NCBI GenBank assembly: GCA_902559415.1
Contig: CACEHW010000003.1
Coordinates: forward strand, 1 to 61,239
DNA from: an uncultured Fidelibacterota bacterium
GTDB lineage: Bacteria > Fidelibacterota > Marinisomatia > Marinisomatales > UBA1611
Reading direction: 5' to 3'
DNA: 61,239 nt
This document shows, in pieces, positions 1 to 61,239 of the stretch (position 1 is its first letter; each line of letters opens with the position of its first letter). Under the pieces are notes generated by a model. The model was given only the letters and a program-made list of their open reading frames with translations, searched no databases and was not told where the DNA came from. The position numbers and the translations under genes are program-made.

Positions 1-2
1 TT

Positions 3-1529
3 AGTAATAACTATAATAAAATTCCAATTTTAGATGAAATCACTATTACTGATATTCGTTCTGGGTACGAAAATAAAAAATTCTCCGTAAAAGATATTGT
101 ATCAGGATACCTTGAGAATATAAAAACTATCGATGAATCTGGTCCTGCGCTCAACTCAATAATTACTATTAATCCAGACGCATTAAATATTGCTGATTCT
201 TTAGATAATATTTTACAACTAGGAAAGTCAATAGGGCCATTATTTGGAATCCCAGTTTTATTAAAAGATAATATTAATACAAATGATAAAATGCCAACCA
301 CTGGAGGTAGCAGAATACTTAGAAATTCTTATCCTATTCATGATAGCTGGGTCGCAGAAAAATTAAGACAGGCAGGAGCAGTAATTCTTGGTAAAACCAA
401 TCTTAGTGAATGGGCGAATTATAGAGCATCGTTCTCTAGTAGTGGATGGAGCGGAATAGGTGGGCAAACAAAAAATCCTTATGTTTTAGATCGAAACCCT
501 TGTGGATCTAGCTCAGGTTCTGCAGTTGCAGTTTCTGCAAATTTATGTGCCGTAGCAATCGGAACTGAGACATGGGGCTCTATTATGTGCCCATCAAATG
601 CAAATGGTATTGTCGGAATAAAGCCTACTGTAGGTTTATGGAGTCGGTCTGGGATTATCCCAATAAGCTATACTCAAGATACAGCAGGGCCTATGACAAG
701 AACAGTTAAAGATGCAGCTATACTGCTAGGAGCACTCATTGGAATCGATCCTAGTGATGATAAAACAAAAAGTAGTAAAAATAATTCCTACAAAGACTAC
801 ACTAAATTTTTAAACAAAAAGGGGCTGCAAGATAAAAGAATCGGATATGTAAAAACCATGAAAGGGAAAAATCATAGACTTGACATATTAATGGAGAAGA
901 CTATAAATGACCTTAAAAAAGGCGGGGCAGAGATAATTGAAATAGATAATATTTTCCAAAAAATTGAAAATAAAAAGTCAGCTGAAGAATACGCTATTGA
1001 AATAATGGCCCATGAATTTAAAGATGGATTAAAAAAATATTTTCAAGCATTAGGCCCTAATGCAACTGTTCTAGATCTTGAAGATGCTATAAATCAAACT
1101 CTGTTAGATAGTATCGAAATGATGTACTTTAATATTGATAGAATGAAAAATGCTCAATCAAAAGAAAGCTTATTAAAATCAGATTCCTATCAAGAAGCAA
1201 TAAAAGAGATGAAAATACTATCCGGAGAGCTAGGCATTGATAAAGTTATGAAAAAGCATAATTTGGATGCGTTTGTATCGCCAACTGGAAGCCCCGCATG
1301 GAAAACTGACCTTATAAATGGTGATAAGTACTATATCTCAACTACTGTTTTTGCTGCACTCTCTGGATATCCCAATATTAACGTTCCTATGGGCTTTATT
1401 GATAACGTCCCAGTTGGAGTATCATTCTTTGGAGCAAAATGGAGTGAGCCGATATTAATTGAGATCGCCTACTCGTATGAACAACAAACAAATCATAGAA
1501 GACCACCAAAATACATACCTACTGATTAA
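3..1529 (+). CDS. Amidase signature family protein (5' truncated by window edge)
   Basis: The frame is open from base 3 (SNNYNKIPILDEITITDIR...GPLFGIPVLLKDNI) into the ORF-track protein. Motifs LLKDNI, LGKTNLSEWAN, GSSSGS and GTETWGSI match the Ser-cisSer-Lys amidase family. Confidence 0.9.
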   Translation, partial: SNNYNKIPILDEITITDIRSGYENKKFSVKDIVSGYLENIKTIDESGPALNSIITINPDALNIADSLDNILQLGKSIGPLFGIPVLLKDNINTNDKMPTTGGSRILRNSYPIHDSWVAEKLRQAGAVILGKTNLSEWANYRASFSSSGWSGIGGQTKNPYVLDRNPCGSSSGSAVAVSANLCAVAIGTETWGSIMCPSNANGIVGIKPTVGLWSRSGIIPISYTQDTAGPMTRTVKDAAILLGALIGIDPSDDKTKSSKNNSYKDYTKFLNKKGLQDKRIGYVKTMKGKNHRLDILMEKTINDLKKGGAEIIEIDNIFQKIENKKSAEEYAIEIMAHEFKDGLKKYFQALGPNATVLDLEDAINQTLLDSIEMMYFNIDRMKNAQSKESLLKSDSYQEAIKEMKILSGELGIDKVMKKHNLDAFVSPTGSPAWKTDLINGDKYYISTTVFAALSGYPNINVPMGFIDNVPVGVSFFGAKWSEPILIEIAYSYEQQTNHRRPPKYIPTD

Positions 1530-1550
1530 TATATTTTTAAGTTACGGACT

Positions 1551-2243
1551 CTATGTTGTTGATTTCATAAAATAGTTCTGAATTGAAATAAATAGCAACA
1601 CTAAAACCACTGAAAAAACCTGTACCATTACAATGTAAGTTGGCCATTCACCCATTAAAAAAGGGCTAATAGAGTTTGGAATTACGCGTAAAAACATATA
1701 ATTACTATCTAATATAAAATTTATTAAAGTTATCATCCCAACTATAATATTTGTATACAAAACTACTTGAAAAATCGATTTATATTCCATCCGCATATCG
1801 TATTTAACCATCATCCATAAAACAGCAAATATCAACGCAGCGTGATACCCTTGACTATAAAAGAAAAATATCCTCAATTCAAACAAATCACCATCAGGTG
1901 TCAAAATAGCATTTGTAGCCCCCACAAAACCCCAATAAAAAATCAAATTAAAAATTGTTTGATTTCGATATACCAAATTATATGCAGCTAAATAAACACC
2001 TATGCTACAAAGTTGTAAAGGTAAATCTTTTGTGATGGAATAATAACCGGTGAAAACTCTAACAATATCCTCGGAAATATCCAAAAATATCATCAAAATA
2101 GATAAAACAATTAAAAAAGTTTTGCTATCATCTTTTATCCCAATTTTTTCATTATACTTTAAGAGTGTAATGAATAAAAAAATAATTACAATTAAAGAAA
2201 TAATATGATCTAAACTAAAAACTTCAAATATATAAGGTTGCAT
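1551..2243 (-). CDS. YwaF/TMEM164-family integral membrane protein
   Basis: Multi-TM protein with LPLQLC, A-I-L-T-P-D, NYMFL and GEWPTY motifs typical of this family. Confidence 0.75.
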   Translation of the reverse strand: MQPYIFEVFSLDHIISLIVIIFLFITLLKYNEKIGIKDDSKTFLIVLSILMIFLDISEDIVRVFTGYYSITKDLPLQLCSIGVYLAAYNLVYRNQTIFNLIFYWGFVGATNAILTPDGDLFELRIFFFYSQGYHAALIFAVLWMMVKYDMRMEYKSIFQVVLYTNIIVGMITLINFILDSNYMFLRVIPNSISPFLMGEWPTYIVMVQVFSVVLVLLFISIQNYFMKSTT

Positions 2244-2403
2244 TATAAATAATAATTATTCAACATTTTGAAAATCTAAGGCTTAAATTTAAAATGAAAT
2301 ACTATCAGAAGGTTTGTCTTTATGAGTCATAATAGTCTTCTTTTCACTATCAATAAAAAAATGTAAAACATTTAACTGATCTTCAAAAGAAGAGAATAAT
2401 AAC

Positions 2404-5400
2404 CTAATTAGAATGATACTCTTGAATTGATTTTACTTTAATTTTATTTCTTGTCCTTATAGCATGTAATACTGCTTCAGCAGCTGAAATAGTTGTAATT
2501 GCCATAATCCCTTTTTGAATGCAAGCCTTACCTATTGCTTCTTCATCATACCTAGATTGTTCACCTAAAGGAGTATTTACAACAAGATTTATTTTATTAT
2601 TTTTTATATGATCAACAATATTTGGTCTGCCTTCCCCCACTTTATAAACTGTATTAGTTGGAATACCATTTTTCTTTAATTCTTTAGATGTTCCCTCTGT
2701 TGCAATTATCTTAAAACCAAGCTCTTTAAAAGCTCTAGCAATAGAAATTATTTTAAATTTATCTTCATCTATAACAGAAATAAAAATTTCACCTTCTCCA
2801 GGCAATTCTATCCCAGCACTTAATGTTGCTTTATAAAAAGACAGGCCAAAAGTATCAGAAATACCCATAACTTCGCCAGTAGATTTCATCTCTGGACTTA
2901 AAAAAATAGATTCTGCTGGAAACTTATTAAATGGAAGCACTGCTTCTTTTATCGCGATATGATTAATAGTGTCCCATCGAGGTAAATCATATTCTTTCAA
3001 TTTTTTCCCAACAGATAATTGAGATGCAATCTTTGCCAATGAAACATTTGTAGATTTACTTACAAATGGTACTGTCCTACTTGCTCTAGGATTTACCTCT
3101 AAAACAAATAAATTATCATCTTTATATGCAAATTGTATATTAATTAACCCAACCACATTTAATTCTATAGCTAGTAAAACTGTAATCTTTTCAATCTCTA
3201 TTATTGTTTTCGATTTAATCTGATATGGAGGTAAAACACATGCAGAATCACCTGAATGAATCCCCGCTTCTTCAATATGTTGCATTATTGCGCCAATATG
3301 AACCTCTTCTCCATCACAAAGCGCATCAACATCAAACTCAAAAGCATTTTCAAGAAATTGGTCTATTAATATAGGGTGCCCGCTAGTAACATCTGCAGAC
3401 CTAGATATATAATCAATTAGTTGATCCTGTGAATAAACAATTTCCATTGCCCTCCCTCCTAATACATAGCTAGGCCTAGCTAAAACTGGATACCCAATCC
3501 TATCAGCAACAGATACTACCTCTTCCAAACTTTTACCAGTCCCATAAGTTGGACAAGAAATATTTAGTTTGTTTAAAATCATACCAAACTTCTCTCTGTC
3601 TTCTGCTACGTCAATATTTATCGGTGAAGTCCCTATAATTGGTGCACCAGCATTTGATAATTGATTAGATATTTTTAATGGAGTTTGCCCACCAAACTGG
3701 ACCAAAACTCCATCAGGCTTTTCAAAATCAATTATGCTCATAACATCTTCAAATGTAACTGGCTCAAAGTATAAACGATCTACTAAATCAAAATCTGTAC
3801 TTACTGTTTCAGGATTGCAATTAACCATTATTGTCTTATAACCTAATTCTCTTAGGCCGAAAACAGCCTGCACACAACAATAATCAAATTCTATCCCCTG
3901 TCCAATTCTATTCGGCCCTCCTCCTAAAATAATGACCTTCTTACCCTCAATGGGCTTTATTTCATTTTCATGATCGTAAGTTGAATAACAATATGGTGTT
4001 TTTGCTTTGAATTCTGCTGAGCATGTATCTACTAATTTATAGGATGGTAAAATTTTCTTTTTAATTCTCATACTTCGAACTTTATCAACAGAAATTTGAG
4101 TGCTCCTTGCTATTTGGAAATCAGAAAACCCATTCTCTTTCAATTCTAAAAGTGGAACATCATATTTTTGGCTGCAAAGCATTTTAATTTGATTCAAGAA
4201 CCACATATCAATTTTGGTTATCTGATAAACTTCTTCGATTGTTTTACCTGACAAAAATGCCTCTCTAATTTTTAATAATCTAAAAGATGTAGCGAAACGA
4301 AGGCTCGTTAAATCAAAAGCCCTTGCTCTTATTAAATCTGGATCATCTTCAAAAGCCCACTTTGGCTCTAACCCATCCAAGCCCACCTCCAAAGAACGAA
4401 AGGCTTTCTGAATTGATTCTCTGAATGTTCTCCCAATTGCCATAACTTCCCCAACACTTTGCATTTGTACTCCAAGGTGTCCGGAAGCTGAAGGAAATTT
4501 TTCAAAATCAAATCTTGGCACTTTAGTAACAATATAATCTATAGTCGGCTCAAAAGCAGCCAATGTTTCTCCTGTAATATCATTTGGGAGCTCATCTAAA
4601 GTATATCCAATCGCAAGCTTAGCAGCAATTTTTGCAATTGGAAAGCCAGTGGCTTTTGAAGCTAGTGCAGAAGATCTGCTCACCCTTGGGTTCATCTCAA
4701 TTATTATCATCCTACCACTATCTGGGTCTACTGCAAACTGTACATTTGAGCCTCCAGTCTCTACCCCAATTGTTTGTAAACACTTTATAGCCCAATTACG
4801 CATCTTCTGATATTCTTTATCTGACAAAGTCATCGCTGGAGCTACTGTAATTGAATCACCAGTATGGACCCCCATTGGATCAATATTTTCAATAGAACAT
4901 ATAATTATTACATTATCAGATTTATCTCTGACAACTTCTAATTCATATTCTTTCCAGCCAATTAAAGATTCCTCAATTAAGATCTCACTAATAGGGCTAG
5001 AAGATATACCATTTTCTACAAGGCCTTGAAACTCTTCAAAATTATAAGCAACTGAACCACCTGTCCCCCCTAGAGTGAAGGATGGTCTTATAATAACCGG
5101 GAAATTAATTTCATCTAACAAATTCTTAGCTTCTTCCCAGGAATAAACAAAATTACCTTTTGCCGTATCAATGGATACCTGATCCATTGCTTTTTTAAAT
5201 TTCTCTCTATCTTCAGCTTTTTCTATTGAATTAATCTGCGCACCTAAAAGCTCAACATTATATTTCTCTAGAACACCTTCTTTATAAAGTTCAATCGCTT
5301 GATTTAATGCTGTTTGCCCACCAACTGTTGGTAAAATCGCATCAGGTTTTTCTTTTTTTATTATTTCAGTAACATATTCAAGAGTAATAGGCTCGATGTA

Positions 5401-5592
5401 AGTTCTATCAGCAATATCTGGGTCAGTCATGATTGTTGCGGGATTAGAGTTAACTAAAATGATTCTGTAACCCTCCTCCTTAAGAGCTTTAGCTGCTTGA
5501 GTACCTGAATAATCAAACTCACATGCCTGCCCAATAATTATTGGCCCTGCACCAATAATTAATATTGAATTAATATCAGTTCTTTTAGGCAT
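2404..5592 (-). CDS. carB: Carbamoyl-phosphate synthase large subunit
   Basis: Starts [28 protein letters not shown]; duplicated ATP-grasp halves; C-terminal MGS domain; 1062 aa. Confidence 0.99.
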
Positions 5593-6667
5593 TCATCATC
5601 TCAATAAATTTTTGGAACAAATACCTACTATCATGTGGCCCTGGACTAGATTCTGGGTGGTATTGAACAGAAAAAGCAAAATTATCAATACTTTCAATAC
5701 CAGCATTTGTATTATCATTTAGATTGACATGTGTTTCTCTAATATTGTTTGGTAGGCTTTTATTATCCACAGCAAATCCATGATTCTGACTCGTAATCTC
5801 AACCGCATTTGTAATTAAGTTTTTCACAGGATGATTTATCCCGCGATGACCAAATTTCAACTTAAAGGTTTTTGCACCAAGAGAAAGAGCTAAAATTTGA
5901 TGGCCAAGACAAATACCAAACATTGGCTTCTTTCCTAGGATTTCTTTTACAGTTGTAATTGCATAACTAACGGCAGCAGGATCACCTGGCCCATTAGATA
6001 AAAAAATACCATCAGGACTAATCCCTAGAATTTCTTTTGAACTAGTATTCGCAGGAAAAACAGAAACTTTACAGTTAAGCTTTTTTAAAATTTTTAAGAT
6101 GTTCCTCTTAACTCCAAAATCAAGAACTGCTACTTTATATTTACCTTGCTCAGAAAATTTATACATCTCTCTAGTAGAAACAACTTTTGCTAAATCTTGC
6201 CCAGCCATAGATGGATGATTAATCAACTCTCTTCTAAGTAATCCATCGTCAATACTATCTGAAGAGATAATACCATTCATCGCTCCGTGATTTCTAAGGT
6301 GAATTGTTAAAGATCGAGTATCAATATTTTTTATACCAACAATATTTTCATTTATCAGATAATCACCTATCGAAAATTGAGATCTCCAATTAGATGGGAC
6401 AATTGACTCCTCTTTAATTACAAAACCTGAGGCCTGAATTTTACTTGATTCAATATCCTCAGAATTAACACCATAATTCCCAATGTGAGGGGCTGTCATA
6501 GTGACTATTTGTTTTGCATAAGAAGGATCTGTTAGTATTTCTTGATAACCGGTAATGCCTGTATTAAAGCAAACTTCCCCTAAAGTTTTCCCAATAGCGC
6601 CAAATGATTTACCACTAAACGTAGTGCCATCTTCAAGCATTAAAATTGCAGGCCTATTTTCTGACAT
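5585..6667 (-). CDS. carA: Carbamoyl-phosphate synthase small subunit
   Basis: [45 protein letters not shown] at 6667 preferred over TTG at 6673. Confidence 0.98.
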
Positions 6668-6693
6668 ATACAATAAATATTTTTAAAATGGAT

Positions 6694-6727
6694 AAAAAAA
6701 ACGGCCACTCAAAAATGAATGACCGTT
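6694..6727 (-). terminator. Intrinsic terminator or attenuator hairpin upstream of carA
   Basis: Minus strand reads AACGGTCATTCA-TTTT-TGAGTGGCCGTT followed by a T run. Confidence 0.85.
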
Positions 6728-6777
6728 CAAATATGAACCTAAAAGATTATCAACTTGTAAAAATAAAATTCCTCCAT

Positions 6778-7653
6778 TTATTGTAATAAAAGCATAACTC
6801 TACAATTTGATAATACACCAAAACTTTTCTCTGCATCCCTAACCTTCGCAGCATCCATACTAGTAATATAAACATCATCGTCAAGTGACCCAACTGCTTC
6901 GACAAATAAAGGATTAGTCCCTACACGCTGACTGACATTCCTGTCATTCATAGAATAAGCATAACCAACTGGACCACGGTTTACTGCTTTTGAACGTGAG
7001 TAACTTGTTGTACCATAAACTAAGTTCCCTTGCATATCGATTACTTCAGGACTCATAGAGGGGTCAACAGCATGCTCCCGAGCATCAATAACAATTCCAG
7101 AGATTCGCTGACTTTTTGGGATAGCAGCGCTGGTCATTAAATATGCTGGATTCATACTATCTGATTTATAACCATCAATATCAGTAAGTATTTCTGATAG
7201 ACCAGACATTTTAACAGCTAGAGCAATTGCAACTTTTTCACCTTCTAAGTATTCTATCTCTCCTTGCTGATATGCACTACCAATTAAACCCTCTAACCTA
7301 CTCCCAATTAGGGGTTCATTCTCCATTAATTCACCTACCAACCGACCATCAAAATTAACCTTTTTCATTAATTCAATTAAATTAGATCGAGCAATTGTTC
7401 TCGCTTCCGCTTTTGCAATCTTAAGATTTTTTTCTACAATTTTTAATGAATTATCAATGGGGGTTTTTTCTTCAATTTCAGCAGTCCCCCTACAAACAAT
7501 TATTCTATTTGAATAATCAATAAAACCCTCATCTGTATTAACAATAAATGAATGCTGATTAAATTTTTGAGAATAAGAGAAGGAAATGAAAAACAGGGAG
7601 ACAATAAAAAAGTATCGAAATAAGTTCTTTGCCATATCAAAAAATAACATCAA
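6778..7653 (-). CDS. Secreted LPP20-like protein
   Basis: N-terminal signal-like hydrophobic stretch; A..EAR..AR.NL.E helix; C-terminal GIVIDAR...PSMSPEVID..GNLVYG domain. True start may be 7635. Confidence 0.6.
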   Translation of the reverse strand: MMLFFDMAKNLFRYFFIVSLFFISFSYSQKFNQHSFIVNTDEGFIDYSNRIIVCRGTAEIEEKTPIDNSLKIVEKNLKIAKAEARTIARSNLIELMKKVNFDGRLVGELMENEPLIGSRLEGLIGSAYQQGEIEYLEGEKVAIALAVKMSGLSEILTDIDGYKSDSMNPAYLMTSAAIPKSQRISGIVIDAREHAVDPSMSPEVIDMQGNLVYGTTSYSRSKAVNRGPVGYAYSMNDRNVSQRVGTNPLFVEAVGSLDDDVYITSMDAAKVRDAEKSFGVLSNCRVMLLLQ

Positions 7654-7711
7654 TTATATCATAGGCGCAACTCCCCATAACAATAATTACATTGTAAATT
7701 AAGTATGTAAA

Positions 7712-8659
7712 TTGAAAATAAAATTTTCCATATTAGCATTACTTCTTTTAATAAACATCTCATGCGTTGAGAATGTAATTACTATCCAAATATTCCCTGA
7801 TGGGCAAACTCATCTAAAAATTGTAAGTATTGGAGATTCAACTGATATTGTGGATCAAGATTTTGAACATCCATTTTATGATGATAATAATAGCTCTTAT
7901 GAAATATATAAAACTGACAGTATCTGGAAGGCTGTTACAAACATAGTTATAAAAGATTCTTCATTTAATTTTAAGCCTAGAAATGGCCTAGCCTTTAATT
8001 TCAACCTTAATCATTCTAATAAGGCTATTTCAAATATTTATTCATTTCAGATGAATATTAAAGGCAGAAATATAAAAAGTGAATACCCCCTTTTATATAA
8101 TGCAATGACCAGTCATAAAATTGATAGTCTTATCTGGCTACCCGAAGCTTTAACTATAATTATTGATAAAGCACTTAGTGATCTTGAGAAGAATATGATT
8201 TCTGATAATATTAAAATTGAACGACCTAGGCTGGTTAACCATTTTAAAAATTCATTCTCAAGAGTCTCAACATTTGAGATGTTAGAAGAAATTCAAAAAA
8301 ATAGAGATATTTATATTCGAAATACATTAAAACCTTTTAAAGTAAGTCAAAAATTTTCAGATAATTTATCAAGAGCAATGAAGGCACATGAAGATCGACT
8401 AAAAGCATCTCTAGGATTACAAGATGATAACTTTGTAATCAAATTATTACTTCCAGGTGAACCAATTTCTGGTAATGCTATGTCAATGGATAAAGATACA
8501 TTAATATGGAAATTTGGAATAGATTCTCTACTAAATGAGAATTATGATTTGCATGCTGCTTCTGTAATAACCTCAAAAGAAAAAATTCAAAAAAATTCAA
8601 TACTTGTAATTTTTGCGTTATTAATGATTAGTATAATATTACTAAATAGAAGAAGATGA
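7712..8659 (+). CDS. Hypothetical lipoprotein with C-terminal TM anchor
   Basis: Lipobox-like LLLINISC; C-terminal hydrophobic helix followed by RRR; TTG start. Confidence 0.6.
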   Translation: MKIKFSILALLLLINISCVENVITIQIFPDGQTHLKIVSIGDSTDIVDQDFEHPFYDDNNSSYEIYKTDSIWKAVTNIVIKDSSFNFKPRNGLAFNFNLNHSNKAISNIYSFQMNIKGRNIKSEYPLLYNAMTSHKIDSLIWLPEALTIIIDKALSDLEKNMISDNIKIERPRLVNHFKNSFSRVSTFEMLEEIQKNRDIYIRNTLKPFKVSQKFSDNLSRAMKAHEDRLKASLGLQDDNFVIKLLLPGEPISGNAMSMDKDTLIWKFGIDSLLNENYDLHAASVITSKEKIQKNSILVIFALLMISIILLNRRR

Positions 8660-9120
8660 GAATGATATTTATCTATATACTAATGATATTACTTTTTGTG
8701 GATATAGGAAATTCAAAACCTATTTACGATGCAACCCAATTACGTTCAATCCTAAATAGTTATTGTAGAATGATACCAGAATTTCCTGAAATCCTTGGTA
8801 TACACATATATGATAATAAAGAAGGTAAAGTATTACAACTCGAACTTGAATCAATGGATAAAAAACCTGAATTCATTATATTAGCAATGAATTCAATGGC
8901 AAAAATTGGTCAATATTCGAAGACTCCCATTAATAGCTTCATTATTATTAATCATACCTCCGATGCACCAGATAGTTATGAAAGTAATGCGGATTGTGCT
9001 ATTAGATATTTTATAAAAAAAGAAATAACCAAAAGAAATTGGATGAAAGACTGTTTAAGTAATAGTATTACGCAGAAAAAAATAGAGAATTGGTCGGAAC
9101 TTAATCTAAAGAAAAAATAA
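8656..9120 (+). CDS. Hypothetical exported protein
   Basis: Signal-peptide-like N-terminus; ATGA overlap with the upstream gene. Confidence 0.6.
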   Translation: MRMIFIYILMILLFVDIGNSKPIYDATQLRSILNSYCRMIPEFPEILGIHIYDNKEGKVLQLELESMDKKPEFIILAMNSMAKIGQYSKTPINSFIIINHTSDAPDSYESNADCAIRYFIKKEITKRNWMKDCLSNSITQKKIENWSELNLKKK

Positions 9121-9631
9121 TGAAACCATTTATTAATTCGCTAGCAGCATTCACTAATGAAGATTTTCCTGTGGATGAAATTTCTTCGTTAATTCAAAAC
9201 TCTCAATTTTCAGAAGAAAATATTAAACAGTATTCTTATTTCAGTAAAGATTGTTATACCAGAAATAAGATATATAGAGATAAAAATTTTGAGGTCCTTT
9301 TACTTTGCTGGCTCCCAGGACAAATGGCTCCTATACATGGGCATGAAGGAGAAAAATGCTGGTTCAAAATAATTAAAGGTAATTTGCAAATAAATAACTA
9401 TTCAATTATTTCAGAAAGTCCGCTAAAACTTAAATTTGAAAAAACAATTAATGCTTCAGTTGGTTATGTAGATGGGCCTGCAGATGTACACTCTATAAAA
9501 AACTGTAGTAATAGAAAAGTTGAGACACTGCACATATATACAAGGCCATATGATATTTGCGATATATATAATATCGAAGAAAAACGAATAGAAAGACTAA
9601 AAATGAGATACCACAGTATTGATGGTAAATT

Positions 9632-9638
<7 letters not shown>
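9120..9638 (+). CDS. Cysteine dioxygenase (type I) family protein
   Basis: YTRN, CWLPGQ.APIHGH, third His in VHSIKN, and LHIY cupin motifs. Confidence 0.88.
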
Positions 9639-12093
<2,455 letters not shown>

Positions 12094-12143
12094 TGATAAA
12101 AATAGTATGTTTAATACTACATTTAGATAAAAGGTAATTAAAT

Positions 12144-12461
12144 ATGAACATGATGAAAATTGAAGAAGTAGTTGGGGATGTAATTCTAATCGTATTAGAA
12201 AATCATGAGCCACTTCAAAAAATTGGTATTGAAAGTGATAAAATTTTTGCTAGAGTAAAAGGTTATGATGAACATGGAATATGGATATACCAGCCTCAAT
12301 TCAACATTCCAAAAATAAATTCAACAAAAAAAAATGTGACTCAAAAGATTGAGGCTTCGATTTTAATACCATGGGGTTTTATTGTTTCAATAGCTCACTT
12401 CCCCGGAGCTGAAGGCTTTGATTTCCCAAGTCCTTTTGATTCTAAAATAGGGTTTAAATAG
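12144..12461 (+). CDS. Hypothetical protein, possible Sm/LSm-like fold
   Basis: 105-aa ORF with a plausible RBS (AAGGT); pattern ARVKGYDEHGIWI...ILIPWGFIVSI. Confidence 0.6.
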   Translation: MNMMKIEEVVGDVILIVLENHEPLQKIGIESDKIFARVKGYDEHGIWIYQPQFNIPKINSTKKNVTQKIEASILIPWGFIVSIAHFPGAEGFDFPSPFDSKIGFK

Positions 12462-12467
12462 ATACCT

Positions 12468-13394
12468 ATGCAAGATATTGCAATCCAAATAAAGGATTTA
12501 AAAAAATCCTACAAAGAACTGCACGCCTTAAAAGGAGTAAATATAAATATTCCTAAAGGTGAGTTCTTTGGATTGCTTGGTCCAAATGGTGCAGGAAAGA
12601 CCACAACAATTAATATACTTACTGGACTAGTTTTCAAAAATAGTGGTAACTGTTTCGTTTTTGGTAAAGACACGGTAGATGATTACCGCTACACAAGATC
12701 TAAAATAGGAATTGCAGCTCAGGAATTATCTGTTGATTGGTTTTTTAGCATTGAAAAATTATTATTTTTCCAAGCTGGCTATTATGGAATAAATCGCACA
12801 GATGCTAAAAATAGAATTGAACAATTATTAAAAAAACTAGGTTTAGATAAAAAAAAGAATTCTAGACTACGTCAATTATCAGGAGGGATGAAAAGGCGTT
12901 TTCAAATCGCAAAAGCTCTAGTCCATGACCCTGAGATACTTATTCTTGACGAACCTACTGCGGGTGTAGATGTTGAACTAAGACATGAACTATGGGATTA
13001 TTTAAAAGAACTCCACAGTAATGGGAAAACAATTTTGTTAACTACTCATTATATAGAAGAAGCTGAATTACTTTGTGATAATGTGTCAATTATAGATGAA
13101 GGAAAAATTTTAAAAGAAGGGTCACCTAAAAAGCTAACTGAAGATTTAGGTAAGTCAGGCGTTACAGTTCAGCTAGCTCAAGGAATAGATGAATTAAAAA
13201 TACCAACTCTAGAAAAAAATTATTCTATTGAAAACTCTAGGATGCACTTTAGTGTAAAAAATCCAGAACTAGCTATACCACAAATAATACAAGAACTAAC
13301 TTCTGAAAATATAACAATTCATAGTATAAAAACAGAAACGTCTTCTTTAGAAGATGTGTTTTTAGAATTAACAGGAAAAAGTTTAAATGAATAA
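12468..13394 (+). CDS. ABC-2 transporter ATP-binding protein (YadG-like)
   Basis: GPNGAGKTT, LSGGMKRR, ILDEPTAGVD, TTHYIEEAE. Confidence 0.95.
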   Translation: MQDIAIQIKDLKKSYKELHALKGVNINIPKGEFFGLLGPNGAGKTTTINILTGLVFKNSGNCFVFGKDTVDDYRYTRSKIGIAAQELSVDWFFSIEKLLFFQAGYYGINRTDAKNRIEQLLKKLGLDKKKNSRLRQLSGGMKRRFQIAKALVHDPEILILDEPTAGVDVELRHELWDYLKELHSNGKTILLTTHYIEEAELLCDNVSIIDEGKILKEGSPKKLTEDLGKSGVTVQLAQGIDELKIPTLEKNYSIENSRMHFSVKNPELAIPQIIQELTSENITIHSIKTETSSLEDVFLELTGKSLNE

Positions 13395-13409
13395 AAAAAT
13401 AAAGCTATT

Positions 13410-14174
13410 ATGATTAATTGGGTCGGGTTATATACTTTAACAAGCAGAGAAGTTGGAAGGTTTTTTTCTGTTTACCGCCAAACTGTAATCCCAGGTTTAA
13501 TATCTTCTGTGTTATACATTCTCATTTTCGGATTTACTCTTGAACAACGCATTTCAGAAATTCAAGGTGTTTCATATACAATGTTCATTTTGCCAGGACT
13601 AATCATGATGAATACGTTAACAAATGCTTCTTCAAATACTTCATCTTCAATGCTCCAAATGAAACTTTTGCAACAATTACCAGACTTATTAACTGCTCCT
13701 TTATCAGGTCTAGAAATTTCTCTAGCATATATTATTGGAGGCACAATAAGAGGGATGGTTAATGGAATATTAGTTTTATTAGTTGGTATAGTTTTAATAG
13801 ACCTCCCAGTTAATAACCCCGCTGGGACTTTATTATTCATATTCCTAGTTTCATGGGCATTTTCAAGTATGGGTCTGGTAATGGGGCAAATAGCTGAAAG
13901 CTGGGATCAACTTGCTATGATTCAAAATTTTTTCCTGACACCTCTGAGCTTTTTAGGAGGTGTTTTTTATTCAATTAAAATGTTACCTGACTGGGCACAG
14001 AACCTTAGTTATTTTAACCCAATATACTACATGATCAATGGAATTCGATTTATGATATTAGAAAAAAGTGACTCGCCTGTTAGCATCAGCCTATGGATGG
14101 CAATATTATTAACATTACTATTTACTAGCCTAGCAATCATCATGATGCAATCTGGAAAAAGAATAAAACAGTGA
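13410..14174 (+). CDS. ABC-2 transporter permease (YadH-like)
   Basis: About 6 TM; FILPGLIMM, PLSFLGGVFYS, NPIYYMINGIR. Confidence 0.93.
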   Translation: MINWVGLYTLTSREVGRFFSVYRQTVIPGLISSVLYILIFGFTLEQRISEIQGVSYTMFILPGLIMMNTLTNASSNTSSSMLQMKLLQQLPDLLTAPLSGLEISLAYIIGGTIRGMVNGILVLLVGIVLIDLPVNNPAGTLLFIFLVSWAFSSMGLVMGQIAESWDQLAMIQNFFLTPLSFLGGVFYSIKMLPDWAQNLSYFNPIYYMINGIRFMILEKSDSPVSISLWMAILLTLLFTSLAIIMMQSGKRIKQ

Positions 14175-14878
14175 TTAAAAAAAGGGTCACTTTAGTTGCA
14201 ATATCATTCCTTTTTGCGCATGACCCAGATAATGAAAAAATTGTTATAGATGATTTCATTCGAATTGGGTTTGTTAGTAATGCAGAAATAGAACAAAATG
14301 GTTTAGGCTCATTTTATAGATTAAAGCGAGTTACTAATAATACTTTTAGAGATTTAAAAATGTATGCACATTTTTTCGACTCAAGATCAGAACTAAAAAT
14401 GAGAGTTAAATCAAGTAATAAATATGATTTTAATTCAAACCTCTATCATTTCACGACATATAGCTATCATAAATCAGGAAATAATCTAAGGTATCATTTT
14501 AATCAGGGGATAGGATTTCTTTTGAGAAACACTAAAAAAGGGAATTTTACATCTGAAGTCGGATGGGCGTATGATAAATCCGATTTTATTGATAGTGATG
14601 AAAAAACAACATATATAAAAAGCGCTATCTCCCTTGATCAAAACTTTGAAAAATTAAAGATAAAATTAGAGCTTGAATACTATGACCAAATATCAGAGAC
14701 CCTTGTATTTGATTTATCTAGATTTGAAACAAACTTAGAGATTCAATATAAACTAAATAAATATTGGGATGCCGTTTTTAGTCTAGATAGAGAAGTGTAT
14801 ACTGAAAACGAAAACCAATTTAGATCAGATCCAACTACAATTTTTATTTCTCTTAATCGAAATGGATTATTTAATTAA
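14171..14878 (+). CDS. Putative outer-membrane beta-barrel (DUF481-like)
   Basis: Signal peptide and alternating aromatic beta-strands (NQGIGFL, EVGWAYD, LEIQYKL). Confidence 0.5.
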   Translation: MIKKRVTLVAISFLFAHDPDNEKIVIDDFIRIGFVSNAEIEQNGLGSFYRLKRVTNNTFRDLKMYAHFFDSRSELKMRVKSSNKYDFNSNLYHFTTYSYHKSGNNLRYHFNQGIGFLLRNTKKGNFTSEVGWAYDKSDFIDSDEKTTYIKSAISLDQNFEKLKIKLELEYYDQISETLVFDLSRFETNLEIQYKLNKYWDAVFSLDREVYTENENQFRSDPTTIFISLNRNGLFN

Positions 14879-17787
14879 AAAGGGTTAACTAAAGCTAATC
14901 TAATATATGGGTCGACGCCCTTAGCATTTGGATTATCAGACCATCCATCAATTGTTTGAGCAATCCCTAAACTATAAACTAAAAGCGGTAAGTTTCCAAT
15001 TAATAGAGAAGCTCTGGCCTCAATACCTGCTGTGATTACCCATTCATCATTATTAGAGCCCCAAACTTTCCCATAGTCAGATATTATAGAAAACGACAAT
15101 TTACCTGCTTTAATAATTCGTAAGACTTCTATAATATTTAAATTAATTAACGGGCTTCTAAATTCTGTTGTCCCCATAAAAGCGCTATTGCCTAGTATAG
15201 CACCAGAATAACCTCTAGGGCTCATGTGCTCTTTCCCTAAAATAAGTTGCCCAGCATAATAATTAGTTGGAATATCAACGAGCCCAGCTGTTTCTTGATT
15301 AGGGGGGCTACCTGAAATCTGCTCGTATCTAGCTCGAGAGTATAAAGTGAATGGGCCAATTTTTTTATTTATATATGAATCTAATTCATAGTGGTTATAA
15401 GTAAAGTCTCCCCAAATATTTTTATCTGTGAAATTCGTTGCTATTTTTAAACCGTATCCATTTCTAGGCATTAACATACTGTTTAATTCTGGCCTTTTAT
15501 TTGAAAATATATAAGTAAATGATAGAGACCCTTCTCCTCCACTTTGTGGTGGGGACTCACTAAAAATGTCTAAGCTATCTGGCTCATATGCCACTTCACG
15601 GTTAAAAAACTTCAATGAATATCTTAAGTTATGATTTGAAGAAATTGTTCTACCAAAATTATAATTTTGGTAACCAAATAACTCAACCCCATTATAAAAC
15701 TCAATTAAATAATCTTCATTTCTATTAAATGTTCTCTGTTCAAAAAATAAATCCTTATAGTAATTCACCCCCCAAAAACCACCTATTGGCCATCCTGTTG
15801 CATTTAAATAACCAAAACCACCAAAAACATCTTTATAATCACTAAAAACAAATGACTGAAAAATTTCTCTACCCGTTGCATCTGCATATGCACCATTGTA
15901 GAGTAATCCCGTAACATCAGGAATTATGACAGTCCCAAAATGTTTTACATTTGCAAAAGAGGAATATTGTACTGATTCTAAGCTATCAATAATATCAGGA
16001 ATAGAATCAAGATTTGGTATGGAAATATCAGGCGTCTTATTTTTCCAGCTTGAGAATTTAGGATTCATCTTAATTTCATCAATATTCGCTAATCTATTAG
16101 GGAAAATATCCACCACTCTTGAAGAATCAACATCACCTAAAGTCATACCTGTAATTGCTGAGTTATCAAATTTCCAACCAACACTAGAGACAGAACCACC
16201 TACATTAGTATTTTGAATTATTTGTGACGTTTTTATATCAACAGTATAAAAATTAGGAGTCATATTAGAATGGGATGTATATGTGATTTTGTTCCCACTA
16301 GGATGCCAAACAGGTAAGTAGTCAACTTTCTTGTCTTTCGTTATCCTAATCGGTTCTTTTCTTTCTAAATCAAAAACAACAATATCCATATTGCCATCAT
16401 CTTTAGATATTGCAAAAGCAATACTAGCACCATCTGGACTCCAAGCTGGAGTTACTATCTGCACATCTCCAGAATAATTAGTAATCCTTTTAACATCATT
16501 TAAATTTTCAATAGATGTCTTGTATAAATTGGAAGAACTGTTTTTATGTGAAACAAATGCAATACTTCTACTATCTGGAGACCAACATGCGTTGTTAGCT
16601 CTTTTTGAATCTGTTACCCTTTTATTCTTTTTTAGACCAATATCATGATAATAAACATCCCAAGTAAGTGATTGATTATTACCATAGCCATATTTTGAAT
16701 AAAGGATTTTTGAACCATCTGGAGAAGATTTTACATAATTAGAAATTCTACCATAATCAATTTCTTTCATTGACCATATAGGCTTAGTATTTCTTTTTGT
16801 TAGCTTTTCTCCTTTTTCATAAAGTTTTTTTCTTCGAGTATTTTCTTTACTTGTATCTCTAGTGGCTATAACCAAAGATAGATCTCCTTGGTTTTTATTT
16901 AATCTACCAACCATTACAATTTTTGTAGAATCTCCTTCAAACCAATCAAACCCATATACATATTTCATTGGTAATGCATACGTTTTACCAATGTCTTCAT
17001 AGGTTTCTTTTTGTGATCTCAAGCTATAATAGTACGTGCTCATTTGTCTACGCCAATCCTCTTCAAATTGCTTAACAGTTATTCCCAAATGCGTTTCAAA
17101 TGCTTGAGCAAAATTAAATAATTTTAAACTGTCTCTGTGATTTAGAATTTGAACAAGTTTTTGGTCACCATATTTATCTGCAAAATACAAAACTTTTGAA
17201 AAACCATCATTATGAGGATCTTTTATTTTATGTAACGAATTTTTAAGCGTATGGTATTTATGAGATAAGTCAAACCTTAATGGCCTCCATTTTTCTGTAA
17301 AATATTCAGCTAAACCTTCCACAAACCAACTAGGGGTTTGGCCGTATAGCTGACCCATAGGTGAAGGAAGCCAAGAATTTACTACATTGAAATAAACAAG
17401 GTGTTGTAGCTCATGAGCAACAACTGTTCTAAGCCACTTTTCATCTTCAGTCCAGACAGCAACATCATTTTGGTCTACCCAAATGACAGTATAATTTGCA
17501 GGTACTGCAAATCCATTCATAACCTCATCCTCAGCTGTAAAAACAATATCTAATTTTTTTAACTCTTCTAAACCAACTTGTTCCATTAGTATTGGTCTTA
17601 CTTTTTCTGCAATGTTAGCCCCTTTTATTGCTATTTCATAAATATCGTTATGATAATGAATATTAAAATTTTCAGTTTTTATAGTTTCCCATTTTAGTTC
17701 AGGATGAGTTCGGTTACTGAACATCCAAGCTCCTTGAGAAAAACAAAAGTTCATAAAGATCAATACTAATGTTATAAAAATTTTCAT
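14875..17787 (-). CDS. Zn-peptidase (HExxH) + PD40/TolB-like propeller + Omp85-like barrel protein
   Basis: VAHELQH and WFVEGLAEY; repeated WSPDG/SPDG/WHPSG blades; C-terminal PRGY..EFR strands ending in F. Confidence 0.75.
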   Translation of the reverse strand: MKIFITLVLIFMNFCFSQGAWMFSNRTHPELKWETIKTENFNIHYHNDIYEIAIKGANIAEKVRPILMEQVGLEELKKLDIVFTAEDEVMNGFAVPANYTVIWVDQNDVAVWTEDEKWLRTVVAHELQHLVYFNVVNSWLPSPMGQLYGQTPSWFVEGLAEYFTEKWRPLRFDLSHKYHTLKNSLHKIKDPHNDGFSKVLYFADKYGDQKLVQILNHRDSLKLFNFAQAFETHLGITVKQFEEDWRRQMSTYYYSLRSQKETYEDIGKTYALPMKYVYGFDWFEGDSTKIVMVGRLNKNQGDLSLVIATRDTSKENTRRKKLYEKGEKLTKRNTKPIWSMKEIDYGRISNYVKSSPDGSKILYSKYGYGNNQSLTWDVYYHDIGLKKNKRVTDSKRANNACWSPDSRSIAFVSHKNSSSNLYKTSIENLNDVKRITNYSGDVQIVTPAWSPDGASIAFAISKDDGNMDIVVFDLERKEPIRITKDKKVDYLPVWHPSGNKITYTSHSNMTPNFYTVDIKTSQIIQNTNVGGSVSSVGWKFDNSAITGMTLGDVDSSRVVDIFPNRLANIDEIKMNPKFSSWKNKTPDISIPNLDSIPDIIDSLESVQYSSFANVKHFGTVIIPDVTGLLYNGAYADATGREIFQSFVFSDYKDVFGGFGYLNATGWPIGGFWGVNYYKDLFFEQRTFNRNEDYLIEFYNGVELFGYQNYNFGRTISSNHNLRYSLKFFNREVAYEPDSLDIFSESPPQSGGEGSLSFTYIFSNKRPELNSMLMPRNGYGLKIATNFTDKNIWGDFTYNHYELDSYINKKIGPFTLYSRARYEQISGSPPNQETAGLVDIPTNYYAGQLILGKEHMSPRGYSGAILGNSAFMGTTEFRSPLINLNIIEVLRIIKAGKLSFSIISDYGKVWGSNNDEWVITAGIEARASLLIGNLPLLVYSLGIAQTIDGWSDNPNAKGVDPYIRLALVNPF

Positions 17788-18410
17788 TTAATTATTCCTA
17801 ATTGCTTTAAACTTTTATAGAGTGTCTCCATATCTGTATAATGTATTCCATTTATACCAACTTTTTTGGCACCATCGATATTTTCAATTAAATCATCGAT
17901 AAAAACACTTTCTACTGGATCGACTTTTGCCAATTCACAAGCTTTTATATAAATTGATTTATGAGGCTTCCTTAGCCCTACTTCATATGAGTAAATAGCC
18001 CCATCTACTAAATGAGGAAAAACAAATTTGTTATCTAATTCATCTTGAATATGTTTTGGATTCGTATTTGATAGAAGCCAAACTTTATAATATTTTTTTA
18101 ATTCAAGTAAAATATCAATTACTTTTGATTCTTCACCAAGTATCATTGCCCAGGCACCCCAAAACTCATTTTCTTTTAAATCAATATTGCCAGGCAATGC
18201 TGATTTAAAAGTATAAAACCATTCTTGATTAGTCATTTGACCTTTTTCATAAATATCATGACCTTTTTCAGGGAAAGACAACCTTACTCTATCATAAGAT
18301 AAACCTGTGATATCAGAGATACGGTTAATCATTTTATCAGGATAAATATGAAGTAATACACCTCCAATATCAAAAAAAATTACTTTAATATTTTTATTTT
18401 TTTTCACCAT
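17784..18410 (-). CDS. HAD-family phosphatase (YihX-like)
   Basis: FFDIGGVL, LLSNTN, RKP, FIDD..EN motifs. Confidence 0.9.
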   Translation of the reverse strand: MVKKNKNIKVIFFDIGGVLLHIYPDKMINRISDITGLSYDRVRLSFPEKGHDIYEKGQMTNQEWFYTFKSALPGNIDLKENEFWGAWAMILGEESKVIDILLELKKYYKVWLLSNTNPKHIQDELDNKFVFPHLVDGAIYSYEVGLRKPHKSIYIKACELAKVDPVESVFIDDLIENIDGAKKVGINGIHYTDMETLYKSLKQLGIIK

Positions 18411-19042
18411 TCAAATGGCCCCTCAACAGCATACCAAAGGTACAAAGACATTATTGTTCTAAAGGGTTTCCATGATTCAGATTTTTCATTCATCAATTCA
18501 ATTGTTGGTAAATCATCTAAAGAATAGAAAATTTGGAACCCTTTTTGAATACCAAGATCAGTCACTGGGAACACATCAGACCTTCTTAGAGTAAAAATTA
18601 AAAACATCTCCGCTGTCCACCTACCAACTCCTTTTATTGTCGTCAATTGGCTAATAATTTCTTGATCATTTAATTTAGAAATATTTTTTTCATCAATTAT
18701 TTTCGTATTAAATGCATGAGCAATATTTTTTATATAACTCGCTTTTTGCCTTGATATTCCAACCTTAAATATTTTTTTAATATCGATATCAATAACTTCA
18801 CTAGGTAACATTCTTTCCCCATTTGCATATAACAATAAATACCTATCAGAAATTTTTTTTGCTGCTTTGCCACTAATTTGCTGATAAATCACGGATCTAC
18901 AAAGGGCCCAAAAATAATTTTTTTCTACAGGAAGAGTTGGAACATTATAAGACTTTAGGAATTTGGATAGATTCACATTTAAAGAAGATAAATAATTGAT
19001 GCCATCAACCATTACCTCTTTGTCAAGAACAGTAATAGACAT
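18404..19042 (-). CDS. alkA: DNA-3-methyladenine glycosylase II (HhH-GPD)
   Basis: IYQQISGKAA, LTTIKGVGRWTAEMFLIF, PVTDLG, WKPFRT. Confidence 0.9.
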   Translation of the reverse strand: MSITVLDKEVMVDGINYLSSLNVNLSKFLKSYNVPTLPVEKNYFWALCRSVIYQQISGKAAKKISDRYLLLYANGERMLPSEVIDIDIKKIFKVGISRQKASYIKNIAHAFNTKIIDEKNISKLNDQEIISQLTTIKGVGRWTAEMFLIFTLRRSDVFPVTDLGIQKGFQIFYSLDDLPTIELMNEKSESWKPFRTIMSLYLWYAVEGPFEW

Positions 19043-19068
19043 TTAAATTTTATTATAGTGACTATTTA

Positions 19069-20151
19069 CTAATCTAAAACAACTAACTCTTTAGTCGTTT
19101 TATTTAATATTTCACAACCATCTTTATTAATAATGACATCATCTTCAATCCTAACTCCACCCCACCCAGCTAAATAAATACCTGGTTCAATTGTCATCAC
19201 ATTATTTTCTTTTAATATGTCTTTACTAGTTGGTGCAAACCGAGGTGAAGTATGAATCTCTAGCCCTAGTCCATGCCCTGTTCCATGAGTATAGTACTCG
19301 CCATAACCCATTTCATGAATATAGTCTCTAGTAGCAGCATCAACTTCTTGACATGGAACCCCTGCTTTTGCAATATCACAGCCCCTTTGCTGGGCCTCTT
19401 TTACAATATTATAGATTTCATGATGCTTATCTGTCGCTTCTCCAACAACAGGTGTTCGAGTCATATCTGCATGATAACCTGCATATTTAGCTGCTGCATC
19501 AATTACAATAAAATCACCCTTTTTAAATTCCCTGTCAGTTGGAATTGCATGCGGCAAGGCCCCATTTGGTCCCGTGGCAACAATGGGAGAATAAGCTTCA
19601 CCATCTCCGTATTCTCGATATTTAGAAACTAATGTATTGGCAACTTGTTTTTCAGTATATCCAGGCCTGAGCATTGGGAGAATCTCCTCATAGACCTTAT
19701 CCGTTATTTCAACAGCTACTCGGAAAGCATCTAATTCAACCTCATCCTTAACTGCAGCAAGGTCTTCCACCATCATTTGTGTACTTGTCCAGTCAATATC
19801 AGTAAAGCCATTCTTTATAGAATCATAAAGCGTGAAATTTACATGGTCTCCTTCAAATCCTATTTTTGAACTTGAACTCAATAAATTATTTTTTTTAATT
19901 ATTGATAAATGCGATGCCATGTCAATGAACCTCTTAAACCCTTTTACCTGATCTTTAGACTGTTCAATGTATCTACCATCAGTAATAAAATACTGACCTT
20001 CTTGTGTAACTAAGCATGCCCCAGCTGAACCAGTAAAGCCACAAATATATCTGATATTTGTGAGGTTAGTGATTAATAAACCATCTAGTTTATTTTCAGA
20101 TAAAACATTTTTTAATTTTTCTTGTCTTTTAAAATATATATTTTCATTCAT
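19069..20151 (-). CDS. Xaa-Pro aminopeptidase/dipeptidase (M24B)
   Basis: Creatinase_N domain; ID..A..GYHADMTRT, HGTGHGLGLEIH, TIEPGIY, GVRIEDD. Confidence 0.95.
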   Translation of the reverse strand: MNENIYFKRQEKLKNVLSENKLDGLLITNLTNIRYICGFTGSAGACLVTQEGQYFITDGRYIEQSKDQVKGFKRFIDMASHLSIIKKNNLLSSSSKIGFEGDHVNFTLYDSIKNGFTDIDWTSTQMMVEDLAAVKDEVELDAFRVAVEITDKVYEEILPMLRPGYTEKQVANTLVSKYREYGDGEAYSPIVATGPNGALPHAIPTDREFKKGDFIVIDAAAKYAGYHADMTRTPVVGEATDKHHEIYNIVKEAQQRGCDIAKAGVPCQEVDAATRDYIHEMGYGEYYTHGTGHGLGLEIHTSPRFAPTSKDILKENNVMTIEPGIYLAGWGGVRIEDDVIINKDGCEILNKTTKELVVLD

Positions 20152-20840
20152 TATTTATCATTCTCTTTTTCAGATGTTTTTATTAACGCTTTTACTGAAT
20201 CTCTTTCTAACCTAATCATATCAGGATCTTCGCCTTTTTGTTCTAAAAGGTCAAGGACTTCAAGTGCTTGGTAAAACAATGCTTGATTTTTTAAAACATT
20301 TACTAAAGTAAAAGTTGCAAGCCGCACGCTAACATTTAAAGATTCAGTTGACTCGTCAACTTTTTTCACTGTCTTTTTTGGCTTTGCTTTTTTAGTTACT
20401 TTTTTTGATCCAGTTTTGGTTTTCTTGTTCTCTTTATTTGATGATTCTACCTTTTCAATAAATTCTTTAGCTAAATTATTAGAAGGATCTAAAGCTAGTA
20501 CTTTTTTCCATGCTGTAAGAAGCCTTGAAGGAGATCTCCCTAGTACTGTTTGAATTTCACAATACATAATAGCAGCATCAATATTATCAGGGCTGTACTT
20601 TAGAGTATGTTTTAATTCTTTTTCAGCATCTTTTAAATTTCCTTCTGCTTTTTCAACTTTAGCTAGTACAAACCTACCTACTGCATCATTCTCATGATAC
20701 CCAAGACCAATATTACACACTTTCCTAGCTCTTCTGTAGTCTTCCTGATTGAAATATATATCAGCTAACACTGGGAATAATATTGTATCAAAATGATCAG
20801 CAAAGTATAGCTCTAATTCAATTTGATTTTTTAAATCCAT
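20151..20840 (-). CDS. TPR-repeat protein
   Basis: N-terminal TPR-like helices, Lys-rich linker, C-terminal T.TL..V...Q.....ALE helical motif. Confidence 0.7.
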   Translation of the reverse strand: MDLKNQIELELYFADHFDTILFPVLADIYFNQEDYRRARKVCNIGLGYHENDAVGRFVLAKVEKAEGNLKDAEKELKHTLKYSPDNIDAAIMYCEIQTVLGRSPSRLLTAWKKVLALDPSNNLAKEFIEKVESSNKENKKTKTGSKKVTKKAKPKKTVKKVDESTESLNVSVRLATFTLVNVLKNQALFYQALEVLDLLEQKGEDPDMIRLERDSVKALIKTSEKENDK

Positions 20841-20841
20841 T

Positions 20842-21246
20842 TTAACGCCTATTCTTTTTAACCCAATTTGTAATATAATCTATCGTTTCATTAACTGGTG
20901 TACCTGGCCCATATAATTTACCAACACCAGAAGACTCTAAAGATTCAATATCTTTTTTAGGAATTATTCCACCACCTATTAATAAAACATTTTCTAATTC
21001 TTTGGTTTTCATAATTTCAATTAGTCGAGGGAAAATAGTATTATGGGCATTATTAAGACTAGATAATGCTATTACATCAGCATCTTCTTGCAGAGCAGCT
21101 GAAACTATCATTTCAGGAGTCTGTCTTAAACCTAAGTAGATAACTTCCATCCCCGCATCTCGATACGCAGCCGCGAGGACCTTAATACCTCTATCGTGGC
21201 CATCTAAACCAGGCTTAGCCATCACAATTCTTATTTTTCTTTCCAT
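20842..21246 (-). CDS. Methylmalonyl-CoA mutase-family small subunit (cobalamin-binding domain)
   Basis: KPGLDGHDRG (DxHxxG), GLRQTPE, GGGIIP. Confidence 0.93.
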   Translation of the reverse strand: MERKIRIVMAKPGLDGHDRGIKVLAAAYRDAGMEVIYLGLRQTPEMIVSAALQEDADVIALSSLNNAHNTIFPRLIEIMKTKELENVLLIGGGIIPKKDIESLESSGVGKLYGPGTPVNETIDYITNWVKKNRR

Positions 21247-21279
21247 AATTCTAATAAATTAATTATGCCTGAGGTTAGT

Positions 21280-21726
21280 TCATAATTCTTTAGAATTAAT
21301 AATAAAAGTAGATGGCCCCTCGTTCACCAACTCTACGTCCATCATTTCACCAAAAACACCACCCAATGTTTTAATTCCTAAATCACGAAAATCCGCTATT
21401 AAATTTTCATATAGTTTTAAACTTATTTTAGGAGATTCTGCATTCACAAAGCTCGGCCTTCTTCCTTTTTTTATATCCCCACAAAGAGTGAATTGACTTA
21501 CCACTAATAAAGATCCTTTGGTATCTAAAATTGATAAGTTCATTTTACCTTTTTCATCACCAAAAATTCTAAGATTAGATATTTTGTCTACCGTTTTTTT
21601 AATATCAATAGGTTCATCGCCAACTTGAACACCAACTAATAACAATAGTCCAGATTTTATTTCTGAAACAATTGTTTTATTAACAGATACTTTTGCACTT
21701 GAACATCTCTGTGCAATTGTAATCAT
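21280..21726 (-). CDS. dtd: D-aminoacyl-tRNA deacylase
   Basis: LRIF.D..GKMN, VSQFTL, GRRPSF, N.GP.T. Confidence 0.96.
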   Translation of the reverse strand: MITIAQRCSSAKVSVNKTIVSEIKSGLLLLVGVQVGDEPIDIKKTVDKISNLRIFGDEKGKMNLSILDTKGSLLVVSQFTLCGDIKKGRRPSFVNAESPKISLKLYENLIADFRDLGIKTLGGVFGEMMDVELVNEGPSTFIINSKEL

Positions 21727-24700
21727 TCTACTCGAATATTTTCTTTGCCATACTTATCACGCAACTGCTTAATAAAATTTTTATCTGTTGAAATTTTAAT
21801 ATTGTGAGCTAAAACTGTTACTGGCTTACTTAATGCAGGATTAGGATTAGATAAATAAAATAATAGATTGCAATCACCCGGAAACCTTCTTGAAAACTCA
21901 TAAAGGTCTTCAATATCCTCAGGAGAGACGTTTTGGGAACTAAGATTAATTATTAATTTTCTAGAAAAATATTCCCTAGCATTTTCAACAGATACAATTT
22001 TATCAGCCATTACTTTTAGATCAGAAAAATTTGTATCATCTGCCATTTTCCCATTAATGAAAATCACTGCATCTTCTTCGATTAAATTTTCATACTTTTC
22101 AAAACAATCAGAAAAAGCAATTACCTCTACCGTCCCACCAAAACAATCCATTTCAAAAAATGCCATAGCACGATTTCGCCTATCATATTTTTTTGTAATC
22201 TTTGTTACCATCCCTCCAACCGTAACAACTTCGTTCTTTTTTAGCGATAGACTATCAGAAAAATCAACTGATGTAAATTCTTCTATCTCGTCTGCATGCT
22301 CTAATAAAGGATGCCCGGAAACATACATGCCTAAAACTTCTTTTTCAAATAAAAGTGATTTCTTTTCATCCCAGTCTTCTATCTCTTTTAGCTCAGGTAT
22401 TTTAATCAATGAGCTTTGCTCATCTCCAATTGAAAAAAGGTCAACCTGATTTTTATTCCCTGAGTTTTGAAGCTGTTGCCCATATTTTATTGCAGTATCG
22501 ATTGCATCAAAATTTTGAGCCCTAGAACCAGATAGAGAATCCATAGCACCAGATTTTATTAAACTTTCTAGAACACGTTTATTAACTTTTTGTTGATCAA
22601 TTCTAGAGCAAAAATCAAAAATTGACTCAAAAGGGCCTTCATCTTCACGGTTTTCTATAATACTCTCTAAAGCTTTCTCTCCAACATTTTTTATTGCATT
22701 AAGACCATATGAAATATTGTTTTCATCAATAGGAGAGAATTGAGTGTATGAGATATTCACATCAGGAGACTTCACTTCAATTTTTAATTTTTTACATTCG
22801 TTAATTAATGTAACAATCCTGTCAATACTAGACATTTCACTAGTTAAATTTGCAGCCATAAACTCCGCAGCATGAAATGTTTTAAGCCATGCAGTTTGAT
22901 AAGCAATGTATGCATAGGCAGTAGAGTGACTTTTATTAAAGCCATACTGAGCAAATTTTTCTATTAATGCATAAATCTCTTCGGCCTTCTTTTTAGAGAT
23001 ATCATTTTTTTGAGCACCAGAAACAAATTTTAACGAAAGTTCATCCATTAATCTTTTATCTTTTTTCCCCATTGCTCTTCTCATAATATCCGCTTCAGAT
23101 AGTGAAAAACCAGCAATATCATGGGCAATCTGCATGACCTGCTCTTGATATACTATAATTCCATAAGTTTCTTCGAGTATTGGGACTAATGACGGGTGCG
23201 GGTATACTATCTTTTTGCTGCCCTGTTTCCTAGAAATAAAATTATCAATGTTATTCATTGGCCCAGGCCTATAAAGAGCATTCATCGCAATTAAATCACC
23301 AATTGCAGTAGGCTTAAGCTTTTTTAAGAATTCCCTCATGCCTGATGACTCAAACTGAAAAACTCCAATAGTCAACCCATTTGCAAATAGCTTATATACC
23401 TCAGGCTCTTCCATTGAAACTTTATCAATCTCCACTTGCTCGCCCTTTAATTCAATTAAATTAAGTGCTTTATTAATTACTGTTAAGTTTCTAAGGCCTA
23501 AGAAATCCATCTTTAATAGACCAAGATCCTCCAGTCCTTTCATATCATATTGAGTTGTTACATCTCCGGATGATGACTTATAGAGAGGTACATAATTTGT
23601 TAAATCACCAGGTGCAATTACTACTCCAGCAGCATGAATTGAAGCGTGCCTATTCATCCCCTCTAAAACTAATGAGTGTTCTACTAATTCTTTGTATTCA
23701 TTTTCAGACATTTCTCTGAATTCAGGGCTTTTCTTAATCGCATTTTCTAAAGTTATATTTAATTCATCGGGTATTGCTTTTGCTAAACGATCAACTTCAC
23801 TAAAAGTATAACCCATAACTCTACCAACATCTCTTATTACTTGTTTGGCCTTCATTGAGCCAAAGGTAATTATTTGAGACACAGATGACTCACCATATTG
23901 AGTTTTTATATAATCAATTACCTCACCTCGTCTTTCGATACAAAAATCTATATCAATATCGGGCATACTTATCCTATCAGGATTAAGGAAACGCTCAAAT
24001 AATAAATTATGCTTAATAGGGTCTATATCTGTTATCCCTAAAGCATATGAAACTAAACTCCCTGCTGCAGATCCACGTCCTGGCCCAACAGGGATTTTAT
24101 TTTTTTTAGCGTATTGAACAAAATCAGCAGTAATCAAGAAATAACCTGCAAAACCCATATTTTTAATGACACTTAATTCATGATCAATTAAATCATTTAC
24201 TTTAGGAGTCATTTCTGAATAAAGTCCCCTCGCCCCGTTGATTACAAGTTTTTTCAAGTATGCATCAGGGTCTGTATCTGGCTCCTCCTCAGGAATAGGA
24301 AAATTTGGAAGGTGGTAATCGCCAGTAATAATTTCAAAATCTATGGATTCTGCAATTTCCCGAGTATTTTCAATAGCACCAGGAACATTTTTAAAAAGCT
24401 TATGCATTTCATCCTGTGTCTTAAAATAAAATTCAGGGGTAGCATACCTCAATCTATTAGGGTCGTCTCTATCTTTTCCCGTCCCAAGACAAATATGAAT
24501 ATCATGCGCCTCTGAATGTTCTTTCCTTGAGTAATGAGCGTCATTTGTACATACAAGTGGTAATGAAAGATCTAAAGCTAATTTTTTCATATTCTCTATA
24601 TTTGCCTCTTCTTCGGGAATCCCATGATTTTGGACCTCAAGATAAAAACGATCTGAAAATATTTCTGCATACTTTAAAGCAGCTTCCCTAGCTCCATTAT

Positions 24701-25163
24701 AATCACCATTTAACATTTTTTCTGGAATCTCGCCTTTCAAACATCCAGATAAACATATTAAACCATCACTGTGTTTTTCTAAAATATCCATATCTATTCT
24801 TGGTCGATAATAAAACCCTTCAAGATATCCAGCCGTAACTAACTTCATAAGGTTTTTATATCCAATTTGATTTTGGACTAAAAGGATTAAATGATTATTA
24901 CCCCACCCGCCACCTGGTTGAGGTTTTTTATGATGCCTGCTTTCTACAGCTACATAAGTTTCACAGCCAATTATTGGATTAATACCAGCTTTTTGTGCTT
25001 TTTGGTAAAATGGAACCGTGCTAAACATATTCCCATGTTCAGTAAGAGCTACACCATCCATATTTAAGTCATCTATGGTGTTTACTAATTGCTCAACCCT
25101 TTGGGCACCATCTAGAAGGCTGTAATCAGAGTGATTATGTAAATGTATAAATTCTGAAGTCAT
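21723..25163 (-). CDS. dnaE: DNA polymerase III alpha subunit
   Basis: HLHNHSDYSLLDG PHP domain, GRGSAAGS, PDIDIDF, YGFNKSH. Start reassigned to ATG at 25163 (TAATG overlap with the upstream gene). Confidence 0.99.
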   Translation of the reverse strand: MTSEFIHLHNHSDYSLLDGAQRVEQLVNTIDDLNMDGVALTEHGNMFSTVPFYQKAQKAGINPIIGCETYVAVESRHHKKPQPGGGWGNNHLILLVQNQIGYKNLMKLVTAGYLEGFYYRPRIDMDILEKHSDGLICLSGCLKGEIPEKMLNGDYNGAREAALKYAEIFSDRFYLEVQNHGIPEEEANIENMKKLALDLSLPLVCTNDAHYSRKEHSEAHDIHICLGTGKDRDDPNRLRYATPEFYFKTQDEMHKLFKNVPGAIENTREIAESIDFEIITGDYHLPNFPIPEEEPDTDPDAYLKKLVINGARGLYSEMTPKVNDLIDHELSVIKNMGFAGYFLITADFVQYAKKNKIPVGPGRGSAAGSLVSYALGITDIDPIKHNLLFERFLNPDRISMPDIDIDFCIERRGEVIDYIKTQYGESSVSQIITFGSMKAKQVIRDVGRVMGYTFSEVDRLAKAIPDELNITLENAIKKSPEFREMSENEYKELVEHSLVLEGMNRHASIHAAGVVIAPGDLTNYVPLYKSSSGDVTTQYDMKGLEDLGLLKMDFLGLRNLTVINKALNLIELKGEQVEIDKVSMEEPEVYKLFANGLTIGVFQFESSGMREFLKKLKPTAIGDLIAMNALYRPGPMNNIDNFISRKQGSKKIVYPHPSLVPILEETYGIIVYQEQVMQIAHDIAGFSLSEADIMRRAMGKKDKRLMDELSLKFVSGAQKNDISKKKAEEIYALIEKFAQYGFNKSHSTAYAYIAYQTAWLKTFHAAEFMAANLTSEMSSIDRIVTLINECKKLKIEVKSPDVNISYTQFSPIDENNISYGLNAIKNVGEKALESIIENREDEGPFESIFDFCSRIDQQKVNKRVLESLIKSGAMDSLSGSRAQNFDAIDTAIKYGQQLQNSGNKNQVDLFSIGDEQSSLIKIPELKEIEDWDEKKSLLFEKEVLGMYVSGHPLLEHADEIEEFTSVDFSDSLSLKKNEVVTVGGMVTKITKKYDRRNRAMAFFEMDCFGGTVEVIAFSDCFEKYENLIEEDAVIFINGKMADDTNFSDLKVMADKIVSVENAREYFSRKLIINLSSQNVSPEDIEDLYEFSRRFPGDCNLLFYLSNPNPALSKPVTVLAHNIKISTDKNFIKQLRDKYGKENIRVE

Positions 25164-26002
25164 TAAATTGTTCCTATGTATATAGAGATTAAACCTCCAA
25201 GAGTACAAAACTTCAATAGTTTAGCCGCTTTTTTAGCCGTTTCAATACCAGGTTTATTCAGCAACGAAATTACAACTACCCCTAATGGAATCTCAACAGT
25301 GATAATTAACAAAACACCATAATAAAAATTATAATATCCATTTAAAAATAAAGTAAATGCAGCAATACTCAATAAAATAGATAAAATGGTACAAAAATAG
25401 ATTGCTTTTTGTTTGCCAATGACAATGGGGAGAGTTCTAGCGCCTATTGTTTCATCCCCTTTCAAGTCAGCAATATCTTTTACAATTTCTCTGATGAGAG
25501 TTAACCCAAATGCAAGCAATGATGGAACAATTAAGGGTTTTACATTTTTAAATACAACGCCAGCATAAATAAAAGATAATCCAATAATTAATGAAACAAT
25601 AATATTGCCGATTAGCGGATAGTTTTTGATTTTCGCATTATATAGAAAAAGTAATGGTAAGGAAATCCCTAATGATATGATTTGAGAATCAGAACTAAGC
25701 CTAAGGGCAAAATATACTCCAATAATAAATGAGATTAATGAGAAGCAAAGAGCCTGTTTTCTTGTTATATCCCCAATAACAATTGACCTATCTGGCCTAT
25801 TAATTTTATCTGTATCATAGTCAAAATAATCATTAAGAACATTTGCCCCTATCGTAAAAAAAACAACCACTAATATTGGTATTAATATTTGTTCTAAAGG
25901 ACCTCGATAGTCTGATATAAAAGATGAAAATATAATTGCAACCCCGCTAGATAAAACGTTCAAGGGTCTTATAATTTTGATAAAAGAAAAAAACTTACTC
26001 AA
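25163..26002 (-). CDS. UbiA-superfamily prenyltransferase, DGGGP-synthase-like
   Basis: IIRPLN, NDYFDYDTDKINRPDR, REIVKDIADLKGD...GARTLP; multi-TM. Confidence 0.8.
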   Translation of the reverse strand: MSKFFSFIKIIRPLNVLSSGVAIIFSSFISDYRGPLEQILIPILVVVFFTIGANVLNDYFDYDTDKINRPDRSIVIGDITRKQALCFSLISFIIGVYFALRLSSDSQIISLGISLPLLFLYNAKIKNYPLIGNIIVSLIIGLSFIYAGVVFKNVKPLIVPSLLAFGLTLIREIVKDIADLKGDETIGARTLPIVIGKQKAIYFCTILSILLSIAAFTLFLNGYYNFYYGVLLIITVEIPLGVVVISLLNKPGIETAKKAAKLLKFCTLGGLISIYIGTI

Positions 26003-26877
26003 CCTTTAAGAACCTTTAAAACTCTTGTATCTTTATTATAATCTTTAATCATTTCAATTTTATCATGTCCAGATTCCATAAAAAGCTTTTTTACCTTTAA
26101 AGGATGGCTCCCATTCCCGACTTCAACAATTAACGCTCCTTCATCATTTATAATATCATTTAACTTAACTGAAAAGAGTCTATAAAACTCTAAACCATCC
26201 ATTTTATCAGTAAGTGCAACATGTGGCTCATATTCTTTTACATCAATCATAAGAGAAGACATCTCTTTATTAGGAATATAAGGAGGATTAGAAACTATTA
26301 AATCAGCTAAATAATTAAAATTATCTTTTAAAAAATCAAGTTTGACAAACTCAATATTTTTAACCCCTATTCTCCTTGCATTTTCTCTAGCAACATTTAT
26401 AATAGATTCTGAATAATCAATCGCAGTAACTTGAGCCGATGGGAACTTTTTTGCCAGAGTTATTCCAATACAACCAGATCCTGTACCAATATCAATGATG
26501 CTAGGATTTTTTTTTGTTGACAAGAAATCAATGGAAACATTTATAATTATTTCAGTCTCTGGTCTAGGTATGAGCACATTTTTATCTACATTAAAATCTC
26601 TTCCATAAAAACTTGTTTTCCCAATAATATATTGAATAGGCTCTTTTTTTAGCCTCCTCTTAATAAGTTTTTTTAATTTTTTAAGATCAGAGGGGAGAAA
26701 TTCTTTTTCAAAGTCAATATATAAATCTATTTTTTCACAATTAAGTATGTGTTGTAAAAAAATTTCAATTTCTAATCTTGGATTATCAAAAGATTTTTTA
26801 CCAAAATAATCTACTCCCCAATTTATAACATCAATAATTCGCCAAATTTTCAGAGTTTCTTTTTTAGAATTATCCAA
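25999..26877 (-). CDS. prmC: Release factor glutamine methyltransferase
   Basis: EPIQYI, VLIPRPETE, DIGTGSG, VSNPPY; lies downstream of prfA. Confidence 0.97.
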   Translation of the reverse strand: MDNSKKETLKIWRIIDVINWGVDYFGKKSFDNPRLEIEIFLQHILNCEKIDLYIDFEKEFLPSDLKKLKKLIKRRLKKEPIQYIIGKTSFYGRDFNVDKNVLIPRPETEIIINVSIDFLSTKKNPSIIDIGTGSGCIGITLAKKFPSAQVTAIDYSESIINVARENARRIGVKNIEFVKLDFLKDNFNYLADLIVSNPPYIPNKEMSSLMIDVKEYEPHVALTDKMDGLEFYRLFSVKLNDIINDEGALIVEVGNGSHPLKVKKLFMESGHDKIEMIKDYNKDTRVLKVLKG

Positions 26878-26901
26878 TATAAATTACTAAATTGAAAAAA
26901 A

Positions 26902-27969
26902 TTAACCTATATCAGCAGATAGGATATCTTGCTGTTCAGCGATTTTTAATTCATCTATAATTTCTTCAATATCGCCATTCATTATTTCAGTTAACCTGTA
27001 AGATGTAAAATTAATTCGATGATCTGTAACTCGACCCTGAGGAAAGTTATATGTTCTTATTTTTGCAGAACGGTCTCCAGTTGAAACAAGGCTTTTCCTC
27101 TCAGCAGCTCTTTCTGCAGCTGCTTTTTCTTTTTGATCTGCTAATAGCCTTGATCTTAGAACCTTTAAAGCAGAAGCTCTATTTTTATGCTGAGATGATT
27201 CATCCTGGCAAGTAACAACTAATCCAGATGGGATATGAGTGATTCTGATTGCTGATTCAGTTTTATTTACATGCTGACCACCCGCTCCACTAGCTCTATA
27301 AGTATCTATTTTTAAATCAATGTCATTAATTTCAACATCTACTTCTTCAGCTTCTGGGAGAACTGCAACAGTTGCTGCAGAGGTATGAACTCGTCCACCT
27401 GTTTCTGTTTCAGGAACGCGCTGAACTCGATGCACTCCGCTCTCATATTTTAACATCCCATAAGCACCTCTGCCTTTCAAAGAGATGATGACCTCCTTAA
27501 AACCACCGATACCTATTTCGTTTGAGGCAATTAGCTCCTTTTCCCAATTATATTTTTCAGAAAAATGAGAATACAATCGAAACAAATCAGCAGCAAATAA
27601 TGCAGCTTCATCACCACCTGTCCCGGCTCTAATTTCTAAAATAATATTTTTATTATCCAAGGGATCCTCAGGAATTAATTTTACTTTTAAATCATTTTCT
27701 AGAGCTATTTTTTTCTCCTTATTTTGAGAAAGCTCTTCAGCCGCTAACTCTTTTAACTCTATATCATCAGAATCCATCATAGACTCACAATCAGCAATTT
27801 GATCTAATATTTTAATATAATCAATACCAGTATTAACTAAAGGCTCTAGCTGTTTGTACTCTTTTGCCAGTTCTTTGAGCTTATCAGGTTTTGATAAAAC
27901 TTCTTGGTCTGCCATTTGCTCTTGGATAGAGCCATACCTTTCAATAATAGATTCTAATTTATCTCTCAA
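26902..27969 (-). CDS. prfA: Peptide chain release factor 1
   Basis: EIRAGTGGDEA, RVPET (PxT), GAGGQHVN. Confidence 0.98.
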   Translation of the reverse strand: MRDKLESIIERYGSIQEQMADQEVLSKPDKLKELAKEYKQLEPLVNTGIDYIKILDQIADCESMMDSDDIELKELAAEELSQNKEKKIALENDLKVKLIPEDPLDNKNIILEIRAGTGGDEAALFAADLFRLYSHFSEKYNWEKELIASNEIGIGGFKEVIISLKGRGAYGMLKYESGVHRVQRVPETETGGRVHTSAATVAVLPEAEEVDVEINDIDLKIDTYRASGAGGQHVNKTESAIRITHIPSGLVVTCQDESSQHKNRASALKVLRSRLLADQKEKAAAERAAERKSLVSTGDRSAKIRTYNFPQGRVTDHRINFTSYRLTEIMNGDIEEIIDELKIAEQQDILSADIG

Positions 27970-28904
27970 CCTATTGCCTCAGCTGTAAACTCTTGCCCAA
28001 GAAATTCTTCATATTTATCTCCAAAAGCATCTTTGATAGCTGCAATAGAAACTTCAACCATATTATCATCAGGCTGTTTCGTTGTGATATTTTGCAGGAA
28101 AATACCTGGTTTTTTCAAAAAGTAAAAAAACACACTATTACTTTTAGATGTAATTTTTATCATTTCATATCCAAATCCGGAGACTAATGGTATTAAAGGC
28201 AAATGAGTTAGAAGCCTCGTGGCGATGGATATATCCCCAACAAAATGCATTGTGATTGTATCAACAATTGCAAACACAAAAATTGCACTTAAAAGCACAA
28301 TGAACATAAAGCTTGTCCCACATCTAGGATGCTGAGTCGGAAATAATTGGGCATTTTTTATTGATATGTTTTCTCCAGACTCAAAATTATAAACAACTTT
28401 ATGCTCAGCTCCATGATATTGAAATAGTCTTGATATATCTGCTATTTTTGAAATTAAAAATAAATAAAAAATAAAAAATACAATTCTAAATGACCCAGCC
28501 AAAATATTAAAAAGAACTGCCCCTTGATCAATTAAAAATAATTTTGTGGTTAACCATATTGGTAAAACCATAAATAATGAAATTGCTAATAAAATTGAAA
28601 ATAAAGTTGTAAAACTATCTAGCATCCTAGAAGTAAGGCTATCACTATTTTCTTCTGGATATGTTATATCTGCAGACCATTGCAATGTAGCCATCCCCAT
28701 TTTCATTGCTTCATATAATGATGCTATTCCTCTTAATATAGGCATTGACCATACTGTAGAATCTTCAGTAATAGATCTAAACTTTTGACGTTTTAATTGT
28801 ATCTTTCCTTTTGGATCTCGAACAGCTGTTGAATAAGCTCCTGGGACTCTCATCATTACGCCTTCAATAACGGCTTGCCCTCCAACAAGAATATTAGGTT
28901 TCAT
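27966..28904 (-). CDS. DUF1385 (YqhQ-like) membrane protein
   Basis: VGGQAVIEGVMMR, FQYHGAEHK, HPRCGTSF; usual rpmE-DUF1385-prfA-prmC context. Start set at MKPNILVGGQ. Confidence 0.9.
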   Translation of the reverse strand: MKPNILVGGQAVIEGVMMRVPGAYSTAVRDPKGKIQLKRQKFRSITEDSTVWSMPILRGIASLYEAMKMGMATLQWSADITYPEENSDSLTSRMLDSFTTLFSILLAISLFMVLPIWLTTKLFLIDQGAVLFNILAGSFRIVFFIFYLFLISKIADISRLFQYHGAEHKVVYNFESGENISIKNAQLFPTQHPRCGTSFMFIVLLSAIFVFAIVDTITMHFVGDISIATRLLTHLPLIPLVSGFGYEMIKITSKSNSVFFYFLKKPGIFLQNITTKQPDDNMVEVSIAAIKDAFGDKYEEFLGQEFTAEAIG

Positions 28905-28934
28905 TGTTAAAAGCAGAAGTAATCTATTCATAAT

Positions 28935-28977
28935 AAAAAAATAGCCGCACGAAACTCAACGTCTAGTACGGCTATTT
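28935..28977 (-). terminator. Intrinsic terminator after rpmE2
   Basis: Minus strand AAATAGCCGTAC-(15 nt)-GTGCGGCTATTT followed by Ts. Confidence 0.8.
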
Positions 28978-28992
28978 AAATTAATAAACCTT

Positions 28993-29241
28993 TTATTTCT
29001 TGCTATATTTTTTCTGGAATTTTTCTATTCTTCCAGCAGTATCAACCAAGTTTTGTTGTCCAGTAAAGAATGGATGTGATTTATTAGATATCTCAATGCT
29101 GTACAATGGATACTCTTTCCCATCATCCCAAACTACAGTGTCTTTTGTTTCAACTGTAGACTTTGTTAAAAAAGAGTAGTCACAAGACAAATCTTTAAAA
29201 ACTACTAACCTATAATTTTCTGGATGAATATTTTTTTTCAT
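28993..29241 (-). CDS. rpmE2: 50S ribosomal protein L31, type B (no zinc ribbon)
   Basis: MKKNIHPENYR, SHPFFTG, DTAGRIEKF; 82 aa; GAGGAG SD. Confidence 0.96.
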   Translation of the reverse strand: MKKNIHPENYRLVVFKDLSCDYSFLTKSTVETKDTVVWDDGKEYPLYSIEISNKSHPFFTGQQNLVDTAGRIEKFQKKYSKK

Positions 29242-29244
29242 TTT

Positions 29245-30444
29245 TTACTCCTCAATCATTTCAAGGGCTTTTTTTACTCTGTCCATACCCTTTTGAATTA
29301 TTTTTCTGTTTGTTGCATATGAAAATCTTATGTGTTCAGAAGAGCCAAATCCATCTCCTGGAACAGTTACAACCTGTACAGCGTCGAGAATATACTCTGA
29401 AATATCAAAAGTATCTTTCAATAATTTACCGTTCGCTTTTCGATTTAAATATGAACTAAAATCAGGAAAAACATAAAAAGCACCATTTGGTATAGCGCAC
29501 TTTACTCCAGGAAGGTTATTTAAAAGTCTCACAATTAAATCTCTTCTTTGTAAAAAAGACCTTTTCATATCCTCAACACAATTTTGATCTCCAAGTAATG
29601 CTTCAATACTTGCTTTTTGCCCAATAGAATTTGCGCATGAAGTAGCCTGCCCCTGAATCTTAGACATTGCTTTGATTATATTTTTGGGACCTGCAGCATA
29701 GCCTATTCTCCAACCTGTCATAGCATAGGTTTTTGATAAGCTCATACATGTTAAAACAGTGGCACCAATATTATGAACCTGATTTAATTTTTCTGCACTA
29801 GTAAAATCACCATCATAAACTAACCTCTCATAACACTCATCGGAAATAACAACCCATTGATTTTCTTTGGCTATTTTCAATAATCTTACAATAGCCTCAT
29901 TTCTCCACACACCTCCAGTAGGGTTTGATGGTGAATTAATTATAACACCCTTTATAGTAGAGTTGATTTTTGATTCTAAATCATCAAAATTTGGCTCAAA
30001 ATTACTTTCAGAAAGAGTATCTACTAGAACAGGATTAGCTTCTGCCATTTTCACAAACTCTGGGAAGGAGACCCAGTAAGGAGAGAAGACTACTACACTG
30101 TCGTCTGGATCAAATATAGCCTGACAAGCATTATATAAACTTTGTTTTTCTCCATTTGAAACAAGAATACTAGAAGGATCATAAGAAATCTTATTTTCCC
30201 TTTCTAATTTTTCACAAATTGCTTCCCTAAGCTCAATCATTCCTGGACCAGCAGTATATTTTGTATAACCTTGATCCAAAGCCTCTTTTGCTGCATCTCG
30301 AATATGTTTTGGAGTATTAAAATCAGGCTCGCCTACAGAAAAGTTTATAACATCAACCCCTCTTGACCTCATATCAGCTGCTTTTGTTGCCATCTGTAAA
30401 GTAAAAGATGGGTTGATGTTATTTACTCTTTGCGCTATACTCAA
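29245..30444 (-). CDS. aspC: PLP-dependent aminotransferase class I/II (aspartate aminotransferase-like)
   Basis: GEPDF.TP, NSPSNPTG, SDECY, SKTYAMTGWRIGY, PNGAFY. Confidence 0.9.
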   Translation of the reverse strand: MSIAQRVNNINPSFTLQMATKAADMRSRGVDVINFSVGEPDFNTPKHIRDAAKEALDQGYTKYTAGPGMIELREAICEKLERENKISYDPSSILVSNGEKQSLYNACQAIFDPDDSVVVFSPYWVSFPEFVKMAEANPVLVDTLSESNFEPNFDDLESKINSTIKGVIINSPSNPTGGVWRNEAIVRLLKIAKENQWVVISDECYERLVYDGDFTSAEKLNQVHNIGATVLTCMSLSKTYAMTGWRIGYAAGPKNIIKAMSKIQGQATSCANSIGQKASIEALLGDQNCVEDMKRSFLQRRDLIVRLLNNLPGVKCAIPNGAFYVFPDFSSYLNRKANGKLLKDTFDISEYILDAVQVVTVPGDGFGSSEHIRFSYATNRKIIQKGMDRVKKALEMIEE

Positions 30445-31400
30445 AACTTATGTTGCTTTTTATGATACTCTTCCGAGTTAAACCGAGAATCATCATCAAT
30501 ATCAGCTTCTTTTTTATTAAAATTATTACCTTTCCCCTTAGAAATTCCTCGTGGAGAAGGATTACCATTATTTGAGAATCTTTTTTTCTTGCCTTTATAT
30601 TTTTTTTTCTTCCTTCTTTTATTAATTACAGGAGAATCATTAATAGTGACAAATGAAAGGAATTTATCAGAAGTATTAATTTCTTCTTGGACATAATCTT
30701 CATCAGAATCCTGAAACTCTAAATTACTTATATGATTTAAACTAAAAATAGAGCCATATCCCCTTGTGATACCATTCCCAAACCCAATATAGCTGGGCAA
30801 CATAAAATTAGTTTTAAATTCAGCATTAAATGATCTCCATCCATTTTCATCATGTTTATTAGGCTTAATGTCCTGAACTTCAACTTTTGTATATATTTTA
30901 GAATCAATATTCAAACCCAACTCTTTCGACAAAAATAATAAGTTTTGGCCAAGTAGTTTGTTCAAAAATAAGATTTTCTCTTCATCTACTAGATTTTTGT
31001 ACTTCCTGTTGGTTCCAGCATTTAAAGCAACCCAAGGTGTTATGAATTTATATCTTAGCAGTTTATCAGCCATCATAACCGCATCATTGTTTTGCTCTGT
31101 TTCAACCTCTTCAATTTTTAAAGTAATATCACCAAAATTAAAAGAATCTAAATTTTTTATTAATGCTTGTACTGGCTCTACTCCCTCATTTATACCAACA
31201 ATATATATTTGTTCATTTAATATTTTAACCTGAACTCGAGGATAAAGATATTTACTTCTTAACCTGCCATCAAGAAAAGGGATTATTTTTTCATCAGGGA
31301 ACAGCTTCATAAAAACACCTTTCACTTGATAGGGGGTTTTTATTACAGGCTTGTCAGAAATCAAGCGAGCAGTGATAGACTCAGATATAATTGCTTCCAT
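30441..31400 (-). CDS. Stand-alone Cas6b-like RAMP protein with charged C-terminal extension
   Basis: YLYPRVQVK, IVGINEG, YKFITPWVALN, FKTNFMLPSYIGFGNGITRGYG. The last matches the Cas6 G-loop GhG-x5-GhG with R in the spacer. Confidence 0.82.
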   Translation of the reverse strand: MEAIISESITARLISDKPVIKTPYQVKGVFMKLFPDEKIIPFLDGRLRSKYLYPRVQVKILNEQIYIVGINEGVEPVQALIKNLDSFNFGDITLKIEEVETEQNNDAVMMADKLLRYKFITPWVALNAGTNRKYKNLVDEEKILFLNKLLGQNLLFLSKELGLNIDSKIYTKVEVQDIKPNKHDENGWRSFNAEFKTNFMLPSYIGFGNGITRGYGSIFSLNHISNLEFQDSDEDYVQEEINTSDKFLSFVTINDSPVINKRRKKKKYKGKKKRFSNNGNPSPRGISKGKGNNFNKKEADIDDDSRFNSEEYHKKQHKF

Positions 31401-31431
31401 TAGTTATATTAATAATAAATACTAAAAATCT

Positions 31432-32682
31432 TTACTGACTCATAGTATCCAAAAATTCATTATTAGATTTAGTTCTCTTTATTCTATCAATTAAAAATTG
31501 AATAGCTTCATCAACTTTCATATCATTTACTAGTTTTCTGAGAATCCACATCCGGCCTAATTCTTTTCGACTAAGTAGTAATTCTTCTTTTCTAGTACCT
31601 GATTTTATAATGTCAAAAGCAGGATAAATCCTTCTGTCGCTTAAATGCCTATCCAAGGCAAGCTCCATATTTCCCGTACCTTTAAATTCTTCAAAAATAA
31701 CTTCGTCTGCTCTACTACCTGTATCCACTAATGCAGTTGCAATAATCGTTAAACTACCACCTTCTTCAGTATTTCTAGCAGCACCTAAAAATTGTTTTGG
31801 TTTTTTTAATGCATTAAAGTCGACTCCTCCAGACAAAATTTTACCGCTGTGTGGGATAACAGCATTATGTGCTCTCCCTAACCTAGTTATACTATCTAAA
31901 AGAATCACAACGTCATCACCAAATTCAACCATCCTCTTTGCTTTTTGAAGAACCATATCTGAAACAGATACATGTCTCTCTGGCGGCTCGTCAAATGTAG
32001 AACTTACAACCTCAGCATCAACATTTCGTTTCATGTCAGTGACTTCTTCAGGCCTTTCATCAATTAACAAAACTATTCTTTTTGTATCAGGATGATTTTT
32101 ACTTATCGCATTTGCAATTTTTTGCATTAAAACAGTCTTACCTGTTTTTGGCTGGGCAACAATAAGTGCTCTTTGACCCATACCTATTGGTGAGACTAAA
32201 TCCATAATTCTCATAGATATGTTTTTTTCATCTGTTTCTAAAACAAATCTTTTTTCAGGGTATAATGGAGTAAAATTTTCAAAAAGAATACAATCCTTTA
32301 ACTTTTCAACAGGCTGATCATTAACTAATTCGACTCTCAATAAAGCATAAAACCTCTCTTTTGCTTTAGGCGGCCTAATTTGTCCAGAAACCTTATGCCC
32401 GGTCTTCAACCTAAATCTTTTAATCTGAGAAGGACTAACATAAATATCATCTGGACCAGGCATGTAGTTAAAATCAGGTGACCTTAAAAAGCCATATCCA
32501 TCATGCATAACCTCTAAAATACCCTTTGCAAAAACTGATCCATCTTTTTCTGCCTGAGCTTCTAATATTTTTACTGTGAGCTCTTGCTTATTTAAACCAG
32601 AAATATCATCTGATATTTTTAGTGATTTTGCTAACTCTGCCAGCTCCTGAATACGTAAAGCCTGTAACTCGCTTAAATCCAT
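31432..32682 (-). CDS. rho: Transcription termination factor Rho
   Basis: [45 protein letters not shown]; 416 aa with no N-terminal insertion. Confidence 0.99.
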
Positions 32683-32719
32683 AAATAATTCCCTAATAAT
32701 TCATTAAAATTAGTATGTT

Positions 32720-32745
32720 AAAACTCTACCGGGGATTGTGGTAGA
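32720..32745 (-). promoter_or_regulatory. Hairpin in the folC-rho intergenic region (rho leader)
   Basis: Minus strand TCTACC-ACAATCCCC-GGTAGA followed by GTTTTAA. Confidence 0.45.
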
Positions 32746-32759
32746 TAATATAAATTACA

Positions 32760-34031
32760 TTAATTGTTTGTTGTGTCAAAGTATTTTCCAACCGAAGAAT
32801 AAACTTCCTCTGCTATGTAATGACTACCAAAAATAATTGTTATATAATTATTATCATAATTTTTTAACAATTCTACACCACTATTGACTGAAGAAACAGA
32901 TATAGCTTTACTATTATTTTTATTAAAAACTTTATGTAAATCTGAACTGCTCATTAAATAACCATTTTTATCACTACAAATAATAATTTTTTCAAAATTT
33001 TCTTTTATTAACTTGCAAATTTCATCAATATTTTTATCACTTTTTATTGAAAACAAACCAATAAGTTTTTTATCAGGGTGCAAAGCTGATATAGTTTCTA
33101 TCATTGAGGCAATCCCTTCATAATTATGCCCCACATCATAAAACAAATTTTTAGATTTATTAAGATTTTCTAAACGCCCTTTCCATTCAGTTTTAAAGAC
33201 AGCACTATTTATTTTTGAAATATCTAAGGATTCTCCGAGTACAGTTTGTGATAGTGCTATTGCCAAACTACAGTTTTTCACTTGATGCCTTCCAATTAGA
33301 GGTAAATTAATTTTAAAATTTAAATATGAAAAAAGAGTCCCATGTTTATCTGATCTAATAATATTGATATCTTCATCTCTAACAATATTAAGAGGGCTCT
33401 TTTTTTCTTTAGATACCTGACTTAAAATTCTCAAGACTTTATCTTGTTGCTCAAAAGTTAAAATAGGAATATTATTTTTAATAATTCCAGCCTTTTCCAT
33501 GGCTATTTTTTCAATTGTATCTCCTAGAATATCTGTATGATCCATAGAAATAGACGAAATACCACAGACTATTGGAGTAATAACATTTGTAGAATCAAGC
33601 CTACCACCTAGCCCTGTTTCAATTATAGCATAATCAACAGATTCTTTGTGGAAATAATCAAACGCCATAGCCGTAGTTGTCTCAAAAAAAGTTGATTCAA
33701 TAGATTTTATAAGTTTCCTATTATCTTTAAAAAAACTAGCTATACGATCATCTGAAATTTGATGCCCATTTATTTGAATTCTTTCATTGAATTTCTTTAA
33801 ATGAGGAGAGGTATATAAACCCACCTTAAAACCATGTTCAATTAAAATACTACTTAATATTGAACAAGTACTCCCTTTCCCATTCGTGCCTGCTATATGA
33901 ATTAATTTTAAATTTTCATGAGGATTCCCAATTGCTTTAAGTAATTCAATTGTATGATCTAAGCCAACTTTTATACCGAGTCGTTGTAAGTTATATAATT
34001 CTTCTAAAATTGAATCAATATTAAAAATCAT
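32760..34031 (-). CDS. folC: Folylpolyglutamate/dihydrofolate synthase
   Basis: HIAGTNGKGS, YTSPHL, ETGLGGRLDSTN, EKAGIIK, DVGHN. Confidence 0.96.
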   Translation of the reverse strand: MIFNIDSILEELYNLQRLGIKVGLDHTIELLKAIGNPHENLKLIHIAGTNGKGSTCSILSSILIEHGFKVGLYTSPHLKKFNERIQINGHQISDDRIASFFKDNRKLIKSIESTFFETTTAMAFDYFHKESVDYAIIETGLGGRLDSTNVITPIVCGISSISMDHTDILGDTIEKIAMEKAGIIKNNIPILTFEQQDKVLRILSQVSKEKKSPLNIVRDEDINIIRSDKHGTLFSYLNFKINLPLIGRHQVKNCSLAIALSQTVLGESLDISKINSAVFKTEWKGRLENLNKSKNLFYDVGHNYEGIASMIETISALHPDKKLIGLFSIKSDKNIDEICKLIKENFEKIIICSDKNGYLMSSSDLHKVFNKNNSKAISVSSVNSGVELLKNYDNNYITIIFGSHYIAEEVYSSVGKYFDTTNN

Positions 34032-34818
34032 CAATAAGCTGTGGCTGTTTTATTGTTTCCCCTAAAAATATTTCCCCAAGCTTTTCAAATTTCCTTGGCA
34101 AGTCTGTCACAAAACATTCCAATTCATTAGAATTTACTACTTCACTCATCAGACTTTTTTTTATGAGAATACTTTTCGCATGAGTAGCTATAGCTGATGC
34201 AGAATCAACCAAATTAATATCCTTTACAAAATCTTTAATTACAGGCTTTAAAAGAGGGTAATGAGTGCAGCCTAAAATCATAGTATCGATATTATTCTTA
34301 AAACTTGACAAGTAATGTTCTACAATAAGATTTATTGCCTCCCCTTCTACCATCCCCTCCTCAACGAATGGGACAAAAAGTGGGCACTCTTTAGAAAAAA
34401 CCTGAATCTCTTTATCAACCAAATTCAAAGCAATATCATATGCTTTTGAATTAATTGTAGCAACTGTACCGATGACACCAATTTTTTTACTTTTAGAATC
34501 TAATGATGCTTGAATTGAGCCAGGTTCAATTACACCAATTATGGGGATGTCTTTAAAATTATTCTTTAATACCTCTAAGGCCATTGCCGTTGCGGTGTTG
34601 CAAGCAACAATAATCATTTTCGCATCATTTTTAATTAAAAAATTTGCAATTTGCATCGAATATTGGATAATTAAATCTCTGCTTTTTACACCATATGGCA
34701 ATCGAGCTGTATCCCCAAAATATAAAATTGATTCATTTGGCAATATTTCTTTTAATGCCTTAACTACAGTTAATCCACCAAGGCCAGAATCAAAAACACC
34801 TATAGGCTTGTTCTTCAT
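34021..34818 (-). CDS. murI: Glutamate racemase
   Basis: FDSGLGGLTV, ACNTATA, LGCTHYP. Confidence 0.98.
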   Translation of the reverse strand: MKNKPIGVFDSGLGGLTVVKALKEILPNESILYFGDTARLPYGVKSRDLIIQYSMQIANFLIKNDAKMIIVACNTATAMALEVLKNNFKDIPIIGVIEPGSIQASLDSKSKKIGVIGTVATINSKAYDIALNLVDKEIQVFSKECPLFVPFVEEGMVEGEAINLIVEHYLSSFKNNIDTMILGCTHYPLLKPVIKDFVKDINLVDSASAIATHAKSILIKKSLMSEVVNSNELECFVTDLPRKFEKLGEIFLGETIKQPQLIDDF

Positions 34819-34819
34819 T

Positions 34820-36298
34820 TTACTCCTGAGCTAAGATCTTCTCTCTCGATGATTTAAATTTTATAATAGCTTTATAAATACCTTGAGCAATTTTTTTTCT
34901 ATAACTTGGAGATTTTAAGTTTTTTTCTTCAGAAGGATTAGAAATAAATCCACCTTCAAATAAGACGCAAGGCATACTAGCTCCAGATAGAACATAAAAG
35001 CCTGCCTGCTTTACACCTCTATTTGGAACAGTTAGTAATTTATCGAGTTCTTCTTGAATACCTGCAGCTAAAACTTCGCTTTCTTTTAAAAACATACTAC
35101 TAGCCATTGTCGCTGTAATTTTTCTTTCCATTGATAGTTTCTCATAATTAACTTTTTTCTCTTCAAATTTAATTACCGCGTTCTCTCGAGCCGCAACATC
35201 TATAGCGGTCCCTGTTTTATCCCATGAGTGCAGGAATGTTTCAAAACCTTTAATTTTTCTATTTGTGCTAGCATTAACATGAATACTCATAAATAACTTC
35301 CCCCCTGAATCATTAGCTATCTGTGTTCTTTTCCATAGTGGAATAAAAATATCTTCTGTCCTAGTATAAATCACCTTTATCCCAGTTTTTTTTTCAAGCA
35401 TCCTACCAACACGTTTTGTTATATCTAGAACAACATCTTTTTCCATTGTTCCATACTTTCCAATCGCTCCAGGGTCCTTACCTCCGTGACCAGCATCTAA
35501 TACTATCGTATCAAGTCTCCATCTTTCCTTTGCATCTTTAATGCGCTTAGAGTTATCTGTCAGAGCTGTTCTCAATGTGATTACAATTTCATTGGGATCA
35601 TGGCTTTGATACCACTCATGACTTATGACACCTTTCCTTAATTTTAAAGCTATTTGCGCAGTTTCATTAATTTGATCTGATTCAATTTTTCTAATAACTC
35701 CTCTAGTTAGAGATTTATTTAAAGTAGAAGTATCAACAATTCCACCAACAATAGTTAGATAAAACCATCCATGTTTATTTATAAATGAACTAATATCTCG
35801 ATCTGAAAATGATTCTTGGGTGTTTATTCGAATGATTGTACCATTAGATTTTTCTTCTATACTCAAAGCTCTTACATTATATCTAATTATATCAAATTCT
35901 AAAACCTCTTTCCGTTTATCATATCTCAATCCTGGAATTGCAACTTTACGAAGTATATCAAAAAAGCTCTCAGCTGGTACATACAAATCTCCATTATACT
36001 CTTGAACCGCATCAACCATCTGATAAGGAGTATCATCAATTATTAAAAAACTGGTTCCTGCAGATACTTTTATTCTTTTCCCTGATATATACAAAACTAA
36101 TTTTTTGCGCTCTGTATTTTCATATAAGCGGGAAGAAAGAGAAGAGACAAAATCTCTTGTTGAAACAAAACTCTTTTTTTCACCTTTGAGGGTTTTTATA
36201 TAAGAATTTTTTTCAATTGAGCTATTAATTACTTTTATATCAGCAATTAAAGTAGCCGTTAAAAACGTTATTATTGAAAATGCTTTTACAATTATCAT
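34820..36298 (-). CDS. N-acetylmuramoyl-L-alanine amidase (Amidase_3, AmiC-like)
   Basis: Signal peptide; LDAGHGGKDPGA, EKD, SIHVN, RGVKQAGFYVL, LFEGGFISN. Confidence 0.93.
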   Translation of the reverse strand: MIIVKAFSIITFLTATLIADIKVINSSIEKNSYIKTLKGEKKSFVSTRDFVSSLSSRLYENTERKKLVLYISGKRIKVSAGTSFLIIDDTPYQMVDAVQEYNGDLYVPAESFFDILRKVAIPGLRYDKRKEVLEFDIIRYNVRALSIEEKSNGTIIRINTQESFSDRDISSFINKHGWFYLTIVGGIVDTSTLNKSLTRGVIRKIESDQINETAQIALKLRKGVISHEWYQSHDPNEIVITLRTALTDNSKRIKDAKERWRLDTIVLDAGHGGKDPGAIGKYGTMEKDVVLDITKRVGRMLEKKTGIKVIYTRTEDIFIPLWKRTQIANDSGGKLFMSIHVNASTNRKIKGFETFLHSWDKTGTAIDVAARENAVIKFEEKKVNYEKLSMERKITATMASSMFLKESEVLAAGIQEELDKLLTVPNRGVKQAGFYVLSGASMPCVLFEGGFISNPSEEKNLKSPSYRKKIAQGIYKAIIKFKSSREKILAQE

Positions 36299-36462
36299 TT
36301 CATTATTTTTTATAAATCAATTTTGTAAAAAATACTTTTCCTGATAAGTAATTATAATGAAAACATTTAGGTATTTAAAGAAAGATATATTTAAAATATT
36401 TAATTTTTTAATAAAGGTATGTACATGCTTTTTAGCAATATATAAAGAAAAGAAGCTATATT

Positions 36463-36498
36463 AAAAGTAAATGCACCCCGAAAAAATCGAGGTGCATT
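36463..36498 (-). terminator. Intrinsic terminator after the small-protein pair
   Basis: Minus strand AATGCACCTCGA-TTTT-TTCGGGGTGCATT then TACTTTT. Confidence 0.8.
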
Positions 36499-36518
36499 AT
36501 TATGGCTTTACAGCCAAT

Positions 36519-36737
36519 TTACTTTTTTTCGTACCACATAACGAGTATCATTAATGCTAATAGTCCTGCCAGCCCTGCATCGCCAAACTGTGCCATCACT
36601 CGTCCTAGGCCTTCAATCACACCGAAAAAGTCATCAAACAGGATACCGACAACGATTCCAATAACGACTAGAGACTTGAGTAAATCAGTTGCGATTCCAA
36701 GCCACTCGTTAAGGGTTTCAAATCCACCTTTGAGCAT
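36519..36737 (-). CDS. Small 2-TM membrane protein (paralog B)
   Basis: AGGAGG SD; 72 aa; GLAGLLAL motif shared with its neighbour. Confidence 0.85.
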   Translation of the reverse strand: MLKGGFETLNEWLGIATDLLKSLVVIGIVVGILFDDFFGVIEGLGRVMAQFGDAGLAGLLALMILVMWYEKK

Positions 36738-36800
36738 ATTTTCCTCCTGTTAAAGGCGTGTAGAAGCTTATAACTTTAAACTTCTGGCCCTAATTGATTA

Positions 36801-37010
36801 TTATCCTAGAAACGAGAGAAAGACTAGCAAAGCAAGTAGACCAGCGAAACCGCCATCTAGAAATGTATTTACTAAGTCAACTATCCCACCTATTGGATCA
36901 AATCCAGTAGAATAAATAATGTTAACGAAAACGAAAAGCACGATAAGAGCTTTTATCACGCCAACTATTCCAGCTGCAGCATTTTGTACGGTTGCATTTA
37001 CATCAGCCAT
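36801..37010 (-). CDS. Small 2-TM membrane protein (paralog A)
   Basis: AAGGAGGT SD; 69 aa; GFAGLLAL motif. Confidence 0.85.
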   Translation of the reverse strand: MADVNATVQNAAAGIVGVIKALIVLFVFVNIIYSTGFDPIGGIVDLVNTFLDGGFAGLLALLVFLSFLG

Positions 37011-37043
37011 GCCAATACCTCCTTGGTTTGGTTTTTAAGATTA

Positions 37044-37154
37044 AAATAGAACAAGTTCTATTTATTTTTAATTGATTGTCCATTGGTATGTAGTTTTTAC
37101 CAGGGTCAATCCCTTTACTAGAACAGAATTTACTAACATTAACGGCATTTCCAA
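37044..37154 (-). promoter_or_regulatory. Putative promoter and structured leader of the small-protein operon
   Basis: TTGGAA-16nt-TAAATT (37154..37127), hairpin at 37074..37111, and perfect inverted repeat AAATAGAAC-NN-GTTCTATTT at 37044..37063. Confidence 0.45.
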
Positions 37155-37183
37155 TATTTATATTTAAAAAACCTATTACCGAC

Positions 37184-38089
37184 TTATTTGAGTTTGTTAG
37201 ATTTTCTAGCTCCTCTAATTACGGACGATGCTACTAAATATCTAATAAAAAGTTCAGAGGGATATATTTTAAAAATTAATTTAATTACCTTCCTTACAAT
37301 AAAATTAAATATTGCATAACCTTTAAAACTAAAAATCCAATCCGCTGCAAATTTCATCTTGTGATGTGGATACCTTTTTACTAGTAATGGTAAATTATGC
37401 TTGCCATATATCTCCATCGAATAACAAAAATCTTTTAAATCTCTTCTATGATAATGAATAGCATCTGATTTTTTTGAAAACACAAAACTATATGGATATA
37501 TATCCCAAATCCTTGCTGCTAAATCTGTATCCTCACCACCATACTTTTTTATTTTTTCATCAAACATACCACATTCTACCAAAGCTTCTCGTTTGATCAT
37601 TGCATTGCCAAATAGCATATACTGCAAAGGAATTTTATCCTTATCATTGTACTGCCGAGCACCTCTTAAATTCCCAAAATAATACTTCTCAACTGGTGTT
37701 AGTGATATATTTTTTGGAGGGACATTATCACCCATTACAGCTATAGTGTTTTTATCAAAATAAGACTGAAATGAAATTAACCAATCTTTTTGGGGGACCA
37801 TGTCACCATCTAAAAATGCTATAAAATCAGAAGAGCCAGCTTCTATCCCAGAATTCCTAGCTGAAGAAAGACCAGAGTTTTTTTCATGGTGGATAATTGT
37901 TACGTTGTTTTCGTTTTTATATTTTTCTAAAATTTCCCCCGTTTTATCTGTAGAAGCATCATTTATAAAAAAACAATGATAATTTTCATTAGAAAAAGAC
38001 TGATTAATTAAAATTTCAATACAGTTTTTTACAGTTTTTTCAACATTATAACAGGGAATGACGATATCAACTTCTGTTATTTTATCCAT
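37184..38089 (-). CDS. Glycosyltransferase family 2
   Basis: IVIPCYN, INDASTD, GLSSARNSG, FLDGD, GGEDTDL. Confidence 0.93.
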   Translation of the reverse strand: MDKITEVDIVIPCYNVEKTVKNCIEILINQSFSNENYHCFFINDASTDKTGEILEKYKNENNVTIIHHEKNSGLSSARNSGIEAGSSDFIAFLDGDMVPQKDWLISFQSYFDKNTIAVMGDNVPPKNISLTPVEKYYFGNLRGARQYNDKDKIPLQYMLFGNAMIKREALVECGMFDEKIKKYGGEDTDLAARIWDIYPYSFVFSKKSDAIHYHRRDLKDFCYSMEIYGKHNLPLLVKRYPHHKMKFAADWIFSFKGYAIFNFIVRKVIKLIFKIYPSELFIRYLVASSVIRGARKSNKLK

Positions 38090-39165
38090 GACTTTTTTTC
38101 ATAAAACTTATATAAAGAATCCGAAACACTACCTATATCATGATATTTTTTTACCCATTTTTTACTCTCATCTTTTTTTTGAATGACAATATCTTTATTC
38201 TTGGATAAATGGATTATCTTTTCTCTTAAATTATTTTTATTAATATCAATAAAAGGATGATCTGGTATAAAGTTTTGATATTTTGGTACTAATTCTGTCA
38301 TGCAAACTAATCCCATTGAAAGAGCCTCTACAGAACTCATGCCATACCCCCATCCACCACGATTATGGATTTGATCTATATATATATCACAACCTTTCTT
38401 TATTTTGATTACTTCGTTTTGGGATTTTCCTTCAATTAATAAAAATTTAATTATTCCTTCCTGATCTAATTCATTGCAAACTTTAATTATATCCTCGCTT
38501 CCTTTGTAATACCTATTTGTTGGGCTGTGACATATTTTTATTATGTTAGAAACACCTTTTTTTATGCTGTAATTTTCTGTTTCATATGGTAAAAATAGGT
38601 ATTCGATTTCTGGATGCTTATAAAGAAGGTCGAGCTCACTCGTTAAATTTAAACTGCTAATTTGATTTAACTCCTTTATAACCCCTCTTGTCCTCATATC
38701 TTGACCATGATAAGTGCATATAATAGGTTTATTTTTCTTTGAAATTTCTTTAGCAAATCGGCAATCGCGATATAAGTCTAATCCCCACTCAAAATGATAA
38801 ATATCATAATCCAATAAATGGTACTTGTTTATCGCTTTTTCAATATAAAAACTCCATACCCAATCCCTGATTTTAAAGTATAATTTCTCAATAAACGAAG
38901 ATGGCTCCCAAATAGGCGGGAACCCTTCTCTTTCTTGATAGTCACCTAAACTCCCTCTAAAGATTTTATAATATTTATGTCTAGCACTTAAATAACTTGA
39001 CTTGGTTGAAATAAAGGGCAGGTTCAAACAAATACCTGGCTCAGATTGATTTGAGCTTTTATACAAAGTAAGAACTTCGCATTTATTCCCTTTTAATTCA
39101 TGGGCTTTTTTCCAGAGACTCATTGTGCCTACTGTGTTCTCCGGAGAGATATATAATATTTTCAT
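38077..39165 (-). CDS. Glycosyltransferase (GT-B fold, GT4-like)
   Basis: YHGQDMR, HSPTNRYYKG, DIYIDQ, YGMSSVEALSMG. Confidence 0.8.
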   Translation of the reverse strand: MKILYISPENTVGTMSLWKKAHELKGNKCEVLTLYKSSNQSEPGICLNLPFISTKSSYLSARHKYYKIFRGSLGDYQEREGFPPIWEPSSFIEKLYFKIRDWVWSFYIEKAINKYHLLDYDIYHFEWGLDLYRDCRFAKEISKKNKPIICTYHGQDMRTRGVIKELNQISSLNLTSELDLLYKHPEIEYLFLPYETENYSIKKGVSNIIKICHSPTNRYYKGSEDIIKVCNELDQEGIIKFLLIEGKSQNEVIKIKKGCDIYIDQIHNRGGWGYGMSSVEALSMGLVCMTELVPKYQNFIPDHPFIDINKNNLREKIIHLSKNKDIVIQKKDESKKWVKKYHDIGSVSDSLYKFYEKKSWIK

Positions 39166-40268
39166 TTATAAATTTTAGAATACGTTTCTTTAATTTTATT
39201 TTTGTTTTTCTCCCAATTATATGTGCTTTTAATTTTTTCTTGATTATATAGAATATCATCTTCAACAATATTATTAAAAGTACTTACAATTGATGATGCT
39301 AAACTGCTAACATCACCAGGAGAAAAAAATTTTATTCTAGCATCATATCTTGTAACAGGTGGTAAACTAGATGAGATTATATGGCATCCAGCTGCCATAT
39401 ACTCAAATAATTTCGTAGGCGTATTTACTCTTGTAAGAGGATTATCATTAAAAGGAATGATACCGATCAAATTTTCTCTTAAATGTGCCCATATATCTTC
39501 GTGTTCAATATGCCGCTTGAAAGCGATATGATTATCTAAATTTAAAGAGCTAACTAATTTGAATAGCTCTTTTCTATACGAACGAGTTCTGAATCCTCCG
39601 TAAATAGAAAGAAAAATATCTGGTACTTCTTTAGTAACAATTGATAACGACTTAATTAGTTCAGATATCCCTCTTTCTGGCGCAATATTCCCATGATATA
39701 TGAGGGAGTTTTTCTTTTTAGAATTAATATTAATTTTTTTTATGTATTTTTTTAAAGGATAGTTTTCTAATAATATTGGGTTAAATCCCTGTTCAACAAA
39801 GCCAGAATTAGCAACCCCAGGACTAGCTATGAATATTTCATCAACATATTTTAAAAAGTGTCTTTCTTTTAATTTCCAGTATCTTATTTTAATATTTCTT
39901 AGAGAATTGCTTAACCTAGAAAAAGTATCAATCATCGATGGGTAATCTTCATGAACATCATAAATTATTTTAGTATTAAAACGCTTTTTTAACTTTATAG
40001 CTAAAGGGGATAATTCAGGTTCGTGTATATGAATTACTTTTGGCGGATCATTCATTAAATCATCTTCCACTAAATTTAAATAATCCCTTAATGAATATTC
40101 TGATTTACTATAATTAATATGAATTATATTTTTATCATTTATATCAATTATTGATTTTGTAAATGTAAAATACTTTACAAAGTAACCTTCTTCAATAATA
40201 GTTTTTATTTCTTTGTGATAAATTCTTTCATCATCTGAAAAATGTGAGCAAGAGATAACTACAACCAA
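39162..40268 (-). CDS. Glycosyltransferase family 4
   Basis: DDERIYHKE, IYDVHEDY, YHGNI..ERG, PTKLFEYMAAG. Confidence 0.9.
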   Translation of the reverse strand: MVVVISCSHFSDDERIYHKEIKTIIEEGYFVKYFTFTKSIIDINDKNIIHINYSKSEYSLRDYLNLVEDDLMNDPPKVIHIHEPELSPLAIKLKKRFNTKIIYDVHEDYPSMIDTFSRLSNSLRNIKIRYWKLKERHFLKYVDEIFIASPGVANSGFVEQGFNPILLENYPLKKYIKKININSKKKNSLIYHGNIAPERGISELIKSLSIVTKEVPDIFLSIYGGFRTRSYRKELFKLVSSLNLDNHIAFKRHIEHEDIWAHLRENLIGIIPFNDNPLTRVNTPTKLFEYMAAGCHIISSSLPPVTRYDARIKFFSPGDVSSLASSIVSTFNNIVEDDILYNQEKIKSTYNWEKNKNKIKETYSKIYK

Positions 40269-41684
40269 TTATAAAATCCCTTTCATCGATTTTTTTTCAT
40301 CTTCATTTATAATAAAAACGTACCATATAAAAATGTAACCCAATGGCATTATAATGCGTGGAAAAGTATTTTGTATTTCTAATGTGGAAACTAACATTGC
40401 GATTACGGGATAACAAAGCCCAAGCCAATTATAATTAACATAAAAAGAATTATAAAGCTTCAAGTAAACGGCTAACGCCATAATAAAAAAAGATATTGCT
40501 GTTGCCCAAGCAGAACCCAATATACCGTATTTAGGAATTAATAAAATATTTAGCAAAATATTTACAACTGCACCTATGCATCTAAAAACTGGAACCCAAT
40601 TTGTTATATTTTTTGCATAGATACCTGGAAGTTGAATTACATAAGCCCCAAAGAAAAAATAACCAAACAATACAACTGGTACAATTATTTCAGAAGACCA
40701 AAACTCCTGACCAATAAAGTGATTTCCACCTATACTAAAACGAATTATATCTGATATCCAAATAGAGACAGAAAATACTACAAAACCAACTAAACCAAGA
40801 AATATAGTAGCAATAATTGCAAAATCTTTTTTTGCTTCACCTTCTTTTATCCTTCTTAAAAAATACGGTGTCCAACCCATATTAAAACCCATGACTAACA
40901 CCAAAGCAAAAATACCTAATTTATATCCAGCAGAAAAAAGTCCAACATGCTGGATGCCTTTCATAAAACTTAAAATATATCTATTTGACAATTCCATTAT
41001 CATTGTAAAAAGGCCTGCAGGTAAAAACGGTAATCCAAACTTTATAACTTTTTTTAATATGATTGGGTTAACCTTATATATAGACGTTCTTTTTAAAATT
41101 ATTGGTAATGAAAAAATAAAAACTGAAGAAGAAGCTATCAGATTCGCTATTAATACACCAGGAACACCATAGTCCCATTTTATAATAAAAAAAATATTGA
41201 ACATCATAGTTAACACTACATTAAGAAGATTAAAAAATATAAATGCAGAAGATTTATTCTCAGACCTTAAAAGCAAAATATGGTGATTCCATAAATTATC
41301 TAGAAAGATAACAACAGCTATAATTGATATTAAATTGGCATCATTAACACCTAAAATTAGAATACATATATTTTCTCTAAAGATGAATAAAATAATTGAG
41401 AAAATCAATGAAGTTGCAAGCTGTAATAAATATATAGAGGATATGTATGATTTTTTTTCAGTATTTGCTGCCTGAATTGAAAACTTCATTAATGCAGTAT
41501 CCATACCATAACGATAAATCACTAAAGTAAAACCTATAAACGCATAGGCTAAAGAAATAACTCCATATTCTTCAGCAGAAAAAGTATGAGTATAGATCGG
41601 TAATAATAAAAATGTTATCAATCTTGAAACAACATGACCAAATCCATAAATGAGAGAATCTTTACCTAGCGTTTTTAGTGACAT
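40269..41684 (-). CDS. wzx: Oligosaccharide flippase (Wzx/MOP family)
   Basis: About 12-14 TM; LLLPIYT..S.EEYG, VGLFSAGYK, LIPKYGILG.A.AT. Confidence 0.88.
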   Translation of the reverse strand: MSLKTLGKDSLIYGFGHVVSRLITFLLLPIYTHTFSAEEYGVISLAYAFIGFTLVIYRYGMDTALMKFSIQAANTEKKSYISSIYLLQLATSLIFSIILFIFRENICILILGVNDANLISIIAVVIFLDNLWNHHILLLRSENKSSAFIFFNLLNVVLTMMFNIFFIIKWDYGVPGVLIANLIASSSVFIFSLPIILKRTSIYKVNPIILKKVIKFGLPFLPAGLFTMIMELSNRYILSFMKGIQHVGLFSAGYKLGIFALVLVMGFNMGWTPYFLRRIKEGEAKKDFAIIATIFLGLVGFVVFSVSIWISDIIRFSIGGNHFIGQEFWSSEIIVPVVLFGYFFFGAYVIQLPGIYAKNITNWVPVFRCIGAVVNILLNILLIPKYGILGSAWATAISFFIMALAVYLKLYNSFYVNYNWLGLCYPVIAMLVSTLEIQNTFPRIIMPLGYIFIWYVFIINEDEKKSMKGIL

Positions 41685-42652
41685 TATTTAAATAAAATTT
41701 TTAAACTATCTCTAAAAACACCGCTCGCGCCAAAGTTTTCTTTAAATCTACCCAGGCCCATATTAGCGACACCATCTACTGTGAAAGTACCAAAGTCGTA
41801 CATTTTAATATTTTTTGTTATAGCCCATTTAAAAATATTAAAAAACAAAAGATTTAATGGTCTTAGTTCTTGAAACTCATTTTTATGGCTGATATAAAAA
41901 GCCAAGGCTACACCTTCTTTAACTATAATATTTAATACTCCTGCTATCATTTGATGATTATAGAAGGCGCCAAATACATTTATTTCTTCAGGGAAAAGGG
42001 TAATTAATGTTTTTAATTCATTAATAGTATGAGTCGGTTTAACATCATGTCTAATTTTTAAATTTGTTTCTAAAATAGAAAAAAACTCATCCACTTTATT
42101 TGTTATTTTAACTTCAACACCCAAATTCTGAGATCTTTTAACCGCTCTTTGATGACTTGATTTAAATTTATTTAATATATCATCTTCATTCTCTCCAATA
42201 GTGAGTGTACTTGTTACTTCTCTTCTAAAATAATCAAACCCACTTGATAAAAGTGCATATTCAACATAATTAGAAGCTCTATTAGAATAAAATGATGGCG
42301 GAATCGTCATTTGAATTCCATCGAAACCCTCTCTAATAGCATAACCATTTAGCTCTTCAACTATCTCAATTGAATCTTTTATGGAAAGATCCTCTTTTGT
42401 AATTAATGAACCATATGAAGCCCCCGGATGAGACACTAATATTCTTTTACCTTCTTTCATTATATCTGCAGCAGGAAAAACAGATAAAAGATTATTACCT
42501 TTATAAAACTCAATACTATTATCTTTAAATCTCTCTTCGGGATGATAGTTTAAAAATTTCCGCAGATTGAAAATAGTCCCGTTATTTGCTTTACGCACAA
42601 ACAAGTCCCAAGCAAGATAGTTATCTTTTGAAAATTTTTTAACTTTAATCAT
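41684..42652 (-). CDS. GNAT/FemAB-like acyltransferase
   Basis: NGTIF...FLNYH, SHPGASYG, YDFG......N.GLGRFKENFGA. Confidence 0.8.
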   Translation of the reverse strand: MIKVKKFSKDNYLAWDLFVRKANNGTIFNLRKFLNYHPEERFKDNSIEFYKGNNLLSVFPAADIMKEGKRILVSHPGASYGSLITKEDLSIKDSIEIVEELNGYAIREGFDGIQMTIPPSFYSNRASNYVEYALLSSGFDYFRREVTSTLTIGENEDDILNKFKSSHQRAVKRSQNLGVEVKITNKVDEFFSILETNLKIRHDVKPTHTINELKTLITLFPEEINVFGAFYNHQMIAGVLNIIVKEGVALAFYISHKNEFQELRPLNLLFFNIFKWAITKNIKMYDFGTFTVDGVANMGLGRFKENFGASGVFRDSLKILFK

Positions 42653-42766
42653 GAGTCATTTTAACAGAATTACAGATTAAATGTTCCTAGAATGAATTGC
42701 AAGTTTATATTGTTTGTTTCTCAAAGTTCACTAAATCTAATTTCAATTAACTAAATCTTGGAATAA

Positions 42767-44387
<1,621 letters not shown>

Positions 44388-44391
<4 letters not shown>

Positions 44392-46724
44392 AAACCCTGT
44401 TTAAAAAATACAGAATCAGCACCAATTGCCATCGTAGATTTACATATAATATTTACCTCTTTAGGTGGATTATCAAAATTATAAACTAGATCTACACTAA
44501 CAGTCTCTTCATTCTCTATCCCATATTTTACAGTATTCTTCCCTCTATAGGGGTCTATTTGCCCTTTTAGCTTTGTTTCATTTTCAACTCTTACAAGAGT
44601 AATTGCAGCAAAATCTAATGGCCAGTTTTTTTGGTTAGTTATCTCTAAATCTATAAAAACTTTATTATCTTTATTGCTCGCTCTTATCAATTCATACTTT
44701 ACATCACTAGCAACACCTACATTTCTTTTACAAGTCACTAAAACTGTGTCTTTATTTTCGCAATAAGATTCATTATCATTGACACTCAAAATAAATGTAT
44801 ATGTTTTATCTTGATTTAAATTTCTTGGATATAAAAAATACGGTGATTGTTTTTTGGACTCAATTGTGTCTAATGAGATATCATTATTAAGAACACTCCA
44901 ATTATACGCAATCTTACTATCTGAATCACTAGAGCCAGAACCATCAAGAAATACCATTTTATCAATTGGTGCAATAAAATCAGTACCTGCATCTACAATT
45001 GGTGGCTTGTCATTAATAATATTTACTACTACAGTATCATTATCATTTAAACCTGTTATATCAGTTACTGTTAGAACAAAAATCAATTCTCTATCTATAG
45101 TAGAGTCAGAAAAAGTATAATTTACTATAGATGTATCAAATACTATTGGTTTACTTTGATTCAATAGCTCCCATTTAAATTTTAATTCATCATTATCTGC
45201 ATCCCAAGATTTAGTCCCATCAAGCGTAAAGTTAGTATTGCAGCCATCACTAATTTTCAAATCATCACCAGCAATAGCAACCGGCTGGTCTTCCACTGGA
45301 GACACATTGATCCCAAAATCAAAATTTGTAGAGTCTATATTATCTGAAACAGTCAAAGATACTTTTAGATGTCCAAAGTAATTCTTTACTGGTTTAATAA
45401 TAAGTTTATCATCAATTATTTCAATTTTGGTGTTTTTATTAGCTCTTGATTTGAATATGTAACGATCACCTTCTATATCTTTAGCTGTGAGTTTCAATAT
45501 AAGCTCTGAATCTTCTTTCATAGATTGAGGTGCTATAGCTAAAATCCCTGGTAAGGGATTAATAAGCGTAATATTCGTATCAATTGAACTAGAACCATCA
45601 AATGTTTTTAATGTTAATGGGGCCGTTCCTTCATAATCTTTATTTGGTTTAACTATTAATAAATTATTTTTCATCGTTACTTTAGCGCTTGCATCAGTGT
45701 TTACACTATAAATTAAACTATCTCCATCAATATCATTAGCCAACAACTGAATATTTATTTTTTCTTGTTTTTCATCGGGGATAATTGAAGTAAGAACAGG
45801 AGCATCATTTACTGGTGTTACTCTTAAAAGAAAATTTATTTTTTCCTTTGATGTCCCATCATCAACATATACTAGCACATCTATTTCACCATTAAAATTA
45901 TTTTTTGGTGTCACAAGTAATTGCCTGCCATTTATTCTTACATCTGCATTTTCACCAGCGTCTGCGCTATATATAAGAGAATCTCCATCAACATCAGTTG
46001 CTGAAAGTAATAACTGCAATGAACTATCTTCTGCTATAGATTTAGAATCTATTGAGTCAAGTACTGGCGCATCATTTATTGGCATAACTTGTATCTTAAA
46101 TTCGGATTCCTCAGTATCTTTACCATCTGAAACAGCAATTGTAACATAAATAAGGCCATTGTAATTCTGATTTGGAATAACAGTCAACATGTCTCCTTCA
46201 GTCTCAACAATACCGTTCCCATCTATTGAAGCTCCATAAGTTAAATCATCTCCATCCATGTCTATTGCAAACAAATTCAAATATAATTCTGAATCTTCTT
46301 CAATAGACTGTTGTTCTATTTCTGCAAGCATCGGCTTGTCATTTACTGGAAGCACTTTTAATAAAAAACTCATGTCAAGTTTTAAATCAACAAAGATATA
46401 GCCATGAAAATCCTCTTTTGGAGTAATAATAAGTTGATTATTTTCCCTTTTAAGTGTTGCATTGCTATCGACTATGGCTTCGTAGGTCACAGATGACTCT
46501 GATAATGGTATACTAAGAATAAATTTTGTGTCTTCTAGAGTACTATGGGATCCCCGCATAAGAGTAGTAACCCATTTAGGAGCAGGAGCTTCACCAAAAA
46601 TCCAATCTTGAGTACGATCATCAATTTCATTAAGGTTGCTTTGCGCTAAAATATTATATGGATAAAATAAATAGCTAATAAAAAATATATATAAAAAAAT
46701 TCTAAATATTCTCAAGGATTTCAT
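44388..46724 (-). CDS. Secreted tandem cadherin-like/Ig and PKD-repeat protein
   Basis: Signal peptide from ATG 46724; repeats V.PVNDAP.L...ED...A.D.DGD.L.Y; two PKD-like P.A.AG.D...LDG..S.D.D units. Confidence 0.85.
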
Positions 46725-47427
46725 TTTTTGATTTAATGAACGCATCAAAATATATTTCAACTCTTCTATTTTGAGCTCTAGCTTCTTCAATTAGAGCTCT
46801 ATCTTTTATATTATTTATATTAATCTTTGGACGAAATTCACCATACCCGAGTGCTGAAAAATAATGTTGATCCATCTCGGCAAGTTCACTAAGTCGTTGA
46901 ACTAAGTTTAAAGCTCGAGCCGAGCTTAATTCCCAATTGTTCCTAAAATTAGAATTCATTGGAATTGGCTTATCATCAGTATGCCCCTCTGCTCTTATTT
47001 CAATGTTTAATGTATCTTCGCCTCGACTAATTCTTTCTAATAATGGTTTCCAACGTTCCTGAGAATAAATATTCATTAATGTGGAGGTACGTATTATCCC
47101 ACCAATCTGAACTAATATTGGATCTGCTTCTGGATTTAAATCTGCAGATAAAGATTTAAATAATTTTGAACCAGTGAGAGTGATTTTTATTCCTTTAGTC
47201 ACTCTCTCTATTTCTACTAAATTATTTTGCTGAAGAGGCCTTAATTCTCTTTCTGTTTCATTTAAAATAATATTGACTAATCTGTCAACATGGGATTCAG
47301 CATCATTGAGAATTACGAGCAGTAAAACAAAAAAAGTTAAGAGCAAAGTTGTTAGATCTGCGAATGTTAAAGCCCAAGCTGTAGTTTTAGCTCTAGCTTC
47401 TTCTTGAGATATTGATTTTCTCTGCAA
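46702..47427 (-). CDS. motB: MotB-family stator protein with OmpA-like PG-binding domain
   Basis: WALTFADLTTLLLTFFVLL (conserved Asp), EGHTDD, NWELSSARA, GYGEFRP, NRRVEI. Confidence 0.9.
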   Translation of the reverse strand: MQRKSISQEEARAKTTAWALTFADLTTLLLTFFVLLLVILNDAESHVDRLVNIILNETERELRPLQQNNLVEIERVTKGIKITLTGSKLFKSLSADLNPEADPILVQIGGIIRTSTLMNIYSQERWKPLLERISRGEDTLNIEIRAEGHTDDKPIPMNSNFRNNWELSSARALNLVQRLSELAEMDQHYFSALGYGEFRPKININNIKDRALIEEARAQNRRVEIYFDAFIKSKNEILENI

Positions 47428-47429
47428 AG

Positions 47430-48308
47430 CTATTTCTCTTTTTCTTCAAGAGCATTTCTTTCAGACATCGCAACGAAAGTCATTAATTTTTCTTTAATCA
47501 AGATAGGATGCTCCCTGCCATGTATACTTATAATCCCTTCCAAAACTATATTTTTTAACATAATCTCATTCTCAGATCTTCTTTTTAATTTTCCAGCTAT
47601 AGGAAGGAATACCATATTAGCTAAAAACACTCCGTAAAAAGTTGTAATTAATGCTGTCCCCATTCCGGTTAAAAGTGAAGAAAATTGATCTGCTACATTA
47701 AAATCGATTGAAGATGTTTCACCAGACATTTGAAATTTATTCATCATAATAATTAGCCCTAAGACTGTGCCCAACATGCCAAATGCTGGAGCATAGGCTG
47801 CCATATATAGAATAATCTCTTGAGCGCCAATATGACGAGTAGAAATATTATTAAGATCCATTGTAAGAAAAGTTCTTAGTCTACTACTATCTCTTTCGTT
47901 TATGGCTAACTCAACACCATTCCTCAAAAAGACACTATCTATTTCATTTAAATCTGCTTCTAAAGATAATAACCCGTCTTTACGTGATTTTTCAGCAAGG
48001 ATTACAATTTTATCAATAGTACCAGTAAAATCAAAATTTTCAGATAGTATTACATTTTTGAAAACACTACCTATATTTAAAACAGCTTTAATAGGGTAAT
48101 TAACTAGAGTTGCAGATAAAACTCCTCCAAGGACAATAAAAACAGACTGTGGTTGGAAAAACCAAATTAACTGCTCGAACCGCCACGAATCACCAGTAGA
48201 CAAAATAATATCACCTCGGTCAACCTCAGGCCATATCATTGAAACAAAAATACAAAAAAGGCCTGCAGCTAGACCAATAATTGTACCAAAATCAAATTGT
48301 GATTTCAT
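47430..48308 (-). CDS. motA: MotA-family stator protein
   Basis: FIVLGG, RKDGLLSLE, APAFGMLGTVLGLI, ALITTFYG..LAN..FLPIAGKL, EGI.SI..G.HP. Confidence 0.92.
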   Translation of the reverse strand: MKSQFDFGTIIGLAAGLFCIFVSMIWPEVDRGDIILSTGDSWRFEQLIWFFQPQSVFIVLGGVLSATLVNYPIKAVLNIGSVFKNVILSENFDFTGTIDKIVILAEKSRKDGLLSLEADLNEIDSVFLRNGVELAINERDSSRLRTFLTMDLNNISTRHIGAQEIILYMAAYAPAFGMLGTVLGLIIMMNKFQMSGETSSIDFNVADQFSSLLTGMGTALITTFYGVFLANMVFLPIAGKLKRRSENEIMLKNIVLEGIISIHGREHPILIKEKLMTFVAMSERNALEEKEK

Positions 48309-48337
48309 TTTAACACCAATTTTTTATGCATAAAATA

Positions 48338-49183
48338 TCAATCTCTATCTCTATTTTTTGACATTTTCTTACTTGCTTCATATAATTTACTTTGCTCTTC
48401 ATTGGATAATCCACTAAAACCAACAGCTTTTATTTTTTCTAAAATTTTATCAACATCTTTGTTGATAATATTATTCTTTAAGTCCCTATCTTCCTTCCTT
48501 TGAACTTGAAATTCAATAGTTTTTTTCCTTAATGCAAATAGAACATCCGATAAGCGCAACTTCTTTTTTAGCAAAATATAGCCAACTAGCATCCCAGATA
48601 TATGAGTCACATGACTAATACCATCAGCTTTACCAAGTAATCCAAAAAAAGCAATAGAACCCATAATTATTACTAACCACATTGAACGTACAGGAATCAA
48701 TCCCCATATGTATAATACCCTATTGGGATACGACAGCCCATAAGCTAATAATATACCATAAACAGCTCCACTAGCCCCAATTACTGGATTGTCAGAATTC
48801 ATTTGAAAAAGATAAGTTATGAGCCCAGAACCGATACCCGTTATAAAATAATATTTTAAAAATTTATTCTTACCCCATGCCTGTTCTAGTTCTCTGCCAA
48901 AGACCCAGAGTCCTAACATATTTAATAAAATATGTGATATCCCTACATTAGAATAAAATGGGGCATGAAAGAACATATAAGTAAACGGTTGCCATAACAT
49001 TAAATCCGAAATAAATACATTTGGCACTAGTCCAAATAACCTAAAAAAAATATCTTCTTTCCCAGCTAGTGATTGCAAAACATATATAATACAATTAATT
49101 GATATTAAAAATTTTATCGCATCAGTAAATAATTGAGGCTTATATGTAGCCTCTCCAGGGTTAAACTGTAATCTATATTTCAT
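48338..49183 (-). CDS. Rhomboid intramembrane serine protease
   Basis: WQPFTYMFFH, HILLNM, IGASGAVYG, HISGMLVG; soluble C-terminal VDKILEKI...G domain. Confidence 0.93.
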   Translation of the reverse strand: MKYRLQFNPGEATYKPQLFTDAIKFLISINCIIYVLQSLAGKEDIFFRLFGLVPNVFISDLMLWQPFTYMFFHAPFYSNVGISHILLNMLGLWVFGRELEQAWGKNKFLKYYFITGIGSGLITYLFQMNSDNPVIGASGAVYGILLAYGLSYPNRVLYIWGLIPVRSMWLVIIMGSIAFFGLLGKADGISHVTHISGMLVGYILLKKKLRLSDVLFALRKKTIEFQVQRKEDRDLKNNIINKDVDKILEKIKAVGFSGLSNEEQSKLYEASKKMSKNRDRD

Positions 49184-49237
49184 AAATTGTTTTAAATATA
49201 ATATAATATTAGAAAAAATATCTTAATTATATATCTC

Positions 49238-49930
49238 CTAACCATTGTAAAAAATATCTTTAATTACTTGAAAAGATTTCATTCTTTCAAAACCTTCAAA
49301 GTGATAACATAATTTATGATACAAAAATTGAGAGACATCTTTATTTTCTTTTTTTGAAAGATTGCCGATGTCTTTTATTGAAAGATTTCCTTTAATCAAA
49401 TTTTGTAGTACTAAAAAACTAGAATCTGTTTTTTTTAATCTAGAAGGCCCCTGAATAAATTCTTGATTATCTTCAATATCAATTAAAAACCCCATCTCAG
49501 ATAGAACTTTACATTCATAATGCCAAAAAACAATATTTTCATCAAAATCATCATTTTCAAAATATAAAAATGTTTTAATTAATATTTTAAATAGATTAGG
49601 GTAGGGGTCATTTTTCTCTAGTGTGAAATCTGATATTTCAAGCACAGATTGAGAGAGAGTCATTTTTTTTAATGATAGGGGAATTTTCGTCCATATTTTA
49701 ACAAAAGATACTTTTGAAACAATCTGTAATTCTCTCTTTTCATTTTCATTAAAAATAATATTAATATAACTAAGAGGTTGAAAATAAGGTGCTATTAAAT
49801 TCTTTTTTGCTTTTGCTCCCTTTATAATAAATGAAATTTTTCCTCTATCTTCAGTGAAACATCTTGAGATCAAACTTGTTTCACCATAAGAAAATGTTTT
49901 CAATACAATTGCATTAGTATTGATAATCAT
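49238..49930 (-). CDS. recO: DNA repair protein RecO
   Basis: AIVLK...YGETSLI...FT...GKI....KGA, FQPL. Confidence 0.88.
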   Translation of the reverse strand: MIINTNAIVLKTFSYGETSLISRCFTEDRGKISFIIKGAKAKKNLIAPYFQPLSYINIIFNENEKRELQIVSKVSFVKIWTKIPLSLKKMTLSQSVLEISDFTLEKNDPYPNLFKILIKTFLYFENDDFDENIVFWHYECKVLSEMGFLIDIEDNQEFIQGPSRLKKTDSSFLVLQNLIKGNLSIKDIGNLSKKENKDVSQFLYHKLCYHFEGFERMKSFQVIKDIFYNG

Positions 49931-49946
49931 AGTGTAATGATCTTAA

Positions 49947-51410
49947 TTAATAGGCTTTCGCATAAATAACTTCGTGCTTAGCTAACTCGCCAGAATAAAC
50001 ACAAGTTAAGCCTTCAGGCTTCTCGTCAAAAGGAATGCACCTTATTGTCGCTTTTGTTTCTTCTTTAATTTTTAGTTCGGTTTTTTGACTACCATCCCAA
50101 CCACATTTTACAAAACCACCTTGTTTTATAATCTCTTTAAAATCGTTATAATTTTCTACATTATGTGTGTTTTCATTTCTGAAAACTTTTGCTTGATTAA
50201 ATAAATTATTTTGGATTTCATCAAGTATAGTTTTAAGCGAATCTCTTATTTCATCTCTTGAAATAGATAGTTTTTCTGAATTATCTCTTCGAGCTATAAC
50301 TAATTTATTTGACTCAACATCTCTAGGACCTATCTCCATTCTAACAGGGACTCCTTTTAATTCCCACTCATTGAATTTAAAGCCAGGAGAAGAGTCACTC
50401 CAGTCAATAAAATATCGTATCCCCAATTGTTTTAACTCAATCTCGATCGAAGTAATATATTTCTCAACTAATTCTCGCTGTTCTGTATTCCTAAAAATCG
50501 GTATTAATACAGTTTGTATAGGCGCAATTTTTGGCGGAATCCTTAAGCCATTTTTATCACCGTGAGCAAGTATTACAGCACCAATAAGACGAGTACTTAT
50601 ACCCCAACTAGTAGCCCAGACATATTCTTCATTATTATCTTCAGTTTGAAATTTTACATCAAAAGCCTTAGCAAAATTTTGTCCTAAATTGTGCGAAGTT
50701 CCTGCCTGCAACGCTCTTTTATCAAGCATCATAGCTTCAATGCAATATGTTTTATCTGCACCAGCAAATTTCTCAGCATCAGTTTTTAATCCTGTATAGA
50801 CAGGAATAGCTAGGTACTCCTCAGCTAAACGCTTGTAAAGATCTAAAATATCTAATGTCTCTTTTTGTGCTTCTTCTTTTGTTTTATGAGCAGTATGCCC
50901 CTCTTGCCATAAAAATTCTGTAGTCCTAAGAAAAAGTCGAGTTCTCATTTCCCATCTTACTACATTCGCCCATTGATTTATAAGAATAGGTAAATCTCGA
51001 TAGGATTGTATCCACTTTTTATACATTGACCAGATTACAGTTTCAGAAGTTGGTCTTATAATTACCTCTTCTTCTAGTCGAGAATCAGGATCTACCACTA
51101 TTTCATCATTCTCTGATTTTAATCTAGTATGAGTAACAACAGCGCATTCTTTCGCAAATCCATCTACATGTTCTGCCTCTTTTGCAAGGAATGACTTTGG
51201 GATCAATAATGGGAAATATGCATTTACATGGCCTGTTTTTTTTATCATTCCATCAAAAACATCTTTTACATTTTCCCAAAGTTGGAAGCCATATGGTTTT
51301 ATCACCATTGTACCTTTTACAGGACCATAATCAGCTAATCCTGCTTTTGTTACTACATCTGTATACCAATTTGATATTTCAGAGTCAATATTTGGAAGTT
51401 TTTTACTCAT
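49947..51410 (-). CDS. proS: Proline-tRNA ligase (archaeal/eukaryote-type)
   Basis: RPTSET, QWANVVRWEMRTRLFLRT.EFLWQEGH, LQAGTSHNLGQNF; C-terminal AKAY. Confidence 0.98.
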   Translation of the reverse strand: MSKKLPNIDSEISNWYTDVVTKAGLADYGPVKGTMVIKPYGFQLWENVKDVFDGMIKKTGHVNAYFPLLIPKSFLAKEAEHVDGFAKECAVVTHTRLKSENDEIVVDPDSRLEEEVIIRPTSETVIWSMYKKWIQSYRDLPILINQWANVVRWEMRTRLFLRTTEFLWQEGHTAHKTKEEAQKETLDILDLYKRLAEEYLAIPVYTGLKTDAEKFAGADKTYCIEAMMLDKRALQAGTSHNLGQNFAKAFDVKFQTEDNNEEYVWATSWGISTRLIGAVILAHGDKNGLRIPPKIAPIQTVLIPIFRNTEQRELVEKYITSIEIELKQLGIRYFIDWSDSSPGFKFNEWELKGVPVRMEIGPRDVESNKLVIARRDNSEKLSISRDEIRDSLKTILDEIQNNLFNQAKVFRNENTHNVENYNDFKEIIKQGGFVKCGWDGSQKTELKIKEETKATIRCIPFDEKPEGLTCVYSGELAKHEVIYAKAY

Positions 51411-51526
51411 TAGATAATTATATTTCTATTTGTTAAAACAAAATTACCGGGTTAAGATGATTTGGCCAAGTTCTTTGCCAGTTTTTTTCAATTACTTTTG
51501 AAAGTTATATAATAGAAATTCAAACA

Positions 51527-52276
51527 ATGCTAAGTGTAAAAAGATTAAAACAAATCCAGTTTTTAAAAACTAAAAAAGGACGCTTAAAAGAAAAATTGTT
51601 TTTGATTGAAGGTAAAAGGTCAGTAGAAAATTATATTCTTAAAAGCAATCTAGTTGAAGAAATAGTTATATCAGATTCAGAAATTGGATATAATAAACCA
51701 ATAATTGATCTATGCATTCAAAAAAAGATAAAACTTATAACTGTATCGAATAAAATAATTTCAAAACTTTCAGATACAAAGACTCCTTCAGGTCTTATTG
51801 GTATTTGTAAAATACTAACACCAGGAAAAATAGACTTAAATGCTAAAAGATGGTTGTACCTTCATAAAATAAAAGACCCTGGTAATATGGGGACTCTATT
51901 AAGAACTGCAGCTTGGTTTAATATTAAAAACATTGCTCTGTCAGTTGACTCTGCTGATCCTTTTAATAATAAAGTAGTTAGATCTGCTATGGGGGCACAT
52001 ACTTATATAAATATCTATCAGAAAATGGATATTAATACCTTTATTAAAAAAGATTATTTATTAATTGGCGCAGATCAAAATGGTAAAAGCCAGTTGGAAA
52101 ACTCTGAATACTCTAAAAAAATAATGCTATGCCTTGGGAGTGAAGCAGAAGGTTTTGATAGGTCTTTTAAAAACAATCTAGATAGACTTATATCAATAAA
52201 AAAAACTGGACAAGGCGAATCGTTAAATGTCGCAATAGCAGGATCAATATTAATGAATGAGATCTCTATAAAATAA
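51527..52276 (+). CDS. SpoU/TrmH-family RNA methyltransferase
   Basis: FLIEG, DPGNMGTLLRTA, KVVRSAMG, GSEAEG, ESLNVAIAGSI. Confidence 0.95.
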   Translation: MLSVKRLKQIQFLKTKKGRLKEKLFLIEGKRSVENYILKSNLVEEIVISDSEIGYNKPIIDLCIQKKIKLITVSNKIISKLSDTKTPSGLIGICKILTPGKIDLNAKRWLYLHKIKDPGNMGTLLRTAAWFNIKNIALSVDSADPFNNKVVRSAMGAHTYINIYQKMDINTFIKKDYLLIGADQNGKSQLENSEYSKKIMLCLGSEAEGFDRSFKNNLDRLISIKKTGQGESLNVAIAGSILMNEISIK

Positions 52277-52304
52277 AACGGGTATCATAAAAGACGCCCC
52301 GTTT
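52276..52304. terminator. Hairpin or terminator after the TrmH gene
   Basis: AAACGGG...CCCGTTT inverted repeat flanked by A/T runs. Confidence 0.55.
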
Positions 52305-52420
52305 ATAGTGCTGGTTAATTAGAGTACTTTATCATAATCTTTCTGATATCGTAAAACAACGGATTATTTAATATTTTCGGTTACAATTCATGTTTTTTTA
52401 ATGAAAAATGAATACCGTAA

Positions 52421-52438
52421 GTTTCAATTAATTGAAAC
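52421..52438. promoter_or_regulatory. Perfect 18-bp palindrome (candidate operator)
   Basis: GTTTCAATTAATTGAAAC, 18 nt upstream of the CPBP ATG. Confidence 0.5.
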
Positions 52439-52456
52439 AATAAGAACCTGATTTTA

Positions 52457-53248
52457 ATGAGAAGCACAGTTAGACTTGGAGGCGTAGTTGGCGTCGTAAT
52501 TTTATCGGTAATATCTGCATTTGTTATTGGCGGTATTATCATGGGGATTTTTGCATCTGACCCTGAAGAAATGAATAAATTTTACTTATACCTCTCATTC
52601 TTCTTAGGACAAGGAGTAATCATACTTCCCCCAATTTATTACTTAAATATTAAAAAAAAGCCAATATTGAACTCGTTTAGATTAAATCCAATACCAACTA
52701 AAACACTTCAAAGTTCTGCTGTCTTTAGTTTAGGCGTGATAATTATTTTTGATACCTTTGATCGAATTCTACATCAATTAGTCCCTACTCCAGATTACAT
52801 TATTGACCTAGGAAATATTATGCAGCCTGATTCTACATTGGGTTTTATATTTTTATTTCTTGCTGTTGTGATAATGGCGCCTATTGGGGAGGAAATAGTT
52901 TTTCGAGGATTTTTACAAAAATTTTTGGAAGAACACTGGAAGGATATCACGCGAGCTGTCTTAGTTACAAGTTTGTTTTTTGCAATGATACACTTCAACC
53001 CATTTTGGACCGTTCAAATTTATTTATTAGGAGTAATCCTTGGGTTTCTATCATGGAAAACGAACTCTATAATCCCAAGTATCGTATTACATAGTATGAA
53101 TAATGGTATTGCTTTTATTTTAACAGTTTTTGATGAATCTGATCTTGGTATATACCTCTGGAATGAGAATGTATCTCCGATATTCATAGCCATTGCTATT
53201 TATTTAATTTATAGTGGTTTTAAAAACATAACCCCGATTGAGAAATAA
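52457..53248 (+). CDS. CPBP (CAAX/Abi) intramembrane glutamic protease
   Basis: APIGEEIVFRG, FAMIH, SIVLHSMNN. Confidence 0.93.
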   Translation: MRSTVRLGGVVGVVILSVISAFVIGGIIMGIFASDPEEMNKFYLYLSFFLGQGVIILPPIYYLNIKKKPILNSFRLNPIPTKTLQSSAVFSLGVIIIFDTFDRILHQLVPTPDYIIDLGNIMQPDSTLGFIFLFLAVVIMAPIGEEIVFRGFLQKFLEEHWKDITRAVLVTSLFFAMIHFNPFWTVQIYLLGVILGFLSWKTNSIIPSIVLHSMNNGIAFILTVFDESDLGIYLWNENVSPIFIAIAIYLIYSGFKNITPIEK

Positions 53249-53249
53249 T

Positions 53250-54620
53250 ATGCGAAAGGAGATGTTTGACCATGAAATAAATATATTAAGGGATACCTAC
53301 CGAAGACTCTTAAGAAGAAATGCAAAAATAAATTTAATTAAACTCACAAGTAAAACTCACCCTGCTGACCTTGCAGTAGTATTTAGACATTTTCAGGATG
53401 AAGAACAATTGGAGATATTTTCATTAATGAAAGAGAGTGAGCATACTGCAGAATTTTTAAGCGAATTGGATGATGCTCTAGTAAATGAATTATTAGAAAA
53501 TGAAAGCTATGAACGAATAGCTGCAATAATTGAAAAAGCGTCAACTAATGATCAAAGTGGAATCCTAAATATTCTAGATGATGAAAAAGCTAAATCGATA
53601 ATAGAATTATTAAATGTTGAAGAACAAGAAGAAATAGCTGAGATCATGGGATATCCAGATGATAGTGCTGGAGCATTGATGAATACCGAAGTTTTTACCT
53701 TACATGAAAGCATTACAGCTGGTGAAGCAATTAAAACACTCCAAGACCAAGAAGGCGCTGAAATGGTGTTCTATTTATATATCACTGATGATGATGATAG
53801 ATTAGTTGGGATAATTTCATTAAGAGCACTTACTACTACCTCCTCTAGCACGACACTAAAAGATATAATGATAAAAAATGTACACTCAATTAGGCCGGAG
53901 ACAGACCAAGAAGAAGTTGCAAAAATAGTAGCTCAATATAATTTTTTAGCAGTACCAGTCCTAGATCCCGATTCAAAATTGCTTGGAATAGTTACAGTCG
54001 ATGATGTTGTAGATGTAATAAGAGAAGAGGCAACTGAAGATTTCTTACGAATGGCTGGTGCAGGTAAAGATAGAGAGATATTATTAAAATCTAGTTGGGA
54101 AAACGCTAAAACCAGACTGCCTTGGTTATTTGCTAGTTGGATAGGGGGAATAATAGCTGCTTCCTTAATTGGCATTTTTGAAAATATGTTAGAAAATATA
54201 ATTGCTTTAGCTGCCTTTATACCTGTCATTCTAGGAATGGGTGGGAATATAGCAACTCAGTCTTCAACAATAATAGTTAGAGGAATGGCGACTGGAAGAG
54301 TTAATTTAGGTGGAGAAATAAAATTAATTTTAAAAGAAGCTCAAGTCGGATTGATTCTTGGGACATTATATGGAGTGTTACTAGGACTTTTTGCTAGGTT
54401 TATTTTTTCTGATGCTCCAGAAAACTTAGGATTTGTTGTTGGACTTAGTATTTGTGCTTCAATGATTGTAGCAGCAACAGTGGGCACTATAATACCATTA
54501 ATTCTAAGAAAACTAGATATAGATCCTGCCGTTGCAACTGGTCCATTTGTTACTACTAGTATAGATATTTTAGGAGTTCTTTTTTACTTTTTGATTGCTG
54601 GATTATTTTTACAGATATAA
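53250..54620 (+). CDS. mgtE: Magnesium transporter MgtE
   Basis: HPADLA, CBS pair, RLPWL, GGNIATQS, DPAVATGPFVTT..D. Confidence 0.96.
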   Translation: MRKEMFDHEINILRDTYRRLLRRNAKINLIKLTSKTHPADLAVVFRHFQDEEQLEIFSLMKESEHTAEFLSELDDALVNELLENESYERIAAIIEKASTNDQSGILNILDDEKAKSIIELLNVEEQEEIAEIMGYPDDSAGALMNTEVFTLHESITAGEAIKTLQDQEGAEMVFYLYITDDDDRLVGIISLRALTTTSSSTTLKDIMIKNVHSIRPETDQEEVAKIVAQYNFLAVPVLDPDSKLLGIVTVDDVVDVIREEATEDFLRMAGAGKDREILLKSSWENAKTRLPWLFASWIGGIIAASLIGIFENMLENIIALAAFIPVILGMGGNIATQSSTIIVRGMATGRVNLGGEIKLILKEAQVGLILGTLYGVLLGLFARFIFSDAPENLGFVVGLSICASMIVAATVGTIIPLILRKLDIDPAVATGPFVTTSIDILGVLFYFLIAGLFLQI

Positions 54621-54621
54621 C

Positions 54622-55710
54622 ATGGATCTAGTATTATTACTTGGGGCAACTCCATATTTCTGTTTTGTTGTCATTATTATATCTGGATTACTTTTTAGGC
54701 AAAAACACTCGAATGAACATGGTCAAAGTTTACCTTTCGTTTCAGTAGTTATCGCCGCAAGAAATGAAGAAAAAAATATATCTAACCTATTAGATGATCT
54801 AATTAAGCAAACAATTGATAAAAATAATTTTGAAGTCATTGTTTCAAATGACAGATCAAAAGATAAAACAGGTCAAATTATTAATGATTATTCTAAAAAA
54901 TTTGAATTTGTAAAGTGTATTCATATTACAAAGAAAAAAGATATGGCATCAAAAAAATATGCATTAGAGCAGGCTATAAAAAATTCTAAAGGTGAAATTA
55001 TATTAGCAACTGATGCAGATTGTCGGGTTTCTAAACATTGGGCGACATCAATGGCAAACCTTGTAAATAAAACAAATAAAGTTGTTATCGGATACTCCAA
55101 AATTAAAAGTAGAACAACATTAATTAATGAAATTCAAAAAATTGACTTTTTAGGAATAATGGCATCTAACGGGGGATTATTAACAAACGGTATTATCTGT
55201 TCCGGTTCTGGACAAAACCTTGCTTACAAAAAAGAAGATTTTTTTAGAATCGGAGGGTTTGAACCTGTTAAAGACAAAGAGTCTGGAGATGATATGTATA
55301 TTGTGCAGGCCATCTCAAAATTAAGGGGAGCAGTTTTTAATTATGATGAAAATAGTTTTGTCTCTACCTTACCCAAAAAGACAATATTAGGATATATAAA
55401 TCAAAGAATAAGGTGGTCCTCAAACTCAAAACTTACTTTATTTACTAGTCCATTATTCTTTTGTTTTCTAGTATCAGCTTTTGCAGCAAACATAACCATA
55501 TTAGTTTCTTTAATCATATCTTTATACATTACCTCAATATTATTTTTTATAAAATTATTACTCGAAGCAATTGTCCTTTACATAGGCTCTAAATTATTTT
55601 TAACAAAAATCTCAATCTTATCTTATATATCTTGGAGCCTAACCCAGCCATTATACATTCTTTTAGTAGGGATAGGTGGATTAATCGGTAAATTTTCATG
55701 GAAAAAATAA
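54622..55710 (+). CDS. Membrane glycosyltransferase family 2
   Basis: SVVIAARNEE, TDADC, SGDD, QRIRW; flanking TMs. Confidence 0.9.
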   Translation: MDLVLLLGATPYFCFVVIIISGLLFRQKHSNEHGQSLPFVSVVIAARNEEKNISNLLDDLIKQTIDKNNFEVIVSNDRSKDKTGQIINDYSKKFEFVKCIHITKKKDMASKKYALEQAIKNSKGEIILATDADCRVSKHWATSMANLVNKTNKVVIGYSKIKSRTTLINEIQKIDFLGIMASNGGLLTNGIICSGSGQNLAYKKEDFFRIGGFEPVKDKESGDDMYIVQAISKLRGAVFNYDENSFVSTLPKKTILGYINQRIRWSSNSKLTLFTSPLFFCFLVSAFAANITILVSLIISLYITSILFFIKLLLEAIVLYIGSKLFLTKISILSYISWSLTQPLYILLVGIGGLIGKFSWKK

Positions 55711-55722
55711 AAGCCTCTTCTT

Positions 55723-56121
55723 ATGAATAAAGTCACATTGGTATCAAAACTTAAATGGAAAATCTTAGTTTGGATAATATTGGTAATAGTATTGAGTTTA
55801 GCATTTTTTTATGGGCATCAATATGGAATCAACCAAAGAATAATTATTCTTATAACATTGGCATTAGGTACATTTACTCAAATTTTTTCAGGCATTACAT
55901 CTCTCATTGCATTAATCCCATTTTTTGGGCCTTTTATATTAAAAGTAATATCCATACCCATTTTTTATATTTTAAATGCTATGGGATGGGTAGTTTCAGT
56001 GGTTGCAATTAAAAAAGGATATGTCAATGAGCTATCAAAAAGTAGAACTATTACATTAGCTTTATTGGTTGGTATTATCATCGGATATATATTAGGAAAT
56101 ATAATCCCCCTGAATAAATGA
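55723..56121 (+). CDS. Hypothetical membrane protein
   Basis: Hydrophobic 132-aa ORF in operon; IPFFGP motif. Confidence 0.7.
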   Translation: MNKVTLVSKLKWKILVWIILVIVLSLAFFYGHQYGINQRIIILITLALGTFTQIFSGITSLIALIPFFGPFILKVISIPIFYILNAMGWVVSVVAIKKGYVNELSKSRTITLALLVGIIIGYILGNIIPLNK

Positions 56122-56543
56122 CAATTTTAATTTTACATGGACCTAATCTTAATCTCGTAGGCTTAAAATCTGCTACAGTTGGAGAAAAACTAACTCTTGA
56201 TAAAATCAACCGAGCAATTCGTCTTCATGTCAGAAAAAAAGATATCAATCTTAAAATAATTCAAACTCATAAAGAATATATTGCAATCAATTTTATTCAA
56301 AGAAATCGAAATTCTGCTTCAGGGCTGGTAATTACTCCTACTTCATGGGCTAATTACAATCAAACAATTTTTGAAACTATAAAAATAACAGACCTACAAA
56401 CAGCAGCGGTTTACTTTGACAAACCTTATAATTTAGGCACTGGAGAGAAAGACACTATTTTTATTGCCGATAAGATAAAATCTTTTTCTGGAGAACCTAT
56501 TGATACAATTAAATCTGCAATAGATCATATTGCTAATAATTAA
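56118..56543 (+). CDS. Type II 3-dehydroquinate dehydratase homolog (degenerate active site)
   Basis: ILILHGPNLNLVG N-terminus, TL..I, Q.H.E; AroQ-like length; catalytic motifs altered. Confidence 0.75.
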   Translation: MTILILHGPNLNLVGLKSATVGEKLTLDKINRAIRLHVRKKDINLKIIQTHKEYIAINFIQRNRNSASGLVITPTSWANYNQTIFETIKITDLQTAAVYFDKPYNLGTGEKDTIFIADKIKSFSGEPIDTIKSAIDHIANN

Positions 56544-57283
56544 TGTATAAAAAAAATATTATAGTATTTTTATTCACTACTATAATTAGTGCTCAAAGTT
56601 TAGAAAATCCAAATACATCACCTCTTCATATTTTAGGAAAAATATCAAAAGAGAATCAAAAAATAGAAAACACTGATTTTTTCAACCCTGAGTGGGTAAA
56701 AGATTTAAAACTTTTACTCCCTTGCAAAGATATTAAACTCCCAAAAAGGTCTAGTAGACTGCCTAATGCCCCTAGAACCTATAGAAATGGAACCCATAGA
56801 GGTATAGACTTTTTTTCAAACTGGGGGACAGATGTCAGGGCTGTAGCACCAGGATTAGTTATAAGAGCAGATCATAATTATAAAGAATATCCCGCAAAGT
56901 TCAGGGAAAAAATGTTGCGCTCTTCAGGTAGTGTTGGACATACGCCCTCAGATATATTTAATAATGTTCTTCTTGGAAAAGCTATTTTTCTAGATCATGG
57001 TTTTGAACTGATCCCTGGCTTTAGAACTATTTCGATATACGCACACTTATCAAGCATAGACAAAGATATAATTGGTGGGGCTAAAGTAGAAGCGGGACAA
57101 TACATTGGCAAGACAGGAAACTCTGGGACAAAAGCTAGCACTCTTGGGACAAGAAGGGAAGCACACCTTCATTGGGAGTTGATTCTCCAAAAAGATAATA
57201 GAGAAATATACCTAGGGAAAGACATCCCTTATGATAAGCTATATGAAATGCTTGATAATATTTTTGTTAAAAAATTAGATTAA
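56543..57283 (+). CDS. M23-family metallopeptidase
   Basis: Signal peptide; HRGIDF, YAHL, GKTGNSG, HLH. Confidence 0.92.
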   Translation: MYKKNIIVFLFTTIISAQSLENPNTSPLHILGKISKENQKIENTDFFNPEWVKDLKLLLPCKDIKLPKRSSRLPNAPRTYRNGTHRGIDFFSNWGTDVRAVAPGLVIRADHNYKEYPAKFREKMLRSSGSVGHTPSDIFNNVLLGKAIFLDHGFELIPGFRTISIYAHLSSIDKDIIGGAKVEAGQYIGKTGNSGTKASTLGTRREAHLHWELILQKDNREIYLGKDIPYDKLYEMLDNIFVKKLD

Positions 57284-58703
57284 TTAAATAGAAAATATCT
57301 TCATTATTAATTTCACCGTCACCATTAACATCACCCTTATCTAAAAATTGATTCCCCATTATAAGCTCAGAGACTTTTATCAAATCATAAATATTAATAG
57401 CGTAGTCAATATATATATCTCCCTCTAAATCACTGATGTATGAAAGACTATATTTTTTAGCCCTAGCTGTATACCCAATTAATTCACTGACCTGTTCAGT
57501 AGAACATTCCCATACAATCTCACCATCTTCATCTGCCTCAAATAAACGTTTTTCTTCAGAGACTGTAATAAATGTATTCCCATTGGGTAATCTATAAGCT
57601 CCTGATTGGAAACTAGAAAAAAAGGAATCATTACCACCAAAAACCAAATCATAATTATCAGGACCATAGACGCTATCACTATTTAAAAAATAATTACCTT
57701 GAGAGTCCATTGGTGGTTCAAATTCAATCACAGATGAATTTCCAAATTCATTACTGTTGGGGATAGTATCTATGGGATTATTATTAAAAATAAGTAACTT
57801 ACCTGAACCAGGAAAATCATCTGGAACCCAATGTACACCATGCTGAGCGCTTAACTTTTGATCATTACTAGTTCCCCTACCATAGTTGATAGGATTCCCC
57901 CATCTGTATAAAATATCACCACCCTTATTACCATTTCCACCATCATGTCCACTAGCTTCTAATGTGGTAGTGCTATGGTCAATAATAAAAATTTCATTTA
58001 AGTGTTTTGAAGAAAACACTATTTGATCAATGTTCTCATTATATGCTATTGCATTAGTGTGTAACCAATCCCCTTCATTTGGATTTGTAAATTCACCAAT
58101 ATTTATGTCAAGTAATTCTGGTTTATCTTCAATAGTCCCATAATTGATTAGTGAGCTATCTATATCTTGAATAAGATGATCCCATATATGCCACTCCCAA
58201 ACTATTTCTGCGGTGTTACTGCCAATGGGCGATATCTCATAAATAACCAAAGGCCAAATTTCATTTTCGATGTTCACCCTACCGGCATTAATTGCATCAG
58301 AGTAGGCTATTTTCTCCCAACCTAGTACTAAAATATTACCATTAGGTAATACTTCAAAATCATGATGAGGATGAAATGAATTATTATAAAAATCGTATTC
58401 CCATAGTGTGTTACCATCCCAGTCAATCTTTTTAAAATTACCACCAATAGGTCCGCGTGTATTCCCAAATGAATGATCTGTAGATTTAAATTGTATAATA
58501 ATTGATCCATCAGGATTTAAATGCGGAATCCCAATAGCAGATAATTCATGTTCCCAGACGTTAACCTTATTATATAGATTATTAATTAGATATGTTTTTG
58601 AGCTAGCTGATCCTTGACTTTGTGAAAACAAAATTAAACCATTATAAACTTCACAATTCGAAAATGAGTAAAAATAGAATATTAATAAAATAAAAAATCG
58701 CAT
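57267..58703 (-). CDS. Aryl-sulfate sulfotransferase-like protein with C-terminal dockerin
   Basis: HHDFEVLPNGNIL, DWLHTNAI, DILYRWGNP, QH, RLPNGNT; C-terminal GDVNGDGEINNED. Confidence 0.85.
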   Translation of the reverse strand: MRFFILLIFYFYSFSNCEVYNGLILFSQSQGSASSKTYLINNLYNKVNVWEHELSAIGIPHLNPDGSIIIQFKSTDHSFGNTRGPIGGNFKKIDWDGNTLWEYDFYNNSFHPHHDFEVLPNGNILVLGWEKIAYSDAINAGRVNIENEIWPLVIYEISPIGSNTAEIVWEWHIWDHLIQDIDSSLINYGTIEDKPELLDINIGEFTNPNEGDWLHTNAIAYNENIDQIVFSSKHLNEIFIIDHSTTTLEASGHDGGNGNKGGDILYRWGNPINYGRGTSNDQKLSAQHGVHWVPDDFPGSGKLLIFNNNPIDTIPNSNEFGNSSVIEFEPPMDSQGNYFLNSDSVYGPDNYDLVFGGNDSFFSSFQSGAYRLPNGNTFITVSEEKRLFEADEDGEIVWECSTEQVSELIGYTARAKKYSLSYISDLEGDIYIDYAINIYDLIKVSELIMGNQFLDKGDVNGDGEINNEDIFYLINLIF

Positions 58704-58705
58704 AC

Positions 58706-58734
58706 AAAAAAAGGGCAGAAAAATCTGCCCTTTT
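58706..58734 (-). terminator. Intrinsic terminator (potentially bidirectional)
   Basis: Plus strand AAAAAAAGGGCAGA-AAAA-TCTGCCCTTTT. Confidence 0.9.
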
Positions 58735-58760
58735 AAATTAATAATAATATTTAGATATTA

Positions 58761-59810
58761 TTAGAAAGCAATCCTAAGTGCTAAAACTGAATTAGTACCA
58801 AAATCACCCATTGGAAGCATAGAGTAATCAACACTCATATTCATTCCAACAAATCTAGATACATCAAGAGAAGCACCAAAAGAAACACCATCTGATGGGT
58901 TTGTATACCAATCTTCATCACCATGGTCATGATCATCATCATGATGCTCTATTTCTTGAGCAGCACCAGATGTTTGAAAACCTACACCTACAGATCCTAA
59001 TCCATCTAAAACGTAACCAACACTAAGTTTTAGCTCATCAGTAGCGTAATAATTACTTGTATAAGTCACACCTAGATCAGCGCCAGCTACATTGTATGAC
59101 AGCCCCATATCAAATGCAAAAGGGAGGTCAAACGGCTGTGCATCTACCTTATAGTATTCCTCAGGACGATCTGAGCCAGTAGCTGTAGCAATAACTCCAA
59201 GACCTTCTCCATCATATTTCATTGGTGAACCAAAGTTCTTAAGTACGAATCCAACATCAAGACCTTCTCTTCCAAGTAGGCCTTTATATTGAACACCTAA
59301 ATCATAAGCAACACCAGTAGCAGCAACTCTGCCAAAGCTCTCTCTGATAACATTAGTATTCAAACCAACAGTTGTATTATCAGAAAGTCTTCTAGCAAAT
59401 GTGGCACCTATAACAGAAAAGTTAGGTGTGAAAACCTGACCTGTACCATCTGGGTACCAAACTGTAGTTTCATCAATATCACCCATATTAAAAGTTCTAA
59501 CATTAAGACCCATCTTATACTCACCAATGGCTGTTGCAACACCAAAAAAGCTATTAGTGATGTCGGCTATATACTGCCTGTTTGAAAAGATAGCATCTAT
59601 GTTATTCTCACTATTTGCTAACCCCGCAGGATTCCAAAAAGCTGCATCCATACCAGTAGCTGTAGCTGCCGCGCCACCACCAGAAAGGTGCTTAGCACTT
59701 GGGACTACAAGCAACTGAGTAGAAGAAGCAGAACCCATTCTTGAGTTTTGCCCAATCAACAGGGAGCTAATAACAATAATTACGAAAGTTGTAATAATCT
59801 GTTTTTTCAT
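58761..59810 (-). CDS. PorV/PorQ-family outer-membrane beta-barrel
   Basis: Signal peptide; L.V.PSA...GG.A.A......FWNPAGLA; DLGVQY, VLKNFG; terminal F; GGAGA SD before ATG 59810. Confidence 0.85.
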   Translation of the reverse strand: MKKQIITTFVIIVISSLLIGQNSRMGSASSTQLLVVPSAKHLSGGGAAATATGMDAAFWNPAGLANSENNIDAIFSNRQYIADITNSFFGVATAIGEYKMGLNVRTFNMGDIDETTVWYPDGTGQVFTPNFSVIGATFARRLSDNTTVGLNTNVIRESFGRVAATGVAYDLGVQYKGLLGREGLDVGFVLKNFGSPMKYDGEGLGVIATATGSDRPEEYYKVDAQPFDLPFAFDMGLSYNVAGADLGVTYTSNYYATDELKLSVGYVLDGLGSVGVGFQTSGAAQEIEHHDDDHDHGDEDWYTNPSDGVSFGASLDVSRFVGMNMSVDYSMLPMGDFGTNSVLALRIAF

Positions 59811-59833
59811 TTTATTCTCCATTTCAATTCTTA

Positions 59834-61239
59834 TTAATAGTACTTAAGCACTTGTGTTTCTTGGACAAGAGCTATCTTTAAGACTTTTTCTTCACCACCA
59901 GAAGTGATGCGTGCGATGTACATCCCACTTGCTACAGGGTAACCATATTGGTTTTTAAGATCCCACTCTGCAAATTGAGTATCATCGTGCTTATGAATGC
60001 TTCTTACATAGACACCACCAAGCGAGTAGATATCAATCGTAGCCTCAGATGGTAAGTGGTTGAAAGAAACATATTTATCAGCACGACTACCCTCCAATTG
60101 ATGTGTCCCGTAGTAAGGATTTGGATAAACACTTACCTCAGAAACATCATTCGAAGCAGCTGTCATACTAGCTTTGGTTGTAAAGTCAAATTGATCTACA
60201 CCAGCCTGTATTGGATTCGCATAATTAAAAGTTACGACATCGCCCTGGTTGAACTGCGCATCCCACCAAACTACGTTCCAAGTTAACCAGTCAGTAGGTG
60301 TTCCAGAAGGCCCATCCTCATACAGACCATCTGACTGATAAGCATGATGCATGAAGTGTGTATACATACGATCAAATGGATTAAATACATAAACAGTATC
60401 TCCAGAGTTGTAGCTCTGCATCCTATCATAAATATCCATATCAATCTGTACTGGCTCTCCACTAGGGTCTTCCATGTCCCATACTTCAAATGGAACAGCT
60501 ATTCTAAAACTAGAACCATCACCTGGATTTGCCGGACTAGGGTGTTCAGTTAAAGGACTAAGTCTTGAACCACTAATCCAAACATATGAATGAGGAAGAT
60601 CAGTATTAGCACCATAATAAACAACACCGGCATCGGTAGTAATAGGCTCATCAACAAACTCACCTACCCATCTAACCTCAATGTCTCTTTGTAGATAATC
60701 AACTGAAGTCAAACCAGCTCCATAAGTATCAACTGCTTTAGCTGTTAATGCCCATCCTTGTTGCATGTAAGAAGTCATATCCCAAATAGACGCACCATAT
60801 AAAGCTGCATTCGCCTCATCTCTTGTGATTGTATAACCAGAAAAATCATTTGGAGCATCATAACCACCTGTAACATTTATATGAAAACCGTCCACAGTAA
60901 CCGCGGCAGCTGAATTATAGTGAAGAAGTGAACTGTTGTCCACACTCGCACCACCATAAAGATCAACACCACTTATAAAAGTTTGGTCTTCTAGTATAAC
61001 ATTCCCACCAGCGGTTGATAAATTCCAATGGTACTCAGTTTTTAGTTCATAACCAAGCTCAGCAGCTACTGCTTCACCAACAGCATGCACAGTAGTTCCA
61101 TCATAACTATCATCATAAACTGTAAAACCTACTGTTACTGGAGCAAAACCTGCCGCAGGAGTATAGTTAACAGTAAAAACATTGCTTGATTCAAAAGCTC
61201 CAAAACCACCACCAGTGCCAACTGTTCCAAAAATCAACG
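59834..61239 (-). CDS. Large secreted protein with T9SS-CTD/FlgD-Ig-like C-terminal domain (5' truncated)
   Basis: VYPNPY...IDIYSLGG.YVRSI...WDLKN..G.PVASGMYI; the frame is open to the window edge. Confidence 0.85.
   Translation of the reverse strand, partial: LIFGTVGTGGGFGAFESSNVFTVNYTPAAGFAPVTVGFTVYDDSYDGTTVHAVGEAVAAELGYELKTEYHWNLSTAGGNVILEDQTFISGVDLYGGASVDNSSLLHYNSAAAVTVDGFHINVTGGYDAPNDFSGYTITRDEANAALYGASIWDMTSYMQQGWALTAKAVDTYGAGLTSVDYLQRDIEVRWVGEFVDEPITTDAGVVYYGANTDLPHSYVWISGSRLSPLTEHPSPANPGDGSSFRIAVPFEVWDMEDPSGEPVQIDMDIYDRMQSYNSGDTVYVFNPFDRMYTHFMHHAYQSDGLYEDGPSGTPTDWLTWNVVWWDAQFNQGDVVTFNYANPIQAGVDQFDFTTKASMTAASNDVSEVSVYPNPYYGTHQLEGSRADKYVSFNHLPSEATIDIYSLGGVYVRSIHKHDDTQFAEWDLKNQYGYPVASGMYIARITSGGEEKVLKIALVQETQVLKYY

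Follow-up and report, generated by a model that had tools for sequence, protein, structure and literature searches.

A Cas6b-like gene without catalytic histidines is inherited together with rho in Marinimicrobia/Fidelibacterota, mostly in genomes without cas genes

Why does a Cas6b-like gene lie directly behind rho? In the window, i.e., the whole stretch of 61,239 nt analysed here, such a gene is found between rho and an aspC-type aminotransferase gene, and its operon neighbours are assorted housekeeping genes (amiC, murI, folC, rho, aspC, rpmE2, DUF1385 and prfA). The preliminary description took it for an orphan, domesticated Cas6 which acts as a housekeeping RNA-binding or processing factor and is possibly linked to Rho termination. 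The features are listed in Table 1.

Table 1. Positions of the Cas6b-like gene, its parts and its direct neighbours in the window.
Feature	Positions	Strand	Details
aspC-type aminotransferase gene	29245..30444	-	TTG start overlaps the TGA of the Cas6b-like gene; usual, not invariant, downstream neighbour
Cas6b-like gene	30441..31400	-	319 aa plus TGA stop; matches by ORF, Pfam, PADLOC and PDB 4z7k
C-terminal tail	30444..30743	-	residues 220-319; alignment, charge profile, AF2
Near-invariant peptide FNSEEYHKKQH	30450..30482	-	residues 307-317; candidate docking motif; tail alignment
C-terminal RRM domain Cas6b_C	30747..31070	-	residues 111-218; Pfam
G-rich loop GFGNGITRGYG	30753..30785	-	residues 206-216; G208, G214 and G216 invariant in the alignment
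N-terminal RRM/ferredoxin-like domain Cas6b_N	31092..31352	-	residues 17-103; Pfam; AF2 pLDDT >90 throughout
P41-F42-L43 at the position of catalytic H38-N39-H40	31272..31280	-	HMMER alignment to 4z7k (M. maripaludis Cas6b)
Spacer between rho and the Cas6b-like gene	31401..31431	.	31 nt; without terminator-like site
rho	31432..32682	-	416 aa; invariant upstream partner; Rho_RNA_bind 9.2e-34 at 32305-32526

The assignment to the Cas6b family, proposed from motifs, was borne out by profile searches. The protein exceeds the curated cut-offs of both Pfam domain models, Cas6b_C (PF17262; E-value 9.4e-27, 93.9 bits, cut-off 39.4, residues 111-218) and Cas6b_N (PF17955; E-value 3.9e-11, 43.4 bits, cut-off 25, residues 17-103), and the PADLOC models agree (Cas6, 1.2e-43; Cas6b, 4.9e-41). 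NCBIfam profiles gave zero matches to the 319-aa protein. The closest sequence match in the PDB is 4z7k (phmmer E-value 2.1e-26, residues 25-219), and 4z7k_A was also returned first when Foldseek was run with the AF2 model (E-value 1.5e-16, TMt 0.84); after the Cas6b structures 4z7k/4z7l the remaining leading fold matches are other Cas6 structures. In the model, which predicts the Cas6b-like core with pLDDT >90, two tandem ferredoxin-like/RRM domains and a C-terminal G-rich loop are present. The RAMP fold is thus there, and the objection that it might be missing falls away. The translation contains all four motifs quoted in the preliminary description (YPRVQVK, YKFITPWVALN, NFMLPSYIG and GFGNGITRGYG). 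The loop was called perfect there, but carries N209 at the position of the canonical K: this column is N in 0.90 of the rho-linked and K in 0.90 of the canonical proteins, and as it helped to define the canonical set it is not independent of the grouping. The composition of the gene resembles that of its neighbours as claimed, with a GC content (0.28-0.31) slightly below that of rho and aspC (0.32-0.37), which is not island-like and is largely due to the K/N-rich tail.

The catalytic residues of the Cas6b from M. maripaludis (MmCas6b) are reported to be H38 and H40 (PMC3479195). In the HMMER alignment both are replaced in the window protein, H38 by P41 and H40 by L43, and a histidine at either column was found in 0 of 40 rho-linked sequences. 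These proteins therefore lack the catalytic H-x-H pair that marks a functional Cas6b, which is kept (IHNH) in all five CRISPR-linked canonical Cas6b proteins from the same phylum. Among the best 150 representatives, 99 have H-x-H together with a GK loop and about 36 (20 complete sequences plus fragments) have a GN loop without H-x-H. Four columns that were not used for the grouping differ as well between canonical and rho-linked proteins, namely N130 (0.99 versus 0.25), S156 (0.87 versus 0), K184 (0.95 versus 0.05) and Y58 (0.86 versus 0.05). The loss of the histidines had passed unnoticed in the first reading, as had the lineage-specific tail with its terminal peptide. For P0270, a Cas6b from Bacteroidota which is also without the histidines, no genomic context was recovered from metagenome contigs.

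Loss of the histidines need not end cleavage, as the Cas6 of S. solfataricus is described as active without a catalytic histidine (PMC3652601). The rho-linked protein might thus still be an active endoribonuclease with non-histidine catalysis that processes host RNA, e.g., by cutting the polycistronic transcript of the rho operon or in the maturation of a stable RNA, and that remains attached to the product like Cas6 enzymes. In its favour the Cas6 fold is intact in the predicted structure, Y53, P54, Q57 and K59 are retained in the rho-linked proteins (position 51 is Y or F), and two near-invariant basic residues, R55 and R48, were gained near the former active-site segment. However, both histidines are replaced in every member, the canonical K184, K209, S156 and N130 are replaced in addition, and no conserved cleavage-site-like element was found in the intergenic regions of the operon. 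We consider continued cleavage unlikely, but a serious alternative.

Other searches for an RNA target were made around the operon and in the own genome. The spacers between rho and the Cas6b-like gene have RBS-like AGGTG/GGAG elements in common and no other conserved element. Across the order the rho leader holds a hairpin and a C-rich patch of the TCCCC type. This patch persists at locus L051 of family f3, where the gene is absent, which speaks against a site specific to Cas6b, and it was rejected as such. The 37-nt repeat of a canonical array of the phylum (L042) has no match in the own genome at up to 3 mismatches or at 24/37 or more identical positions. Among the dispersed repeats of the own genome the only striking family is a C10 hairpin set, for which no connection to the gene was found; the closed genome of a relative (G186) contains thousands of repeated 16-mers and was uninformative.

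The position of the gene is highly conserved. In the window it begins 31 nt behind rho, as had been noted (the stop codon of rho ends at position 31432 and the ATG lies at 31400), and its end, AAG TTT TGA, shares TTGA with the start of aspC. The order rho, Cas6b-like gene, aspC is found in 24/24 loci that reach upstream, a 25th locus (L025) being cut. Further non-canonical matches from other families and classes lie directly behind rho in 15/15 cases, so that the adjacency to rho recurs across lineages. Over 41/41 loci the spacer measures 8-93 nt, and the Rho of the window is 64-97% identical to Rho from 36 other loci. In a sample of 201 genomes from the phylum, in which Cas6b_C matches were placed relative to the Rho RNA-binding domain, 100 matches were entered: 69 lie 1419-1843 nt behind this domain on the same strand, 19 are away from rho and 12 were unplaceable. 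The downstream side is less constant. aspC follows in 25/25 loci of the first set and in 11/15 of the further set, the other four having different genes in its place, and in L035-L037 and L039 rho is retained although the genes on both sides differ. Of the rho-aspC-rpmE2 block described earlier, rho thus stands as the invariant partner, whereas the block as a fixed unit does not, since aspC varies.

A promoter and terminator scan gave the same counts as shuffled sequence, with no site between rho and the Cas6b-like gene. Assembled contigs from RNA libraries (Logan) were available for relatives that are 3-9% divergent. In one study the contigs X1 and X5 span the junction between rho and the Cas6b-like gene and X1 spans the junction to aspC as well; such contigs have no strand, transcript ends or expression levels and are read as junction spans only, DNA carry-over is possible, and gaps in their cover are meaningless. 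The bridging contigs are a weak hint at joint expression of the three genes. A single complex prediction of Rho with the Cas6b-like protein reached scores of 0.01 and 0.00, where the mark is 0.32, and was counted neither way. No fusion of Rho and Cas6b was present among the longer proteins searched, a blank which is weak evidence. One protein of 693 aa (P0303) is Cas6b-like over its first ~165 residues, breaks off within the domain and continues as a RecD2-type helicase whose composition differs; as it is known from one sequence on one contig, it was read as an assembly chimera and not as a fusion.

Does the gene lie behind rho by mere operon inheritance, with an RNA-binding, chaperone-like or other role unrelated to Rho? 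The mixed housekeeping character of the neighbours would fit, and so would the loss of the gene from some lineages in which rho stays in place: it is missing from families f3 (0/13) and f15 (0/6), where rho is followed directly by aspC, and from f28 (0/9). Against this, rho is constant even where both flanks differ, and the spacer is short at every locus, so we regard this explanation as doubtful. Because rho is the sole constant neighbour and the gap never exceeds 93 nt, the protein is probably made together with Rho and serves the same process; from adjacency and spacer we infer the shared process more weakly.

A CRISPR context is missing from the window, as first reported. Of its 54 ORFs that do not overlap and have 100 aa or more, the Cas6b-like one alone matches PADLOC Cas models at E<=1e-8, and Rfam, run at the gathering threshold, matched nothing in this stretch. 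No regularly spaced repeats were detected in the whole 1.2-Mb own assembly, and this genome, 65% complete, has a single Cas6b_C match and none to Cas1, RAMPs or Cas5d. The closed 2.14-Mb genome G186 carries the gene and has no CRISPR-like array. Arrays were scanned in these two assemblies with a detector that recovered arrays at 3/5 positive-control loci; the other genomes were judged by the three cas marker families. By these markers 55/69 rho-linked genomes are free of cas genes and 14/69 have them. In the order of the window, family f3 excepted, the gene occurs in 50/50 genomes, each at least 91% complete, and 41 of these lack all three markers. Thus neither in the window, the own assembly and G186 nor in most rho-linked genomes can the gene be called CRISPR-associated, and it is not confined to cas-bearing genomes, which disposes of the objection that it might occur patchily alongside arrays. 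Of the Cas6b_C matches not linked to rho, 13/17 are in cas-bearing genomes.

A role as trans-acting crRNA maturase for arrays or effector modules elsewhere in the genome, the known function of the Cas6b family, might still be proposed given the 14 cas-bearing genomes and the fact that MAGs often miss CRISPR arrays. It is largely refuted by the 55 genomes without markers and the array-free closed genome, and genomes with CRISPR-cas own a second, canonical H-x-H Cas6b beside their cas genes (e.g., G011, G015, G023 and G185), whereas the catalytic pair is lost here. We regard this role as very improbable.

In the tree the 40 rho-linked sequences group as a single clade (SH-aLRT 99), apart from the 5 canonical Cas6b proteins of the same phylum. 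The topology of this clade matches taxonomy, with identities down to 24%, which supports vertical inheritance with rho. Reading frames are intact at 40/40 loci, 11 columns are invariant in the phylum-deep alignment, and dN/dS is 0.05-0.18 for the core (8 pairs, dS <1), 0.12-0.38 for the tail (7 pairs) and 0.00-0.05 for rho. That the gene is a functionless relic left to decay after the loss of a CRISPR system, for which the missing CRISPR context and the lost catalytic residues could speak, is refuted by this selection and conservation and has next to no probability. Purifying selection, descent as a single clade and mostly cas-less genomes agree with the earlier view of a domesticated rather than stray gene. 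Its description as a core or housekeeping gene goes too far, and the clean absence from some lineages of the phylum means that the gene is not essential and that Rho can do without it.

In the order of the window the orthologs have a tail of ~100 aa, which is restricted to this group; orthologs in other classes measure 218-263 aa and have no tail. It combines an acidic part, a short beta segment predicted with confidence (~239-251) and K/R-rich runs and is mostly disordered, with a predicted pLDDT of 91 for the block 241-250 and of <50 over residues 274-319. The terminal NSEEYHKKQH is identical in 24/26 tail-bearing sequences, the exceptions being L004 (NTEEY) and L041 (NSPEF), and the remaining tail sequence diverges around it. 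No second copy was found in a six-frame translation of the own genome. Given its conservation the peptide is a candidate docking motif; the partner would itself be conserved and might be Rho. In Rho seven columns are specific to tail-bearing genomes (N31, V37, K108, Y112, T305, F356 and M378), perhaps as phylogenetic signal alone.

The gene is inherited vertically with rho, is under purifying selection and occurs mostly in genomes without cas genes. For its product we favour, at about an even chance, an exapted and probably non-cleaving RNA-binding Cas6b derivative that is co-expressed with Rho. A Cas6b with two RRM domains would have been taken over from a CRISPR system when the phylum Marinimicrobia/Fidelibacterota was young, and its gene would have become fixed as the second of the rho operon. 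The protein would have retained the RNA-binding architecture (fold, TPW motif and G-rich loop), and since His-x-His and other residues are lost, it is most likely a binder and not a crRNA-cutting enzyme. Loss of the histidines in mostly CRISPR-less genomes makes a so far unstudied job on the cell's own RNA probable. The protein may bind host RNA in a sequence- or structure-specific manner with altered specificity, without cutting crRNA; most plausibly it would mark certain transcripts for Rho-dependent termination or shield them from it. In the order of the window it would later have gained the disordered acidic/basic tail with the putative docking peptide at its end.

A bolder and rather unlikely version makes the dead Cas6b a specificity subunit of Rho, which recognises an RNA element of host or invader while NSEEYHKKQH recruits Rho or holds it off. 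If true, sequence-programmed termination or antitermination would be encoded within the rho operon.

The favoured reading of an exapted RNA-binding protein would matter beyond this locus. Recruitment of Cas proteins to non-defence work is rare and instructive, and a stand-alone Cas6 which travels with rho in many lineages of one phylum would clearly exemplify the re-use of the RAMP RNA-recognition module for RNA biology of the host. Should it act jointly with Rho, Rho would have an accessory factor of a new type, and a Cas6-type protein would serve naturally as programmable RNA handle. The host group (SAR406) is among the most abundant uncultured marine lineages. For annotation, 'Cas6' calls in Marinimicrobia do not signal a CRISPR system. 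Our literature search found no paper on a rho-linked or Marinimicrobia Cas6; a bare listing as 'solo cas6' in a supplementary table is possible. One 90%-identity cluster of the family contains a sequence from Fidelibacter multiformis, which is in culture and so opens the system to testing; this ortholog has no tail, and its sole annotation is 'CRISPR-associated endonuclease Cas6'. In the paper describing this organism the words CRISPR, Cas6 and Rho are all absent.

Of the known systems the type I-B Cas6b of M. maripaludis (4z7k/4z7l) is closest, being of the same family and fold. Both share the YP.xQxK segment, Y.F.TPW..LN, N153, the F.G.F..N...P segment and the G-rich loop. The window protein differs by the absence of H38/H40, the canonical N130, S156 and K184 and the loop K209, by the added tail of ~100 aa, and by a gene that is fixed behind rho without array or cas neighbours.

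The S. solfataricus Cas6 (Sso1437) is described as another Cas6 fold without the 'essential' active-site histidine (PMC3652601). It is CRISPR-associated, cleaves repeats via a network of basic residues and belongs to another Cas6 subfamily.

Use outside classical adaptive immunity is shared with the type IV Csf5/Cas6 proteins, the next-best fold matches (7xfz_H, 8rfj_M and 6h9h_A), and with the Cas6-fold protein of the I-E-derived cas5-6-7-8 module with a STAND NTPase reported from Streptomyces (PMC8730458). Type IV and Streptomyces Cas6 proteins, however, work within multi-Cas effector modules on plasmids or in defence islands, whereas the Cas6b-like protein of the window is encoded without other Cas proteins, in a housekeeping operon of the chromosome, and tracks the species tree.

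Rho is modulated by several proteins, namely NusG, Rof/YaeO, Psu of phage P4 and Hfq. To our knowledge no Rho modulator is a RAMP protein, and the Cas6b-like protein has no sequence or fold relation to these four. If the link to Rho is real, it would resemble them as an accessory modulator, unusual in being encoded beside rho.

The gene between rho and aspC is an intact open reading frame, and its product belongs to the Cas6b family. Both Pfam domains of the family were matched well over the curated cut-offs, Cas6b_N at residues 17-103 (3.9e-11) and Cas6b_C at residues 111-218 (9.4e-27), and the PADLOC models for Cas6 and Cas6b gave 1e-43 and 5e-41, respectively; a search of the protein against NCBIfam gave no match. 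The details from which the preliminary description had assigned the gene proved correct, as every quoted Cas6b motif is found in the translation and both gene junctions, the 31-nt gap behind rho and the overlap of TTGA with the start of aspC, are exactly as stated. The sole solved relative detected by sequence is the Methanococcus maripaludis Cas6b (MmCas6b, PDB 4z7k; E 2.1e-26, residues 25-219). An AlphaFold2 model with 37 orthologs as input has pLDDT >90 over residues 1-220 (mean 80.7, pTM 0.74), and its top fold matches are the Cas6b structures 4z7k/4z7l (E 1.5e-16, TMt 0.84), followed by type IV Cas6/Csf5 and other Cas6 structures.

Positions of the Cas6b-like gene and of other features discussed in the text
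Feature	Source	Position (nt)	Strand	Description
Cas6b-like gene	window	30441-31400	minus	intact ORF, 319 codons
rho leader	window	32683-32759		past the folC stop
Canonical CRISPR array	L042 (genome G007, contig C28)	4930-5994		37-nt repeat GTTTCAATCC...
Tandem-repeat run	closed genome G186, contig C1	~221,590-221,870		~280 nt, degenerate 12-nt TTTACAGT-type repeats
Palindromic cores	own genome, contig C10 (L052, L053), outside the window	~6.2-27.1 kb	same strand	16 copies of CCCCACGAATGTGGGG

The absence of any other cas gene from the window was borne out, since the only one of 54 non-overlapping ORFs to match a Cas model is the Cas6b-like ORF itself. The source assembly (1.2 Mb, 83 contigs, 65% complete) holds a single Cas6b_C match, and neither Cas1, RAMPs or Cas5d nor regularly spaced repeats were found in it. 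Because this assembly is incomplete, a sample of 201 genomes of the phylum was used, in which Cas6b_C is present in 92, Cas1 in 52, RAMPs in 30 and Cas5d in 28. In the window's order, all 50 genomes of families other than f3 (each at least 91% complete) carry the gene. Nine of them have Cas1, and the three with RAMPs and the three with Cas5d all lie inside these nine, so that 41 of the 50 are without any of the three markers. Over the whole sample this holds for 55 of the 69 genomes counted as having a rho-linked gene. The closed genome G186 (2.14 Mb) carries the gene, and no CRISPR-like array was found when it was scanned whole; the detector's only match there, the tandem-repeat run, is a 12-nt coding repeat and was rejected. 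The same detector recovered arrays in three of five positive-control loci (L042, L044 and L045). In L042 a Cas6b with the H-x-H pair lies ~1.1 kb from the array, and the contig also carries Cas1 and Cas5; the phylum thus has ordinary Cas6b-containing CRISPR-cas loci alongside the rho-linked paralog, and both kinds of Cas6b occur together in single genomes (e.g., G011 and G185). The context of the rho-linked gene is a non-CRISPR one.

Each of the 24 genome loci with sufficient upstream sequence has the order rho, cas6b-like, aspC, rpmE2, DUF1385, prfA; a 25th ends at a contig edge. In other families and classes, 15 further non-canonical matches (24-42% identity to the window protein) each follow rho immediately and in the same orientation, and the spacer measures 8-93 nt in 41 of 41 loci. 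Of the rho-aspC-rpmE2 operon described at first, the rho pair is kept in every locus tested, whereas the downstream genes differ in four of the 15 (e.g., UbiA and DnaE in L035, LspA in L039). For the phylum-wide count, the coordinates of 100 of 102 Cas6b_C rows (two second fragments were dropped) were compared with 150 listed Rho RNA-binding-domain places (49 more exist). At least 69 of the 100 matches lie 1419-1843 nt behind this domain, 19 do not, and 12 have no Rho place among those listed, two of which (G186 and G050) were shown separately to be linked. Of 17 unlinked matches, 13 come from genomes that carry cas genes, and several of these share a contig with Cas1; two of the other four resemble contig breaks.

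Maximum-likelihood analysis (a quick search, with SH-aLRT as the only support measure) placed the 40 rho-linked proteins in a single clade (support 99), separate from the five canonical Cas6b included from this phylum. Branching within the clade follows order, class and family, the congruence that the preliminary description had suggested checking, and indicates one old capture followed by vertical descent. A profile of the rho-linked set matched 1641 representatives among 1.84 billion (E<=1e-3), of which the best ~24 are of the rho-linked type and canonical Cas6b start below. Source names, where given, are Marinimicrobia, Neomarinimicrobiota or Fidelibacterota, except for a 'Lentisphaeria' MAG within a Marinimicrobia cluster and one Bacteroidota MAG protein. 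The latter (P0220/P0270, 225 aa) is a distinct Cas6b-family protein without H-x-H (LLYFH) and with a G-x-G-N loop. One cluster holds a protein of the cultured Fidelibacter multiformis, labelled 'CRISPR-associated endonuclease Cas6', and in an ESM Atlas cluster of 2884 members Fidelibacterota is commonest. The core is under purifying selection (dN/dS 0.05-0.18 in eight pairs with dS <1, compared with 0.00-0.05 for rho). Co-inheritance with rho is phylum-deep, and we hold with high confidence that the gene is a domesticated, non-CRISPR Cas6b passed on together with rho.

The gene was found in none of 13 genomes of f3 (~1 Mb, streamlined), none of six of f15 and none of nine of f28, nor in most genomes of f22, f24 and f26. 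In four f3/f15 loci aspC follows rho directly (gap 0-40 nt), and in an f28 locus a convergent gene follows. The protein can thus be dispensed with, and Rho functions in its absence. Of the proposed housekeeping role, the deep co-inheritance with rho stands, but the absences from f3, f15 and f28 limit the claim. Family f3 is the only one of the window's order without the gene. Its Rho (L050/G024 and L051/G071) carries a K/D/N/E-rich insertion of 13-25 residues between N-terminal helix bundle and RNA-binding domain, its Rho frames measure 440-462 aa versus 416-445 elsewhere in the order, and N31, V37 and Y112, invariant in 26 tail-bearing genomes, are changed. These differences, one evolutionary event, could be compensation or coincidence.

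Orthologs of the window's order are 319-350 aa long, compared with 218-263 aa in other classes. The ~100 extra residues comprise, in order, an acidic stretch, a short segment, K/R-rich runs and a C-terminal peptide (tail dN/dS 0.12-0.38). The short segment (pLDDT 91 for block 241-250) is confidently predicted to extend the core by one strand. NSEEYHKKQH is identical in 24 of 26 tail-bearing sequences while the surrounding tail drifts, and it was not found elsewhere in a six-frame translation of the own genome. This pattern marks the peptide as a candidate docking motif, short and carried by a disordered linker, for a putative partner.

The Cas6b-derived protein would bind RNA without crRNA-type cleavage, be co-expressed with Rho and act in the same pathway. 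That it works with Rho is a tentative proposal, to which we give somewhat less than an even chance; the layered explanation as a whole we regard as evenly balanced. RNA-library contigs from relatives span both the rho/cas6b-like and the cas6b-like/aspC junctions, which, as these data are contigs, is a weak hint of co-transcription of the three genes. No RNA target was found in the rho/cas6b-like spacers, the rho leader or CRISPR-repeat-like sequence of the own genome, and no Rho-Cas6b fusion among longer proteins. P0303 (693 aa), in which ~165 Cas6b-like residues (65% identity to the window's protein) precede a RecD2-type helicase, is most likely an assembly chimera, being a single sequence on one 5-kb metagenome contig with a mid-domain join and differing composition.

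The rho leader holds, in this order, a conserved TGTAAT(A/T)T element, a hairpin of variable sequence and a C-rich TCCCC-type patch in an otherwise AT-rich genome. The matching regions of L002-L026 have the same layout, and the patch persists in f3, where the Cas6b-like gene is missing. The leader is plausibly a promoter with a Rho autoregulatory (rut-like) site. On C10, the palindromic cores (<=2 mismatches, beside an A/T run, irregularly spaced at 240-3300 nt) lie one behind most of the small, unrelated genes of the same strand, among them GNAT acetyltransferases, hemerythrin, methyltransferases, AIM24, a cyclase and T9SS-sorted proteins. The arrangement resembles an integron-like cassette array or a series of identical intrinsic terminators; the genome, 65% complete, yielded no tyrosine recombinase.

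In databases these proteins already carry the label Cas6b-domain or 'Cas6'. A rho-linked or Marinimicrobia Cas6 was not found described in the literature, supplementary tables lying outside that scope, nor in the passages on Cas6 or 'stand-alone' of two Koonin-Makarova reviews.

MmCas6b requires H38 and H40 (PMC3479195). In the 4z7k alignment P41 and L43 occupy these positions. Canonical Cas6b of the same phylum read IHNH, but both columns are free of His in all 40 rho-linked sequences; the pair is lost. Among the best 150 of the 1641 representatives, 99 carry H-x-H and a G-x-G-K loop, and 20 full-length sequences plus fragments have neither and G-x-G-N instead. Four columns that were not used in defining the two groups also differ between canonical and rho-linked proteins: N130 (0.99 versus 0.25), S156 (0.87 versus 0), K184 (0.95 versus 0.05) and Y58 (0.86 versus 0.05). 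Retained structural motif residues are Y117, F119, W123, N153, F191, F195, P202, G208, G214 and G216. Judged from these alignments, the RNA-binding scaffold would be retained with altered specificity, and His-dependent cleavage is probably absent. Caution comes from Sulfolobus solfataricus Cas6, which likewise misses the histidine and still cuts (PMC3652601).
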